Source: Escherichia coli
GTDB taxonomy: Bacteria > Pseudomonadota > Gammaproteobacteria > Enterobacterales > Enterobacteriaceae
DNA: 64,000 bases
Assembly (NCBI RefSeq): GCF_044647545.1
Contig: NZ_CP172818.1
Reading direction: 5' to 3' (one strand)
In this document: in pieces, positions 1-64,000 of the stretch
Layout of the letters: each line of letters begins with the position of its first letter
How positions within the stretch are numbered: position 1 is the stretch's first letter
Program-made: the position numbers and the translations under genes
The notes under the pieces: generated by a model
The model's input: the letters and a program-made list of their open reading frames with translations, nothing else
Database searches by the model: none
Told to the model about the DNA's origin: nothing

Positions 1-216
1 ACTCGCTGGCAACAGGCCGGGCAAAAGGTGAAGCCTGGTTTCAAATTAGCAGGCAAGCTGGTACTTCTTACCGCACTGCGCTATGGCCCGGCGGGTGTGG
101 CGGGCTGGGCGATAAAATCAGTTGCTCGCCGACCGCTGAAAATGTTGCTGGCTGTGGCGCTGGAACCGCTGTTAAGTCGGGCTGCCAATAAACTGGCGCA
201 GCGTTATAAAAGGTGA
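1..216 (+). CDS. pspD: phage shock protein D, 3' portion (start codon lies upstream of window)
   Basis: Frame 1 open from position 1 to TGA at 214-216; translation ...[47 protein letters not shown]... matches recalled PspD; directly upstream of pspE as in the psp operon. Confidence 0.8.
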
Positions 217-290
217 GGGGAGTTTCGCAAAAATTGTTAAAGCTAAGGCGTATTATGGATGGCAATTTTCATCCATAGAAGGACGCTTAC

Positions 291-605
291 ATGTTTAAAA
301 AAGGCTTACTTGCTCTGGCACTGGTGTTTTCACTGCCCGTTTTCGCCGCTGAACACTGGATCGATGTTCGTGTTCCTGAGCAGTATCAGCAAGAGCACGT
401 TCAGGGGGCCATCAATATTCCCCTGAAGGAAGTGAAAGAGCGCATTGCCACCGCCGTTCCGGATAAAAACGACACCGTGAAAGTGTATTGCAATGCCGGA
501 CGCCAGTCAGGGCAGGCAAAAGACATCCTTAGCGAGATGGGATATACCCACGTTGAGAACGCCGGCGGCCTGAAAGACATCGCAATGCCGAAGGTCAAAG
601 GTTAA
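291..605 (+). CDS. pspE: periplasmic rhodanese (thiosulfate sulfurtransferase) PspE
   Basis: 104 aa ORF with signal peptide (MFKKGLLALALVFSLPVFA) and rhodanese active-site region (VYCNAGRQS); position after pspD. Confidence 0.9.
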   Translation: MFKKGLLALALVFSLPVFAAEHWIDVRVPEQYQQEHVQGAINIPLKEVKERIATAVPDKNDTVKVYCNAGRQSGQAKDILSEMGYTHVENAGGLKDIAMPKVKG

Positions 606-618
606 AAGAATCCACCCT

Positions 619-648
619 AAGCGGCGCTTATGCGCCGTTTACTTTTTC
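619..648 (+). terminator. intrinsic terminator downstream of pspE
   Basis: GC-rich hairpin aagcggcgc-ttat-gcgccgttt followed by T-rich run, 14 nt after pspE stop. Confidence 0.5.
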
Positions 649-818
649 TGTCACACCTTATTTACATCCCCATAGATTATTTGCGTCAGCTCACAAATAC
701 GCTTTTTCCCTGGTAAAAAATGATTTCCTGCGTGACTAAAACCCTTGTGCTCAATTGACAGTTTATTTTCTGCGGAGTAGTCTCTCGCTTCATGGGACCG
801 CTACCACGGAAAGGCAAC

Positions 819-2498
819 ATGAAACAGAAAATTACGGATTACCTGGACGAAATCTACGGTGGAACATTTACCACAACTCATTTACAGAAACTTGTAACGC
901 GTCTTGAGAGTGCGAAACGATTAATTACACTGCGACGTAAAAAACACTGGGATGAAAGTGATGTCGTGTTAATCACCTATGCCGATCAATTTCACAGTAA
1001 TGATTTAAAACCACTACCCACATTTAATCAGTTTTACCCTCAATGGCTGCAAAGCATTTTTTCACATGTTCATTTATTACCTTTTTATCCATGGTCATCT
1101 GATGATGGCTTTTCGGTAATTGATTATCAACAGGTCGCTAGTGAAGCGGGGGAGTGGCAGGATATTCAGCAACTCGGTGAATGCAGTCATTTAATGTTTG
1201 ATTTTGTCTGCAACCATATGTCGGCAAAAAGTGAATGGTTTAAAAACTATTTACAACAGCAGCCAGGTTTTGAAGATTTTTTTATTGCCGTTGACCCGCA
1301 AACCGATCTCAGCGTCGTCACTCGCCCGCGTGCGTTACCGTTATTAACGCCATTCCAGATGCGCGATCATTCAACGCGCCATTTATGGACCACCTTTAGT
1401 GACGATCAAATTGACCTGAATTACCGTAGCCCTGAAGTGTTACTGGCGATGGTGGATGTATTGCTGTGCTACCTGGAAAAGGGCGCAGAATATGTCCGTC
1501 TGGATGCCGTTGGCTTTATGTGGAAAGAGCCGGGAACAAGCTGCATCCATCTGGAAAAAACACATCTGATTATCAAACTGTTACGGTCGATTATTGATGA
1601 CGTAGCACCAGGTACAGTGATCATTACCGAGACCAATGTTCCGCACAGAGACAACATTGCTTACTTTGGCAACGGTGATGACGAAGCGCATATGGTGTAC
1701 CAGTTCTCGCTGCCGCCGCTGGTGCTGCATGCGGTGCAAAAACAGAACGTTGAGGCGCTTTGTGCGTGGGCGCAAAACCTGACACTACCTTCCAGCAACA
1801 CCACCTGGTTTAACTTCCTCGCCTCTCACGATGGCATCGGGCTTAACCCACTGCGTGGCTTGCTACCCGAAAGCGAAATATTAGCGCTGGTCGAGGCATT
1901 ACAGCAGGAAGGGGCATTAGTTAACTGGAAAAATAATCCCGACGGTACGCGTAGCCCGTATGAAATGAATGTCACTTATATGGATGCGTTAAACCGCCGC
2001 GAGAGTAGCGATGAAGAACGTTGCGCCAGGTTTATCCTTGCCCATGCGATTTTGTTAAGTTTCCCCGGTGTGCCAGCGATATATATTCAAAGTATTCTGG
2101 GCTCGCGTAATGATTACGCAGGTGTCGAAAAACTGGAATATAACCGTGCGATTAACCGTAAAAAATATTACAGTGAAGAGATCACGACCGAACTGAACAA
2201 TAAAACGACGTTAAGGCACGCGGTATATCATGAATTGTCGCGACTAATTAAAATTCGTCGAAGTCATAACGAGTTTCATCCAGATAATGATTTTACCATC
2301 GACACGGTTAATTCATCCGTAATGTGTATTCAAAGAAGCAACGCGGATGGTAATTGTCTGACAGGATTGTTTAATGTCAGTGAAAATATTCAGCATATAA
2401 ATATTACTGGCCTGCACGGTCGGGATCTGATTAGTGAAGTTGATATAGTGGGTAATGAAATAACGCTGCGCCCCTGGCAGGTTATGTGGATTAAATAA
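819..2498 (+). CDS. ycjM: sucrose-phosphorylase-family glycoside phosphorylase (glucosylglycerate phosphorylase-like)
   Basis: ORF 792-2498; likely ATG at 819 (MKQKITDYL...); GH13-like motifs; first gene of ycjM-V cluster. Confidence 0.85.
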   Translation: MKQKITDYLDEIYGGTFTTTHLQKLVTRLESAKRLITLRRKKHWDESDVVLITYADQFHSNDLKPLPTFNQFYPQWLQSIFSHVHLLPFYPWSSDDGFSVIDYQQVASEAGEWQDIQQLGECSHLMFDFVCNHMSAKSEWFKNYLQQQPGFEDFFIAVDPQTDLSVVTRPRALPLLTPFQMRDHSTRHLWTTFSDDQIDLNYRSPEVLLAMVDVLLCYLEKGAEYVRLDAVGFMWKEPGTSCIHLEKTHLIIKLLRSIIDDVAPGTVIITETNVPHRDNIAYFGNGDDEAHMVYQFSLPPLVLHAVQKQNVEALCAWAQNLTLPSSNTTWFNFLASHDGIGLNPLRGLLPESEILALVEALQQEGALVNWKNNPDGTRSPYEMNVTYMDALNRRESSDEERCARFILAHAILLSFPGVPAIYIQSILGSRNDYAGVEKLEYNRAINRKKYYSEEITTELNNKTTLRHAVYHELSRLIKIRRSHNEFHPDNDFTIDTVNSSVMCIQRSNADGNCLTGLFNVSENIQHINITGLHGRDLISEVDIVGNEITLRPWQVMWIK

Positions 2499-2511
2499 AA
2501 AGGAACATCTC

Positions 2512-3804
2512 ATGATTAAATCAAAAATCGTGCTGTTATCAGCACTGGTTTCCTGCGCCCTGATTTCAGGTTGTAAAGAAGAAAATAAAACGAATGTCTC
2601 CATTGAGTTTATGCATTCTTCGGTGGAACAGGAACGCCAGGCGGTAATTAGTCAGTTAATTGCGCGTTTTGAAAAAGAAAACCCGGGCATCACCGTTAAA
2701 CAAGTGCCCGTGGAAGAAGACGCCTATAACACCAAAGTCATTACCCTTTCACGTAGTGGTTCGCTGCCGGAAGTGATCGAAACCAGCCATGACTACGCCA
2801 AAGTTATGGACAAAGAGCAGCTTATCGATCGCCTGGCGGTTGCCACGGTCATCAGCAACGTCGGTGAAGGCGCGTTCTACGATGGCGTTCTGCGGATTGT
2901 GCGCACCGAAGATGGTAGCGCATGGACCGGTGTTCCTGTCAGCGCCTGGATTGGCGGCATCTGGTATCGCAAAGATGTGCTGGCAAAAGCCGGGCTGGAT
3001 GAGCCGAAAAACTGGCAACAGTTGCTGGATGTCGCACAGAAACTGAACGATCCGGCGAATAAAAAATACGGTATTGCACTGCCGACGGCAGAAAGCGTGC
3101 TGACGGAGCAATCTTTCTCCCAGTTTGCGTTATCCAATCAGGCTAACGTCTTTAACGCCGAAGGCAAAATCACCCTTGATACCCCAGAGATGATGCAGGC
3201 GCTGACCTATTACCGCGACCTTGCTGCCAACACCATGCCGGGTTCTAACGACATTATGGAAGTGAAAGACGCCTTTATGAACGGCACCGCGCCGATGGCG
3301 ATTTACTCCACCTATATCCTTCCGGCTGTGATTAAAGAAGGCGACCCGAAAAATGTCGGTTTCGTGGTGCCAACCGAGAAAAACTCGGCGGTCTACGGCA
3401 TGTTGACCTCGCTAACCATTACCGCCGGGCAAAAGAGCGAAGAGACGGAGGCGGCGGAAAAATTTGTCACCTTTATGGAGCAGGCGGACAACATTGCCGA
3501 CTGGGTGATGATGTCGCCAGGCGCGGCGCTGCCGGTGAACAAAGCGGTTGTGACGACTGCCACCTGGAAAGATAACGACGTGATTAAGGCGCTGGGAGAC
3601 TTGCCGAATCAGTTGATTAGCGAACTGCCAAATATTCAGGTCTTTGGCGCAGTAGGGGATAAAAACTTTACCCGCATGGGCGATGTGACGGGGTCTGGCG
3701 TGGTGAGTTCAATGGTGCATAACGTCACCGTGGGGAAAGCCGATCTCCCTGGCACGCTGCAAGCGAGCCAGAAAAAGCTGGATGAACTGATCGAACAGCA
3801 CTAA
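2512..3804 (+). CDS. ycjN: ABC transporter periplasmic sugar-binding lipoprotein
   Basis: 430 aa ORF, N-terminal lipoprotein signal (LLSALVSCALISGC), family 1 solute-binding protein features, operon context. Confidence 0.85.
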   Translation: MIKSKIVLLSALVSCALISGCKEENKTNVSIEFMHSSVEQERQAVISQLIARFEKENPGITVKQVPVEEDAYNTKVITLSRSGSLPEVIETSHDYAKVMDKEQLIDRLAVATVISNVGEGAFYDGVLRIVRTEDGSAWTGVPVSAWIGGIWYRKDVLAKAGLDEPKNWQQLLDVAQKLNDPANKKYGIALPTAESVLTEQSFSQFALSNQANVFNAEGKITLDTPEMMQALTYYRDLAANTMPGSNDIMEVKDAFMNGTAPMAIYSTYILPAVIKEGDPKNVGFVVPTEKNSAVYGMLTSLTITAGQKSEETEAAEKFVTFMEQADNIADWVMMSPGAALPVNKAVVTTATWKDNDVIKALGDLPNQLISELPNIQVFGAVGDKNFTRMGDVTGSGVVSSMVHNVTVGKADLPGTLQASQKKLDELIEQH

Positions 3805-3824
3805 ACCCAGGACAGGAATCCGCA

Positions 3825-4706
3825 ATGAACAGGCTTTTTTCAGGTCGTTCCGATATGCCTTTTGCACTGCTGCTTCTCGCGCCCAGCTTATTACTGCTGG
3901 GCGGTCTGGTGGCGTGGCCGATGGTGTCGAATATCGAAATCAGTTTTTTACGTCTGCCGCTCAATCCCAACATCGAGTCAACCTTTGTTGGGGTGAGTAA
4001 CTATGTGCGTATTCTCTCCGATCCCGGCTTCTGGCACTCGCTGTGGATGACGGTCTGGTATACCGCGCTGGTGGTGGCGGGCAGCACCGTGCTCGGGCTG
4101 GCCGTGGCGATGTTTTTCAACCGCGAGTTCCGCCTGCGCAAAACCGCGCGTTCGCTGGTGATCCTCTCCTACGTAACGCCGTCTATTTCGCTGGTGTTCG
4201 CCTGGAAATACATGTTCAACAACGGTTACGGCATTGTGAACTACCTCGGCGTCGATCTTCTGCATCTCTATGAGCAGGCACCGCTGTGGTTCGATAATCC
4301 GGGCAGTAGCTTTGTGCTGGTGGTGCTGTTCGCCATCTGGCGCTACTTCCCCTATGCCTTTATTTCGTTTCTGGCGATTTTGCAGACCATCGACAAATCG
4401 CTGTACGAAGCGGCAGAGATGGATGGCGCTAATGCCTGGCAACGGTTTCGTATCGTCACGCTGCCCGCGATTATGCCGGTCCTGGCGACGGTGGTGACCC
4501 TGCGCACCATCTGGATGTTCTACATGTTCGCGGATGTTTATCTGCTGACGACCAAGGTCGATATTCTCGGTGTCTATCTCTACAAAACCGCCTTTGCCTT
4601 TAATGACTTAGGGAAAGCGGCGGCGATCTCGGTGGTGCTCTTCATCATTATTTTCGCTGTCATTCTGCTGACCAGGAAACGGGTGAACCTCAATGGCAAC
4701 AAATAA
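3825..4706 (+). CDS. ycjO: ABC transporter permease (MalF-like)
   Basis: 293 aa multi-TM ORF with permease EAA-like loop; overlaps ycjP start by 14 nt (translational coupling). Confidence 0.85.
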   Translation: MNRLFSGRSDMPFALLLLAPSLLLLGGLVAWPMVSNIEISFLRLPLNPNIESTFVGVSNYVRILSDPGFWHSLWMTVWYTALVVAGSTVLGLAVAMFFNREFRLRKTARSLVILSYVTPSISLVFAWKYMFNNGYGIVNYLGVDLLHLYEQAPLWFDNPGSSFVLVVLFAIWRYFPYAFISFLAILQTIDKSLYEAAEMDGANAWQRFRIVTLPAIMPVLATVVTLRTIWMFYMFADVYLLTTKVDILGVYLYKTAFAFNDLGKAAAISVVLFIIIFAVILLTRKRVNLNGNK

Positions 4707-5535
4707 ACGCACACTCAGTCGCATCGGTTTTTACTGCGGGCTGGCGCTGTTTCTCATCATCACGCTGTTTCCGTTTTTTGTGATGCTGATGACCTCGTTC
4801 AAGAGCGCAAAAGAGGCGATCTCGCTGCATCCTACGCTGCTGCCGCAGCAGTGGACGCTGGAGCATTATGTCGACATTTTTAACCCGATGATTTTCCCGT
4901 TTGTCGATTATTTCCGTAACAGCATGGTGGTGTCGGTAGTTTCATCCGTGATAGCAGTATTTCTCGGCATTCTCGGGGCTTACGCGCTTTCCCGCCTGCG
5001 CTTTAAAGGGCGAATGACCATCAACGCCAGCTTCTACACGGTGTACATGTTCTCCGGCATTTTGCTGGTGGTGCCGCTGTTCAAAATCATCACCGCGCTT
5101 GGCGTTTACGACACCGAGATGGCGCTGATCATCACCATGGTTACGCAAACCCTGCCTACCGCCGTGTTTATGCTGAAAAGCTACTTCGACACCATCCCCG
5201 ATGAAATCGAAGAAGCGGCGATGATGGATGGCCTCAACCGGCTGCAAATCATCTTCCGCATCACGGTACCGCTGGCGATGTCCGGGCTGATATCCGTATT
5301 CGTCTACTGCTTTATGGTGGCATGGAACGACTATCTGTTTGCGTCGATTTTCCTCTCCAGCGCCAGCAATTTCACCTTACCAGTCGGCCTGAACGCGCTG
5401 TTCAGTACGCCTGATTACATCTGGGGACGGATGATGGCGGCCTCGCTGGTGACCGCATTGCCGGTGGTGATTATGTATGCGCTTTCGGAGCGTTTTATTA
5501 AGAGTGGTTTGACCGCCGGTGGCGTGAAGGGCTAA
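4693..5535 (+). CDS. ycjP: ABC transporter permease (MalG-like)
   Basis: 280 aa multi-TM ORF with EAAxxDG motif (EEAAMMDGLNRLQIIFRITVP). Confidence 0.85.
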   Translation: MATNKRTLSRIGFYCGLALFLIITLFPFFVMLMTSFKSAKEAISLHPTLLPQQWTLEHYVDIFNPMIFPFVDYFRNSMVVSVVSSVIAVFLGILGAYALSRLRFKGRMTINASFYTVYMFSGILLVVPLFKIITALGVYDTEMALIITMVTQTLPTAVFMLKSYFDTIPDEIEEAAMMDGLNRLQIIFRITVPLAMSGLISVFVYCFMVAWNDYLFASIFLSSASNFTLPVGLNALFSTPDYIWGRMMAASLVTALPVVIMYALSERFIKSGLTAGGVKG

Positions 5536-5565
5536 AGCGGCCAGTTTCTTGACAAGGAGTTTTAC

Positions 5566-6618
5566 ATGAAAAAGTTAGTAGCCACAGCACCGCGCGTTGC
5601 CGCGCTGGTTGAGTATGAAGATCGGGCGATTTTAGCCAATGAAGTGAAGATCCGCGTGCGTTTCGGCGCACCGAAACACGGAACGGAAGTGGTCGACTTC
5701 CGCGCCGCCAGCCCGTTTATCGATGAAGACTTTAACGGCGAGTGGCAGATGTTCACCCCGCGTCCCGCAGATGCGCCGCGCGGCATTGAGTTTGGCAAAT
5801 TCCAGCTTGGCAACATGGTGGTTGGCGACATTATCGAGTGCGGCAGCGACGTTACCGACTACGCGGTGGGCGACAGCGTATGCGGCTACGGCCCGCTCTC
5901 CGAGACGGTCATCATTAACGCAGTGAATAACTACAAGCTGCGCAAAATGCCGCAAGGCAGCTCCTGGAAAAACGCCGTCTGTTACGACCCGGCGCAGTTT
6001 GCCATGAGCGGCGTGCGCGATGCCAACGTACGCGTAGGGGATTTTGTCGTGGTGGTAGGGCTTGGCGCGATCGGTCAAATTGCCATCCAACTGGCAAAAC
6101 GCGCTGGCGCGTCGGTGGTAATTGGCGTCGATCCTATTACCCGTCGTTGTGAGATTGCCCGTCGCCACGGTGCGGATTTCTGTCTTAACCCCATTGGCGC
6201 TGACGTAGGTAAAGAGATCAAAACGCTGACCGGCAAGCAGGGTGCCGATGTGATTATCGAAACCAGCGGCTACGCCGACGCGCTGCAATCGGCACTTCGC
6301 GGCCTGGCATATGGCGGCACCATCTCGTATGTCGCATTTGCCAAACCATTTGCCGAAGGTTTCAACCTCGGACGTGAAGCCCATTTCAACAACGCCAAAA
6401 TTGTCTTCTCTCGTGCGTGCAGTGAACCGAACCCGGATTATCCGCGCTGGAGTCGCAAGCGTATTGAAGAAACCTGCTGGGAATTGCTGATGAACGGTTA
6501 TCTCAATTGTGAAGATTTGATCGACCCGGTGGTGACCTTTGCCAATAGCCCGGAAAGCTACATGCAGTATGTCGATCAGCATCCGGAACAGAGCATCAAA
6601 ATGGGCGTTACGTTTTAA
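5566..6618 (+). CDS. ycjQ: Zn-dependent medium-chain dehydrogenase (sugar 3-dehydrogenase family)
   Basis: 350 aa ORF with Rossmann GLGAIG motif; RBS aaggag upstream; operon context. Confidence 0.85.
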   Translation: MKKLVATAPRVAALVEYEDRAILANEVKIRVRFGAPKHGTEVVDFRAASPFIDEDFNGEWQMFTPRPADAPRGIEFGKFQLGNMVVGDIIECGSDVTDYAVGDSVCGYGPLSETVIINAVNNYKLRKMPQGSSWKNAVCYDPAQFAMSGVRDANVRVGDFVVVVGLGAIGQIAIQLAKRAGASVVIGVDPITRRCEIARRHGADFCLNPIGADVGKEIKTLTGKQGADVIIETSGYADALQSALRGLAYGGTISYVAFAKPFAEGFNLGREAHFNNAKIVFSRACSEPNPDYPRWSRKRIEETCWELLMNGYLNCEDLIDPVVTFANSPESYMQYVDQHPEQSIKMGVTF

Positions 6619-6635
6619 TTCAAAGGAATGAAAAA

Positions 6636-7424
6636 ATGAAAATAGGCACACAGAATCAGGCATTCTTTCCGGAAAATATTCTGGAGAAATTTCGTTATAT
6701 CAAAGAGATGGGCTTCGATGGTTTTGAGATTGACGGCAAACTGCTGGTCAACAACATCGAAGAAGTCAAAGCGGCAATCAAAGAAACCGGCTTACCGGTG
6801 ACCACCGCCTGCGGCGGCTATGACGGCTGGATTGGCGACTTTATCGAAGAGCGTCGTCTTAATGGCTTAAAGCAGATCGAACGCATTCTTGAAGCGCTGG
6901 CCGAAGTGGGCGGTAAAGGTATCGTCGTTCCTGCTGCATGGGGCATGTTTACCTTCCGTTTACCGCCGATGACCTCGCCGCGCAGCCTGGATGGCGACCG
7001 CAAAATGGTGAGTGATTCCCTGCGCGTACTGGAGCAGGTGGCAGCGCGTACCGGAACCGTGGTGTATCTCGAACCGTTAAACCGTTATCAGGATCACATG
7101 ATCAACACCCTCGCCGATGCCCGCCGTTACATCGTCGAAAACGATCTTAAACATGTACAGATTATCGGCGATTTCTATCACATGAATATCGAAGAAGATA
7201 ACCTGGCGCAGGCGTTGCACGACAACCGCGACTTGCTCGGTCATGTGCATATTGCCGATAACCATCGTTACCAGCCGGGCAGCGGCACCCTCGATTTCCA
7301 CGCGCTGTTTGAACAGCTGCGCGCCGATAACTATCAGGGTTATGTGGTGTATGAAGGGCGTATCCGGGCAGAAGATCCTGCCCAGGCGTACCGTGATTCT
7401 TTGGCCTGGGTGCGTACCTGCTAA
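6636..7424 (+). CDS. ycjR: sugar phosphate isomerase/epimerase (xylose isomerase-like TIM barrel)
   Basis: 262 aa ORF, TIM-barrel epimerase family features, operon context. Confidence 0.85.
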   Translation: MKIGTQNQAFFPENILEKFRYIKEMGFDGFEIDGKLLVNNIEEVKAAIKETGLPVTTACGGYDGWIGDFIEERRLNGLKQIERILEALAEVGGKGIVVPAAWGMFTFRLPPMTSPRSLDGDRKMVSDSLRVLEQVAARTGTVVYLEPLNRYQDHMINTLADARRYIVENDLKHVQIIGDFYHMNIEEDNLAQALHDNRDLLGHVHIADNHRYQPGSGTLDFHALFEQLRADNYQGYVVYEGRIRAEDPAQAYRDSLAWVRTC

Positions 7425-7433
7425 GAGGTCTTT

Positions 7434-8489
7434 GTGAAAAGTGCAATGACAAGCTCTCCGCTGCGAGTCGCGATCATAGGCGCGGGCCAGGTGGCGGATA
7501 AAGTTCATGCTTCGTACTACTGCACCCGCAACGATCTGGAACTGGTGGCTGTCTGTGACAGCCGCCTTTCCCAGGCGCAGGCGCTGGCAGAAAAATACGG
7601 GAATGCATCCGTGTGGGACGATCCGCAGGCCATGCTGCTGGCGGTGAAACCTGATGTGGTTAGCGTCTGCTCACCTAACCGTTTTCATTACGAACATACC
7701 CTGATGGCGCTGGAAGCGGGCTGCCATGTGATGTGCGAAAAACCGCCCGCCATGACGCCAGAACAAGCGCGGGAAATGTGCGATACCGCGCGCAAACAGG
7801 GCAAGGTGCTGGCCTACGACTTTCACCATCGTTTTGCACTCGATACGCAACAGCTGCGTGAACAGGTGACCAACGGCGTTTTGGGAGAGATTTACGTTAC
7901 CACCGCCCGCGCCCTGCGTCGCTGCGGTGTTCCCGGCTGGGGTGTCTTTACTAATAAAGAATTGCAGGGCGGCGGGCCGCTTATTGACATCGGCATTCAT
8001 ATGCTGGATGCGGCGATGTATGTACTGGGCTTTCCGGCGGTGAAAAGCGTGACCGCGCATAGCTTTCAAAAGATCGGAACGCAAAAGAGCTGCGGTCAAT
8101 TTGGCGAGTGGGACCCGGCAACCTACAGCGTCGAAGATTCGCTGTTTGGCACCATTGAATTTCATAACGGCGGCATTCTGTGGCTTGAGACCTCATTTGC
8201 ACTCAACATCCGCGAACAGTCGATTATGAACGTCAGCTTTTGTGGTGATAAAGCCGGGGCGACGCTGTTTCCAGCACATATCTACACCGATAACAACGGT
8301 GAGTTAATGACGCTGATGCAACGGGAAATGGCAGACGACAACCGTCATCTGCGCAGTATGGAAGCCTTTATCAACCACGTACAAGGTAAGCCCGTGATGA
8401 TAGCCGACGCCGAGCAGGGGTACATCATCCAGCAACTGGTGGCGGCGTTGTATCAATCCGCAGAAACAGGAACGCGTGTGGAATTATGA
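7434..8489 (+). CDS. ycjS: Gfo/Idh/MocA family NAD-dependent oxidoreductase
   Basis: 351 aa ORF starting at GTG; N-terminal Rossmann (VAIIGAGQVA); operon context. Confidence 0.85.
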   Translation: MKSAMTSSPLRVAIIGAGQVADKVHASYYCTRNDLELVAVCDSRLSQAQALAEKYGNASVWDDPQAMLLAVKPDVVSVCSPNRFHYEHTLMALEAGCHVMCEKPPAMTPEQAREMCDTARKQGKVLAYDFHHRFALDTQQLREQVTNGVLGEIYVTTARALRRCGVPGWGVFTNKELQGGGPLIDIGIHMLDAAMYVLGFPAVKSVTAHSFQKIGTQKSCGQFGEWDPATYSVEDSLFGTIEFHNGGILWLETSFALNIREQSIMNVSFCGDKAGATLFPAHIYTDNNGELMTLMQREMADDNRHLRSMEAFINHVQGKPVMIADAEQGYIIQQLVAALYQSAETGTRVEL

Positions 8490-10752
8490 CCAGGCCAGTA
8501 ACGTTAACGGAACCCCATTTCAGCCAGCATACCCTGAACAAGTATGCTTCGCTGATGGCGCAGGGGAACGGCTATCTTGGGCTTCGCGCCAGCCATGAAG
8601 AAGATTATACGCGCCAGACACGCGGTATGTATCTGGCGGGGCTTTATCATCGCGCGGGGAAAATGACATCAACGAACTGGTGAACCTGCCTGACGTCATA
8701 GGGATGGAGATTACCTTGAATGGTGAACTTTTTGCGCTATCCCGCGAAACGTGGCAGCGCGAGCTTGACTTCGCCAGTGGTGAATTACGTCGCAATGTCG
8801 TCTGGTCTTCAGCCAGCGGCGCACGTTATGCCATTGCCAGCCGTCGCTTTGTTTCGGCAGAACAACTGCCGCTGATGGCGCTGGAAATCAGCATTACGCC
8901 GCTGGACGCTGACGCGTCAGTGCTGATTTCAACAGGCATTGACGCCACGCAAACCAACCACGGACGACAACATCTCGACGAAACCCAGGTGCGGGTGTTT
9001 GGTCAGCATTTGATGCAGGGGATCTATACCACTCAGGATGGACGCAGTGATGTGGCCATCAGCTGTTGCTGCCAGGTGAGCGGTGACGTGCAGCAATGCT
9101 ATACCGCCAAAGAGCGCCGCTTGCTGCAACATACCAGTGCACAACTACCTGCGGGCAAAACGCTGACGCTGCAAAAACGGGTGTGGATCGACTGGCGGGA
9201 CGACAGACACGTCGCTTTAGACGAGTGGGGTAGTGCATCGCTTCGTCAGCTTGAAATGTGTGTACAGCAGAGTTACGACCAACTTCTTGCAGCATCCACA
9301 GAAAACTGGCGTCAATGGTGGCAGAAACGTCGTATCACGGTAAACGGTGGCGATGCGCACGATCAGCAAGCGTTAGATTATGCGCTTTATCACCTACGCA
9401 TCATGACGCCTGCTCACGACGAGCGCAGCAGTATTGCGGCAAAAGGTTTGACCGGGGAAGGCTACAAAGGCCACGTTTTCTGGGATACGGAAGTATTTTT
9501 ACTGCCGTTCCATCTGTTTAGCGAACCGACGATTGCCAGAAGTTTACTGCGTTATCGCTGGCACAACTTGCCAGGCGCGCAGGAGAAAGCGCGACGCAAC
9601 GGCTGGCAGGGCGCGCTATTTCCGTGGGAAAGCGCGCGCAGCGGCGAAGAAGAGACGCCGGAATTTGCCGCCATTAACATTCGCACCGGGCTGCGGCAAA
9701 AAGTGGCCTCGGCGCAGGCGGAACATCATCTGGTCGCCGATATCGCCTGGGCGGTTGTTCAATACTGGCAGACCACGGGGGATGAAAGTTTCATTGCTCA
9801 TGAAGGCATGGCGCTACTTCTGGAAACTGCAAAGTTCTGGATTAGCCGCACGGTGAGGGTTAACGACCGTCTGGAAATTCATGATGTTATTGGGCCAGAC
9901 GAATATACCGAACATGTCAATAATAACGCCTTCACCAGCTATATGGCGTATTACAACGTCCAGCAGGCGCTGAACATCGCTCGTCAATTTGGCTGTAGCG
10001 ACGATGCGTTTATCCATCGCGCCGAAATGTTCCTTAAAGAACTGCGGCTGCCAGAAATTCAGCCCGACCGCGTTTTGCCGCAGGATGATTCGTTTATGGC
10101 GAAACCAGCGATTAATCTGGCGAAATACAAAGCGGCGGCGGGGAAGCAAACCATTCTGCTGGATTATTCACGCGCAGAAGTGAACGAGATGCAGATCCTC
10201 AAACAAGCTGATGTGGTGATGCTCAATTACATGCTGCCGGAGCAGTACTCAGCGGCATCGTGTCTTGCCAATCTGCAATTTTATGAACCGCGCACCATTC
10301 ACGACTCTTCACTGAGTAAAGCGATCCACGGCATTGTTGCCGCACGCTGTGGCCTGTTGGCGCAAAGTTATCAGTTCTGGCGGGAGGGGACTGAAATCGA
10401 TCTTGGTGCTGATCCGCATAGCTGTGATGACGGTATCCACGCTGCCGCAACTGGCGCAATCTGGTTGGGGGCGATTCAGGGTTTTGCCGGGGCGAGCGTG
10501 CGCAACGGTGAATTACATCTCAATCCGGCGTTACCTGAGCAGTGGCAACAGTTGTCTTTCCCTCTGTTCTGGCAGGGCTGTGAATTACAGGTCACTCTTG
10601 ACGCGCAGCGCATTGCGATTCGGACTTCTGCGCCAGTTTCACTGCGTTTGAACGGTCAGCTTATTTCAGTCTCTGAAGAATCTGTTTTCTGTTTAGGGGA
10701 TTTTATTTTGCCCTTCAATGGGACCGCTACCACGCATCAGGAGGGTGAATGA
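8486..10752 (+). pseudogene. ycjT: kojibiose phosphorylase (GH65) with reading frame interrupted by a 1-nt frameshift near 8665-8680
   Basis: Two consecutive ORFs (8486-8683 and 8680-10752) together give a GH65-like protein of about 755 aa; frame changes inside the A-run ggggaaaatgac (restoring one A gives ...HRAGKNDINELVNLPDVIGMEITLNG...). Confidence 0.7.
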
Positions 10753-11408
10753 AACTGCAAGGGGTAATTTTCGATCTGGATGGAGTAATCACCGATACCG
10801 CACATCTGCATTTCCAGGCGTGGCAGCAGATTGCCGCTGAAATTGGCATCAGCATTGATGCGCAGTTTAACGAATTCCTAAAAGGGATCAGCCGCGATGA
10901 GTCCCTGCGGCGAATTCTGCAGCACGGGGGTAAAGAGGGCGATTTTAACCCACAGGAACGGGCGCAACTGGCGTATCGCAAAAATCTGCTTTACGTCCAC
11001 TCACTGCGCGAACTGACGGTTAATGCTGTGCTGCCTGGCATTCACAATTTGCTGGTAGAGCTCCGAGCACAGCAGATTCCGGTTGGGCTGGCTTCTGTCT
11101 CCCTGAATGCGCCGACGATTTTAGCAGCGCTGGAGCTGCGCGAGTTTTTCACCTTCTGCGCGGACGCTTCCCAACTCAAAAATTCGAAACCGGACCCGGA
11201 AATCTTTCTCGCCGCCTGTGCAGGGCTGGGCGTGCCGCCACAGGCATGTATCGGCATTGAAGATGCGCAGGCGGGCATTGAAGCCATTAACGCCAGCGGT
11301 ATGCGCTCGGTGGGGATCGGCGCGGGCTTAACCGGGGCGCAATTGCTGTTGCCCTCAACGGAATCTCTCACATGGTCGCGGTTATCGGCCTTCTGGCAAA
11401 ACGTATAG
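10749..11408 (+). CDS. ycjU: beta-phosphoglucomutase (HAD superfamily)
   Basis: 219 aa ORF with HAD motif I ([12 protein letters not shown]); start overlaps ycjT stop. Confidence 0.9.
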
Positions 11409-11421
11409 CAAAGGAATCAAC

Positions 11422-12504
11422 ATGGCTCAGCTTTCGTTACAACATATTCAAAAAATCTACGATAACCAGGTGCATGTGGTGAAGGACTTCAACCTGGAAA
11501 TTGCCGATAAAGAGTTCATTGTCTTTGTCGGTCCGTCAGGCTGCGGTAAATCGACTACGCTGCGCATGATTGCCGGGCTTGAGGAGATCAGCGGTGGCGA
11601 TCTGTTGATCGACGGCAAACGAATGAATGACGTTCCAGCCAAAGCGCGCAATATCGCGATGGTGTTCCAGAACTACGCGCTGTATCCGCATATGACGGTC
11701 TACGACAACATGGCGTTTGGCCTGAAGATGCAAAAAATCGCCAAAGAGGTGATTGATGAGCGGGTTAACTGGGCGGCGCAAATCCTCGGCCTGCGTGAGT
11801 ACCTGAAACGCAAGCCGGGCGCGCTTTCTGGCGGGCAACGCCAGCGTGTGGCGCTCGGACGGGCGATTGTGCGCGAAGCGGGCGTGTTTTTAATGGATGA
11901 ACCGCTCTCTAACCTTGATGCCAAGCTGCGCGTACAAATGCGCGCAGAGATCAGCAAGCTGCATCAGAAACTGAACACCACCATGATCTACGTGACCCAC
12001 GATCAGACCGAAGCGATGACCATGGCGACGCGGATTGTGATTATGAAGGATGGGATTGTTCAGCAGGTCGGTGCGCCGAAAACGGTTTATAACCAACCTG
12101 CGAATATGTTTGTTGCCGGATTTATTGGATCGCCTGCGATGAATTTTATTCGCGGCACGATCGATGGCGATAAATTCGTTACGGAAACGCTTAAATTAAC
12201 CATACCCGAAGAGAAATTAGCGGTTCTGAAAACACAGGAAAGTTTGCATAAGCCCATCGTGATGGGAATACGCCCGGAAGATATTCATCCGGACGCGCAA
12301 GAGGAAAATAACATTTCCGCCAAAATTAGCGTGGCAGAATTAACCGGTGCGGAATTTATGCTCTACACCACGGTTGGGGGGCACGAGTTAGTGGTCCGTG
12401 CTGGTGCGTTAAATGATTATCATGCAGGAGAAAATATCACTATTCATTTTGATATGACTAAATGTCATTTCTTTGATGCAGAAACGAAAATAGCAATTCG
12501 CTAA
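11422..12504 (+). CDS. ycjV: ABC transporter ATP-binding protein (MalK-like)
   Basis: 360 aa ORF with Walker A (GPSGCGKST), ABC signature (LSGGQRQRV) and Walker B (FLMDEPLSNLD). Confidence 0.85.
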   Translation: MAQLSLQHIQKIYDNQVHVVKDFNLEIADKEFIVFVGPSGCGKSTTLRMIAGLEEISGGDLLIDGKRMNDVPAKARNIAMVFQNYALYPHMTVYDNMAFGLKMQKIAKEVIDERVNWAAQILGLREYLKRKPGALSGGQRQRVALGRAIVREAGVFLMDEPLSNLDAKLRVQMRAEISKLHQKLNTTMIYVTHDQTEAMTMATRIVIMKDGIVQQVGAPKTVYNQPANMFVAGFIGSPAMNFIRGTIDGDKFVTETLKLTIPEEKLAVLKTQESLHKPIVMGIRPEDIHPDAQEENNISAKISVAELTGAEFMLYTTVGGHELVVRAGALNDYHAGENITIHFDMTKCHFFDAETKIAIR

Positions 12505-12548
12505 ATACAGGGGGAAGGCATTCCCCCAGAATAATACAAGGAACAATA

Positions 12549-13454
12549 ATGAAAAAGTTATTACCCTGTACCGCACTGGTGATGTGTGCGGGAATGGCTT
12601 GCGCACAGGCCGAGGAAAAGAACGACTGGCACTTTAATATCGGCGCGATGTACGAAATAGAAAACGTCGAAGGTTATGGCGAAGATATGGATGGGCTCGC
12701 GGAGCCTTCTGTCTATTTTAATGCCGCCAACGGGCCGTGGAGAATTTCTCTGGCCTATTATCAGGAAGGGCCGGTAGATTATAGCGCGGGTAAACGTGGA
12801 ACGTGGTTTGATCGCCCGGAGCTGGAGGTACATTATCAGTTCCTCGAAAGCGATGATTTCAGTTTCGGTCTGACTGGTGGTTTCCGTAATTATGGTTATC
12901 ACTACGTTGATGAACCGGGTAAAGACACGGCGAATATGCAGCGTTGGAAAATCGCGCCAGACTGGGATGTGAAACTGACTGACGATTTACGTTTCAACGG
13001 TTGGTTATCGATGTATAAATTTGCCAACGATCTGAACACGACCGGTTACGCTGATACCCGAGTCGAAACGGAAACAGGTCTGCAATATACCTTCAACGAA
13101 ACGGTTGCTTTGCGAGTGAACTATTATCTCGAGCGCGGCTTCAATATGGACGACAGCCGCAATAACGGTGAGTTTTCCACGCAAGAAATTCGTGCCTATT
13201 TGCCGCTGACGCTCGGCAACCACTCGGTGACGCCGTATACGCGCATTGGGCTGGATCGCTGGAGTAACTGGGACTGGCTGGATGATATTGAACGTGAAGG
13301 CCATGATTTTAACCGTGTGGGGTTATTTTACGGTTATGATTTCCAGAATGGTCTTTCCGTTTCGCTGGAATACGCGTTTGAGTGGCAGGATCACGACGAA
13401 GGCGACAGCGATAAATTCCATTATGCAGGTGTCGGCGTAAATTACTCGTTCTGA
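12549..13454 (+). CDS. ompG: outer membrane porin OmpG
   Basis: 301 aa ORF with signal peptide and C-terminal aromatic residue (..GVNYSF); sequence matches recalled OmpG. Confidence 0.9.
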   Translation: MKKLLPCTALVMCAGMACAQAEEKNDWHFNIGAMYEIENVEGYGEDMDGLAEPSVYFNAANGPWRISLAYYQEGPVDYSAGKRGTWFDRPELEVHYQFLESDDFSFGLTGGFRNYGYHYVDEPGKDTANMQRWKIAPDWDVKLTDDLRFNGWLSMYKFANDLNTTGYADTRVETETGLQYTFNETVALRVNYYLERGFNMDDSRNNGEFSTQEIRAYLPLTLGNHSVTPYTRIGLDRWSNWDWLDDIEREGHDFNRVGLFYGYDFQNGLSVSLEYAFEWQDHDEGDSDKFHYAGVGVNYSF

Positions 13455-13503
13455 TAATGGGTTAAATTGCCGGATGCGGCGCGAGCGCTAAATCGGCATA
13501 CAT

Positions 13504-14502
13504 TTATTTCAACGACATATGCGTAGCAACGGTAATATTTTGTGGTGACGGTTTTCCGGCAATTAGCTGGAATAATAACTCGCAGCTTTGTTGACCTAAC
13601 TCCTGCGTCGGAACATCGATGCCGCCTGGTGCAGGCGTTAATATAAACGACAGCGTTTCATTACTATAACCCACCACCGCTAACTGCTGCGGAATAGCAA
13701 TGTTTTTCTCTGCCGCCGCACGATAAATACTCATTAATTTCAGGCTGTCAGTAGCAAACACTGCCTCAGGCAACGGTGACTGGCTTAATAATTCCCGTGC
13801 GGCTTGCAAGGCTGTTTCATGGGTATAACCGCCGTCAACAATCCATTCATCACGCACTGCAATATTATGCGTAGCCAGGCTTTGCTTATAACCATTTACC
13901 CGATCCACTGAAACATGAACATCAAGCGGCGCATGCAGGCAGGCAATATTCTTATGCCCGCTTTCAATTAACGCATTGGTCAGCGCAATACTGTCGCCAT
14001 AATTATCGGTATCGACGGAATAAACATGGCTGTATTGACCTTCAACTTTGCCAATTACCACTACCGGGATCTCGTATTTGTCGAGTTGTGCAAAGAAGGA
14101 TTCATCGGCAGGCGAACTTAGCATAATAATGCCTTTAATCATTTTCTGCTTAATTTTGCTTTCGCATTTTTGCAGATCTTCTGCCGGATTGTGCGACGTT
14201 TGTAATATCACGTCGAAACCTTCTTCTTCCGCTTTGGCGGTGATGGCATGCAAAACTTCAGAGAAAAACGGATTACCCGCCGTAGTTTTGGTCGAACGGG
14301 TAGAAATCACCATAATGGCATCAAAACCCGAAGAGGTCAGCGCGCGTGCCAGCTTGTTTGGTTGATACTGTAATTCTTCAATGGCCCGTAACACTTTTTC
14401 GCGCGCTTCCGGGGAGATATTGGTTTGCTTATTCAGCACGCGTGATACGGTGGATTTTGATACGCCTGCAACCCTGGCAATATCATAAATAGTAGGGGAC
14501 AT
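13504..14502 (-). CDS. ycjW: LacI-family transcriptional repressor
   Basis: 332 aa ORF, N-terminal HTH ([24 protein letters not shown]), periplasmic-binding-like C-domain. Confidence 0.9.
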
Positions 14503-14656
14503 AGGTCAGGAACTCCGTCCGAACGTGAATGTTGCACATCTTATGGAGTTCGCCCGTCGATGACAACACGGGCAGTTGATAATCAATGGCCTGGCCCCCA
14601 CATTCATATTCTTACGAATGATTTTTTTCTGGTCTTCAGAGCAGCACAGGACAGCA

Positions 14657-16054
14657 ATGAAGCGACTTAAAAATGAACTTAATGCGCTGGTGAATCGGGG
14701 TGTCGACAGACATCTGCGCCTCGCCGTAACCGGACTTAGCCGCAGCGGCAAAACGGCGTTTATCACTGCGATGGTCAATCAGTTGCTCAATATTCACGCC
14801 GGAGCAAGGTTGCCGCTGTTAAGCGCGGTGCGTGAAGAACGGCTGCTGGGCGTAAAACGCATTCCCCAGCGTGACTTTGGCATTCCGCGCTTCACCTATG
14901 ATGAAGGGCTGGCGCAGTTATATGGCGATCCACCCGCCTGGCCAACGCCAACGCGCGGCGTCAGCGAAATTCGCCTGGCGCTACGTTTTAAATCGAACGA
15001 TTCGCTGCTACGCCACTTTAAGGATACCTCCACGCTGTATCTGGAGATTGTGGATTATCCCGGCGAATGGTTGCTCGACCTGCCGATGCTGGCGCAGGAC
15101 TATTTAAGCTGGTCGCGCCAGATGACGGGCTTACTTAATGGTCAGCGCGGCGAATGGTCGGCGAAATGGCGAATGATGTGCGAAGGGCTGGACCCGCTAG
15201 CGCCTGCCGACGAAAACCGGCTGGCAGACATTGCCGCCGCGTGGACCGATTATCTCCACCACTGTAAACAGCAGGGGCTGCACTTTATTCAGCCTGGGCG
15301 CTTTGTCTTGCCGGGAGATATGGCAGGTGCGCCCGCGCTGCAATTCTTCCCGTGGCCAGATGTTGATGCCTGGGGCGAGTCCAAACTGGCGCAGGCCGAT
15401 AAGCACACCAATGCCGGAATGTTGCGCGAGCGGTTTAATTATTACTGCGAGAAAGTGGTGAAGGGGTTCTATAAGAATCATTTTCTGCGCTTTGACCGCC
15501 AGATTGTGCTGGTGGACTGCCTGCAACCTCTCAACAGTGGGCCACAGGCATTTAATGATATGCGTCTGGCGCTGACGCAACTGATGCAAAGTTTTCACTA
15601 CGGGCAGCGAACCCTGTTCCGGCGTTTGTTTTCACCGGTTATCGATAAGCTATTGTTTGCTGCCACTAAAGCAGACCATGTGACCATCGATCAGCACGCC
15701 AATATGGTTTCATTACTGCAACAACTGATTCAGGATGCCTGGCAAAATGCGGCGTTCGAAGGGATCAGCATGGACTGCCTGGGGCTGGCGTCAGTTCAGG
15801 CGACCACCAGCGGCATTATTGATGTTAACGGTGAGAAAATCCCGGCGCTGCGCGGTAATCGACTCAGCGATGGCGCACCGCTCACTGTTTATCCTGGCGA
15901 AGTTCCCGCTCGTTTGCCCGGTCAGGCGTTCTGGGATAAGCAAGGCTTCCAGTTTGAGGCGTTTCGTCCGCAGGTGATGGATGTTGACAAACCGCTGCCG
16001 CATATTCGCCTTGATGCTGCGCTGGAATTTTTAATAGGAGATAAATTGCGATGA
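14657..16054 (+). CDS. ycjX: conserved P-loop NTPase of unknown function (YcjX family)
   Basis: ORF 14576-16054; likely ATG at 14657 (MKRLKNEL...); Walker A-like GLSRSGKT; stop overlaps ycjF start (ATGA). Confidence 0.85.
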
Positions 16055-17112
16055 CCGAACCGTTAAAACCACGTATTGATTTCGACGGTCCGCTGGATGT
16101 CGATCAGAATCCTGAATTCAGGGCGCAGCAGACCTTTGACGAAAATCAGGCGCAAAATTTTGCCCCGGCCACGCTCGACGAAGCGCAGGAAGAAGAGGGG
16201 CAAGTTGAAGCGGTGATGGACGCAGCGTTACGTCCGAAACGCAGCCTGTGGCGCAAAATGGTGATGGGCGGGCTGGCTCTGTTTGGCGCAAGCGTTGTCG
16301 GGCAGGGGGTACAGTGGACAATGAATGCCTGGCAAACCCAGGACTGGGTAGCGCTGGGTGGATGTGCCGCAGGGGCATTGATTATCGGCGCTGGCGTAGG
16401 TTCTGTGGTAACAGAGTGGCGGCGCTTATGGCGCTTGCGACAGCGCGCCCATGAACGCGACGAAGCGCGTGATTTATTGCACAGCCATGGCACCGGCAAA
16501 GGCCGCGCATTTTGCGAAAAACTGGCGCAGCAGGCGGGCATCGATCAGTCACATCCGGCGCTGCAACGCTGGTATGCCTCAATCCATGAAACGCAAAACG
16601 ACCGTGAAGTGGTCAGTTTGTATGCGCATTTGGTCCAGCCAGTTTTAGATGCCCAGGCACGGCGCGAAATCAGCCGTTCGGCAGCGGAATCAACATTGAT
16701 GATTGCGGTCAGCCCGCTGGCGCTGGTGGATATGGCATTTATCGCCTGGCGCAATCTGCGTTTGATTAATCGCATCGCCACGCTGTATGGCATTGAACTG
16801 GGGTATTACAGCCGTTTGCGCCTGTTCAAGCTGGTATTGCTGAATATCGCTTTCGCCGGAGCCAGCGAACTGGTGCGCGAAGTGGGGATGGACTGGATGT
16901 CGCAAGATCTCGCTGCTCGTTTGTCTACCCGCGCAGCTCAGGGGATTGGTGCAGGACTTCTGACGGCACGACTGGGGATTAAAGCTATGGAGCTTTGCCG
17001 CCCGCTGCCGTGGATTGACGATGACAAGCCACGCCTCGGGGATTTCCGTCGTCAGCTTATCGGTCAGGTGAAAGAAACTCTGCAAAAAGGCAAAACGCCC
17101 AGCGAAAAATAA
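16051..17112 (+). CDS. ycjF: conserved inner-membrane protein of unknown function (YcjF family)
   Basis: 353 aa ORF with hydrophobic segments; translationally coupled to ycjX. Confidence 0.85.
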
Positions 17113-17171
17113 TGCAATATCGGGTGCTGACCGGATATCTTTACGCCGAAGTGCCCGTTTTTCCGTCTTTG

Positions 17172-17189
17172 TGTCAATGATTGTTGACA
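17172..17189 (+). promoter_or_regulatory. TyrR-box-like palindrome upstream of tyrR (candidate autoregulatory site)
   Basis: tgtcaa-tgattg-ttgaca, fits TGTAAA-N6-TTTACA class, about 70 bp upstream of tyrR start. Confidence 0.5.
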
Positions 17190-17259
17190 GAAACCTTCCT
17201 GCTATTCAAATAGTGTCATATCATCATATTAATTGTTCTTTTTTCAGGTGAAGGTTCCC

Positions 17260-18801
17260 ATGCGTCTGGAAGTCTTTTGTGAAGACCGACTCGGTCTGAC
17301 CCGCGAATTACTCGATCTACTCGTGCTAAGAGGCATTGATTTACGCGGTATTGAGATTGATCCCATTGGGCGAATCTACCTCAATTTTGCTGAACTGGAG
17401 TTTGAGAGTTTCAGCAGTCTGATGGCCGAAATACGCCGTATTGCAGGTGTTACCGATGTGCGTACTGTCCCGTGGATGCCTTCCGAACGTGAGCATCTGG
17501 CGTTGAGCGCGTTACTGGAGGCATTGCCTGAACCTGTGCTCTCTGTCGATATGAAAAGCAAAGTGGATATGGCGAACCCGGCGAGCTGTCAGCTTTTTGG
17601 GCAAAAATTGGATCGCCTGCGCAACCATACCGCCGCGCAATTGATTAACGGCTTTAATTTTTTACGCTGGCTGGAAAGCGAACCGCAAGATTCGCATAAC
17701 GAGCATGTCGTTATTAATGGGCAGAATTTCCTGATGGAGATTACGCCTGTTTATCTTCAGGATGAAAATGATCAACACGTCCTGACCGGTGCGGTGGTGA
17801 TGCTGCGATCAACGATTCGTATGGGCCGTCAGTTGCAAAATGTCGCTGCCCAGGACGTCAGCGCCTTTAGTCAAATTGTCGCCGTCAGCCCGAAAATGAA
17901 GCATGTTGTCGAACAGGCGCAGAAACTGGCGATGCTAAGCGCGCCACTGCTGATTACGGGTGATACCGGCACCGGAAAAGATCTCTTTGCCTACGCCTGT
18001 CATCAGGCAAGCCCCAGAGCGAGCAAACCTTACCTGGCGCTGAACTGTGCGTCTATACCGGAAGATGCGGTCGAGAGTGAACTGTTTGGTCATGCTCCGG
18101 AAGGGAAGAAAGGGTTCTTTGAGCAGGCGAACGGTGGTTCGGTGCTGTTGGATGAAATAGGGGAAATGTCACCACGGATGCAGGCGAAATTACTGCGTTT
18201 CCTTAATGATGGCACCTTCCGTCGGGTTGGCGAAGACCATGAGGTGCATGTCGATGTGCGGGTGATTTGTGCTACGCAGAAGAATCTGGTCGAACTGGTG
18301 CAAAAAGGCGTGTTCCGTGAAGATCTCTATTATCGTCTGAACGTGTTGACGCTCAATCTGCCGCCGCTACGTGACTGTCCGCAGGACATCATGCCGTTAA
18401 CCGAGCTGTTCGTCGCCCGCTTTGCCGACGAGCAGGGCGTGCCGCGTCCGAAACTGGCCGCTGATCTGAATACTGTACTTACGCGTTATGCGTGGCCGGG
18501 AAATGTGCGGCAGTTAAAGAACGCTATCTATCGTGCACTGACACAACTGGACGGTTATGAGCTGCGTCCACAGGATATTTTGTTGCCGGATTATGACGCC
18601 GCAACGGTAGCCGTGGGCGAAGATGCGATGGAAGGTTCGCTGGACGAAATCACCAGCCGTTTTGAACGCTCGGTATTAACCCAGCTTTATCGCAATTATC
18701 CCAGCACGCGCAAACTGGCAAAACGTCTCGGCGTTTCACATACCGCGATTGCCAATAAGTTGCGGGAATATGGTCTGAGTCAGAAGAAGAACGAAGAGTA
18801 A
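17260..18801 (+). CDS. tyrR: sigma-54-family-type transcriptional regulator TyrR
   Basis: ORF 17233-18801; likely ATG at 17260 (MRLEVFCEDRLGLT...); AAA+ domain with GDTGTGKDLFA, C-terminal HTH. Confidence 0.9.
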   Translation: MRLEVFCEDRLGLTRELLDLLVLRGIDLRGIEIDPIGRIYLNFAELEFESFSSLMAEIRRIAGVTDVRTVPWMPSEREHLALSALLEALPEPVLSVDMKSKVDMANPASCQLFGQKLDRLRNHTAAQLINGFNFLRWLESEPQDSHNEHVVINGQNFLMEITPVYLQDENDQHVLTGAVVMLRSTIRMGRQLQNVAAQDVSAFSQIVAVSPKMKHVVEQAQKLAMLSAPLLITGDTGTGKDLFAYACHQASPRASKPYLALNCASIPEDAVESELFGHAPEGKKGFFEQANGGSVLLDEIGEMSPRMQAKLLRFLNDGTFRRVGEDHEVHVDVRVICATQKNLVELVQKGVFREDLYYRLNVLTLNLPPLRDCPQDIMPLTELFVARFADEQGVPRPKLAADLNTVLTRYAWPGNVRQLKNAIYRALTQLDGYELRPQDILLPDYDAATVAVGEDAMEGSLDEITSRFERSVLTQLYRNYPSTRKLAKRLGVSHTAIANKLREYGLSQKKNEE

Positions 18802-18807
18802 GCGTGA

Positions 18808-18840
18808 ATATGCCTGATGGTGCAACACCATCAGGCATAT
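18808..18840. terminator. bidirectional intrinsic terminator between convergent tyrR and tpx
   Basis: Perfect 15-bp inverted repeat atatgcctgatggtg-caa-caccatcaggcatat between the two stop codons. Confidence 0.55.
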
Positions 18841-18844
18841 TAAC

Positions 18845-19351
18845 TTATGCTTTCAGTACAGCCAGAGCTGCTTCGTAATCCGGCTCGGTGGTGATTTCAT
18901 CCACCAGCTGGCTGAAAATCACATTGTCATTTTCATCAATAACCACAACGGCACGCGCTGCCAGACCTTTCAGTGGGCCATCAGCAATTGCCACACCGTA
19001 GGCTTGCAGGAATTCAGCGTTACGGAAAGTGGAGAGGGTGATAACGTTGTTCAGACCTTCTGCGCCGCAGAAACGAGACTGGGCGAATGGCAGATCGGCA
19101 GAGATACACAGCACAACGGTGTTGTCGATCTCGGTTGCCAGTTGGTTAAACTTACGTACTGATGCGGCGCAAACACCGGTATCAATACTCGGGAAAATGT
19201 TCAGCACTTTGCGTTTACCCGCAAACTGACCGAGGGTGACGTCAGACAGATCTTTTGCCACGAGAGTAAAAGTCTGCGCTTTGCTACCCGCCTGCGGGAT
19301 GGAATTGGCGACTGTAACCGGGTTGCCCTGGAAATGAACGGTTTGTGACAT
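18845..19351 (-). CDS. tpx: thiol peroxidase
   Basis: 168 aa ORF, peroxiredoxin family with catalytic Cys context (DTGVCAASV); matches recalled Tpx. Confidence 0.9.
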
Positions 19352-19469
19352 GATTATCTTTCCTGTTTACATATAGTTAACGTCACACCTAGTTTATGCT
19401 AACTGTCAATAACACAGCAAACGCTATTTGCGCTTAATCCGCAGACCACCGCGACAACAAGGAGTAAAG

Positions 19470-20435
19470 ATGAGAACCGTTAAGGTATTTGAGGAGGCCT
19501 GGCCCTTACATACCCCGTTTGTGATTGCCCGGGGAAGTCGCAGTGAAGCGCGCGTGGTGGTGGTTGAACTGGAAGAAGATGGCGTCAAAGGTACGGGCGA
19601 ATGTACGCCTTATCCGCGCTATGGCGAAAGTGATGCCTCGGTAATGGCGCAAATTATGAGCGTCGTGCCGCAATTAGAGAAAGGGCTGACACGGGAGGAG
19701 TTGCAAAAAATCCTCCCTGCCGGCGCAGCACGTAATGCGCTGGATTGTGCATTGTGGGATCTGGCGGCGCGAAAACAGCAGCAATCGCTGGCTGATTTGA
19801 TCGGCATAACGCTTCCCGAGACAGTCACCACGGCACAGACGATAGTCATCGGTACGCCTGATCAGATGGCCAATAGTGCATCAACACTCTGGCAGGCAGG
19901 CGCGAAATTACTGAAAGTGAAGCTGGATAACCATCTTATCAGTGAGCGGATGGTGGCAATTCGCACAGCTGTGCCCGATGCGACGCTGATCGTTGATGCA
20001 AATGAATCCTGGCGTGCAGAAGGGTTGGCGGCGCGTTGCCAGCTATTGGCAGATTTAGGCGTTGCGATGCTTGAACAACCGCTTTCTGCGCAGGACGATG
20101 CGGCGCTGGAGAATTTTATTCATCCGTTACCGATTTGTGCTGATGAAAGTTGTCATACTCGTAGCAATCTGAAGGCGCTGAAAGGGCGCTATGAGATGGT
20201 TAACATTAAGCTTGATAAAACCGGTGGTCTGACGGAAGCGCTGGCGCTGGCGACTGAAGCGCGTGCACAAGGTTTTCGTCTGATGCTGGGCTGCATGTTG
20301 TGTACCTCTCGGGCCATTAGCGCCGCTTTACCGCTGGTGCCGCAGGTCAGTTTCGCCGATCTTGACGGACCGACCTGGCTGGCGGTAGATGTGGAACCGG
20401 CGCTTCAGTTCACAACGGGCGAATTGCATCTTTAG
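19470..20435 (+). CDS. ycjG: L-Ala-D/L-Glu epimerase (enolase superfamily)
   Basis: ORF 19428-20435; likely ATG at 19470 (MRTVKVFEEAWPL...); enolase-superfamily features. Confidence 0.85.
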   Translation: MRTVKVFEEAWPLHTPFVIARGSRSEARVVVVELEEDGVKGTGECTPYPRYGESDASVMAQIMSVVPQLEKGLTREELQKILPAGAARNALDCALWDLAARKQQQSLADLIGITLPETVTTAQTIVIGTPDQMANSASTLWQAGAKLLKVKLDNHLISERMVAIRTAVPDATLIVDANESWRAEGLAARCQLLADLGVAMLEQPLSAQDDAALENFIHPLPICADESCHTRSNLKALKGRYEMVNIKLDKTGGLTEALALATEARAQGFRLMLGCMLCTSRAISAALPLVPQVSFADLDGPTWLAVDVEPALQFTTGELHL

Positions 20436-21138
20436 GATGCCAGCGCAGCAAGTTTGCCATCGCAAAGAGATATTTTTCGCTGGCTTCGTCGGAGGAGATG
20501 GGCGGAAACTCTGCGGTGATGCAATGCAGGTTGAGATCCGCACACCAACTGCCGAAAGAGCCAGGCGTTTCATAACCGACGCTGGTTACCAGTGGCAATT
20601 CAAACGCCTGGGCCAGCCATTCACCTAATTCGCTGTGTCTGGGGTCTTCAATACAGGCCAGTGGATCGTGGAATGAGACCACCCAGGCAGGTTGAATGCG
20701 GTGTATAAGCTGGCACAGCGCCTGAGTTTCAGGTTCGGAGCCAGGTTTGTCACCTGTCAGTAAAACGACATCACGTTCTTCAGCGGTGCTGTTCCAGCGA
20801 TAAACTGTTTCACCTTCCTTCCAGTTCGCTGCCGGAAAGTTTCGGTTTAAATCCACACCATTAGCATTGGCCCGTAACCCTAACTGGCAGCCGTCAGGAT
20901 TCACACACAGCACCACATGATGGCGGCGCAAAGACGGTGTCAAAGTCCGCAGAGCACAGGAGAGCGTGACGATCGAAGAGTTTTCATCACCGTGAGTGCC
21001 AGCCAGAATCAAACCACTTTCGTGACTGGCGGCTGGGGCCGGAAACCAGATCAAAGGCGCGCCCAATAATGAACGTCCGTAATGTTCTGTACCGGGCGGA
21101 AATGCGCCGCGTTCGGCGCGTGGGCGAGTTACGGTCAT
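20410..21138 (-). CDS. mpaA: murein peptide amidase A (gamma-D-Glu-Dap amidase, M14-like)
   Basis: ORF 20410-21198; likely start MTVTRPRAERG at 21138; zinc carboxypeptidase-like HGDEN motif. Confidence 0.85.
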   Translation of the reverse strand: MTVTRPRAERGAFPPGTEHYGRSLLGAPLIWFPAPAASHESGLILAGTHGDENSSIVTLSCALRTLTPSLRRHHVVLCVNPDGCQLGLRANANGVDLNRNFPAANWKEGETVYRWNSTAEERDVVLLTGDKPGSEPETQALCQLIHRIQPAWVVSFHDPLACIEDPRHSELGEWLAQAFELPLVTSVGYETPGSFGSWCADLNLHCITAEFPPISSDEASEKYLFAMANLLRWHPKDAIRPL

Positions 21139-21318
21139 GATCGTCTCTGGTTCAGGAAGTATTACAGGCAGTGTTGTGCAAATTTTGCGGATTATCAAAT
21201 CCTTTTCTTCAACGCTATGTTATCGATCTTTTCACTTTTTTGCCGGAAGTTGTTTGCATTTCTTTAAGGCGAAACAAATAATTACGCATCAATTTTAATG
21301 TCGGTTAGAGGGAAACTT

Positions 21319-22932
21319 ATGAAGCACTCTGTTTCAGTCACGTGTTGTGCGCTGTTGGTCAGCAGCATTTCTCTTTCGTATGCTGCTGAAGTTCCGAGCG
21401 GCACAGTACTGGCAGAGAAGCAGGAGCTGGTGCGCCACATTAAAGATGAGCCTGCGTCGCTGGATCCCGCTAAAGCCGTGGGCCTGCCAGAGATTCAGGT
21501 CATTCGCGATCTGTTTGAAGGACTGGTGAATCAGAACGAGAAAGGGGAGATTGTCCCCGGCGTTGCGACTCAGTGGAAAAGTAATGACAACCGTATCTGG
21601 ACATTTACCCTGCGCGATAACGCAAAATGGGCGGATGGCACTCCGGTAACGGCGCAAGATTTTGTCTACAGCTGGCAACGTCTGGTGGACCCAAAAACAT
21701 TGTCGCCATTTGCATGGTTTGCCGCGCTGGCGGGAATCAACAACGCACAGGCGATTATTGATGGTAAAGCCACGCCTGACCAGCTTGGCGTCACCGCAGT
21801 TGATGCCCATACTTTGAAAATCCAGCTTGATAAACCGTTGCCGTGGTTTGTGAATTTAACCGCTAACTTTGCCTTCTTCCCGGTGCAAAAAGCCAACGTA
21901 GAAAGCAGTAAAGAGTGGACGAAACCCGGAAATCTGATCGGCAATGGCGCTTATGTTCTTAAAGAGCGCGTAGTCAATGAAAAACTGGTCGTAGTGCCGA
22001 ATACCCATTATTGGGATAACGCCAAAACGGTACTGCAAAAAGTGACCTTCCTGCCAATTAATCAGGAATCCGCAGCCACTAAGCGTTACCTCGCGGGGGA
22101 TATTGATATCACTGAATCCTTCCCGAAAAATATGTATCAGAAGCTGTTGAAGGATATTCCGGGGCAGGTTTATACGCCGCCGCAGCTCGGGACCTATTAT
22201 TATGCGTTTAACACGCAAAAAGGGCCGACGGCAGATCAGCGCGTTCGCCTGGCATTAAGTATGACGATAGATCGCCGCCTGATGACCGAAAAAGTATTAG
22301 GGACGGGCGAAAAGCCAGCGTGGCATTTTACACCAGATGTTACCGCGGGATTTACGCCGGAACCTTCGCCGTTTGAACAAATGAGTCAGGAAGAACTGAA
22401 TGCGCAGGCAAAAACTTTGTTGAGCGCAGCTGGTTATGGTCCGCAAAAACCGCTGAAGCTGACGCTTTTGTATAACACTTCAGAAAACCATCAAAAAATT
22501 GCGATTGCTGTAGCATCAATGTGGAAAAAGAACCTTGGCGTAGATGTTAAATTGCAAAATCAGGAATGGAAAACCTATATCGATAGCCGTAACACCGGCA
22601 ATTTTGATGTTATCCGCGCCTCGTGGGTAGGGGATTATAATGAACCCTCCACTTTCCTGACATTATTAACGTCAACGCATTCCGGGAATATTTCACGCTT
22701 TAACAATCCGGCATATGACAAAGTTCTGGCCCAGGCATCGACGGAAAATACCGTTAAAGCGCGTAATGCCGATTACAACGCGGCAGAAAAAATCCTCATG
22801 GAGCAAGCACCGATTGCACCAATTTATCAATATACCAATGGACGATTAATCAAGCCGTGGCTGAAAGGTTATCCCATTAATAACCCTGAAGATGTGGCGT
22901 ACAGTCGGACTATGTATATTGTGAAGCATTGA
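21319..22932 (+). CDS. mppA: periplasmic murein tripeptide-binding protein
   Basis: ORF 21298-22932; likely ATG at 21319 (MKHSVSVTCC...); family 5 solute-binding protein with signal peptide. Confidence 0.9.
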   Translation: MKHSVSVTCCALLVSSISLSYAAEVPSGTVLAEKQELVRHIKDEPASLDPAKAVGLPEIQVIRDLFEGLVNQNEKGEIVPGVATQWKSNDNRIWTFTLRDNAKWADGTPVTAQDFVYSWQRLVDPKTLSPFAWFAALAGINNAQAIIDGKATPDQLGVTAVDAHTLKIQLDKPLPWFVNLTANFAFFPVQKANVESSKEWTKPGNLIGNGAYVLKERVVNEKLVVVPNTHYWDNAKTVLQKVTFLPINQESAATKRYLAGDIDITESFPKNMYQKLLKDIPGQVYTPPQLGTYYYAFNTQKGPTADQRVRLALSMTIDRRLMTEKVLGTGEKPAWHFTPDVTAGFTPEPSPFEQMSQEELNAQAKTLLSAAGYGPQKPLKLTLLYNTSENHQKIAIAVASMWKKNLGVDVKLQNQEWKTYIDSRNTGNFDVIRASWVGDYNEPSTFLTLLTSTHSGNISRFNNPAYDKVLAQASTENTVKARNADYNAAEKILMEQAPIAPIYQYTNGRLIKPWLKGYPINNPEDVAYSRTMYIVKH

Positions 22933-22982
22933 TGTGATGAGAACTGGCGTTACCCTTGTGGATAACGCCAGTGATGTCTGAT

Positions 22983-24014
22983 TTAGCGACCCTGGTCCGG
23001 CGGTGTAATGTTATCCATATACAGCGTCTGGCTGGGGAAGGCAAAGTCCGCACCGTGTGACTGTACAATATCGATAATCTTCAAATAAACGTCTTGCTGT
23101 GCAGCAAGCCATTCAGCCCATACCGTGGTTTTGGTAAAGCAATAAACCATAATATTCAATGAGGAGTCAGCAAACTGGTTGAAATAAACCAGTAAGGTTT
23201 GTCGCTGGTCGATGGCCGGGTGATTTTTCAGCATCTCACGTACGGCTTCGACAATAACGCCCACTTTTGCCGCATCCTCATAACGTAAACCAATGGTCGT
23301 GGTAATGCGCCGGTTGGTCATTCGTCCTGGGTTTTCTACGCTGATTGACGAAAACAACGAGTTCGGTACGTACAACGGACGATTATCAAAAGTCGTAATT
23401 TTGGTAATTCGCCAGCCAATTTCCGCTACTGTACCTTCGATATTTCTGTCCGGTGAACGGATCCAGTCGCCAATACTAAAAGGACGGTCGAAATAGAGCA
23501 TAATCCCGGAAAAGAAGTTACTCAAAATATCTTTACCGGCCATACCGACAGCCAGACCACCAATACCACCAAAGGTCAACAAGCCAGAAAGGCTCATGCC
23601 GAAATGTTCGCCATAAAGCAGAACAAGCACCACAATAATGGTGATTTTGATAATGCGCGACATGATCCGCGCACTGGTGATATCGCGACCTTTTTTAATC
23701 TGCTGTTTTTCAAACTGATTAATCAGCAGAAATAGCTTAATCGTCAGAATAACCGCAATCAGGGACGTACAGATAAAATCGATAACGCCTGGGGTGATAA
23801 ATTTGAGTTTATAGTTTTCTATAACATAGTTAATGATGCTACCAACAGCACTAATAATTATGGTGTAGATTAAAAATTGCACCGCATGGAATAAAAATCC
23901 TTTTCTTTTACGATTTCCACGGCGAAACCAAAAGCTCATCAGAATCAATGCTGCGCAGCTACCGAAAATAATGACCAGATTAAGCGCATTATTTGTAAAC
24001 AGTTCAGCGATCAT
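22983..24014 (-). CDS. ynaI: MscS-family mechanosensitive channel
   Basis: 343 aa ORF with N-terminal TM helices and MscS-like core. Confidence 0.85.
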
Positions 24015-24253
24015 TGTTTTATCAGGCTCCTCCAGATAATTGTCGTCATGCCGGAAACCCCTGGCGGGACTATTTTACCGCGACAATTCATTCAGATCAT
24101 CAATAGTCAGGGAAGGAAGTAGCAACTCTAACTAATCAATACGTTGATTGTAAATCCAGCTAAGAGGTGAGGTTTTCAGAGCAGACAACGGTGAAATGTC
24201 ATGGTATTGTTACGTTTAGGTAACAAGAAATTTGTCTGCACAAGGATTACATC

Positions 24254-24511
24254 ATGATTATGGCGAAACTGAAGTCAGCGAAAGGGAAGAAATTTCTCTT
24301 TGGTTTGTTGGCGGTTTTCATTATTGCGGCGTCGGTTGTGACTCGCGCGACCATCGGCGGCGTTATAGAACAGTACAATATTCCGCTGTCTGAGTGGACG
24401 ACATCAATGTATGTGATTCAGTCATCGATGATTTTTGTTTATAGCCTGGTCTTTACTGTGTTGCTGGCAATACCGTTGGGAATTTATTTTCTTGGCGGCG
24501 AAGAGCAGTAA
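24254..24511 (+). CDS. ynaJ: small inner-membrane protein (DUF2534)
   Basis: 85 aa ORF with two hydrophobic helices; conserved position upstream of uspE. Confidence 0.7.
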   Translation: MIMAKLKSAKGKKFLFGLLAVFIIAASVVTRATIGGVIEQYNIPLSEWTTSMYVIQSSMIFVYSLVFTVLLAIPLGIYFLGGEEQ

Positions 24512-24545
24512 GTAAAAAATAGGCCCGATAACTCGGGCCTTGTCA
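24512..24545 (-). terminator. intrinsic terminator downstream of uspE (minus strand)
   Basis: Hairpin aggcccg-ataactc-gggcct followed on the minus strand by a T-run. Confidence 0.45.
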
Positions 24546-24560
24546 GTTATTGAAGAGTCG

Positions 24561-25511
24561 TTAATCGTCTTCTTCGTCATCCAGTTCAACGGGTGTCTGA
24601 TACTGGTCAGGTTTAATGACCAGCAGGTCGCAGCGAAGATGATCAATCACCTGTTCCGCCGTGTTGCCAAGGAATGCTGCTGAAATACCGGTGCGTCCGA
24701 CCGTGCCCAGAACCACAATCCCCGCCTGTAAGTGCTCCGCCAAATCAGGAATCACCTCTTCGGGCAGACCTTTTTCTACGTGCGTCATGTTTTCATTAAT
24801 GCCGAATTTCTGCCGCAGGGCTTTCATTGCCAGCAAATGTTGCCCACGAATGGCATCGTTATAAACGCTCGGATCAAATTCCGGCAGTTCAATCGCGATA
24901 TTAATTGGCGTTACCGGATAAGCGCCAACCAGATGAACTTCGGTATGGTTGACTTGTTCCGCCAGTTCGATCGTCTCTTTGACCAGTTTTTCATTGAGCG
25001 CATTATGGTACGGCTCTTCACTGGCGAGATTCACCGCCACCAGCGCCTTACCCCCTTCCGGCCACGGCTGGTCTTTCACCATCCACACGGGGCTTGGGCA
25101 TTTGCGTAACAGATGCCAGTCCGTTGGCGTAAAAATCACCGCTTCCAGACGGTCATGTTGGTGCGCCATTTTTAGCACCAAATCGTGCCCGCCGCTGATC
25201 ACTTCCTGAATGATGGCTTCGAAAGGACGGTTATGCCAGACCACTTTAATTTCAATGGGAACGCCAGCATTGAGATAATATTTTGCCTGCTCGTGGATCC
25301 AGGCTGTACGCTGGCTGATGACGCCCTGACGCATAGCGGTACGTTCGTCCGGAGAGAGCAGGGTGGTCATTTCGTATGAGAAGTCATAGATCGGCAAAAA
25401 GGCTTTAATTTTGCCACCAATCCGTTGATGTAAATAAACAGCTCGCCGCAATGCTGGTTGGTCGTCCTGGTTAGGATCGATAACAACGAGCATGTTCTGA
25501 TACATAGCCAT
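24561..25511 (-). CDS. uspE: tandem-domain universal stress protein E
   Basis: ORF 24561-25538; likely start [15 protein letters not shown] at 25511; two Usp domains. Confidence 0.85.
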
Positions 25512-25662
25512 ACAGGGTCTCCTTACAACAACTGTCAACGCAGTTTGTAATTAAAAGATTAACCCATATCTGGTGAATGAAACAGTGATGAACCTTCTGT
25601 CAGATCAATAAATCAGAAAAATTTAATGATATGACAGAAGGATAGTGAGTTATGCGGAAGAA

Positions 25663-26415
25663 TCAGGCAACGTTACGCGTGTGACCAGCAAGCTGGGCCA
25701 GCGCATCGTTATTTTCGATAGTGATGTATTTACCTTTGACTGCCAGCATACCGCTTTTCTGGAAGCGACCCAGCAGACGGCTGATGGTTTCAACTGTCAG
25801 GCCCAGATAGTTACCGATATCACCACGAGTCATCGTCAGGCGGAATTCACGAGGGGAGAAGCCGCGTTGGGCAAAACGACGGGACAGGTTGTAGATGAAT
25901 GCAGCCAGACGTTCCTCGGCATTTTTCTTCGACAACAGCAGGATCATGTCCTGATCGCCTTTGATTTCACCGCTCATCAGACGCATCATCTGCTGACGCA
26001 GATTCGGCATTTTACCGGACAAATCGTCCAGCGTTTCGAACGGGATTTCACATACCATCGAGGTTTCCAGCGCCTGAGCGAAGCTCGGGTGATGACCGCT
26101 GCCGATAGCGTCAAATCCCACCAGGTCGCCTGCTAAATGGAAACCAGTGATTTGCTCGTCGCCTTGCTCAGTGATGGTATAACTTTTAATCGTACCGGAG
26201 CGGATGGCATAAAGCGATTTAAGTTCATCACCAGCCTTAAACAGCGTCTGGCCTTTCTGAATAGGCTTCTTCCGCTCAATGATATTATCAAGCTGATCAA
26301 GCTCATGTTCGTTGAGTGTGAACGGGATGCAAAGCTGGCTGATGCTGCAATCCTGGCAATGGATAGCACAACCGCCAGACTGAATGCGCCGTATAATTCG
26401 CTTTTCCGGGATCAT
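25663..26415 (-). CDS. fnr: global anaerobic regulator FNR (CRP/FNR family)
   Basis: ORF 25663-26472; start [29 protein letters not shown] at 26415; N-terminal Cys cluster and C-terminal HTH. Confidence 0.9.
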
Positions 26416-26434
26416 AGGTCTGCTCAAGCCGTAA

Positions 26435-26448
26435 TTGATATTTGTCAA
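26435..26448. promoter_or_regulatory. FNR-box in fnr promoter region (candidate autoregulatory site)
   Basis: ttgat-attt-gtcaa fits TTGAT-N4-ATCAA, 20 bp upstream of the fnr start codon. Confidence 0.5.
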
Positions 26449-26609
26449 TTTTAACATCTTTTTAGGGAGCAAGTAAGTCTAAGCAAACCTTAACAGCAGA
26501 GAATTCCGATATTAGATGTAAATATATGTCTATCTATTTGAAAACCCTTAAGTTGTTAAGGGTAACTTTACATAAAAGTGTGAACAAGCTGGCACAAATT
26601 GTTTAATGT

Positions 26610-27125
26610 TTACAGCAAAAGATAACCTTCGTGGCGCAATAACCACTCTTTTCGCTGAACTCCGCCTGCATATCCGGTCATGGTACCGTTTCTGCCAATG
26701 ACCCGATGACAAGGCACAACAATGCTGATGGGATTCGATCCATTTGCCGCACCTACGGCACGCGCCGCACCGGGGCGGCCCAATTGTTCAGCCAGTTGGC
26801 CGTAATGCATTACCTGCCCGCAGGGGATTGTGCGTAATGTTTTCCAGACTTCGCGCTGAAATGGCGTCCCCCCCGTGGCAGTGGGAAGCGTATCAATAAT
26901 GCTAAGATTACCGGCAAAATATTCACGAAGCTTGTCGCTTAAACCACCTGGGTTGGTGGCAGAAATGCGCTCATAGCCTTCTTTGCGATAATGGATGTCC
27001 AGCAGCTGCACCATGCGTTCGCTGTACTCTTCCCATTCAACCGCCCGCAGGCGAAATTGCTCATCGCAAATCACCCACAGTGGACCCAGTGGCGTGACAA
27101 TTTTTTCTTCAAGTAATCTCAGCAT
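26610..27125 (-). CDS. ogt: O6-alkylguanine-DNA alkyltransferase
   Basis: 171 aa ORF with active-site PCHRV motif ([10 protein letters not shown]). Confidence 0.9.
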
Positions 27126-27135
27126 CCGTTCTCTC

Positions 27136-28668
27136 TTAAGACAAACGTGGGTAAATCCCCGGACCTATCGGCAGACCAACAAGATACCACGCCAGCAACA
27201 TCAGCAGCCATACCACCAAAAAGATAAGTGGATAGGGCAAAACTAACGAATAGTAAGTACCCAGTTTCGCGTCTGGTTTGTAACGTTGCAGGAATCCAAG
27301 AAACAGTGGAACAAAAGGAGATACCGGCGCTAAAGGCAATACGGATGAGTCGGCAATACGAAAGAGGATTTGCGCAAATGCCGGGTGAAAGCCAAGTAGC
27401 ATAAACATTGGTACGAAAATGGGGGCCAGAATCGACCAGATTGCGGAACCGCTGGCGATAAACATGCATAAGAAAGAGGAAAGCAACGCCAGACCGACAA
27501 ACGCCGGGATGCCGCTAAGCCCTGAACTTTCCAGTATATCGGTCAGCCCCACGGCGATGAATTTCCCCATGTTGCTCCAGTTAAACATGGCGACAAACTG
27601 GGCGAGGGGAAAAACCATCACGATAAATCCCGCCATCTCTTTCATCGGTTCAATCATTAAATGCGGTAAATCCGCCTGACGTCGAATTGTGCGGGTAGCG
27701 ATGCCATAAGCCAGCGAGACCACAAAGAAAAAAAGAATGATCAGTGGCACGATACCTTTAATAAAGGGTGATGGCATCACGGTGTGATTAATCGGATCGC
27801 GCAATATCCCGTTTTCCGGGATCACCATCAGCGCAATCGCAGCAATAAAAAGTAGCGATACGACACCTGCTATGTGTAAACCAAAACGCTGACTTTCGGT
27901 CAATGTCTGCAGTTTCTCATCGCTGTTTCCCTGCCATTGACCTAAACGTGGCTCAATGATTTTGTCGGTTATCAGGCCGCCAACAATCGTCAGTACGACT
28001 ACGGAGCTGGCCATAAAATACCAGTTATCAATTACACTGACGTGCATTTGCGGATTGAACGCAGCCGCAGCCTCCGTGCTGATCCCCGACAGCAACACGT
28101 CGGTTGTGACAATCAGTAAATTAGCCGTAAAGCCGCAACCTACGCCTGCAATGGCGGCAAGTAAACCTGCAACTGGATGCCTGCCCACCGCCAGAAAAAT
28201 TAGCGCACCCATCGGTGGCATGATCACTAACGCCGCATCGGAAGAAATGTGGCTGAAAAAAGCAATAAACAGCACCATATAACTGGCGTAGCGGGCATTC
28301 ACATGCGATGCCATTTTAACCATCAACGCTGGCAGTAAGCCGACGCGCTCCGCCAGACCGGCACCTAAAACCAGCGCCAGGATCGCGCCAAGTGGAGCAA
28401 AACCGCTAAAGTTTTTAATAACATTGGGTAAAAACCAGTGTAATCCTTCCACACTGAGCAGGTTTTTCACGACCACTGGCGTACCATCGGTCGGGTTTTT
28501 CGCACTGACGCCAAAGGCCGACAAAATTGCCGTCGTCACCATGAGTACGATAATCAAATAGATAAAGAGCAAAAAAGGATGGGGAACCTTGTTACCAATT
28601 CTTTCGACCCAGCCATAGAGCTTCCCGGATTGGGAGGACGACGGTATGGATGACATACTCATGGGCAT
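27136..28668 (-). CDS. abgT: p-aminobenzoyl-glutamate transporter (AbgT family)
   Basis: 510 aa polytopic membrane ORF; operon with abgA/abgB. Confidence 0.85.
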
Positions 28669-28698
28669 TCCTCGTTTGTTGTGTTTGCGTTGTTGTTG

Positions 28699-30144
28699 TT
28701 ATTTTAAAGGTGACGGTGTCACGTTTTTCGGGATAGGGCAGTGATACGGTTGCGTGTCCGTAACTTGCTGATGCTCTTGTTGGCATTCTTGCAATAGCCC
28801 TGAATCAATGAAGAGATTAAGTGTGGTTGCTGCCATAGTTTTCGCCGCCAGCAGCATTCCTTTATGAGCAATAGATGTTCGCCCCTGGCTAACCAGTTGC
28901 CACGTATGTAGCGGGGTACCGACGGCAAAGCAGGGGCTGAAACACTGGGCAACAGGCAGTTTCCAACTGACGTCGCCGACATCAGTCGATGCCGCAAGCA
29001 CGTTATCGGTGGCGGCATATGGAGCGACTTCATTCGCCAGTACCGTTTCACGATGACGTAGTGCAAAAGCCTTGCCGTTTTCGCCACCGGTTGCAGCGAT
29101 ATTGTTCAAACTGTTTTGCCGATCGTTGGGGGTGAGCGTAGCCTGAATTTGTTTCGCAAAAGCCAGTTCTTCGCAGTTCCATTCCGGGGTACCAAAATGG
29201 GATAGGGCTCGGTACATGGCATTTTCTAAGGTGCGATTCGGGAGATAACTGGAACAGGCTTTGTCGAAGCGGCATTCAACCGTGGTTTCGGTCATCAATG
29301 CCGCACCTTCGGCGATTTTGGCGACCCGATCATAAATATGCTGCACATCGGTCATTTCGGGGGCGCGGATAAGATAAAGCACTTCTGCCTGCGCCTGGAC
29401 CACGTTGGGCGAGATCCCGCCGCTATCTGTGATGGCATAGTGTACGCGCGCTTTTTCAATAATATGTTCGTTGAGGAAGTTGGTGCCAGTGGTCATCAAC
29501 GTTACGGCATCAAGGGCGCTGCGTCCCAAATGAGGGGAATTCGCGGCATGTGCTGCGATCCCTTTAAAGCGCCATGATGCCTGAATGTTTGCCAGCGTGC
29601 GGGTATTGAACATACCGGCAAAGGCTTCCGGGTGCCAGGTGAGTGCCGCATCCACATCATCAAATACCCCCTCGCGGACCATGAACGTTTTACCCGAGCC
29701 GCCTTCTTCGCCAGGACAACCATAAAAGCGCACCGTGCCGCCTTGCCCATATTGTTCCAGCCATTTCTTGACGGCTATTGCAGCGGCAAAGGCGGCGGTT
29801 CCCAGCAAATTGTGTCCGCAACCGTGACCATTTTCACCGGGCGTCGCGGATGTAGGTTGCGCGCAACTTGCTTGCTGACTTAAACCTGCCAGGGCGTCAT
29901 ATTCCCCCAGCAGGGCGATAACCGGTTTGCCTTGACCAAACGAAGCAATAAAGGCATTTGGGATATTGCCTACGTTGCGGGTAACGATGAAGCCTGAAGA
30001 TTCCAGCGCCGAAGCCAGATGCTCCGCTGACCAGAACTCTTCAAAACGTGTTTCTGGATGATCCCAGATTTGATCGGCAATATCGGTATAACGTTGGCGA
30101 TCGGCTTCAATCGCATCGTCGATAAAACGATAGATTTCCTGCAT
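28699..30144 (-). CDS. abgB: p-aminobenzoyl-glutamate hydrolase subunit B (M20 peptidase)
   Basis: 481 aa ORF, M20 metallopeptidase features. Confidence 0.85.
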   Translation of the reverse strand: MQEIYRFIDDAIEADRQRYTDIADQIWDHPETRFEEFWSAEHLASALESSGFIVTRNVGNIPNAFIASFGQGKPVIALLGEYDALAGLSQQASCAQPTSATPGENGHGCGHNLLGTAAFAAAIAVKKWLEQYGQGGTVRFYGCPGEEGGSGKTFMVREGVFDDVDAALTWHPEAFAGMFNTRTLANIQASWRFKGIAAHAANSPHLGRSALDAVTLMTTGTNFLNEHIIEKARVHYAITDSGGISPNVVQAQAEVLYLIRAPEMTDVQHIYDRVAKIAEGAALMTETTVECRFDKACSSYLPNRTLENAMYRALSHFGTPEWNCEELAFAKQIQATLTPNDRQNSLNNIAATGGENGKAFALRHRETVLANEVAPYAATDNVLAASTDVGDVSWKLPVAQCFSPCFAVGTPLHTWQLVSQGRTSIAHKGMLLAAKTMAATTLNLFIDSGLLQECQQEHQQVTDTQPYHCPIPKNVTPSPLK

Positions 30145-30158
30145 CAGATACCTCGCGT

Positions 30159-31469
30159 TCAGGGAAAATTGAGCGCGGTGCGCGCCAGCGTTTCGACGGC
30201 AATAGTGAGAACCTGCTCGTCAAAATCGAATTTTTCGTTGTGGTGACCTGCCGCCAGCTGTGTGCCAAACACCATATAGGAGGCTTGCCCTTGATGTTGC
30301 TGCACGCGGGCCATCATTAATGTGGCATCTTCGGAACCCGCAGGCGCTTCAACACGTTCAATTGCCTGATTGACCCCCGCGACCTGAGCTGCCTGACTTT
30401 GCAACCATGCGACCCATTGCGGCGAAGGAGAACTGGCGGTAGCTGCACCCATCAGACGAGTTTCAACGCCGACACCATACATGGTTGCTGCGCCCTGAAT
30501 CGCTTGTTGTGCACGGTCAAAAACATATTGATTAATGACGTCGCTGGCCCCGCGTGTTTCCACTTTCAGCAACGCTGAGGCGGGAACAACATTACGACCG
30601 CTTCCTGCCTGCATAACGCCCACGTTTACTCTGGAAGCGCCTTCGCTGTGCGGGGCGATTGCATGCAGTGCAAGAGTTGCTTGTGCTGCAGCCAACAAGG
30701 CATTGTGACCGTCTTCTGGTTTTGCGCCTGCGTGAGCGGCGGTCCCGGTGAAGTGCGCGTCAAATTTGGTGGTTGCCATAAAATTATCACTGCCGCACAC
30801 CACGGTGCCCGCAGGTACGCCAGTGCCAATGTGAACGGCAGTAAAATAATCAACATCATCCACTACTCCTGCATCGACCATCGCCCGCGCGCCACGCGTA
30901 CCTTCCTCTGCAGGTTGAAAAATCAGTTTGATGACGCCATGTAGTCCGGACTCGAACTGTTTAAGGGTATGCGCCAGCCCAAGCCCAATGGCGGTATGTC
31001 CATCATGACCACAGGCATGCATCATTCCGGCGTTACATGACGCAAAACCGTCGCGGTAGGGGCGATGGCTGACATCTTGCTCTTCACTGAGATCCAGCGC
31101 GTCCATATCGACACGGAAAGCCATCACCGGACCGGGGCGACCAGTATCCAGGGTAGCGACGATGCCAGTGAAACCGCCTTCAAAAGCCGCAATCCATTGT
31201 TCTAGCGCCCCCTGTTGACGAGCGCGCTCGAATTCGCGTTGTAGAGTGAATTCATCAGGTAATCCCATCCGGCTACTTTCATTAACGACTTCGCGGCCCA
31301 GCGCCAGTGAATAACCGAGCTGGTGCAATTCTTCCGCAACAACGGTGGCAGTGCGGAATTCCACCCAGCCAGACTCTGCATAGTGGTGAAAATCACGTCG
31401 CCAGTGCGATAATTTTGGGGCAAGCGAATTAATAAATTGATTCAAAGACTCCATAACCTTTCCCGTCAT
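30159..31469 (-). CDS. abgA: p-aminobenzoyl-glutamate hydrolase subunit A (M20 peptidase)
   Basis: 436 aa ORF, M20 family, adjacent to abgB. Confidence 0.85.
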   Translation of the reverse strand: MTGKVMESLNQFINSLAPKLSHWRRDFHHYAESGWVEFRTATVVAEELHQLGYSLALGREVVNESSRMGLPDEFTLQREFERARQQGALEQWIAAFEGGFTGIVATLDTGRPGPVMAFRVDMDALDLSEEQDVSHRPYRDGFASCNAGMMHACGHDGHTAIGLGLAHTLKQFESGLHGVIKLIFQPAEEGTRGARAMVDAGVVDDVDYFTAVHIGTGVPAGTVVCGSDNFMATTKFDAHFTGTAAHAGAKPEDGHNALLAAAQATLALHAIAPHSEGASRVNVGVMQAGSGRNVVPASALLKVETRGASDVINQYVFDRAQQAIQGAATMYGVGVETRLMGAATASSPSPQWVAWLQSQAAQVAGVNQAIERVEAPAGSEDATLMMARVQQHQGQASYMVFGTQLAAGHHNEKFDFDEQVLTIAVETLARTALNFP

Positions 31470-31629
31470 CAGTAAAAAGTGTGACCCGGTTCACGTAGCG
31501 ATAGTTTTTACTTATCACTAACTGATTTTTCACAGTTTTAACCGTTCATAAATTACCCTGACACAATCATCTGCATTAAAGTAGATGCCAGTTTCTTTGG
31601 TCTGATAAATAACGGTTATCGGTGGCGTC

Positions 31630-32538
31630 ATGGCTTTTCAGGTAAAAATTCATCAAATTCGGGCTTTTGTTGAAGTGGCTCGTCAGGGCAGCATTCGCGG
31701 AGCGAGCCGAATGTTGAATATGTCGCAACCGGCACTGAGTAAATCTATTCAGGAACTGGAAGAAGGGTTGGCGGCACAACTCTTTTTTCGCCGTAGTAAA
31801 GGCGTGACGTTAACTGATGCCGGTGAAAGTTTTTATCAGCACGCCAGTCTTATTCTTGAAGAGCTGCGCGCAGCGCAAGAGGATATTCGCCAACGACAAG
31901 GGCAACTGGCAGGGCAAATTAATATCGGCATGGGGGCCAGTATTTCCCGCAGTCTGATGCCAGCTGTCATATCTCGTTTTCATCAGCAGCATCCGCAGGT
32001 AAAAGTACGCATTATGGAAGGGCAACTGGTGTCGATGATTAATGAATTGCGCCAGGGAGAACTGGATTTCACCATCAATACCTATTATCAGGGACCCTAC
32101 GACCACGAATTTACTTTTGAGAAATTACTGGAAAAGCAATTCGCGATCTTTTGCCGCCCGGGACATCCCGCCATTGGTGCCCGTTCGATCAAACAGTTAC
32201 TGGACTACAGCTGGACAATGCCGACGCCACACGGCAGCTACTACAAACAGTTGAGTGAATTGCTTGACGATCAGGCGCAAACGCCACAGGTCGGCGTAGT
32301 CTGCGAGACGTTCTCAGCCTGTATCAGTCTGGTGGCAAAAAGCGATTTTCTCAGCATACTACCTGAAGAAATGGGCTGCGATCCCTTGCACGGACAGGGG
32401 CTGGTGATGTTGCCGGTTAGCGAAATTTTACCGAAAGCGGCCTATTATTTGATTCAGCGGCGTGATAGTCGCCAGACACCACTGACCGCGTCATTAATCA
32501 CGCAATTCCGGCGAGAATGCGGCTATCTGCAAAGTTAA
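31630..32538 (+). CDS. abgR: LysR-family transcriptional regulator
   Basis: 302 aa ORF with N-terminal HTH (SIRGASRMLNMSQPALSKSIQELE), divergent from abgABT. Confidence 0.85.
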   Translation: MAFQVKIHQIRAFVEVARQGSIRGASRMLNMSQPALSKSIQELEEGLAAQLFFRRSKGVTLTDAGESFYQHASLILEELRAAQEDIRQRQGQLAGQINIGMGASISRSLMPAVISRFHQQHPQVKVRIMEGQLVSMINELRQGELDFTINTYYQGPYDHEFTFEKLLEKQFAIFCRPGHPAIGARSIKQLLDYSWTMPTPHGSYYKQLSELLDDQAQTPQVGVVCETFSACISLVAKSDFLSILPEEMGCDPLHGQGLVMLPVSEILPKAAYYLIQRRDSRQTPLTASLITQFRRECGYLQS

Positions 32539-32544
32539 AACTGC

Positions 32545-32640
32545 ATAAAAAAATAGAGTCTGTCGACATCCGCCAGACTCTACAGTACACACAGCAGTGC
32601 ATCCGCGTCTTAAATCCGGCATGGTCTCCTCTGCGCCGGT
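32545..32640 (-). ncRNA. mcaS: small regulatory RNA McaS (IsrA)
   Basis: Reverse complement reads ACCGGCGCAGAGGAGAC...GAGTCTGGCGGATGTCGACAGACTCTATTTTTTTAT, matching the recalled McaS sequence including terminator hairpin and U-tail; abgR-smrA intergenic location. Confidence 0.8.
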
Positions 32641-32867
32641 GACTGTGTTATAACGGTTTTAACCTTTAGTTGCCAATTTTCTTCAGTGACAGATTTCACG
32701 AAAATATAAGTTACATTATTAATATCGTGAATGAATAATCATGCATAAGCATTTTGCTTAAAATATCGGCAACATTTGGAACTTATTACTGGAAATTTGG
32801 GTAATACGTTGTTGGACCAGCCCGGTCTGGTTATCATATCGCGCTCTTAATTGCGGGAGGATGTAAC

Positions 32868-33431
32868 ATGAACCTTGACGACAAATCGCTGTTTCTTGAC
32901 GCCATGGAAGATGTCCAGCCGCTGAAACGTGCTACAGATGTCCACTGGCATCCAACGCGTAACCAACGTGCGCCGCAGCGTATCGACACGCTGCAACTTG
33001 ATAATTTCCTCACCACTGGATTTCTCGACATCATCCCGCTAACTCAGCCGCTGGAGTTTCGGCGGGAAGGGTTGCAACATGGGGTGCTGGATAAGCTGCG
33101 CAGTGGTAAATACCCGCAACAGGCGAGCCTGAATCTTTTGCGCCAGCCGGTGGAAGAGTGCCGCAAAATGGTGTTCAGTTTCATTCAACAAGCCCTGGCG
33201 GATGGTTTGCGTAATGTGCTGATTATTCATGGTAAAGGGCGGGAAGATAAATCGCATGCCAATATTGTCCGCAGCTATGTGGCGCGCTGGTTGACCGAAT
33301 TTGATGATGTCCAGGCATATTGTACCGCGCTACCGCATCATGGCGGCAGCGGGGCGTGTTACGTCGCACTACGTAAAACGGCACAGGCAAAGCAAGAAAA
33401 CTGGGAGCGCCACGCTAAGCGCAGTCGTTGA
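32868..33431 (+). CDS. smrA: Smr-domain DNA endonuclease
   Basis: 187 aa ORF with C-terminal Smr domain (LIIHGKG...). Confidence 0.8.
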   Translation: MNLDDKSLFLDAMEDVQPLKRATDVHWHPTRNQRAPQRIDTLQLDNFLTTGFLDIIPLTQPLEFRREGLQHGVLDKLRSGKYPQQASLNLLRQPVEECRKMVFSFIQQALADGLRNVLIIHGKGREDKSHANIVRSYVARWLTEFDDVQAYCTALPHHGGSGACYVALRKTAQAKQENWERHAKRSR

Positions 33432-33451
33432 TCTCGAGACGCATCCGCGGC

Positions 33452-34684
33452 TTATGCCGCCAGCACGCGGTTGCGTCCATCATTTTTCGCCCGATACAAA
33501 GCATCATCAACGCGTTTAAACAGCTCATCGATGCTTTCATTTCCTTCGTGATGCGCCACACCAATGCTGACGGTAAAGCGTGGTAAGCCCGAAATACTCA
33601 CTTTTGCCACGCTTACGCGGATAGTTTCAGCCAGCGAAAGCGCGGTATCCAGTGGGGTTCTTGGTAGCAATAAGACAAACTCTTCGCCTCCCCAACGAAA
33701 CACCAAATCGCCTTTGCGAGCGCAACTTTCGAGGGTGCGGGCGAGGGCGCATAACACCTCATCACCTTTAGAATGCCCATAGAGATCGTTAATGTGTTTA
33801 AAACGATCGGTGTCGATGAGCAATAAGCTGTAATCCTGAGCGATGGCGAGGTGCTGCATTTGGCCAGGCTCGGTAATGTGATAAAACTGTCGCCGATTCA
33901 GTAATCCGGTCATCGCGTCATGGTGGGCAGCATGTTCCAGCTGCTCCTCCAGCCGTTTTTGCTCAGTAATATCATGCACAATACATAACATGAGCTTGTC
34001 GCCATAAATTTCAATCGGCCCAGCATAGGTCTGCACATGACGAGTCGAACCATCCGCCAATTTATGAACAAAATTCAAAGGCTTATGGCCACCGGGTAAA
34101 TGCGAAATTTCATGCATGATAGGCATGACGCGTCGCCCGAGCATATTTATTTCCCAGGTATGTTTCTGGCACATCGTTTCATGGTTATAACCATAGAAAT
34201 TGAGCGCGGCGAGGTTAGCATCAACGATTTGGCCATCTCGTGAGGGGTCAATCAACAACATTGGTGCAGAGTTAGTCAGAAAAAAGCGCGCATAAAAACC
34301 TTGTTTTTTGCGCTGATAATTTGCCGAGCGACTGGCTTTTAAACCCAGCGTTGCCGGCGCTTCGATACCTTCGAAAATAATCACCGGTTCTGTTTCTGTC
34401 AGCTCTCGCAAAACAAGCCGACAGCTTAATGCTGTTTCCTCTTCTTTACGTTGAACGGTGAGGATTTCGATAATATCGTGTTGGTTTTGCAGATCGGAGA
34501 GGTATTTCGGCAGTTCTTTTTGTGAGGAGACGGAATAGGGACCGGTTCGTAGCTGACTAAACGTGAGGTCTTGCATCAACAGTCGCGCCGCGCTGTTGGC
34601 ATAAATTAACTGTTCCTCAAAGGGCGAAACGATCCAGACAGGACTGGTGAGTAAGTCCAGGGTATTGAAGTTGTGCGTAATCAT
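33452..34684 (-). CDS. dgcM: diguanylate cyclase with PAS and GGDEF domains
   Basis: ORF 33452-34744; likely start MITHNFNTL at 34684; GGEEF motif (FRWGGEEFVLLLP). Confidence 0.8.
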   Translation of the reverse strand: MITHNFNTLDLLTSPVWIVSPFEEQLIYANSAARLLMQDLTFSQLRTGPYSVSSQKELPKYLSDLQNQHDIIEILTVQRKEEETALSCRLVLRELTETEPVIIFEGIEAPATLGLKASRSANYQRKKQGFYARFFLTNSAPMLLIDPSRDGQIVDANLAALNFYGYNHETMCQKHTWEINMLGRRVMPIMHEISHLPGGHKPLNFVHKLADGSTRHVQTYAGPIEIYGDKLMLCIVHDITEQKRLEEQLEHAAHHDAMTGLLNRRQFYHITEPGQMQHLAIAQDYSLLLIDTDRFKHINDLYGHSKGDEVLCALARTLESCARKGDLVFRWGGEEFVLLLPRTPLDTALSLAETIRVSVAKVSISGLPRFTVSIGVAHHEGNESIDELFKRVDDALYRAKNDGRNRVLAA

Positions 34685-34917
34685 TGAGATCCCGTTATTT
34701 TTATCAATTTTTGTTGCTATCCGATCGCAAAAAAGCCACGTCATATGATCAGATAATTCTGATAATGATAGACGCTATTTAACACTTCACACGGTTTGTA
34801 TACGGAAAAGCATTTTGCTTTTTGTATTCAATTTAGACAGAATTTTATTAATCATTTCAGGGTAATGGGGTGATGAGATGTTGCGTAACAGGGCCAGAAG
34901 GCTAGACTACAAAATAA

Positions 34918-35922
<1,005 letters not shown>

Positions 35923-35968
35923 CAAAAGCAATTTCTCCGGGATTCTGTATACAAAAACGCCGTAAAGT

Positions 35969-35982
35969 TTGAGCGAAGTCAA
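35969..35982 (+). promoter_or_regulatory. FNR-box-like site upstream of fnrS
   Basis: ttgag-cgaa-gtcaa fits TTGAT-N4-ATCAA, centred about 42 bp upstream of the inferred FnrS 5' end. Confidence 0.5.
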
Positions 35983-36017
35983 TAAACTCCCTACCTATTC
36001 AGGGCAATATCTCTCTC

Positions 36018-36139
36018 GCAGGTGAATGCAACGTCAAGCGATGGGCGTTGCGCTCCATATTGTCTTACTTCCTTTTTTGAATTACTGCATAGCACAATTG
36101 ATTCGTACGACGCCGACTTTGATGAGTCGGCTTTTTTTT
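36018..36139 (+). ncRNA. fnrS: FNR-activated small RNA FnrS
   Basis: Sequence GCAGGTGAATGCAACGTCAAGCGATGGGCG...CGACGCCGACTTTGATGAGTCGGCTTTTTTTT matches recalled FnrS, ending in a terminator hairpin plus 8 Ts; zntB-dbpA intergenic location. Confidence 0.8.
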
Positions 36140-36196
36140 GCCTGTTATTTATCAGCGTCTACCCTTTAAGAGTCCACCCAATGACCGGAGGGAAAT

Positions 36197-36370
36197 ATGA
36201 CGACACTTATTTATTTGCAAATTCCTGTCCCTGAACCGATTCCTGGCGATCCTGTTCCAGTACCAGATCCGATCCCTCGCCCGCAACCCATGCCTGACCC
36301 ACCACCCGATGAAGAACCGATTAAATTGTCGCATCGTGAGCGTAGATCTGCGAGGATACGCGCCTGCTAA
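36197..36370 (+). CDS. hypothetical 57-aa proline-rich small protein
   Basis: ATG preceded by ggaggg Shine-Dalgarno; translation MTTLIYLQIPVPEPIPGDPVPVPDPIPRPQPMPDPPPDEEPIKLSHRERRSARIRAC; lies between fnrS and dbpA; below the 60-aa ORF-track cutoff. Confidence 0.35.
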   Translation: MTTLIYLQIPVPEPIPGDPVPVPDPIPRPQPMPDPPPDEEPIKLSHRERRSARIRAC

Positions 36371-36399
36371 CTTTGCGTCGATGACCACGAGAATAGATT

Positions 36400-37773
36400 G
36401 TGACCGCTTTTTCTACCCTGAATGTTTTGCCTCCCGCCCAACTCACGAACCTTAATGAGTTGGGTTATTTAACTATGACGCCGGTGCAGGCTGCCGCGCT
36501 TCCGGCGATCCTTGCCGGAAAAGATGTTCGCGTGCAGGCGAAAACCGGCAGCGGCAAAACGGCGGCTTTTGGCCTCGGCTTGTTACAGCAAATTGATGCG
36601 TCGCTATTTCAAACCCAGGCTTTAGTGCTGTGTCCTACGCGTGAACTGGCGGATCAGGTGGCAGGTGAATTGCGTCGGCTGGCGCGTTTTCTGCCAAATA
36701 CCAAAATTTTGACGTTGTGCGGTGGTCAACCGTTCGGTATGCAGCGTGATTCGTTGCAACATGCGCCGCATATTATCGTGGCAACGCCGGGCCGTTTGCT
36801 GGATCACTTGCAAAAAGGCACGGTATCACTGGATGCGCTGAATACTTTGGTGATGGATGAGGCCGACCGCATGCTGGATATGGGATTTAGCGATGCCATT
36901 GATGATGTCATCCGTTTTGCGCCTGCATCTCGACAGACGCTTCTGTTTTCGGCAACCTGGCCGGAAGCCATCGCCGCAATCAGCGGAAGAGTGCAGCGCG
37001 ATCCTTTAGCGATTGAAATTGACTCAACAGATGCTCTGCCACCTATTGAACAACAATTTTATGAGACATCCAGCAAAGGCAAAATTCCGTTGTTGCAACG
37101 GTTATTAAGTTTGCATCAGCCATCCTCTTGCGTGGTGTTTTGCAATACCAAAAAAGATTGCCAGGCTGTCTGCGACGCGCTGAATGAAGTAGAGCAAAGT
37201 GCATTGTCGTTACACGGCGATCTGGAGCAACGTGATCGCGATCAGACCCTGGTACGTTTTGCTAACGGTAGCGCCCGTGTACTGGTTGCGACTGATGTTG
37301 CTGCGCGTGGTCTGGATATTAAATCGCTTGAGCTGGTGGTGAACTTTGAGCTGGCGTGGGACCCTGAAGTTCATGTACATCGCATCGGCCGTACAGCGCG
37401 TGCAGGAAATAGCGGTCTGGCGATCAGTTTCTGTGCCCCGGAAGAAGCACAGCGGGCCAATATCATTTCTGACATGTTGCAGATAAAACTTAACTGGCAA
37501 ACGCCGCCAGTTAATAGTTCCATTGTGCCGCTGGAAGCAGAAATGGCAACGTTATGTATCGATGGCGGGAAAAAAGCCAAAATGCGCCCGGGTGATGTAT
37601 TAGGTGCGCTGACAGGAGACATCGGGCTTGATGGCGCAGATATTGGCAAAATCGCCGTGCATCCGGCGCATGTCTATGTCGCGGTGCGTCAGGCTGTTGC
37701 TCATAAAGCATGGAAACAGTTACAGGGCGGGAAGATTAAAGGAAAAACGTGCCGGGTGCGGTTATTAAAATAA
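36400..37773 (+). CDS. dbpA: ATP-dependent RNA helicase DbpA (DEAD-box)
   Basis: 457 aa ORF starting at GTG; DEAD-box motifs (AKTGSGKT, DEAD, SAT, HRIGRTARAG). Confidence 0.9.
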   Translation: MTAFSTLNVLPPAQLTNLNELGYLTMTPVQAAALPAILAGKDVRVQAKTGSGKTAAFGLGLLQQIDASLFQTQALVLCPTRELADQVAGELRRLARFLPNTKILTLCGGQPFGMQRDSLQHAPHIIVATPGRLLDHLQKGTVSLDALNTLVMDEADRMLDMGFSDAIDDVIRFAPASRQTLLFSATWPEAIAAISGRVQRDPLAIEIDSTDALPPIEQQFYETSSKGKIPLLQRLLSLHQPSSCVVFCNTKKDCQAVCDALNEVEQSALSLHGDLEQRDRDQTLVRFANGSARVLVATDVAARGLDIKSLELVVNFELAWDPEVHVHRIGRTARAGNSGLAISFCAPEEAQRANIISDMLQIKLNWQTPPVNSSIVPLEAEMATLCIDGGKKAKMRPGDVLGALTGDIGLDGADIGKIAVHPAHVYVAVRQAVAHKAWKQLQGGKIKGKTCRVRLLK

Positions 37774-37785
37774 TGAAATGTTGAA

Positions 37786-37896
37786 TTGCCGGGTGCAAGA
37801 GTAAACATCTTATTCGGGATTGCCGGATGCGACGCTGGCCGCGTCTTCTCCGGCCTCCATAAGAGTAGCCCGATAAGCTTGCGCATCGGGCGCTAT
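37786..37896. repeat. REP/BIME-like palindromic elements between dbpA and ttcA
   Basis: tgccggatgcgacgctggccgcgtcttctccggcctcc and gcccgataagcttgcgcatcgggcgctatccggg, REP-like GC-rich imperfect palindromes between convergent genes. Confidence 0.45.
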
Positions 37897-37901
37897 CCGG
37901 G

Positions 37902-38837
37902 TTATTTCACTTCAACCACATTCAGTCGTAACTCATCCAACTGATTTTCATCTTCTTCAGGCTGCCAACCCGCCGGTTGTAGAGGGATCTCTTCGCGATC
38001 AAACGCCAGATCACCCCCGTTAACCACTTCAGAACCGTGGGTAATGCCTTTGAAATCGAACAGGTTGGTATCGCACAGATGCGACGGCACCACATTCTGC
38101 ATCGCGCTGAACATCGTCTCGATACGCCCCGGATAACGTTTATCCCAGTCACGCAACATGTCAGCAATCACCTGACGTTGCAGGTTAGGCTGTGAACCGC
38201 ACAGGTTGCACGGAATAATCGGGAACGCTTTTGCATCGGCAAAGCGCTGAATATCTTTCTCGCGGCAGTAGGCCAGCGGACGAATAACGATATGTTTGCC
38301 ATCATCGCTCATCAGTTTCGGAGGCATACCTTTCATCTTGCCGCCGTAGAACATATTTAAGAACAACGTTTGCAGGATATCGTCACGATGGTGACCCAGC
38401 GCGATCTTCGTCGCTCCCAGTTCCGTTGCGGTACGGTAAAGAATTCCGCGACGAAGACGAGAACACAGTGAGCAAGTGGTTTTGCCCTCCGGAATCTTCT
38501 CTTTCACGATACCGTAAGTGTTCTCTTCCACAATCTTGTACTCAACGCCCAGTTTTTCAAGATACTCGGGCAGAACGTGTTCCGGGAAGCCCGGTTGTTT
38601 TTGATCGAGGTTGACAGCCACCAGCGAAAAATTGATTGGCGCGCTTTGCTGCAAATTGCGCAGAATCTCCAGCATGGTATAGCTGTCTTTACCCCCTGAG
38701 AGGCAAACCATGATGCGATCGCCTTCTTCAATCATATTGAAGTCAGCAATGGCTTCGCCCACATTACGACGCAGACGTTTTTGTAATTTGTTCAGGTTGT
38801 ATTGTTCTTTCTTACTAATTTCTTGATTTTCTTGCAT
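37902..38837 (-). CDS. ttcA: tRNA 2-thiocytidine synthase TtcA
   Basis: 311 aa ORF with PP-loop SGGKDS motif and paired CxxC motifs; its 5' end overlaps the prophage attachment repeat. Confidence 0.85.
38788..38830. repeat. prophage attachment-site direct repeat (attL copy)
   Basis: ttgttcaggttgtattgttctttcttactaatttcttgatttt, identical to 61887-61929. Confidence 0.75.
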
Positions 38838-38888
38838 TATTTCAGTTCTCTGGTACTAAATGGGGCAAATTGGGGGCAAACTTTGCAA

Positions 38889-40119
38889 CTACGATAACCG
38901 CGCATTCAACATGGCTATCTGTTCGTCGTTCATGTCATCAATCCACATACCGTAAATTTCATACACCATCTGCGCAGTTTCATGCCCCATTTGGCTGGCT
39001 ATAAATGCCGGGTTCGCTCCTGCCGTCAACAGCCAGCAGGCAAAAGTATGCCGCGTATGGTACGGATTACGGCGGCGAATACCAGCACGTTTTACTGCTG
39101 CATTCCACCTTGCCCCCAAACTGCTTACCGAGTAATAAGGTTTTTGTTTTCCGTTACACACCCTGGGCATGAAAACAAAATGCAGTTTTTGCTTTTCGGT
39201 TCTGCATACTGCCGATAATAAAAGGTGACGACTTTTGCGATGATGCCCGGTCAGTTTGTATTGCTCCTTCAGTGCTTCAAGAGCAGGCTGCAGTAGTGTT
39301 ACTGTTCGGATCCCGGCATTTGTTTTTGGGGGACCGAACATATCGAGCCCTCGTCAGGTTTCTTCTGACATTCACTATTCCCTTTTCGAGATCCACATCC
39401 TCCCACGCCAGAGCTGCCAGTTCCCCGTGACGAAGTCCTGAGTAAACGGCAAAGTTCCACAAGTTCTCGCTATCTCCTTTTTCACTTTCCATTAATGCAT
39501 TGAATTCTGTTTTAGATAACGGATCAGGCTTTATTCTGTTCGCTGTAATTTTTTTACTCCTTCAAATGGTTTGGTTGATATAAATCCGACTGATACGCAA
39601 AACGCAACAGCGAACAGAGCAAGGCAATATCGTATCAACTGTGCGCACGGTTCTTCCTTTTTTGTTGGATCTTGGATTATCCAGGTAAAGCGTTTCTCCA
39701 TGCAGCAGTTCATTCCGGTAGTTTAAGATATCGCTATAACGAATATGTGATATCGGGGTACTTTCACAAATTATTATTCTGAGTGTTTTTAATTGTGATT
39801 TCGTTTTCTTCATTGTGTTTGTTGTTAACTCTGTCTCTTTAATTTTTGTCCAGATATCACAAAGCTCTCCGAACGTTTTTATGACTCTCGTTGTCACCAT
39901 TTTTGCCCCAGTGCTGGACTGGGGAAAACGTCTTAAATACTCAAATTCACCGGAGTTTATTTCATGAACTATCAGCGCTCTTAAATTTCCGGCCTTTTTA
40001 ATATTACTGTTTGTAATCTCCCAGCCTTTTAATGTTTCCCGACATCGTTTTCCTCGAAACATGAACCAGATGCGAATGTATCTACCTCTAATCTCGACAC
40101 CTGTTGGTAATTTAGACAT
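38889..40119 (-). pseudogene. intR: prophage tyrosine integrase, reading frame broken by at least two frameshifts
   Basis: Three consecutive minus-strand ORF fragments (39562-40119, 39277-39492, 38889-39341) together resemble one tyrosine recombinase (MSKLPTGVEIRGRYIRIWF...; ...LRHGELAALAWEDVD...; ...RHTFACWLLTAGANPAFIASQMGH...EIYGMW). Confidence 0.75.
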
Positions 40120-40120
40120 A

Positions 40121-40336
40121 TCATGAGTCTTTGATAAACTGATTTATCTTTGGATAGTTGTACCAGATAATCCCTCGTTTGCTGTCTGGCTTACCTAAAG
40201 GAGATACTCGTTTGAAGTGGAAGCCCTCCACCCAACAGTTCTGGCGGTATGCTTCAATTTGTCTGGCCCCCAGACCAGTGCGAAGCATCAGGCCGTATTC
40301 AACCATCCACTCTTCATTAAAGATTACTTGTGCCAT
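40121..40336 (-). CDS. xisR: excisionase-like protein
   Basis: ORF 40121-40360; likely 71-aa product from [15 protein letters not shown]...; immediately upstream of the integrase as in lambdoid int-xis modules. Confidence 0.7.
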
Positions 40337-40414
40337 CGCATCACCTCTGGCAGGCGCCAATGTTAGACTGAAATTGACGCCCGATGTTGATTATTAATAA
40401 TCAGCTATGAAGTT

Positions 40415-40696
40415 TTAATTTGAATACAATGCAATTCTCGAGGACTGAAGTTTCTCGCAATTAAAATTTATCAGTTTTACTTTCTGCTCTCTGGAAACGC
40501 CTGCTTCTTTTTTACCTGAGAGCATTTTTTCGCATTCTGATTTCGTTAGTTTAGATTTTGAATATCTTGTCCAGTTAGTAGGAGTGCCACCTTCCTTTTC
40601 AATAGTGGCGGTAATTTTATACATGAACACCTCCATTATTATTTCCAGTGGTTCGTTTATTCCATCTTTCGAGTGCTTCTTTTTCACTTCCACCAT
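40415..40696 (-). CDS. ydaC: prophage protein of unknown function (alternative internal starts give a 69-73 aa product)
   Basis: 93 aa maximal ORF; internal Met candidates (MEVFMYKITATIEKEGG...); overlaps the 3' end of ralR. Confidence 0.6.
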   Translation of the reverse strand: MVEVKKKHSKDGINEPLEIIMEVFMYKITATIEKEGGTPTNWTRYSKSKLTKSECEKMLSGKKEAGVSREQKVKLINFNCEKLQSSRIALYSN

Positions 40697-40811
40697 AACC
40701 GGTTCGGGATTCGCATCCGTTACACTTCGCTCGGTAATATCCTGAAATGGCTTTCACCGTTACTGATGGACAACCACAAAATGGACATGGTTTAACATTG
40801 TCATATCTCAT
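40617..40811 (-). CDS. ralR: restriction alleviation protein RalR (Lar-like), toxin of a type I toxin-antitoxin pair
   Basis: ORF 40617-40850; likely 64-aa product MRYDNVKPCPFCGCPSVTVKAISGYYRAKCNGCESRTGYGG... with Cys4 zinc-ribbon pattern. Confidence 0.7.
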   Translation of the reverse strand: MRYDNVKPCPFCGCPSVTVKAISGYYRAKCNGCESRTGYGGSEKEALERWNKRTTGNNNGGVHV

Positions 40812-40867
40812 AATTTTTCTCATAAAAAATATTTCAAGTTGGCGGTGCATTACACCGCCAGGCTGAA

Positions 40868-41677
40868 TTATTCCTCTGAATTATCGATTACACTGTATTC
40901 CCCGGTTAATACAGAGGAATCTGCAGGATCGATTGTCAGTGGTTCCTTTTCATCCATTGATACTGCACGCTGGATCTCAATTGATACGGGCAAATATTTG
41001 AACAGGCGACGAATAGCCGTTTTCTTTGCCATTTCTTCCCAGTGAGTTACCCACGGCCCGTTATTACCAGCTTTACTCAGGCTGCGCACCAGCTCAATCT
41101 GTTTGCGCGTCATAACTTCAAACTGAGTACCTCCGTCTTTCAGTCTTGCGACAGCATAGACGTGGGTAACCGGGGCATCTTCGTTTTCTCCCGGGCGGTG
41201 TATTAACTTTTCATCAAGGCCAAATTCGAAGCTAAACTCGTCACCTTCACGGACAACACGGGCTGACAGGCTGGCGATTTGACCAGAACGGCGAGCCAGA
41301 TCAATCATGCCGCGATAGCCAATGATTAGCTGAACGTTCTTTTTACCGCTCTTTTCGTTTTTATTACCAAAAGGCAGTAAATATGCATGACCGAGGGCGC
41401 TACCTGGCTCAAGTCCGAGCTGTGAACACTGTACGATCGCACTGACAAAACTCATAGTGTCACAGTTTCCTAACGCCGGAACTTTACGAATTTCTGTGGT
41501 GGCGATACGGATCATACGTTCAGCCGTCATATGGCGTGGAAGAGCTGCTGCCAGTTGCTCTTTCATTGATGGCTGGTTAATAAAACTAATCACGTCGCTA
41601 TTTTTAACTGCTGCTGGTGCACGGTTTCCCTGAGTTTTTTGCAGATCGGCTTTTGCGATTGGTGGTTGCTTAGTCAT
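40868..41677 (-). CDS. recT: single-strand annealing recombinase RecT
   Basis: ORF 40868-41734; likely start [16 protein letters not shown] at 41677; matches recalled RecT. Confidence 0.9.
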
Positions 41678-44312
41678 TTGCATATTCCTTAGCCCAGCGG
41701 GGCAGTGATAATGTCTTAATAGCTGGCCATTCATCGGTATTCAGGCAGTCAGACAGGGTTCGCAGATTGCGGTGATATTCCTGTTGACCTGCCAGTTTTG
41801 CTTCTTCGCCCATCATGAAAATTTCAACCGGATAACGTCCGCATTCAATAGTTGTGCTGGCAACCAGAAAAACGAAAGTTGGCTGCACTCCAAACTGTGC
41901 TTCATAACCGTCACTGTAGAATGCATCCTGAACGTGATAGCGGTAGTCGTAATAAGCGGTTTTGAATCGTTGAATATCCGCCGTAGTTTTCACGTCCATG
42001 ATCCAGTGAAATTCAGGGATAATTTTGTCCGGACGGCACCGACACAAAATTCCTGTTTCAGGATCTTCCCAGTAAATTGATGATTCAGCGTGTCCGGCGC
42101 TTTCAACAAGCCATTGCCCCAGCGGCAAAGCCATAACGCTTTGATACATGAGTTCAATTTTCCGGCCTTCTTCCGCAGTGATAACCGTTTTTCCTGTGCT
42201 TGCGCATTCCATCAGAAACGCTTTCTCTTCTTCTTTTCCGGCGTTTGTACGGCGGTTAAATTCAGGTGCTACGATAAAGCGGTTACTGAATTCTTCCGGT
42301 TCAAGTACCCGGCAGTGGAAAGCAGTTCCTAAATCGAGCGTTTTTGTCTTTGTGGTGTCCACGGGGGCATTTTTACGCCACAAATATAGTGCCGGAGTAT
42401 CAGCAATGTCATCGAGCTGAGACTTACTGATACCGGGACCCGCGTGGTAATTCTCATTCGAAATTCCGTAATAAATACCTGGCTCTATGTCTTCTACGAT
42501 TAAGGGATCTGACGCCTCGCCAGTTTCACTATCGCTGGCATGATGCTGATTGCTGCCAGTGTTCTCCTTGTGCTGATGCGCAGTGCCTTCCATTTCCTCC
42601 AGATCATTTTTCTGAACTTCAGGCTGATTCTCTCCATCGAATATTTCCTGGTATGTTGCGTCACCCATCACCGCACCACAATCAGGGCAGTTGCCGCCAC
42701 CGCTCTGACCGCAGGCGGTGCAGATCTTTTCCGGTTCCTGTTGCACTACTGGTTCAGGTTGTTTCGTTTCTGGCTCGTTTTGTTGCGTATTTGGGCTGTT
42801 TTGTTCCGCTTTCTGGTCGTTCTGTTCCGTTTCTTGCTGGTTCTGGTTCACAGAATCGCGGGTCTGGATCCCCTTAATCCATTTCGGATCATTCGGGTCG
42901 CTAATCCCTTCAACAAATTCACCACGTGATACTGCAAGCAGTTCATCGTCATCGACAGGATTTTTTGATGGAATGTTTTTCCGGGCTTCATGGAGTTCTG
43001 CCCGCAGTTCCTGATATTTCGCATCAACAGAATTTACCTGTGACTGAGCATCCAGCGGCTGCGTGTCCTGATGATGTTCAGTTGCGTCCGGTTCCATTGT
43101 TTCAGCCTCTCCCTGTTCAACTGCCGTTGTTCCAGATGGTTGCGGTTTTTCTTCATCATCCTGTTTTCCTTCTTCTGTTACTCGCTGCGGCATCGGGGCA
43201 GAGGAGCGACCGCAGGCAATATCCACGATTTCCGGATCAGGGTTGGCATGATCGGTTTCAGTCAGTACTTTGTTCAGATATTCAGTGACGTGCGCGGGGA
43301 TGACCTCGATCCCAATTGGTGCTTCTTTTACGGACGCAACCACGATGGCGCGGGAATAATCCAGCCCGCCAGGCATGGTGATGAATTTGTCGCGGAAAAC
43401 AGAAAAGGGCGGTTTATTTTCAGCGATAATTTCCTCAATGCGTTTAGCGTGTGCCGGATGAAGGTTATAGATGTCCAGATCCATTGAACGGGCCAGTACG
43501 CCAGTGGCTACGTCGCGCGCCAGTGACGTCAGATCGTGTACGAAACCTTCGCCGCGATCGGTGAGGTTTCCGCCGCCAGCATTAGCACCGGAAGCCGTGC
43601 GAGTGATGTGTGAAACACGATTACCCTTCATCCACTCTTTTGTCAGCAGTCCTCGATCGGTGTAGTCAGCGTTCAGGTATGCTTCGAAAAAAGCAGTTAT
43701 CAGTCCCAGGTTTGAATTACCAGGATTAGGGAAAACTTTGTCAGTGTCACGAACCAGTTTGTGGAGTTCGCGAATTTCCAGCGGGTCGAGCAGGCTGGTT
43801 TTGTGGGAAACAGCCAGGGCAGTAACAGCCGGTAGTTCTTCAGCCCGAGCAATGTGTAATGCCTGGAGTCCGTCGCGTGAAACGTGCGTTACCGGTTTTT
43901 CGCTGCCGTGTTGAGCAAGCCAACGAATGGGCAGTTCCTGGCCAGAAATTGGGAGTAGCATATTCTCCTCAATCTCAGTCATGTCTTCGCCGTTGACGTT
44001 GGTATTGCCTTGATAGTGAGCGTTGTCTGGTGCTGCTCCCGGTTTTAGTTCCCATGTCATGGAGTCTTTGCTGAGTTGATAGCGTTCACTCCAGGTAAAA
44101 TCGATCTCACCTTCAGCGGGCAGGTCATTAACGACAGGAAAATTCGTGGCAACAGCTTTAAAATAGCTGCTCAGTTTTTTACCTGACTTAACGATCAGGT
44201 AGTCCAGAGTGGCACAGGTCGATTCAAAATCGTTGCTTGCCCACAGGACGACGTCAGGTTCACCGGATGATTTTTTCGCTTTCCGTAACAGGAAGAGTGG
44301 TTTTGTGCTCAT
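41670..44312 (-). CDS. recE: exonuclease VIII (RecE)
   Basis: 880 aa ORF beginning [24 protein letters not shown]; Q/E/P-rich central linker; overlaps recT start by 8 nt. Confidence 0.9.
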
Positions 44313-44413
44313 TGTTTTTTAACCTCAACTCAGATTAAAATTCGTTTTGTTCAGTGAATGATCTTGCCGGATACACACTGTTCATAGCCTGCGCCATACG
44401 CAGGCTATTTCTT

Positions 44414-44689
44414 TCAGATTTCACCTTTTAATTTCATTGCAATTAGAGTTGCCAGAAATTCGGCTTTTTTTTCTGCGGGCAGATTCTTTCCGATATGCAC
44501 CAGGCACATTTTTTTGACACCTTCATCAAGTGTTTTTACGTTGCCTGATGGACCATCGATATCAACCACAGTGAATGGGGTTTCTTTATTTTCTGTTTTA
44601 ATTACGTAGCCAATGCGCTTTCCTTCCAGATTCACCTCGTGAACAATGTCATCGGTAGTTACAACAGTGGCTTCATAATTGGTAATCAT
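44414..44689 (-). CDS. racC: prophage protein RacC
   Basis: ORF 44414-44737; likely 91-aa product MITNYEATVVTTDDIVHEV...; upstream of recE. Confidence 0.7.
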   Translation of the reverse strand: MITNYEATVVTTDDIVHEVNLEGKRIGYVIKTENKETPFTVVDIDGPSGNVKTLDEGVKKMCLVHIGKNLPAEKKAEFLATLIAMKLKGEI

Positions 44690-44763
44690 GTTTTTCTCCT
44701 TAATTAAGGTTGAGCGAATACCTGCCATTTCTGGCATAAATTCAGTTTCGAATAGTCAATTAA

Positions 44764-44934
44764 TTAAAGTTCATGTGCCATCTGGTCTTTTTCGGCACAA
44801 GCTTCACTGCAATATTTTCTCGGTTCGTCTTTTGATAAAATCCCGTGCATGAAGTGAAGCATTCTTTCAATAGCTTTGCTTTCTTCAACGTCTTTTTTGC
44901 AAAGGTGGTAAGCACATTTTATTTTCTTAGTCAT
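44764..44934 (-). CDS. ydaE: small prophage protein YdaE (Cys-rich)
   Basis: 56-aa minus-strand [59 protein letters not shown]; start overlaps kilR stop; below ORF-track cutoff. Confidence 0.55.
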   Translation of the reverse strand: MTKKIKCAYHLCKKDVEESKAIERMLHFMHGILSKDEPRKYCSEACAEKDQMAHEL

Positions 44935-45155
44935 CACCATGACTCCGCCTTTACAGGTAAACCATCACGACCGAGGAAGACTTTAATCATGCGGTCAGTA
45001 ATGAATGTTTTTGTGGTCAGGTTACGAATATATAGTTTTCGCTTTTTAATATTGTTTGCCGAGGCAATATATGTCCGGCCTTCATGAAGAACATAATCGC
45101 CAGGAGTCACACACTGACGTGGTATTTCATCAGTTCCGAAGTGATGTGCAATCAT
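44934..45155 (-). CDS. kilR: cell-division inhibitor KilR
   Basis: ORF 44934-45167; 73-aa product [40 protein letters not shown]... matches recalled KilR. Confidence 0.8.
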
Positions 45156-45596
45156 AATTATCTCCATTTTTACAAATGAACTTTGTTGATGCGGTGTCTG
45201 GTGCCTCCAGGTGACTGCAACCAGTTAACAATTACAGTCGGCTTTCCCACCCAAACCAATAAGGACTAACATGACTTTTAACTGTGCCACGTGCGCTTAG
45301 CCGCATTCACCGCATCACAAAATTCACTTTAAAAAGGGCGGACATCAGCCGAACTTCAAGAAAAAAACTGATGCCGCCAGGACTACACACAGCAATGTCG
45401 TTATTTACAACCGGAGGCGCACTCCCACCATTTAAATTTAACAGACAAGACCGACTCTTTATGGATATCGGAAATGCGCCTTCGTGTTGTGCCCGGTTTT
45501 ATTTCACCACCTCCGGGCTTCGGTGGTCTCGGCTATACCCCTACAGCGAGAGCTTGTGTTAACATTTCAATACCCTTACAGTTGAGAGTTATTGAT

Positions 45597-46085
45597 ATGT
45601 TGGATGTATTTACTCCATTGTTGAAACTTTTTGCTAACGAGCCACTCGAAAGACTTATGTATACGATTATCATTTTTGGTCTCACTCTCTGGCTGATACC
45701 GAAAGAGTTTACTGTCGCATTCAATGCTTATACTGAAATACCTTGGCTCTTTCAGATTATCGTTTTTGCCTTTTCTTTCGTGGTCGCCATTTCCTTCTCA
45801 AGATTGCGAGCACATATTCAAAAGCATTATTCATTACTACCAGAGCAACGAGTATTGCTTCGTTTATCTGAGAAAGAAATCGCTGTATTTAAAGATTTCC
45901 TTAAAACAGGAAATCTTATTATCACTTCTCCTTGCCGTAACCCGGTTATGAAAAAATTAGAACGGAAGGGCATCATTCAACATCAGAGTGATAGCGCAAA
46001 CTGTTCTTATTATCTCGTCACCGAAAAATACTCCCATTTTATGAAGTTATTCTGGAACAGCAGGAGTAGACGTTTTAATCGTTAG
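45597..46085 (+). CDS. sieB: superinfection exclusion protein SieB
   Basis: ORF 45474-46085 without upstream in-frame start signal context; likely ATG at 45597 (MLDVFTPLLKLFANEPLERLMYTIIIFGLTLWLIP...), membrane-anchored N-terminus. Confidence 0.8.
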   Translation: MLDVFTPLLKLFANEPLERLMYTIIIFGLTLWLIPKEFTVAFNAYTEIPWLFQIIVFAFSFVVAISFSRLRAHIQKHYSLLPEQRVLLRLSEKEIAVFKDFLKTGNLIITSPCRNPVMKKLERKGIIQHQSDSANCSYYLVTEKYSHFMKLFWNSRSRRFNR

Positions 46086-46237
46086 CTTACTGTGTGCTTC
46101 TCCAACCATCGGCGCGCACCAGTTTCGGTTTTAAATGTTTTGCTTTTGGTATACGTCATGGCAGTGAACGTTCCATCCTGGTTGGGGAACACGCCGCACA
46201 CCAGGGATTCGTTGTTGCCGAGGTCGATTTTTTGCAT
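46082..46237 (-). CDS. ydaF: small prophage protein YdaF
   Basis: 51-aa minus-strand ORF MQKIDLGNNESLVCGVFPNQDGTFTAMTYTKSKTFKTETGARRWLEKHTVS; below ORF-track cutoff. Confidence 0.5.
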   Translation of the reverse strand: MQKIDLGNNESLVCGVFPNQDGTFTAMTYTKSKTFKTETGARRWLEKHTVS

Positions 46238-46247
46238 TTTGCGAATC

Positions 46248-46382
46248 TCACATCTTGTTGCTACGTATAGCGACTTCTGCCTGCCAGAGATCCCAGTCGT
46301 TGCTGCGTAAAGCCTGCACAGCCTGGTTGTAAGTGATACCGCAACAATCCATCAAATACTGAACTACTTCGTAATGCACCAT
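46248..46382 (-). CDS. ydaG: small prophage protein YdaG
   Basis: 44-aa minus-strand ORF MVHYEVVQYLMDCCGITYNQAVQALRSNDWDLWQAEVAIRSNKM; below ORF-track cutoff. Confidence 0.5.
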   Translation of the reverse strand: MVHYEVVQYLMDCCGITYNQAVQALRSNDWDLWQAEVAIRSNKM

Positions 46383-46551
46383 CTTATCTCTCCCCTTAAC
46401 GCCGGGTGGCGGAACTAACTGCTGCACTGCAAAATTTGAATCCCGCCGTCATGTTCATACGCCTCGGGCTGGCTACTTAACCCCTTACCACTGCCTGGTA
46501 ACTCGAAGTATTGCCCGGCGTTCTGTGGGGCGGGGTGGGTGGTATGCTGGA

Positions 46552-46596
46552 ACTATAGGTAATGCCTAATTGATTGTCAATAGGCTATGCCTAATG
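46552..46596 (-). promoter_or_regulatory. leftward early promoter (PL-like) with overlapping operator half-sites, downstream of racR
   Basis: Minus strand reads cctaTTGACAat-17 bp-TATAGT; TGCCTAA/TTAGGC half-sites at 46563-46570 and 46581-46595 (taggc-tat-gccta inverted repeat). Confidence 0.4.
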
Positions 46597-46690
46597 TTTT
46601 GAGCGTAACCTAATAGGTGATGGCGACAGCAGAAAGTGATGGGGGGGTTAAATAACGGAATCCAGGAGTTTTCCGTCAGACCATATAAGT

Positions 46691-47167
46691 TTAAGTTCCA
46701 GTTTTTGTGATGTTCTGGCTTTTCCGTTCAGATTCAAGAGCTTTCAGATACTTACCCACTTTCATTTCCATCGCTGCTATGTAGGCGCGAACATCGTGGT
46801 CAACCCAATCTGGTTCTGTAGCATTTCCAGATAACAGGAAAGCTACAATCGCTCTTATTTCATCAGAGGCTGCTTGATAAAGGTTGTTTATATCTAAAAG
46901 TTCACTTTTTGTATCTGAATTGGTGGGGGTTGGTATGGGGTATTCGTTAAGCCCCCAATGCTCTGGACCAACAACATCAGAAAAGAAACGCCATAATTCT
47001 GGAAGTTTATCTTTACTTATAGAGCCTTTCTTAATCCAGTCATAAATTGATGGTGGTTGGACTTTAAAGTGGCGTGCGACCTCCGCCTTTGATTTGACGG
47101 ATCCCGATGCGATTTTTTTGTTAATGGCCTGCTCTATCGCTCGGCCTAAGTCTTTACCACTAAGCAT
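46691..47167 (-). CDS. racR: prophage repressor RacR (cI-like role)
   Basis: 158 aa ORF with N-terminal HTH-like region; divergent from ydaS; flanked on both sides by operator-like repeats. Confidence 0.8.
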   Translation of the reverse strand: MLSGKDLGRAIEQAINKKIASGSVKSKAEVARHFKVQPPSIYDWIKKGSISKDKLPELWRFFSDVVGPEHWGLNEYPIPTPTNSDTKSELLDINNLYQAASDEIRAIVAFLLSGNATEPDWVDHDVRAYIAAMEMKVGKYLKALESERKSQNITKTGT

Positions 47168-47194
47168 TGCTTAATATTCTCCTATGCGCATTAC

Positions 47195-47264
47195 ATTAGG
47201 CAATCCCTACCCTTACTGCATTAGGCACAGCCTATTGACAATTGCGTTAGGCGTCGCCTAATAT
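47195..47264 (+). promoter_or_regulatory. rightward early promoter (PR-like) with operator repeats between racR and ydaS
   Basis: attaggca at 47195-47202 and 47220-47227; cctaTTGACAat at 47231-47242; perfect palindrome ttaggcg-t-cgcctaa at 47247-47261 in the spacer; TAATAT -10 at 47259-47264. Confidence 0.45.
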
Positions 47265-47290
47265 TTCTGTGTGTTTTTGGAGTTCATTCG

Positions 47291-47587
47291 ATGAAAAAAG
47301 AGAACTATTCATTCAAGCAAGCTTGTGCTGTTGTCGGTGGGCAATCAGCAATGGCTAGGCTTTTAGGTGTATCACCTCCAAGCGTAAATCAATGGATCAA
47401 AGGGGTACGTCAATTGCCTGCCGAGAGATGTCCAGCAATTGAACGTGCAACAAGAGGTGAGGTTCTGTGCGAAGAACTTCGTCCTGATATTGACTGGTCA
47501 TATTTACGACGTTCGGCATGTTGTTCGCAGAATATGTCAGTGAAGCAACTAAATGACAGTAACAAATCCTCATTTGATCATACCTGA
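47291..47587 (+). CDS. ydaS: Cro/HTH-like small DNA-binding protein YdaS
   Basis: 98 aa ORF with HTH (FKQACAVVGGQSAMARLLGVSPPSVNQWIKG); first gene of rightward operon. Confidence 0.8.
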   Translation: MKKENYSFKQACAVVGGQSAMARLLGVSPPSVNQWIKGVRQLPAERCPAIERATRGEVLCEELRPDIDWSYLRRSACCSQNMSVKQLNDSNKSSFDHT

Positions 47588-47609
47588 AACATCAAGAGGC
47601 AAATGATTC

Positions 47610-48032
47610 ATGAAAATCAAGCATGAGCACATCGAATCAGTGTTGTTTGCCCTAGCAGCCGAAAAAGGGCAGGCATGGGTAGCCAATGCAATTACTGAAG
47701 AATATCTGCGCCAGGGGGGCGGCGAATTGCCCCTGGTTCCAGGCAAGGACTGGAACAATCAGCAGAATATCTATCACCGTTGGTTGAAAGGTGAAACGAA
47801 AACGCAAAGAGAAAAAATTCAGAAGCTGATCCCAGCAATTCTGGCAATCCTTCCGCGCGAGCTGCGTCACCGACTCTGCATCTTCGATACCCTGGAACGC
47901 CGTGCATTACTGGCGGCGCAGGAAGCGTTAAGTACGGCAATTGATGCGCATGATGATGCAGTCCAAGCCGTTTACCGGAAAGCGCATTTCAGCGGCGGCG
48001 GTTCTTCCGACGATTCTGTCATTGTTCATTAA
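47610..48032 (+). CDS. ydaT: prophage protein YdaT (cII-position protein)
   Basis: 140 aa ORF immediately downstream of ydaS. Confidence 0.8.
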   Translation: MKIKHEHIESVLFALAAEKGQAWVANAITEEYLRQGGGELPLVPGKDWNNQQNIYHRWLKGETKTQREKIQKLIPAILAILPRELRHRLCIFDTLERRALLAAQEALSTAIDAHDDAVQAVYRKAHFSGGGSSDDSVIVH

Positions 48033-48044
48033 GCAAAAGTTTCC

Positions 48045-48902
48045 ATGCTGTTTGTGCTTATTCTAAGCCACCGGGCAGCATCATACGGGGCAATTATGGC
48101 CGCATTACCATACATGCAACTGTACATAGCTGATTACCTGGCTGACACCATGCATTTGTCAGCAGAGGAGCATGGTGCGTATTTGTTGCTGATGTTCAAT
48201 TACTGGCAAACAGGAAAGCCAATACCTAAAAACAGGCTGGCAAAAATTGCCCGTCTGACTAACGAGCGATGGGCTGATGTTGAACCATCCTTGCAGGAGT
48301 TTTTTTGCGATAACGGCGAGGAATGGGTGCATCTTCGGATTGAGGAAGATCTGGCATCAGTCAGGGAAAAATTAACCAAAAAATCAGCCGCAGGAAAAGC
48401 ATCTGTTCAGGCCAGAAGAAGCAGAAAGGAAGCAGATGTTCAAACAAAACAAGAGAGAAATTTAACAGGTGTTCAAACAGATGTTGAAGTGGTGTTTGAA
48501 CATGATGTCAACACAAAGGCAACTAATAAAGATACAGATAAAGATCTAAAAACAGATCCCCCCCTAAATCCCCCCCGGGGGAATCGAGGTGTCAAAAAGT
48601 TTGACCCTCTGGATATTACTTTGCCGAACTGGATTTCTGTCTCGCTTTGGCGTGAGTGGGTTGAATTTCGCCAGGCATTGCGAAAACCGATTCGAACGGA
48701 GCAGGGCGCTAACGGGGCGATACGGGAGCTGGAAAAATTCCGCCAGCAGGGTTTTTCACCTGAGCAGGTGATTCGACACAGCATCGCCAATGAATACCAG
48801 GGCTTGTTCGCGCCGAAAGGTGTTCGACCTGAGACGTTACTCCGACAGGTTAACACCGTCTCGTTACCGGATAGTGCGATCCCGCCAGGCTTCAGGGGGT
48901 AA
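48045..48902 (+). CDS. ydaU: replication-initiation-like protein YdaU (lambda O position)
   Basis: 285 aa ORF preceding a DnaC-like gene, lambdoid O-P arrangement. Confidence 0.75.
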   Translation: MLFVLILSHRAASYGAIMAALPYMQLYIADYLADTMHLSAEEHGAYLLLMFNYWQTGKPIPKNRLAKIARLTNERWADVEPSLQEFFCDNGEEWVHLRIEEDLASVREKLTKKSAAGKASVQARRSRKEADVQTKQERNLTGVQTDVEVVFEHDVNTKATNKDTDKDLKTDPPLNPPRGNRGVKKFDPLDITLPNWISVSLWREWVEFRQALRKPIRTEQGANGAIRELEKFRQQGFSPEQVIRHSIANEYQGLFAPKGVRPETLLRQVNTVSLPDSAIPPGFRG

Positions 48903-48908
48903 CTGACC

Positions 48909-49655
48909 ATGAAAAATATTGCGACAGGCGATGTTCTTGAACGTATCCGCAGACTGGCCCCGTCACATGTAACCGCGCCATTCAAGACGGTAGCGGAGTG
49001 GCGCGAGTGGCAACTTTCCGAAGGCCAGAAACGTTGTGAGGAGATCAACCGTCAGAATCGTCAGTTGCGGGTGGAAAAAATTCTGAATCGCTCTGGCATC
49101 CAGCCATTGCACCGCAAATGCTCGTTTTCGAATTACCAGGTGCAGAACGAAGGGCAGCGATACGCGTTGAGTCAGGCGAAATCCATCGCTGATGAACTGA
49201 TGACCGGGTGTACAAATTTTGCGTTCAGCGGAAAACCTGGTACCGGGAAGAACCACTTAGCGGCAGCTATCGGGAATCGCCTGCTGAAAGACGGTCAGAC
49301 AGTGATTGTGGTTACCGTGGCTGATGTTATGAGTGCCCTGCACGCCAGCTATGACGATGGGCAGTCAGGCGAAAAATTTTTGCGGGAACTGTGCGAAGTG
49401 GATCTGCTGGTTCTTGATGAAATTGGCATTCAGCGCGAGACGAAAAACGAGCAGGTGGTACTGCACCAGATTGTTGATCGCCGGACAGCGTCGATGCGCA
49501 GCGTGGGGATGCTGACAAACCTGAACTATGAGGCCATGAAAACATTGCTCGGCGAGCGGATTATGGATCGCATGACCATGAACGGCGGGCGATGGGTGAA
49601 TTTTAACTGGGAGAGCTGGCGTCCGAATGTCGTCCAGCCAGGAATTGCGAAGTAA
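48909..49655 (+). CDS. ydaV: DnaC/IstB-like AAA+ replication protein (helicase loader)
   Basis: 248 aa ORF with Walker A ([15 protein letters not shown]) and Walker B (LLVLDEIG). Confidence 0.8.
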
Positions 49656-50199
49656 TTTTTACCGGGAGAAAAATTTAATGGAGACTGTTTTTGACGCACT
49701 GAAAGCAATGGGAAAAGCCACATCCATAGAACTTGCTGCGCGACTTGATATCAGTCGTGAAGAAGTGCTGAACGAACTATGGGAACTGAAAAAGGCTGGT
49801 TTTGTTGATAAAAGCGCGTACACCTGGCGTGTGGCTGATAACAATGTTCAGCAGGAACAGCCAGCGCAGGCAGAACTGCCGGAAGAAATCACCACAGCAA
49901 CAGTAGCGAAAATCTCAGAGTGCGATTTAACCGCGACGATTGAACAACGAGGACCACAAACGGCTGATGAGCTGGCTACATTGTTTGGTACCACATCACG
50001 CAAAGTGGCTTCAACGCTGGCAATGGCAATCAGCAAAGGTCGTCTGATTCGCGTAAATCAGGGCGGTAAATTTCGTTACTGCATACCGGGCGATAATTTA
50101 CCAGCAGAGCCGAAAGCAGCATCGGTATCTCCGCTCTGGTTATCTGCATCATCGTCTGCCTGTCATGGGCTGTTAATCATTACCGTGATAACGCCATGA
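49627..50199 (+). CDS. ydaW: prophage protein YdaW, probably a remnant; 3' end runs out of frame over the Rz N-terminal coding region
   Basis: 190 aa ORF; N-terminal winged-helix-like region; its last ~33 codons overlap sequence that encodes an Rz transmembrane segment in another frame. Confidence 0.5.
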
Positions 50200-50570
50200 C
50201 CTACAAAGAGCAGCGCGATAAAAAAGTCAGTGAGCTGAAGCAGGCGACTGCCACCATTACTGACATGCAGCAGCGCCAGCGTACTGCTGATGCACTTGAT
50301 GCTAAATACACGAAGGAGTTAGCTGATGCGAAAGCTGAAAATGATGCTCTGCGTGATGATGTTGCCGCTGGTCGTCGTCGGTTGCACATCAAAGCAGTCT
50401 GTCAGTCAGTGCGTGAAGCCACCACCGCCTCCGGCGTGGATAATGCAGCCTCCCCCCGACTGGCAGACACCGCTGAACGGGATTATTTCACCCTCCGGGA
50501 ACGACTGGTAATGATGCAGGCCCAACTTGAAGGTGCTCAGCAATACATAACCGAGCAGTGTTTAAAGTAA
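50097..50570 (+). pseudogene. rzpR: Rz-like i-spanin lacking a start codon
   Basis: Frame open from 50097; encodes ...[34 protein letters not shown]... (Rz-like TM helix plus coiled-coil domain) but the first ATG (50196) lies after the TM segment. Confidence 0.65.
50326..50511 (+). CDS. rzoR: Rz1-like o-spanin lipoprotein embedded in the +1 frame of rzpR
   Basis: 61 aa ORF with lipobox ([11 protein letters not shown]) and proline-rich tail ([18 protein letters not shown]), fully nested in rzpR. Confidence 0.7.
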
Positions 50571-50707
50571 AATCTTAACTACAATATGATTCATTTTGAT
50601 GATTGTTTCATAAGGAACAGTGAAGTAAGATCTAAGAGGAGTTAAATTTTATACAGTATAATCATAATATTGCAGCAAGGTGGTTATAATTGAAAGAATA
50701 TTTAGAT

Positions 50708-52165
50708 ATGAATACATCTCATGTAAGAGTTGTTACTCATATGTGTGGGTTCCTGGTTTGGCTCTATAGTCTTTCAATGTTGCCACCAATGGTTGTAGCA
50801 TTGTTTTATAAAGAAAAAAGCCTGTTTGTTTTCTTTATAACTTTCGTTATATTTTTTTGCATTGGTGGCGGAGCGTGGTATACAACTAAGAAATCTGGCA
50901 TTCAATTACGTACCCGTGATGGGTTTATTATAATTGTAATGTTTTGGATTTTGTTTTCTGTTATTAGTGCATTCCCTTTATGGATTGACTCAGAACTTAA
51001 TTTAACGTTCATTGATGCTCTGTTTGAAGGGGTTTCTGGAATAACAACAACAGGAGCAACTGTAATTGATGATGTTAGTTCATTACCTCGGGCATATTTG
51101 TACTATCGGTCACAGTTAAATTTTATAGGTGGTTTAGGAGTTATTGTTCTGGCGGTTGCTGTATTGCCATTATTGGGTATTGGTGGTGCAAAGCTTTATC
51201 AGTCAGAAATGCCGGGGCCATTTAAGGATGACAAACTCACTCCCCGCCTGGCCGATACGTCACGGACACTGTGGATAACTTATTCTTTATTAGGTATTGC
51301 TTGTATTGTCTGTTATAGACTTGCAGGAATGCCTTTGTTTGATGCTATTTGTCACGGGATTTCCACAGTTTCGCTTGGTGGTTTCTCAACTCATAGCGAG
51401 AGTATCGGATATTTTAATAACTATTTGGTTGAGCTGGTGGCTGGTTCTTTTTCCCTGCTATCGGCTTTCAACTTCACTCTTTGGTATATTGTTATTAGCA
51501 GGAAAACGATAAAACCTTTAATCAGAGATATTGAACTTCGTTTCTTTCTGTTAATAGCCTTAGGGGTGATCATTGTTACCTCTTTCCAGGTCTGGCATAT
51601 AGGTATGTATGACTTGCATGGAAGTTTTATTCATTCGTTTTTTCTTGCCAGCTCCATGCTCACTGATAATGGTTTAGCTACGCAGGATTATGCAAGTTGG
51701 CCCACGCACACGATAGTGTTTTTGCTGTTGTCAAGTTTCTTTGGGGGATGTATAGGTTCAACTTGTGGTGGAATTAAGTCACTTCGATTTCTTATACTTT
51801 TCAAACAAAGCAAACACGAGATAAATCAGCTTTCTCATCCCAGAGCGTTGTTGAGTGTAAATGTAGGAGGGAAGATAGTTACAGATCGTGTAATGAGGTC
51901 TGTATGGAGTTTCTTTTTTCTTTATACTCTCTTCACGGTGTTTTTTATACTGGTGTTAAATGGTATGGGATATGATTTTCTTACATCATTTGCAACAGTG
52001 GCTGCATGTATTAATAATATGGGATTAGGTTTTGGGGCTACTGCATCGTCATTCGGAGTGCTTAATGACATTGCAAAATGCTTAATGTGCATAGCTATGA
52101 TTCTTGGTCGCCTTGAAATTTATCCTGTTATTATATTGTTTTCAGGTTTTTTTTGGCGCTCCTAA
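50708..52165 (+). CDS. trkG: Trk-family potassium uptake membrane protein
   Basis: ORF 50690-52165; likely ATG at 50708 (MNTSHVRVVTHMCGF...); polytopic; AT-rich relative to its flanks by eye. Confidence 0.85.
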   Translation: MNTSHVRVVTHMCGFLVWLYSLSMLPPMVVALFYKEKSLFVFFITFVIFFCIGGGAWYTTKKSGIQLRTRDGFIIIVMFWILFSVISAFPLWIDSELNLTFIDALFEGVSGITTTGATVIDDVSSLPRAYLYYRSQLNFIGGLGVIVLAVAVLPLLGIGGAKLYQSEMPGPFKDDKLTPRLADTSRTLWITYSLLGIACIVCYRLAGMPLFDAICHGISTVSLGGFSTHSESIGYFNNYLVELVAGSFSLLSAFNFTLWYIVISRKTIKPLIRDIELRFFLLIALGVIIVTSFQVWHIGMYDLHGSFIHSFFLASSMLTDNGLATQDYASWPTHTIVFLLLSSFFGGCIGSTCGGIKSLRFLILFKQSKHEINQLSHPRALLSVNVGGKIVTDRVMRSVWSFFFLYTLFTVFFILVLNGMGYDFLTSFATVAACINNMGLGFGATASSFGVLNDIAKCLMCIAMILGRLEIYPVIILFSGFFWRS

Positions 52166-52302
52166 TATATGGCTGATTTATAATTGTGAGTTTAATATTA
52201 TGTTGACTCACTCATTGATCCAATACCTAACTTTACCAGCAACACCTCCGTCCCCAGTAGCACTGGCTGCTGGGGTGCGTTTTATTCATAAAGCAAGGCT
52301 GT

Positions 52303-52566
52303 ATGAGCGAGAAATTAAAGATAGTCTATCGCCCATTACAAGAATTGTCACCGTATGCGCACAACGCCAGGACGCACAGTACTGAGCAGGTGGCACAACT
52401 GGTAGAAAGTATTAAGCAATTCGGCTGGACTAATCCGGTGCTGATTGACGAAAAGGGCGAAATTATTGCGGGTCACGGTCGTGTTATGGCGGCTGAAATG
52501 CTCAAAATGGATTCTGTTCCGGTCATTGTTCTGTCTGGCCTGACGGATGAGCAGAAGCAGCGATAA
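52303..52566 (+). CDS. ynaK: ParB-like nuclease-domain protein fragment
   Basis: 87 aa ORF (MSEKLKIVYRPLQELSPYAHNARTHSTEQV...IAGHGR) resembling the N-terminal ParB/Srx domain; overlaps ydaY by 20 nt in another frame. Confidence 0.65.
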   Translation: MSEKLKIVYRPLQELSPYAHNARTHSTEQVAQLVESIKQFGWTNPVLIDEKGEIIAGHGRVMAAEMLKMDSVPVIVLSGLTDEQKQR

Positions 52567-52906
52567 CGATCAGTATCGCTCCCGTAATGCATTAATCCGT
52601 CGCCACATTGAGAAAATGGATGCCAGTTTGCACGTCGGAACGAAGGAGTTTGATATTTCAAAGGTTTCCGAGGTGGATTCTGTTGATGATTTACTCATTG
52701 ATAATGCCGCTCGTTATCTGCTGAAAGACTGGAAAGGGGTTGGTGAACTGGTTAATGGTGTTGAGGTTGCACTGGAATATACGGCAGAACGAGGGATCGC
52801 GCTGCTTAAGCAGAATCCAGAGTTGTACTGGCAGATCCTTGCAGAAGCAGCCAGCATCGCCCAGGGTAAAGAGCAGCAGAAGCAGGATACGATAAAAAAG
52901 CCATAG
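52547..52906 (+). CDS. ydaY: prophage protein YdaY (probable remnant)
   Basis: 119 aa ORF overlapping the end of ynaK in a different frame, suggesting a split ancestral gene. Confidence 0.55.
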   Translation: MSRSSDNDQYRSRNALIRRHIEKMDASLHVGTKEFDISKVSEVDSVDDLLIDNAARYLLKDWKGVGELVNGVEVALEYTAERGIALLKQNPELYWQILAEAASIAQGKEQQKQDTIKKP

Positions 52907-52980
52907 CTGCCCAGCGGTGGTTATCGGAGTTCGGGGGAGAAAGGGGGGAAAAGGCAAGATGGAAGCGAGAAAAACTCAGG

Positions 52981-53214
52981 TTGCCACCGATACCGGAACC
53001 AGAAATAGACCCGGTGCTTAAGGAGTTGTTGTACGCCTATTCGGTAATATCCCGTGCCCGACGTTATGCTGGAATGGCTGGGGTGCCTTTGCCTTTATCT
53101 CTGACAGAGATAAATGAATATTTAGCCACTCATCCGGTATTGATTGAGCGCGATGAATTTGAAGCAGTGATCTTTGCACTGGATGACCAGTATTTTCAGG
53201 AGCAGTGTGTGTAG
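52981..53214 (+). CDS. hypothetical 77-aa ORF (TTG start), possible tail-assembly chaperone remnant
   Basis: ORF directly upstream of the tape-measure fragment, the position occupied by G/GT chaperones in lambdoid tail modules; weak start context. Confidence 0.3.
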   Translation: MPPIPEPEIDPVLKELLYAYSVISRARRYAGMAGVPLPLSLTEINEYLATHPVLIERDEFEAVIFALDDQYFQEQCV

Positions 53215-53332
53215 TTGTTAATTACGTACACTCTGTTACAGAGATGTGATGGTGTCTTTAATTAAATCGATGATGCTCCTGGAGAAAAGCATTGCGTGGC
53301 CTCGTAATCGCTATATCTACTATTATGTCGCC

Positions 53333-53362
53333 TGAAACCCACTTCGCGGTGGGTTTTTTGTT
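53333..53362 (+). terminator. intrinsic terminator-like hairpin upstream of tmpR
   Basis: gaaacccac-ttcgc-ggtgggttt followed by tttttgttg. Confidence 0.45.
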
Positions 53363-53379
53363 GTCAGGAGTTTTAATAA

Positions 53380-54408
53380 ATGGCAGAGCAAACCTCGCGT
53401 CTCGCAATAATTATTGATAGCACTGGAGCGAAAAATAATGCTGACAATCTGACCTCCTCATTAGTCAAAATGACGCAGGCTGGGGAAACTGCTGCAAATA
53501 GCGCAGGGAAAGTGACTAAGGCAACAGAAGATGAGAAGAACGCGCTCGCAAAATTAAAAGCAGCTATTGATCCAGTTGGTGCCGCAATTGATACTGTCGG
53601 TCGACGCTATTCTGAATTAAAGAAATTTTTCGATAAAGGGCTTATTGATAAAGAAGAATATGAATTTCTTGTCCGTAAACTTAATGAAACCACAGAGGAA
53701 TTGAGCGGGGTTGCGCAAGCGCAGAGAGAAGCCGAGAAGGCCGGAAAACTTGCTGCCGCTCAGCAGGAAGCGCAGGCTCAGGCCTTTCAAAGAATGCTGG
53801 ACAAGATCGACCCTCTGGCTGCGGCGCTAAGAAATCTTGAACAACAGCATGATGAACTTAATGCTGCGTTTGCATCCGGGAAAATAAATGGTTCTCAGTT
53901 TGAGAATTATAGCCGAAAAATACAGGAAACACGGCGAGAGCTTACCGGAGAGGCTCAGGCAGAGCGAGAAGCAGCAAAAGCGCATGATGAACAGGTTGTT
54001 GCTTTGCAACGTCTGATTGCTCAACTTGATCCTGTCGGAACTGCTTTTAATCGTCTGGTAGAACAACAGAAACAGCTCAATGAAGCAAAAGCTAAGGGGA
54101 TGCTTTCTCCTGAAATGTATGAGGAGCTTTCTGGAAAACTTCGTGCTATGCGGAGTGAGCTTGAGGTTACTCAATCACAATTAAGCAAAACCGGAATGTC
54201 GGCAAAACAAACGGCTTTTGCTATGCGCATGTTGCCTGCACAAATGACGGATATTGTTGTTGGGTTGTCCACTGGTCAGTCGCCATTTATGGTGTTAATG
54301 CAGCAGGGCGGCCATTCAGCTATGCAGGAGACAAGAATCGCCAGCTTACCCGTTACAGCGATACCCGCTGGCATGAAGATTCAGTGCGTAACCGCTGGTT
54401 CAGCATGA
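53380..54408 (+). CDS. tmpR: tail tape-measure protein fragment (N-terminal coiled-coil part)
   Basis: 342 aa ORF, highly alpha-helical A/E/K/Q-rich sequence; C-terminal ~35 codons overlap lom-frame sequence, indicating a deletion junction. Confidence 0.7.
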
Positions 54409-54524
54409 TGGCGGGGCCATCTGTACGCGTGAATGAATGGTTCAGTGCTTATGCGATGGCGGGTGTGGCTTACAGCCGTGTTTCGACGTTCTCCGGGGAT
54501 TATCTCCGCGTAACTGACAACAAG

Positions 54525-55720
<1,196 letters not shown>

Positions 55721-55935
55721 CAAGGGGAAAACGCACGATGTGCTGACCGGAAGTGATGACGATCGCCACAGCAACACGTCTCTGGCGTGGGGAGCTGGCG
55801 TGCAGTTTAACCCGACCGAATCCGTGGCCATTGACATTGCTTATGAAGGCTCCGGCAGTGGCGACTGGCGCACTGACGGTTTCATCGTGGGTGTCGGTTA
55901 TAAATTCTGATTAGCCAGGTAACACAGTGTTATGA

Positions 55936-55963
55936 CAGCCCGCCGGTTCAGGCGGGCTTTTTT
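55936..55963 (+). terminator. intrinsic terminator downstream of lomR
   Basis: agcccgcc-ggttca-ggcgggct followed by tttttt. Confidence 0.45.
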
Positions 55964-55968
55964 GTGGA

Positions 55969-58900
55969 GTGGATATGGCAGCAGTAAAAATCTCAGGTGT
56001 GCTGAAAGATGGTGCGGGAAAACCAATACAGAACTGCACTATTCAACTGAGGGCAAAGCGTAACAGCACCACGGTACTGGTGAACACGGTGGCCTCTGAA
56101 AATCCGGATGAAGCCGGGCGTTACAGCATGGATGTTGAGTATGGCCAGTACAGCGTCACCCTGCTGGTTGAAGGTTTTCCGCCTTCACATGCCGGAACCA
56201 TTACCGTCTATGAAGGTTCCAGACCAGGTACGCTGAATGATTTTCTCGGTGCCATGACGGAAGATGATGTCATGCCGGAGGCATTGCGTCGTTTTGAGGC
56301 AATGGTGGAAGAAGCGGCACGCAACGCGTCCGCGGTGGCACAGAACACGGCAGCCGCGAAGAAGTCAGCCAGTGATGCCAGCACATCAGCCCGTGAGGCG
56401 GCAACCCATGCGGCTGATGCTGCGGACTCAGCACGCGCAGCCAGCACGTCAGCCGGACAGGCCGCGTCGTCGGCTCAGTCAGCGTCTTCCAGCGCAGGAA
56501 CGGCATCAACAAAGGCCACTGAAGCATCAAAAAGTGCTGCCGCTGCAGAGTCCTCAAAAAGCGCGGCGGCCACCAGTGCCGGTGCGGCGAAAACGTCAGA
56601 AACGAATGCTTCAGCGTCACTACAATCAGCAGCCACATCTGCATCCACCGCGACCACGAAGGCATCAGAAGCTGCGACCTCGGCCCGGGATGCGGCGGCC
56701 TCAAAAGAAGCGGCAAAATCATCAGAAACGAACGCATCATCAAGCGCCAGTAGTGCAGCTTCCTCGGCAACGGCGGCAGGAAATTCCGCGAAGGCGGCAA
56801 AAACGTCCGAGACGAACGCCAGGTCTTCTGAAACGGCAGCGGGACAGAGCGCCTCGGCTGCGGCAGGCTCAAAAACAGCGGCTGCGTCGTCTGCCAGTGC
56901 AGCGTCAACAAGTGCCGGGCAGGCCTCAGCCAGTGCCACCGCCGCCGGAAAATCGGCAGAAAGCGCCGCATCGTCTGCTTCAACAGCCACAACGAAGGCT
57001 GGCGAAGCCACTGAACAGGCCAGCGCAGCAGCGAGGTCTGCTTCCGCAGCGAAGACATCCGAAACGAACGCGAAAGCGTCGGAAACAAGCGCAGAATCCT
57101 CAAAAACGGCTGCCGCATCGTCAGCCAGTTCGGCGGCGTCATCGGCATCATCGGCGTCTGCTTCAAAAGATGAGGCGACCAGACAAGCGTCAGCAGCGAA
57201 GAGCAGCGCCACGACGGCATCCACGAAGGCGACAGAGGCTGCTGGCAGTGCGACGGCGGCAGCTCAGAGCAAAAGTACGGCGGAATCCGCGGCAACGCGC
57301 GCCGAGACAGCAGCTAAACGGGCAGAGGATATTGCATCCGCCGTGGCGCTTGAGGATGCAAGTACGACGAAAAAGGGGATAGTACAGCTCAGCAGTGCGA
57401 CCAACAGTACGTCTGAAACGCTGGCGGCAACGCCAAAGGCAGTAAAATCAGCCTATGACAATGCAGAGAAACGTCTGCAGAAAGACCAGAACGGCGCTGA
57501 TATACCCGATAAGGGATGCTTCCTGAACAACATTAACGCGGTCAGTAAAACAGACTTTGCTGATAAGCGTGGTATGCGTTATGTGCGGGTTAACGCTCCT
57601 GCAGGTGCAACATCTGGAAAATATTACCCTGTTGTTGTTATGCGTTCTGCTGGCTCAGTAAGCGAACTGGCATCAAGAGTCATTATCACCACGGCAACGC
57701 GAACCGCAGGCGATCCGATGAATAACTGCGAGTTTAACGGATTTGTTATGCCTGGTGGCTGGACTGACAGGGGGCGTTATGCTTATGGCATGTTCTGGCA
57801 ATATCAAAACAATGAACGAGCCATTCACTCAATAATGATGAGTAATAAGGGCGATGATTTGCGCTCTGTGTTCTATGTTGATGGCGCTGCTTTCCCTGTT
57901 TTTGCGTTTATTGAAGATGGCCTGTCAATATCCGCACCTGGTGCTGATCTCGTTGTTAATGATACGACCTATAAGTTTGGGGCAACAAATCCGGCGACTG
58001 AATGTATCGCGGCGGACGTTATCCTTGATTTTAAGAGTGGGCGTGGTTTTTATGAGTCTCATTCGTTAATCGTTAACGATAACTTGTCGTGCAAAAAACT
58101 TTTTGCCACAGACGAAATTGTAGCGCGTGGTGGTAATCAGATTCGAATGATAGGTGGGGAGTATGGTGCATTATGGCGTAATGATGGCGCTAAAACTTAC
58201 CTGCTGCTTACCAATCAAGGTGATGTTTATGGTGGCTGGAATACATTAAGACCGTTTGCTATTGATAACGCAACCGGCGAACTGGTTATTGGAACCAAAC
58301 TGTCCGCAAGTCTGAACGGTAATGCATTAACAGCAACAAAGCTGCAAACGCCAAGACGGGTTTCTGGTGTTGAGTTTGATGGTTCCAAAGATATTACTTT
58401 AACCGCCGCGCATGTGGCTGCTTTTGCCAGAAGGGCAACGGATACATATGCCGATGCGGATGGTGGCGTTCCATGGAATGCCGAATCTGGCGCTTACAAT
58501 GTCACCCGCTCTGGCGACAGCTATATTCTGGTTAACTTCTATACCGGAGTCGGAAGTTGCCGGACCCTGCAGATGAAGGCGCATTACAGAAATGGTGGTC
58601 TGTTCTACCGTTCTTCAAGAGACGGTTATGGTTTTGAGGAAGACTGGGCAGAAGTTTATACCTCGAAAAATCTTCCACCAGAAAGCTACCCAGTCGGCGC
58701 ACCAATCCCGTGGCCATCAGATACGCCACCTGCAGGTTATGCAATCATGCAGGGGCAGACGTTTGATAAGGCAGCATATCCGAAACTGGCTATTGCCTAT
58801 CCTTCTGGTGTTATTCCAGATATGCGCGGCTGGACAATCAAGGGCAAACCCGCCAGTGGTCGGGCCGTATTGTCTCAGGAACAGGATGGCATTAAATCGC

Positions 58901-59340
58901 ACACCCACAGTGCCAGCGCATCCAGTACGGATTTGGGTACGAAAACCACATCGTCGTTTGATTACGGTACTAAATCAACGAATAACACAGGTGCACATAC
59001 CCACAATGTATCTGGTACTGCAAATAGTGCTGGCGCACATACTCATACCGTTCCATTAAGGAGACCAAACAGTGGCGGTATGAATTTCGACTGGCTGGAT
59101 GGTTCATCAAGTGGCACGGTGGTGGGGAATGGAACTGTGCCTTCTTCTGGCGCACATACCCACTCAGTATCAGGTACCGCTACAAGTGCTGGGGCACATG
59201 CACACACTGTTGGTATTGGCGCTCATACGCACTCTGTTAAGATTGGTTCACATGGACACACCATCACCGTTAACGCTGCTGGTAACGCGGAAAACACCGT
59301 TAAAAACATCGCATTTAATTATATTGTGAGGCTTGCATAA
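55969..59340 (+). CDS. stfR: side tail fibre protein
   Basis: 1123 aa ORF (GTG at 55969; ATG at 55975); long Ala/Ser/Thr-rich low-complexity central region and C-terminal His-rich repeats (GAHTHxVSGTA). Confidence 0.85.
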
Positions 59341-59915
59341 TGGCATTCAGAATGAGTGAACAATCACGTACCGTAAAAATTTATAACCTGCTGGCCGGAA
59401 CTAATGAGTTTATTGGTGAAGGTGACGCATATATTCCACCTCATACAGGGCTGCCAGCTAATTCTACAGATATCGCCCCACCGGAAATTCCTGCTGGCTT
59501 TGTGGCAGTTTTTAACAGTGAAAATGAATCGTGGAATATTGTTGAAGACCATCGTGGTAAAACGGTCTATGACGTGGCGTCGGGGGACGCATTGTTTATT
59601 TCTGAACTCGGACCGCTACCAGAGAATGTCACCTGGTTGTCGCCAGCAGGGGAGTATCAGAAGTGGGACGGCGTATCCTGGGTGAATGATGAGGAAGCAG
59701 AAAAACTGTTTCGGATACGGGAAGCGGAAGAAAGAAAAAGCAACCTGATGCAGGTAGCCAGTGAGCATATTGCGCCGCTTCAGGATGCTGCAGATCTGGA
59801 AATTGCAACGGAGGAAGAAACCCCGTTGCTGGAAGCATGGAAAAAGTATCGGGTATTGCTGAACCGTGTTGATACGTCAACTGCACAGGATATTGAATGG
59901 CCAGCACTGCCGTAG
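59340..59915 (+). CDS. tfaR: tail fibre assembly protein
   Basis: 191 aa ORF whose ATG overlaps the stfR stop (TAATG); Tfa family. Confidence 0.85.
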
Positions 59916-60012
59916 GGTAAAACATATAAATTCTATAATTAGATGTATCTTTCCATTTACGGCAAGGAAGGGGGCTTGGAAGACGTAAAGCATCTCACAC
60001 CGAGATTATTTT

Positions 60013-60603
60013 TTATATGTCAGGTGTCTGAAGTTTTGCTTTGGCTCTTAAAATGGTTTGCCGCGAGGTTTTGAATTCCCGGGCAATGGCACTTATACTT
60101 ACACCTGACTTAATTCGTTCGAATACCACCTGTTTCTGTTCTTCATTTAACACAGGTGGTCGACCAAAACGTTTCCCTGCGCCGCGGGCTCTTACTATCC
60201 CGGAATGAGTGCGTTCAAGTAAAAGGTCTCGTTCAAATTCAGCGACTGCTGAAATTACTTGCATCATCATTTTTCCTGTTGGACTGGTCAGGTCAATGCC
60301 ACCCAATGCTAAGCAATGCACTCTGATACCTGTTTCGGTCAGTTGTTCCACTGTTTTCCTGATATCCATTGCATTACAACCAAGGCGATCCAGTTTTGTC
60401 ACAATCAATTGATCACCACATTTCAGGCGAGCAAGCAACCGGTTAAAACCAGGACGCTCACTGGTTGCTGCTGAGCCGCTAATGTGTTCTTCGATTATTT
60501 GCTGAGGTTTGATTTTAAAACCTGCACTTTCGATTTCCCGGCGTTGATTTTCGGTGGTCTGATCCAGCGTTGATATCCGACAGTAAGCAAAAATTCGAGA
60601 CAT
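60013..60603 (-). CDS. pinR: serine-recombinase DNA invertase (Pin/Hin/Gin family)
   Basis: 196 aa ORF with N-terminal resolvase catalytic region ([15 protein letters not shown]) and C-terminal HTH. Confidence 0.85.
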
Positions 60604-60919
60604 AGTGAGACTCTATACGAAATTGGTGTTCATATCATAATGCATCTCAGAAAATAATTATGATTATTTTTGTGCATATTTGTATGTACACGTTCGAAAA
60701 TAAACGAATGCGTATGCAACCCCGTAATTTTGGTGAGACCCAAAATCGATTTTGTGAAAAAAGGCTTTAACTCGGTTTGTTTTTCGAGTTCCGGGCGGAC
60801 TCAAGGAAGAAGAATAGTGTTGCGTGTTATTTTAACCAGATTTCAAGTTGTTTGGTCGTGGAAAAGTGGAGCAAAATGTTGTTAAAGTGGAAAAATGATA
60901 AAAAAGTAAGTTTATTATA

Positions 60920-61153
60920 TTACATTTTACCATTTAAATTTTGGTTGTCTTTAAGAACTGATATCGCTGTTTGTAATAATTCTTTGTTATCCAGCCATGA
61001 TTTTTTCTTTATGTTTCCTTCAATGTAATCAAGCAATGTTCTGGTATTGATAGGTCTTCCCTGTTTTGCTACTTCCACTACAGCATCCCCTAGGATAATT
61101 CTTACTTCAGGAAGCTGCGCAGGGAACCACTTTAGGGTGTCTTTTGATTTCAT
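60920..61153 (-). CDS. ynaE: prophage protein YnaE (YdfK-like)
   Basis: ORF 60920-61258; likely 77-aa product MKSKDTLKWFPAQLPEVRIILGDAVVEVAKQGRPINTRTLL... Confidence 0.65.
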   Translation of the reverse strand: MKSKDTLKWFPAQLPEVRIILGDAVVEVAKQGRPINTRTLLDYIEGNIKKKSWLDNKELLQTAISVLKDNQNLNGKM

Positions 61154-61882
61154 GAAGATATTCCTTAAAATATTATTGATTTTCATTGCGATATTGTATG
61201 TCTGATTCAGGATATGTTGACTTATACATCGGTTTTGTCTGGTTATTGGATATGCCAATCCCTAATTTTATTAGAGCATGACTAAAAATGCTGAATATGA
61301 TAAGGAGCGAAGTGATTATCAGTATGCTGTTCATATAGCCTCGAATTAGTAATGTGTTATATATGATATAGTTGACAATTTTTATCCTGGGTGTTCTTAA
61401 AGTTCGTAGATAAACATTGTCGTTTCAGGTATACAGGAATGCTAACAGGTGGCGGCAAAAATCAGGCGGTTTATGGCGCAAGCTGAAGTGGCAACTGCAA
61501 ACTATCTTATGCAGAGACTCTACACGGATTGGGTTTAAAAGTATACATAGATAACAGTTTTTATCTGAAGAAGAAAAATATCAAGGTGATATAGCCTATA
61601 TGCCTTTGATGCGGAGGAATGAATGTGATGGGAGTGATGTATCTGAATAGTTGAAAAACCGCAGTCACGTCGTATGCAAGAACGTGCTGCGGTTGGTTTG
61701 ACTTTGATTGAGACGTTTTGGAATTTTTTTCGGTGGCAAAAATGGGGCAAAACGCTGCAAAAGGGGCAAAAAAGGGGCAAAAAAAGAGTGGATTATCGTA
61801 GCTTATTGTTGTCGCTGATGATATTTAACACATTGAAAAATAAGTAAAATACTTATGAGTCAGAGAGTTGTGATTTTTGCCC

Positions 61883-61936
61883 TTACTTGTTCAGGTTGTA
61901 TTGTTCTTTCTTACTAATTTCTTGATTTTGCGACAT
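61883..61936 (-). pseudogene. ttcC: displaced N-terminal fragment of ttcA (17 codons)
   Basis: Minus-strand ATG at 61934-61936 encodes [17 protein letters not shown] then stop; parallels ttcA N-terminus [17 protein letters not shown]. Confidence 0.5.
61887..61929. repeat. prophage attachment-site direct repeat (attR copy)
   Basis: Identical 43-bp copy of 38788-38830. Confidence 0.75.
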
Positions 61937-62111
61937 TTAAAAGCGACTCAATTCGTTATATGGCATCAGAAGAGTATGCGTCATGCCGGAACGCCCAGCA
62001 TAAGAAATCTGATATAAAAACTGTGGCGTGTATGGTACGGATTAGAGGGGAAAATGTCAGCACATTTGCGAAATGAATCAAAAAGCCCGCAGCAATGTGC
62101 GGGCGTTAGTG

Positions 62112-62627
<516 letters not shown>

Positions 62628-62686
62628 TTAGATCAAAGGAGGAAGAATAAGCAGAAAAAGCCCGCCATAACAGCGGGCAGGAGGAT

Positions 62687-63820
62687 TTAGAACTGATAAA
62701 CCAGACCTAAAGCGACAATATCATCGGTAGAGATGCCGTTGGCAGCGTAGAAGCTGTCATCTTCATCCAACAGGTTGATTTTATAGTCAACGTAGGTGGA
62801 CATATTTTTGTTGAAATAGTAAGTCGCGCCAACATCGGCGTATTTAACCAGATCTTTATCATCAACACCTGCCGGGTTGTCTGCACCACCGGCAGCGTGA
62901 AGGTCACGGCCTTTAGACATCAGGAAAGAGACTGCCGGACGCAGACCAAAATCAAACTGGTACTGTGCAGTAACTTCAAAGTTCTGGGTTTTGTTCGCAA
63001 CTGCATAATCGCTGTCGCCAAACGGGGTCATGTTACGCGTTTCTGAATACATGGTTGCCAGGTAAATATTGTTAGCATCGTATTTTAGCCCAGCAGTCCA
63101 CGCGTCTGCTTTATCACCACCTGCCGCAGTATGGTTAACCTGGTCATTGGTGCGGTCAGATGAGGTGTATGCCGCACCAGCGCTAAAGCCCATGCCTAAA
63201 TCATATGTTGTGGAAAGACCCCAGCCGTCACCGTTTTCATGGCGAACATCACGTCCGTTGTTGGTGCCTTCCTGACCATTACTGGCACCTTCGTTGTTAC
63301 CTTGATACTGCACCGCGAAGTTCAGACCATTTACCAGACCGAAGAAATCAGTATTACGATAAGTCGCGACGCCGTTGGCACGACCAGTCATAAAGTTGTC
63401 TGCATTGGTATAAGAGTCACCGCCAAATTCAGGCAGCATATCGGTCCAGCCTTCGATGTCGTACATTACGCCATAATTACGTCCGTAATCGAAAGAACCG
63501 TAATCTGCAAATTTCAGTCCGGCAAATGCCAGACGGGTCCATGACTGGTTTGTTGAAGATTCAGTGTTGTTTGCCTGAATATTGTATTCCCATTGACCGT
63601 AGCCAGTGAGTTGATCGTTAATTTGGGTTTCGCCTTTAAAACCCAGACGCGCATAGCTCTGGTCGCCATCTTTCGCTGAATTATCAGAAAAATAATGCAG
63701 GCCATCAACTTTGCCATACAGATCCAATTTGTTGCCGTCTTTATTATAAACTTCGGCTGCATGTGCAGCACCTGCGGCGAGCAGGGCAGGAATTAAAAGT
63801 GCCAGTACTTTGCTTTTCAT
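62687..63820 (-). CDS. ompN: outer membrane porin OmpN (OmpC/OmpF family)
   Basis: 377 aa ORF with signal peptide ([21 protein letters not shown]) and C-terminal ...LGLVYQF. Confidence 0.85.
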
Positions 63821-64000
63821 TGAATAAATCCTTTAGTTATTTTATTTGCCTTTTATCCCCATTTCGGGGAGTGAAAACATCCTAAAGGAGAAGTTCAGTT
63901 AGCCGATAAATATCATTTGTTACGCCTTAAGTAAAACCTTAATCAAATAATTCTACGGAAATGATAATAAGTTTGGTGAATATATTGTTGGCGACATATA

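Follow-up and report, generated by a model that had tools for sequence, protein, structure and literature searches.

The right end of the Rac prophage in Escherichia coli: an accessory module with the ynaM-ynaE operon joined to an attachment-site arm

The segment between pinR and attR (positions 60604-61886 of the window, the whole stretch of 64,000 nucleotides of E. coli DNA that was analysed) is the right end of the E. coli Rac prophage, an ordinary region that had been annotated before and that holds no hidden new system. With a probability of about 75%, it is to be read as the Rac right-end accessory module joined to an attachment-site arm, i.e. as a composite of known kinds of elements rather than a single hidden system. 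Four known types of parts are present, namely the pinR promoter region, the ynaM-ynaE cold-shock operon, a GC-rich hairpin and the Rac-specific attR arm, and all of these except the att arm are read on the minus strand. The segment and the Rac prophage of K-12 share 99.8% identity, with three differences that all sit at or below 61241; hence, the leader of the operon, the hairpin and the arm are identical to those of K-12. Nearly all of the segment has already been annotated or published and its discovery value is small, the genes, the attachment site, the leader transcript and the Rho effect being known for E. coli K-12. The features discussed below are the following:

60604-60919, minus strand: spacer between ynaE and pinR, made up of the ynaE 3' untranslated region and the pinR promoter region
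60690-60663, minus strand: predicted sigma-70 site TGTACA-16-AATAAT (promoter scan)
60920-61153, minus strand: ynaE (ydfK-type), 77 amino acids, a cold shock protein by annotation; ORF and RefSeq agree
61173-61334, minus strand: small-protein gene ynaM, 53 amino acids here; the K-12 form has 37 and is equivalent to 61222-61334
61335-61533, minus strand: ynaM-ynaE leader, giving a short abundant RNA with 3' ends at 61480 and 61468 and a predicted 5' end at about 61533
61372-61403, plus strand: promoter-like string with perfect TTGACA and weak -10, about 40 nt upstream of the ynaM start and on the opposite strand
61540-61569, minus strand: predicted sigma-70 promoter of the leader, TTCAGA-18-TATACT (consensus scan)
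61655-61696, minus strand: GC-rich hairpin CCGCAG..CTGCGG, directly followed by UUUUU, at the outer edge of the ynaM-ynaE module
61697-61885, no strand: Rac-specific (int-distal) attR arm, 100% identical to K-12
61733-61785, plus strand: five direct GGGGCAAA(A)-type repeats, starting at 61733, 61744, 61754, 61763 and 61774
38862-38880, plus strand: part of the attL (int-proximal) arm with two more GGGGCAAA copies, which share the orientation of the five above and have a spacing of 11 bp
61886-61928, no strand: core shared by attR and attL (TTGTTCAGGTTGTAT...), from the attL/attR comparison, running on into the ttcC fragment

The preliminary description had called the segment AT-rich and largely non-coding and had placed it between pinR and attR, and these points were borne out. 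The composition scan gave a GC content of 35.6% across 60604-61886 versus 48.9% for the whole window, and only 0.16% of all 1283-bp stretches of the window are equally AT-rich. The pinR start codon lies at 60603 and the identity of attL and attR starts at 61886. Together, ynaE (234 bp) and ynaM (114 bp in K-12, 162 bp here) occupy 27-31% of the segment, so that about 70% of it is non-coding. The same description had seen no convincing ORF besides ynaE and no coding system; in this it was mistaken, since ynaM, which it overlooked, is a validated gene. RefSeq annotates ynaM (YnaM/YnfT family) on the minus strand at the equivalent of 61222-61334, and the product belongs to the YnaM/YnfT family by its match to Pfam PF23676 (76.1 bits, cut-off 27), with a further match to NCBIfam NF041477 (46.8, cut-off 35). 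The YnaM protein has been seen by chromosomal epitope tagging (PMC6001520; bioRxiv 10.1101/511675). On alignment with K-12, a 1-bp deletion was found at about 61241, and comparison of the translations showed that it replaces the last six residues of YnaM and lengthens the ORF to 53 amino acids. The pair of ynaM and ynaE is kept in Salmonella phage 118970_sal3.

It has been reported that ynaE and ydfK are co-regulated with csp genes (PMC7430671; PMC7406224). YnaE matches phrog_2718, and sequence searches gave no match to it in Pfam, NCBIfam or the PDB. Its AlphaFold model is helical (pLDDT 73), and the best fold match of the model in the PDB is YmgB (2oxl_A; TM 0.66/0.80, rmsd 2.3 Å, E 0.077), from which a YmgB/AriR (Hha-like) fold is tentatively proposed for the predicted structure.

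The suggestion that this prophage end might hold regulatory RNAs was not overturned, since transcripts besides that of ynaE are published. In K-12, Term-seq mapped a short leader RNA with 3' ends at 1434552 and 1434540 on the minus strand, with scores of 45k-76k (PMC7815308 supp. 1); these ends were placed at 61480 and 61468 of the window, and for scale, the uspF terminator reaches 34k-348k in K-12 Term-seq (PMC7815308). In these tables, the scores of the Rac leader RNA are about 20-70 times higher than those of the leader RNA of the Qin prophage. A Rho termination region was reported at K-12 position 1434347 (Rho score 23.5, p 9e-12; PMC7815308 supp. 2), which corresponds to 61275, inside ynaM. 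In addition, an RNA called 'ttcC-ynaE' was recovered by Hfq co-immunoprecipitation (PMC4152368). No entry for the locus was found in the SMRT-Cappable-seq supplements.

These transcripts are consistent with a Rho-attenuated operon. The predicted promoter near 61540-61569, which overlaps a 6-bp inverted repeat (AGATAA/TTATCT) and is kept in the 2H10/PhiR63_1 type, would start a leader of about 200 nt ahead of ynaM and then ynaE, whose products would be a small membrane-type protein and a cold-shock-induced helical protein, respectively. At 37 °C most transcripts would end early, either as the leader RNA at 61468/61480 or by Rho-dependent termination inside ynaM, and this premature termination, together with H-NS on the AT-rich DNA, would hold the operon low. 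We can only infer that cold lifts the repression, since simple folding gave the same ribosome-site accessibility at 37 and 15 °C. The leader resembles the E. coli 5' leaders with Rho-dependent premature termination described by Adams et al. (2021) in having an orphan leader 3' end, a strong bicyclomycin-sensitive region just downstream and an excess of C over G (the minus-strand C/G ratio across the leader and ynaM is 1.57). It differs from them in that the ynaE region holds a translated small ORF, ynaM, which was unannotated when the data were classified. Folding of the leader 3' ends revealed no hairpin-plus-U signature, and they may be processing products instead of termination sites.

According to PMC4152368, 'ttcC-ynaE' was among the riboswitch-like elements newly proposed by Raghavan et al. 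in 2011. The leader could accordingly be viewed as a structured cis-regulatory RNA, either such a riboswitch or a thermosensor like that of cspA, and the accumulation of a short leader RNA ahead of a cold-induced gene fits such a view. We consider it decidedly unlikely. The predicted fold of the leader is at the level of shuffled sequences (z = 0.21), the folding at two temperatures described above predicts no switch, and an Rfam search returned no family at E values up to 5, the cspA thermoregulator included; a structured leader was rejected on the z-score and the missing switch. Part of the supposed untranslated leader is ynaM coding sequence (PMC6001520). Homologues of the leader are few and close, with only three sequence types (99%, 94% and 79% identity), and the 79% type lacks most of it: in the ynaM-ynaE copy of the Salmonella phage, the leader upstream of about 61385 is absent. 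The "riboswitch-like" ynaE/ydfK leader of 2011, which partly overlaps a real small-protein gene and gives no structural signal, is thus better seen as a Rho-attenuated leader.

The recovery of the short RNA with Hfq, its abundance at 37 °C on the Term-seq scale given above and the existence of two near-identical copies, in Rac and Qin, would also suit a small RNA that stems from the 5' end of the operon and acts in trans in dependence on Hfq. Hfq usually binds a module made of a terminator hairpin and a U tail. The 3' ends of the leader RNA lack both parts of it, the RNA is restricted to E. coli-type phages, and we know of no target or phenotype for it; a small RNA of this kind is therefore regarded as unlikely, and the Rho-attenuated leader is retained.

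A plus-strand, promoter-like string upstream of ynaM had been singled out in the preliminary description. The string exists and its -35 element, TTGACA at 61372-61377, matches the consensus at 6/6 positions; its promoter character did not hold up as well, with a -10 element (TCTTAA) that matches at 3/6 positions and lacks A2 and T6, so that the string is not among the 12 sites listed by the consensus promoter scan, and with all mapped 3' ends on the minus strand. The string is one arm of an imperfect inverted repeat at about 61375-61421, which forms a stem in the folds of the leader. A promoter at 61372 could give rise to a transcript that is missing from the annotation, either a regulatory RNA or cargo, and that would run toward attR in antisense to the ynaM leader, as far as the GC-rich hairpin. 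The TTGACA is kept on the same strand in the 79%-identical copy of the Salmonella phage, and the hairpin, which is stable in this direction too (-23 kcal/mol), has a moderately U-rich stretch after it. Such a transcript nevertheless appears very improbable given the poor -10 element and the K-12 Term-seq tables, which list no plus-strand 3' ends in the region. A weak Rfam match to the Shigella small RNA family CssrB (RF02799) at 61554-61691 might be quoted in its favour. At 28 bits, the match is below the gathering threshold of 76 and rests mainly on the hairpin, being limited to it and a short 5' stretch; in a scan of five related loci, including the Qin-type copy, CssrB was absent at E values up to 0.01, and the candidate was rejected.

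The hairpin itself has the structure of an intrinsic terminator on the minus strand, with a 13-pair stem (-20 kcal/mol, z = -4.5) followed by UUUUU. It was missed by a simple terminator scan that is limited to loops of 8, its loop being larger. For the near-identical Qin copy, Term-seq 3' ends were reported at 1632571 and 1632574 (PMC7815308), and these sit right after the U tract of the hairpin. For the Rac copy, the K-12 Term-seq data list no dominant 3' end. The Qin copy terminates transcription by its published 3' ends, and the Rac copy is presumed to act likewise. In the prophage, the hairpin and its U5 tract would stop transcription coming in from the att side, and once the phage has excised and circularised, transcription running from intR across attP would meet this terminator first. 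Like intrinsic terminators between convergent genes, it has a GC-rich stem flanked by an A tract and, on the opposite side, a T tract, the Qin copy has 3' ends after the U tract, and in 120 viral contigs it was mostly found between convergent genes. Unlike them, the Rac hairpin forms the first 42 nt of a conserved non-coding block of about 125 nt, and many variants have no U tract on either strand. Termination may thus not be its sole or original role. Among 65 variants, an outer-stem pair covaries, being A-U in 44 and G-C in 11. A small ORF spanning the hairpin (…MQERAAVGW) was considered and rejected, because indels of 1 nt occur among the variants, the stop codon is not conserved and the upstream ATGs are in differing frames.

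The hairpin lies past the core in the int-distal direction, at a distance of 190-233 bp, and is the first strong one met there on the minus strand; this position matches the lambda-type layout in HK97. The hairpin could on this account act in Rac as sib/tI does in lambda, namely as a retroregulator through which int mRNA is destabilised solely in the arrangement that joins int to the hairpin, as in the excised phage. The hairpin also occurs in HK97, HK106 and mEp460, and HK97 has its own annotated sib at 21042-21091, which is nearer to the core than its copy of the hairpin at 20943-20983. Moreover, the hairpin is common to phages with different integrases and its U tract is often absent. A sib-like role is considered improbable for these reasons, and the reading as a terminator is preferred. 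The hairpin is also a mosaic junction: homology to Qin-type prophages and free phages stops at 61696. It thereby marks a joint where recombination recurs and lambdoid phages swap cargo and integration modules.

A more far-reaching proposal joins the leader and the hairpin region. The Hfq-bound leader RNA of Rac and Qin, of about 55-65 nt, would be either a trans-acting small RNA or the product of a cold-responsive Rho attenuator gating YnaM and the YmgB/Hha-like YnaE, and separately, the 125-nt block would represent a structured element, so far overlooked, that lambdoid phages carry where tail-fibre genes adjoin att. Taken jointly, these two propositions must be called doubtful.

Beyond the hairpin lies the attR arm, which is present in 1528/5426 genomes. 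Excision of Rac has been described (PMC4632033); the att core is annotated in Rac-SA53, and the crossover falls within the first 26 bp or so of the shared core. The repeat array noticed in the preliminary description is present and exceeds chance, with seven copies of the 8-mer GGGGCAAA in the window versus 1.9 expected and with all five plus-strand copies in the two att arms; it is not a feature of an RNA or of cargo, for GGGGCAAA belongs to the recombination site. In attR, the copies lie 100-153 bp from the core and crossover region, and in attL 60-78 bp. Both arms thus hold the same short motif at no more than about 150 bp from the core (5 + 2 copies), as in a lambda-like attP. The array contains phased A tracts at a spacing of 10-11.5 bp and is the most conserved block of the attR arm, with a sixth copy in one strain. 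In a six-way alignment of prophages that differ in cargo, the first repeat is where their shared homology starts, and the GGGGCAAA pair is kept in five attL arms; this conservation is weak evidence of function, since the arms compared are 79-100% identical. An N-terminal fragment of IntR matches Pfam PF12167, Arm-DNA-bind_2, over residues 5-69 (E 8.9e-27).

Judged from these sequence features, the GGGGCAAA repeats, on DNA that would be intrinsically bent, are most likely candidate arm-type sites for the IntR integrase. The seven copies (five in attR, two in attL) would bind the N-terminal domain of IntR, and the phased A tracts would help to wrap the recombination complex. Since intR in the window is broken by seven indels, such sites would be relics in the present strain. 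The arrangement shares with the attP of lambda and HK97 (P1, P2, P'1-3) a tyrosine integrase with an N-terminal arm-binding domain, the occurrence of the motif in both arms at this distance, AT-rich bendable arm DNA and a terminator beyond the int-distal arm. It differs in that the Rac GGGGCAAA is unrelated to the lambda consensus and in that the five int-distal and two int-proximal copies have one orientation, whereas the two best lambda-type matches in HK97 are on opposite strands. The Pfam family of the IntR domain, Arm-DNA-bind_2, may also differ from that of the lambda-type N-domain. A literature search found no description of arm-type sites of the Rac prophage, and the reading, which is a routine one, appears to be undescribed. 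The repeats give a testable map of putative IntR arm sites in a prophage whose excision is studied experimentally. An inverted 9-mer, TTATCGTAG/CTACGATAA, occurs in the two arms, and its chance probability is estimated at about 0.2; no claim is made for it.

In lambda, the int-distal arm carries the Xis sites as direct repeats in tandem. The array resembles them, and it might instead be a site for the excisionase XisR, or mere curved, AT-rich DNA that draws H-NS or Fis. In electrophoretic mobility shift assays, XisR shifted an attR probe and left the AttM probe unshifted (PMC4632033). On mapping the published primers, the shifted probe was found to cover 61717-62010 and AttM 61596-61886, so that both contain the whole array. 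The binding of the first probe is compatible with XisR sites in the array, while the unshifted AttM probe speaks against the repeats as such sites; besides, two copies of the motif lie in the attL arm, as expected for an integrase and unlike an excisionase. Regarding curvature, the five phased A tracts predict a bend and H-NS binding has been reported in the ynaE-uspF spacer (PMC3946193); a bending role agrees with, and does not oppose, arm-type sites. On balance, an XisR or bare-curvature origin of the array is thought unlikely and the reading as IntR arm-type sites is kept.

Comparison of orthologous ends confirmed the idea that the prophage end is a location of variable cargo. In prophages integrated at ttcA, the left neighbour of the same attR arm is pin-ydfK-ynaM (K-12 type), sitABCD (strain 144) or tail-fibre genes only, with no cargo (Rac-SA53, F6326-C1). 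The junction of the K-12 type was found in 870 of the 1528 genomes that carry the arm, and over 3000 E. coli genomes contain the module, as do viable phages; the segment holds no new cargo. The part from 60604 to 61696 is 98-99% identical in the Qin end of K-12 (ynfT/ynfQ-ydfK-pinQ) and in phages mEp460_ev081, Tritos and Kati, and 86-94% identical in 2H10-type phages. The gene order, the leader and the hairpin are common to all of these, and the differences comprise everything beyond the hairpin, namely the att arm, the integration site and the integrase.

At the other end of the segment, the 37 °C Term-seq data report no dominant 3' end after ynaE, and the remaining spacer would carry the pinR promoter. 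Sites for RpoD and H-NS have been reported in the spacers of the segment, and the same hexamers as those of the site predicted at 60690-60663 were assigned to pinR by genomic SELEX with RpoD (PMC3946193).

The right end of the Rac prophage between pinR and attR (60604-61886) is an ordinary region that is already documented. Its GC content is 35.6%, against 48.9% in the window, and 0.16% of stretches of equal size are equally AT-rich. The preliminary description was thus correct on composition. Its gene call was incomplete, as ynaE is present but a second gene, ynaM, had been overlooked when no ORF except ynaE was recognized. The features discussed are the following:

Features of the region (window positions)
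60604-61886: the segment, bounded on the left by the pinR start codon (60603, minus strand) and on the right by 61886, where the attR match to attL starts
60920-61153, minus strand: ynaE
61222-61334 (K-12 equivalent of these positions), minus strand: ynaM (RefSeq annotation), in an operon with ynaE
61569 to 61540, minus strand: predicted sigma-70-like site TTCAGA-18-TATACT (consensus scan)
61655-61696, minus strand: hairpin followed by UUUUU (-20 kcal/mol, z = -4.5)
61733-61785, plus strand: array of the short motif GGGGCAAA, with copies starting at 61733, 61744, 61754, 61763 and 61774

YnaM lies above the cut-offs of Pfam PF23676 and NCBIfam NF041477, and the 37-aa protein has been detected by chromosomal tagging (PMC6001520; bioRxiv 10.1101/511675). 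In the present strain, the final six residues of YnaM are changed by a 1-bp deletion at about 61241, which also lengthens the ORF to 53 aa; GGG becomes GG on the plus strand and the K-12-type C-terminus ...NNPDKTDV is lost. This variant was absent from all 5426 complete E. coli genomes and could be either real or a homopolymer sequencing error. For YnaE, neither a sequence-family match nor a PDB sequence match was found. The nearest structure to its moderate-confidence model (pLDDT 73) was E. coli YmgB/AriR (PDB 2oxl; TM 0.66/0.80), a likeness that is a hint only, given the weak E-value of 0.077. YmgB/AriR is a small Hha-like helical protein which regulates biofilm formation and acid resistance. 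A Fur-box-like cluster of 17.1 bits, predicted by information theory at the old ynaE/ydfK start codons (PMC2189734), falls at about 61165-61186. Inside the 3' end of tfaR, IS009 (Rfam RF02111) matched at 59683-59881 on the plus strand with 205 bits (threshold 117), and the same match is found in a Qin-type prophage of strain 14EC017 and in phage 2H10.

On comparison with K-12 Rac, the segment was found to be 99.8% identical, with three differences at 60762, 61002 and about 61241; hence, 61242-61886 is fully identical to K-12. An exact match to the whole segment occurs in 0 of 5426 complete E. coli genomes. Two groups share the portion 60604-61696 at 98-99% identity: the Qin-type prophage ends (ydfK/ynfT) of more than 2700 genomes, and viable phages, among them Tritos, mEp460_ev081, Kati and Turner. 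The homology with both groups ends at 61696, and the last 190 bp of the segment are found only in prophages that sit in ttcA. The Rac arm, that is, the Rac-specific DNA beside the att core, is present in 1528 genomes, 870 of which have the K-12 junction. Variable cargo beside the arm had been proposed as a test, and the left neighbour does differ among strains: K-12-like strains have pin-ydfK-ynaM there, strain 144 has sitABCD, and Rac-SA53 and F6326-C1 have nothing but tail-fibre genes. In strain 144 (locus L008, 1-1292), these iron/manganese transporter genes adjoin a Rac-type attR arm on the left and homology to the window starts at the first GGCAAAA repeat. Regulatory RNA and variable cargo had been expected in general terms at a prophage end, and this proved right, in ways already published.

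The RNA in question is the ynaM-ynaE leader. In K-12, Term-seq found dominant 3' ends on the minus strand, at 1434540 and 1434552, with scores of 45,000-76,000 compared with 34,000-348,000 at the neighbouring uspF terminator (PMC7815308); by exact sequence match these correspond to 61468 and 61480. The same study placed a Rho termination region at 1434347 (Rho score 23.5, significance 9e-12), equivalent to 61275 within ynaM, and an equivalent leader 3' end in the Qin copy at 1632744 (PMC7815308). The Rac and Qin ends are not mis-assigned, since the reported sequences differ at diagnostic bases. Hfq co-immunoprecipitation recovered both a 'ttcC-ynaE' RNA and a 'ydfK 5' UTR' RNA, and that study mentions earlier proposals of both as riboswitch-like elements (PMC4152368). 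Expression of ynaE and ydfK moves up and down with the csp cold-shock genes (PMC7406224; PMC7430671), and H-NS binding has been reported in the ynaE-uspF spacer (PMC3946193).

The leader matched no Rfam family, its fold was no better than that of shuffled sequence (z = 0.21), and no difference in ribosome-site accessibility was predicted between 37 and 15 °C. Its minus strand has an excess of C over G (ratio 1.57) of the kind expected where Rho loads. If the predicted sigma-70-like site is used, the leader would start near 61533. Most transcription from this predicted promoter would stop early at 37 °C, which would leave a stable Hfq-bound leader fragment. H-NS probably also holds the operon down, and relief of early termination in the cold is plausible. 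The TTGACA string earlier pointed out as promoter-like is present at 61372 and would provide a perfect -35 for a plus-strand promoter. Such a promoter is very improbable: its -10 (TCTTAA) has 3/6 matches and misses both of the bases that count most, for which reason the promoter scan did not list it, and the Term-seq tables report no plus-strand 3' ends here (PMC7815308). The example was thus mis-aimed; the string precedes the ynaM start by about 40 nt, on the other strand, and is half of an imperfect inverted repeat seen as a stem in the leader fold.

The most fitting description of the hairpin at 61655-61696 is a probable terminator whose position coincides with a recurrent mosaic joint. Its plus-strand form is just as stable. 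At the Qin copy, Term-seq placed 3' ends immediately behind the U tract, at 1632571 and 1632574 (PMC7815308), which demonstrates termination in the ynaM-sense direction for that copy. Copies of these 42 nt are also found in HK97, where they lie between tfa and the annotated sib, and in HK106, mEp460 and others, and a pattern scan of viral contigs gave at least 120 loci (IMG/VR, L045-L164). Among the loci listed, the hairpin opens a conserved non-coding block of about 125 nt, upstream sequence is unrelated between contigs, and the usual setting is between convergent genes, with pin/tfa upstream and dinI/int downstream. Across the 65 distinct variants listed, a pair in the outer stem is A-U 44 times, G-C 11 times and G.U 4 times, and a clear U tract is seen in the pin-ydfK-ynaM type alone; the loop is invariant because the search pattern required it, which makes this invariance uninformative. 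For intR, the hairpin could play a sib-like part, but this is unsupported, because in HK97 sib is a distinct element nearer to the core. A short ORF across the hairpin is not kept among the variants. In the 125-nt block, a second stem (GGCTGG/CCAGCC) follows the hairpin, as also at locus L003 (2501-2600); Rac retains just the first 42 nt. Many lambdoid phage contigs have the block, with tail-fibre or invertase genes on one side and dinI or int on the other.

The array at 61733-61785 had been noted from the outset, and its repeats can reasonably be annotated as putative arm-type sites of the Rac integrase IntR, a new annotation of a well-known kind. GGGGCAAA occurs seven times in the 64-kb window, against 1.9 expected, and all five plus-strand copies lie within the two att arms in one orientation: three exact copies (plus two near ones) in the attR arm and two in the attL arm, at 38862 and 38873. 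A-tract centres in the array are spaced 10-11.5 bp apart; hence, the DNA should be intrinsically bent. The N-terminus of IntR matches the Arm-DNA-bind_2 domain (E 9e-27). When six ttcA-integrated prophage ends (79-100% identical in the arm) were aligned, the array was the most conserved block, and homology common to prophages with different neighbours started at its first repeat. The repeats might instead be read as sites for the excisionase XisR, which in gel shifts bound one attR probe and not another (PMC4632033). Primers mapped on the window place the bound probe at 61717-62010 and the unbound one at 61596-61886; the latter contains the whole array, which argues against XisR sites. The arm-site reading is reasonable because of this non-binding, the repeats in both arms, the IntR domain and the conservation; no description of Rac arm-type sites was found in a literature search.

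In strain JX21CE33 (locus L009, about 1500-1700), the attR arm has one extra unit of the array (GGGGCAAAA), six copies versus five, so the copy number varies. Each att arm also holds one version of a 9-mer, TTATCGTAG at 61793-61801 (attR) and the reverse complement CTACGATAA at 38889-38897 (attL), in both cases 8-11 bp to the right of the final GGGGCAAA copy; the pairing is possibly meaningless, as its chance probability was estimated at about 0.2. The att sites at 38789-38831 (attL) and 61886-61928 (attR) share 43 bp of identity in the window, unlike K-12, where several second-half bases of attL differ (…CTTTGTAATTTGTTG… instead of …CTTACTAATTTCTTG…); as a result, the N-terminus of ttcA agrees with the ttcC version in this strain.

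The intR gene itself (38889-40119, minus strand) is split into three ORFs of 150, 71 and 185 aa, the intact K-12 gene encoding 411 aa. Compared with K-12 it has seven indels as well as many substitutions (98.5% identity over 2.2 kb). The source strain is thus K-12-like but distinct and, judging from these lesions, excision of Rac by its own integrase has probably been lost in it. The intR coding sequence also has an exact GGGGCAAAA in its 5' part (39901-39909, minus strand), in reverse orientation to the arm copies; this copy could be due to chance or be an autoregulatory site.

What the first reader, a model, noticed from the sequence alone, without database searches (positions are those of the whole stretch)
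61735..61795. Matching GGGGCAAA repeat array inside the right prophage end
aaatggggcaaaacgctgcaaaaggggcaaaaaaggggcaaaaaaagag contains three to four GGGGCAAA-like copies about 100 bp inside the attR core, in the same orientation as those at the left end. Together they bracket the 43-bp core repeats.
Basis: seen in the sequence. Interest (0 to 1): 0.5.

Follow-up and report, generated by a model that had tools for sequence, protein, structure and literature searches.

The report
Rac prophage integrase arm-binding repeats
The GGGGCAAA repeats at the right end of this E. coli Rac prophage are most likely the accessory ("arm-type") docking sites that the phage integrase uses to assemble its cut-and-paste complex: a known kind of element, not experimentally mapped for Rac in the literature I could search, whose motif and layout recur in many other phages.

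Summary
The window holds the E. coli K-12-type Rac prophage (38831-61886) between two 43-bp core copies in ttcA. Three exact GGGGCAAA copies (61744, 61763, 61774) and a one-mismatch copy (61733) lie 105-154 bp inside attR. Two more copies (38862, 38873) lie between the attL core and the intR stop codon. All are on the same strand, and all five plus-strand GGGGCAAA octamers of the 64-kb window are these. On excision they would flank the attP core.

They are best explained as arm-type binding sites for the N-terminal Arm-DNA-bind_2 domain of IntR. Ten integrase lineages (28-99% identity to IntR) show the same layout: a tandem pair 11 bp apart next to int, and one or two pairs about 200 bp away. 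Eight use TGCCCC; two Pseudomonas phages use TTCCCA or GCCCTA. Across diverged Rac-like elements the array is as conserved as the core, while the spacer decays. Published EMSA argues against XisR binding the array alone.

This is a new member of a known kind, and no binding was tested here. The same paired motif also abuts Firmicutes-type integrase genes.

The parts
61763..61781 (+). P-arm pair A: two exact GGGGCAAA copies (61763-61770, 61774-61781), 11 bp apart. Proposed IntR arm-type sites, the most conserved part of the array.
   Evidence: 95-100% identical in the five diverged E. coli Rac-like right ends and 84% in phage PHB10, against 49% for the spacer. It lies 198 bp from the P' pair in the reconstructed attP, matching the 197-211 bp seen in eight other lineages.
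61733..61751 (+). P-arm pair B: GTGGCAAA (61733-61740, one mismatch) plus exact GGGGCAAA (61744-61751), 11 bp apart and 30 bp distal to pair A.
   Evidence: A second pair offset by about 30-41 bp is also present in PHB10, phi367 and CharmingMan. Homology among mosaic Rac-like right ends begins at about this position.
61754..61761 (+). Degenerate unit GCTGCAAA between the two pairs. Probably a spacer or a decayed copy.
   Evidence: The unit is poorly conserved in PHB10 (45% in 61752-61762). Strain USMARC-49610 has one extra 11-bp unit inserted here.
38862..38880 (+). P'-arm pair: GGGGCAAA at 38862-38869 and 38873-38880, 11 bp apart, lying between the ttcA start codon and the intR stop codon.
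   Evidence: The same position after the int stop holds a tandem pair in ttcA prophages of other species; the core-proximal ATGCCCC is present in all five loci inspected. The same holds in all ten lineages.
61887..61929 (.). attR copy of the 43-bp core (common sequence).
   Evidence: Exact direct repeat D4. It is the only part of the query retained in prophage-free E. coli.
38788..38830 (.). attL copy of the 43-bp core, inside the 5' end of ttcA.
   Evidence: Liu et al. 2015, PMC4632033.
38816..38828 (-). Perfect IHF consensus AATCAAGAAATTA between the crossover region and the P' pair (H'-like position). The same sequence occurs at 61915-61927 in attR.
   Evidence: A GeF-seq IHF peak at Rac attL is reported in PMC8407004.
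61826..61838 (-). Candidate IHF site (TTTCAATGTGTTA, one mismatch) between pair A and the core. Weak evidence only.
   Evidence: Such matches are barely enriched in the window (84 observed against 69 expected), so this is a suggestion only.
38889..40119 (-). intR, the cognate tyrosine integrase. Here it is a pseudogene split into three ORF pieces. The intact allele has Arm-DNA-bind_2 at residues 4-68.
40121..40360 (-). xisR (ydaQ), the excisionase ORF.
   Evidence: The EMSA is in PMC4632033.

Best explanation
The array is the P-arm set of arm-type binding sites for the Rac integrase IntR. The two copies at the left end are the P'-arm set. IntR is a heterobivalent tyrosine recombinase. Its N-terminal domain (residues 4-68) would bind GGGGCA units laid out as tandem pairs 11 bp apart, so that two protomers sit on one face of the helix. 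Its central and catalytic domains act on the core inside the 43-bp repeat. [quoted passage not shown] DNA bending (IHF at the consensus inside the core repeat, possibly helped by the phased A-runs of the array itself) would fold both arms back. Arm-bound protomers could then bridge to the core sites and form the recombination tetramer. The second, distal pair B may be used differently in integration and excision, as lambda uses P1 and P2. Shown: sequence, position, orientation, conservation, the layout across lineages, and the integrase domain. Inferred: actual binding by IntR, the bridging mechanism, the role of pair B, and the contribution of bending. In this particular window intR is frameshifted, so the sites could only be used by integrase supplied in trans.
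Against: No binding, footprint or mutational data exist for IntR. The fold matches are modest (no Foldseek hit at E <= 0.001). The motif is also used next to integrases whose N-termini show no detectable sequence homology to IntR's (hhalign probability 1.8%). This leaves room for a reader other than Int, or for a structural role of the DNA. The two lineages with a changed motif are both from Pseudomonas, so host and integrase divergence are confounded. The Rac copies carry phased A-runs that would bend DNA on their own.
Confidence: 0.8

Rival explanations
1. The repeats are binding sites for the excisionase XisR (the recombination directionality factor). Such factors typically coat phased direct repeats in the P arm.
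For: The units are directly repeated at 9-11 bp in the P arm, as Xis sites are in lambda (my own knowledge). XisR does bind an attR-containing fragment.
Against: By primer mapping, the AttM probe that XisR failed to shift spans 61596-61886 and contains the entire array. The same motif also occurs in the P' arm abutting int, which is unusual for an excisionase site. phiCTX, for which no Cox/Apl-type factor has been identified, still has the paired repeats on both arms.
Confidence: 0.06
2. The array is mainly an intrinsically curved DNA element: A4-A7 runs phased at 9-11 bp. It would shape the P arm or attract nucleoid proteins such as H-NS or Fis, without sequence-specific reading of GGGGCA.
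For: Each Rac unit ends in an A-run and the units repeat at about one helical turn. Phased A-tracts are known to bend DNA (established knowledge).
Against: The A-runs are not conserved. VT1-Sakai, KPP5665-2 and CobraSix units are TGCCCCAT-type with no A/T-tract, while the GCCCC core, the 11-bp pairing and the position are kept. The P' pair has only A3 runs. Curvature may add to the arm-site reading but cannot replace it.
Confidence: 0.08
3. The repeats are chance low-complexity sequence or replication-slippage products with no function.
For: There is copy-number variation by one 11-bp unit in strain USMARC-49610. The whole-window octamer count is only marginally above shuffles.
Against: Placement statistics give P = 6e-8. 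The array is conserved above its flanks. The layout recurs in ten lineages and in at least 120 viral contigs, against 8 for the control.
Confidence: 0.02
4. The repeats are part of a small protein-coding gene: the 57-aa ORF 61674-61847 that RefSeq annotates in some genomes.
For: It is annotated as a hypothetical protein, WP_001157926.1/WP_001157925.1. An open frame exists.
Against: The 5' third of the ORF is replaced by unrelated DNA in the EC93, VTB97379v and EDL933 right ends, while the array is kept. The 11-bp insertion in USMARC-49610 would shift the frame. The lysine- and glycine-rich product simply follows from translating GGGGCAAAA repeats.
Confidence: 0.01

Closest known systems
Arm-type sites of bacteriophage lambda attP (P1, P2, P'1-P'3), bound by the N-terminal domain of lambda Int
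   Same: A repeated motif unrelated to the core, on both arms of attP and absent from attB. The tandem sites on the int-proximal arm lie a few tens of bp from the core, and the distal-arm sites lie about 100-150 bp from it. An IHF site sits between the core and the P' sites. The integrase has a three-strand-plus-helix N-terminal domain.
   Different: The motif differs (GGGGCA, against the lambda arm consensus as I recall it). The Pfam family of the arm-binding domain differs (PF12167, not the lambda-type domain). All sites are in one orientation and organised as 11-bp pairs. There is no biochemical mapping.
Arm-binding direct repeats of P2 and 186 integrases
   Same: [quoted passage not shown] That is the same pair-on-each-arm design.
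   Different: The integrase family and the motif are different. The P2 sites have been tested experimentally.
Predicted integrase-binding direct repeats AAAGGGGCAAA / AAAGGGGCA in the attP arms of Enterococcus phage phiEf11
   Same: The sequence is nearly identical to the Rac units (AAAGGGGCAAAAAA). It occurs as direct repeats in both predicted arms and was interpreted as potential integrase sites (PMC12540744).
   Different: The host is Gram-positive and the integrase is of another type. That paper's call rests on sequence inspection and a GGGC 'consensus' taken from phage L54a work, not on binding data or comparison across families.
IntBPP-1 subgroup of tyrosine recombinases (Smyshlyaev et al. 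2021)
   Same: IntR carries the DUF3596/PF12167 arm-binding domain that defines this subgroup. The subgroup is exemplified by the putative integrases of BPP-1, Stx2a phage and Gifsy-2.
   Different: That study classified the proteins. The passages retrieved by my term search of that paper do not describe the DNA arm sites of the subgroup.

Membership tests
Arm-type integrase-binding sites of a heterobivalent tyrosine recombinase | The cognate integrase has an N-terminal arm-binding domain in addition to the core-binding and catalytic domains. | tested here: met
Arm-type integrase-binding sites of a heterobivalent tyrosine recombinase | A repeated motif, distinct from the core sequence, on both arms of attP and absent from attB. 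| tested here: met
   Copies occur at 61733-61781 and 38862-38880. There is no GGGGCA in the core or in the bacterial flanks 38600-38787 and 61930-62100. Prophage-free genomes retain only the core-side DNA.
Arm-type integrase-binding sites of a heterobivalent tyrosine recombinase | The sites are conserved with the integrase lineage and change as the integrase diverges. | tested here: met
   The motif and layout are kept in eight lineages at 35-99% Int identity. The motif is altered to TTCCCA (phiCTX, 31%) and GCCCTA (KT1, 28%). The array is more conserved than the spacer. Caveat: both variant lineages are from Pseudomonas.
Arm-type integrase-binding sites of a heterobivalent tyrosine recombinase | Direct, sequence-specific binding by the integrase N-terminal domain. 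| not testable with these tools
   This needs EMSA or footprinting with IntR residues 1-75. No such data turned up in ten literature searches.
Arm-type integrase-binding sites of a heterobivalent tyrosine recombinase | The sites are required for integrative or excisive recombination. | not testable with these tools
   This needs site mutants in an excision or integration assay.
Excisionase (RDF) binding sites | Bound by the element's Xis protein and confined to the P arm. | tested here: not met
   The published AttM probe (61596-61886 by primer mapping) contains the array and was not shifted by XisR. The motif also occurs in the P' arm.
Intrinsically bent phased A-tract DNA | A-tracts of 4 or more bases repeated in helical phase, with this property conserved in homologous elements. 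| tested here: inconclusive
   Phasing and A4-A7 runs are present in Rac. The A-tracts are absent from the homologous arrays of VT1-Sakai, KPP5665-2 and CobraSix. Curvature was not computed.

The most novel reading that the evidence does not exclude
A single arm-site code may be shared by the whole PF12167 (IntBPP-1) integrase subgroup, including Rac, 933W-type and VT1-type Shiga-toxin phages. The code is tandem GGGGCA units 11 bp apart, with one pair next to int and one or two pairs about 200 bp away. It is also used by a large group of Firmicutes phage integrases (pneumococcal, staphylococcal Sa2-type, enterococcal). The N-terminal domains of that group show no detectable sequence homology to IntR's, although they are predicted to have the same beta-beta-beta-alpha topology. 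If so, arm recognition in these integrases is far more conserved than core recognition. Two consequences would follow. First, attP sites and prophage ends could be predicted from sequence alone. Second, integrases of co-resident prophages (for example Rac IntR and Stx-phage Int in O157) could occupy each other's arm sites and interfere with, or assist, each other's excision.
Probability: 0.35. Interest if true: 0.6.

Novelty: new member of a known kind. Interest (0 to 1): 0.4.

Why it matters
Rac is among the best-studied cryptic prophages. Its excision changes TtcA, biofilm formation and stress responses, yet only its core, integrase and excisionase had been defined in the literature I could search. 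Assigning the arm sites gives a full working map of attP/attL/attR and precise targets for mutation. The wider observation is that the same paired GGGGCA layout marks the attachment sites of Shiga-toxin phages and of many Gram-positive phages. This could serve as a sequence signature for locating attP and prophage boundaries. It also raises the testable possibility of cross-talk between integrases of co-resident prophages.

Tried and rejected
- Rfam scan of 60500-62300: only a sub-threshold CssrB match at 61554-61691 (28 bits against a gathering score of 76), upstream of the array. There is no RNA explanation.
- Promoter and terminator scan of 61300-62150: nothing at the array.
- The RefSeq 57-aa ORF across the array: judged spurious.
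- The inverted GGGCAAAAA at 61876-61884, abutting the core: not conserved in EDL933 or PHB10, so not counted as a site.
- IMG/VR relatives of IntR: nearly all contigs are trimmed at the int stop codon, so only five gave P'-arm sequence and none gave a P arm.
- phiNP (29% Int identity): int is followed directly by another gene and no attP could be recognised.
- vB_EcoS-683R6: a prophage record that includes host DNA, so it gives no attP.
- Foldseek against the PDB: no hit at E <= 0.001.
- hhalign between the two arm-domain profiles: no homology detected.
- IHF consensus scan: apart from the perfect site inside the core repeat, matches are barely above shuffles.
- Ten literature searches: no description of Rac or IntBPP-1 arm sites. 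Only the phiEf11 paper mentions a like motif.

Full report
**Context**

The window is an E. coli K-12-like chromosome segment. The region 61400-62100 is 99.9-100% identical to K-12 derivatives and to strains AH65/AH62. Annotation of the matching records gives stfR, tfaR, pinR, a ynaE/ydfK-type cold-shock gene and ynaM, then an unannotated stretch, then uspF and ompN. On the left lie dbpA and ttcA, followed by a tyrosine integrase and xisR.

An exact 43-bp direct repeat (38788-38830 and 61887-61929) delimits a 23.1-kb element. This is the Rac prophage integrated in the 5' end of ttcA, as described by Liu et al. 2015 (PMC4632033).

**Observation**

The quoted string is at 61740-61789.
- Exact GGGGCAAA copies start at 61744, 61763 and 61774.
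- GTGGCAAA at 61733 has one mismatch, and GCTGCAAA at 61754 has two.
- Spacings are 11, 10, 9 and 11 bp.
- Two further copies at 38862 and 38873 lie between the phage-supplied ttcA start codon and the intR stop codon.
- All are on the + strand.

The window contains 27 GGGGCA hexamers on both strands. Six fall in the 500 bp of phage-side arms (binomial P = 6e-8). All five + strand octamers are in the arms. A three-in-50-bp cluster arose in 1 of 300 Markov simulations. The raw octamer count alone is only marginal.

**The reader protein**

The intact IntR allele (411 aa) has three Pfam domains:
- Arm-DNA-bind_2 (PF12167) at residues 4-68, E = 4e-26.
- A SAM-like core-binding domain.
- The Phage_integrase catalytic domain.

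This places it in the IntBPP-1 subgroup of Smyshlyaev et al. 2021, together with the putative integrases of BPP-1, Stx2a phage and Gifsy-2 (PMC8138268).

**Comparative anatomy of attP**

Phage PHB10 (Int 69% identical) has an intact attP. Directly after the int stop come TTTGCCCC and TATGCCCC 11 bp apart, then a ttcA-5'-like core, then three to four TTTGCCCC units about 200 bp further on.

I assembled attP regions for ten lineages: Rac, PHB10, a 933W-like wrbA phage, VT1-Sakai (yehV), Klebsiella KPP5665-2, Enterobacter CobraSix, E. coli CharmingMan, Aeromonas pAEv1818, phiCTX and Pseudomonas KT1 (28-99% Int identity). Two results stand out.
- An unbiased 6-mer count put TGCCCC/GCCCCA first in eight lineages. 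TTCCCA was among the leading words in phiCTX (GGTAAT was more frequent there), and GCCCTA-type words led in KT1.
- Every lineage has a tandem pair 11 bp apart at or overlapping the int 3' end, and one or two pairs in the other arm. First-to-first distances are 197-211 bp (173 in phiCTX). There are almost no reverse-strand copies.

The phiCTX pairs flank the attP core annotated in the GenBank record.

Rac, PHB10, the 933W-like phage and CharmingMan have a second distal pair offset by about 30-41 bp. This matches Rac's 61733/61744 pair relative to its 61763/61774 pair. ttcA prophages from other species (Int 65-71% identical) keep the P' pair; the core-proximal ATGCCCC unit is present in all five loci inspected.

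**Conservation within E. coli**

Seven right ends were aligned.
- Homology between mosaic Rac-like elements (EC93, VTB97379v, EDL933 CP-933R) begins at about the distal end of the array. The DNA upstream is unrelated.
- In EDL933 the array is 92% identical, against 68% for the 101-bp spacer.
- In PHB10 pair A is 84% and the core 86% identical, against 49% for the spacer and 20% upstream.
- One strain carries an extra 11-bp unit.
- The inverted GGGCAAAAA next to the core (61876-61884) is not conserved.

**A database-wide test**

I scanned IMG/VR for the four-site pattern: TGCCCC, 5 bases, TGCCCC, 178-208 bases, TGCCCC, 5 bases, TGCCCC. A permuted hexamer in the same frame found 8 loci.
- In 93 of the 120 loci, an ORF of at least 120 aa ends within 150 bp upstream of the first pair on the same strand.
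- Seventeen of these are IntR-family integrases.
- Fifty-nine form one cluster of integrases of about 380 aa from low-GC contigs. Most of these genes stop 1-7 bp before the first unit.
- About 19 further loci have an integrase on the other strand whose 3' end abuts the far end of the pattern.

The N-terminal domain of the low-GC cluster is found in pneumococcal, staphylococcal Sa2-type, lactococcal, enterococcal and Listeria phages. It has no Pfam arm-domain hit and no detectable profile similarity to the IntR family (hhalign probability 1.8%). It is nevertheless predicted with the same beta-beta-beta-alpha topology (pLDDT 91). The fold search for it was non-specific.

A 2025 paper on Enterococcus phage phiEf11 had already pointed out AAAGGGGCAAA and AAAGGGGCA direct repeats in the two attP arms as potential integrase sites (PMC12540744).

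**Accessory factors**

A perfect IHF consensus lies at 38816-38828 (and at 61915-61927), inside the core repeat and between the probable crossover region and the P' pair. Kasho et al. reported an in-vivo IHF peak at this consensus in Rac attL (PMC8407004). A one-mismatch site at 61826-61838 lies between pair A and the core, but such matches are not enriched in the window.

Liu et al. found that XisR shifts an AttR probe but not an AttM probe. Mapping their primers puts AttM at 61596-61886, which contains the entire array, and AttR at 61717-62010. XisR alone therefore does not bind the array.

**Interpretation**

The best explanation is that the array is the P-arm set of IntR arm-type sites and the left-end copies are the P' set. 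The mechanism is as in lambda and P2. N-terminal domains dock on the arm sites. IHF, and perhaps the phased A-runs of the Rac units, bend the arms. The catalytic domains are thereby delivered to the core.

[quoted passage not shown] This is the same design.

The steps shown here are sequence, position, conservation, layout and the integrase domain. Binding, bridging, the division of labour between pairs A and B, and any contribution from curvature are inferred.

Rivals:
- XisR sites: contradicted by the EMSA and by the motif's presence on both arms.
- Pure curvature: the A-runs are not conserved in VT1-Sakai, KPP5665-2 or CobraSix.
- Chance: contradicted by the statistics and the comparative data.
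- A small ORF: its 5' part is not conserved.

**Caveats**

- intR in this window is a pseudogene with 22 clustered substitutions and indels. Here the sites could act only with integrase supplied in trans.
- The two lineages with an altered motif are both from Pseudomonas, so integrase divergence and host are confounded.
- Integrases with sequence-unrelated N-termini use the same motif. This leaves a small possibility that something other than Int reads it.

**Verdict**

It is a new, previously unmapped member of a well-known kind of element. The breadth of the GGGGCA-pair layout across integrase families is the more interesting by-product and deserves experimental testing.

Noticed in passing
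window 38889-40119 (minus strand): intR is a pseudogene in this window. Twenty-two clustered substitutions and small indels between 39204 and 39632, relative to an intact allele, split it into three ORF pieces. The best E. coli match is only 98.7% here, whereas the right end is 100% identical to other strains.
   Followed up: partly
window 62005-62085 (minus strand), in the bacterial flank right of attR: There is a relic of an IntR-like integrase C-terminal box (KCADIFPSNPYHTRHSF, against KRAGIRRRNPYHTRHTF in IntR). It is also visible as DNA repeat D3 (39042-39092 against 62017-62067, 76%). It suggests that an older integrase gene decayed beside the ttcA attachment site. Almost all E. coli genomes matched a query containing this flank (61400-62100), but I did not test whether those matches lie in the flank itself.
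   Followed up: partly
window 61674-61847 (+): RefSeq annotates a 57-aa hypothetical protein (WP_001157926.1/WP_001157925.1) across the repeat array in some genomes. Its 5' part is replaced by unrelated DNA in other Rac-like right ends, so it is probably an annotation artefact.
   Followed up: yes
L089/L092 (VT1-Sakai), L093, L094, L008, L097: the P-arm side of the core: The Stx-type and related attP regions share a roughly 25-bp block, AAAATCGACaAAGATCGTCCAaGAGCg, next to the core. Rac and PHB10 lack it. It could be a binding site for their different excisionase or for a host factor.
   Followed up: no
L099 (E. coli USMARC-49610), aligned to window 61752-61762: This strain has one extra 11-bp unit (AAAAGGGGCAA) in the array, so copy number varies by whole units.
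   Followed up: no
window 61647-61697 and 61554-61691: An imperfect hairpin (AACCGCAG..CTGCGGTT) lies just upstream of the array, and a sub-threshold Rfam match to the Shigella sRNA CssrB overlaps it (28 bits against a gathering score of 76, E = 0.003). This segment is not conserved in other Rac-like right ends.
   Followed up: partly
L104-L223 (IMG/VR loci from the pattern scan): The total span of the four-site pattern clusters at about 213-215, 223-225 and 231-233 bp, roughly one helical turn apart. In about 19 loci the integrase gene lies on the opposite strand at the far end of the pattern. Both points may reflect a few abundant lineages rather than a general rule.
   Followed up: partly
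L224-L231 (control scan): The permuted control hexamer (CCGCTC), placed in the same four-site frame, still found 8 viral contigs. These were not inspected and might themselves be attachment sites of another integrase group.
   Followed up: no
window 38831-38880: In the lysogen the P' pair sits 17-35 bp upstream of the phage-supplied ttcA start codon. Integrase bound there could also affect ttcA expression.
   Followed up: no
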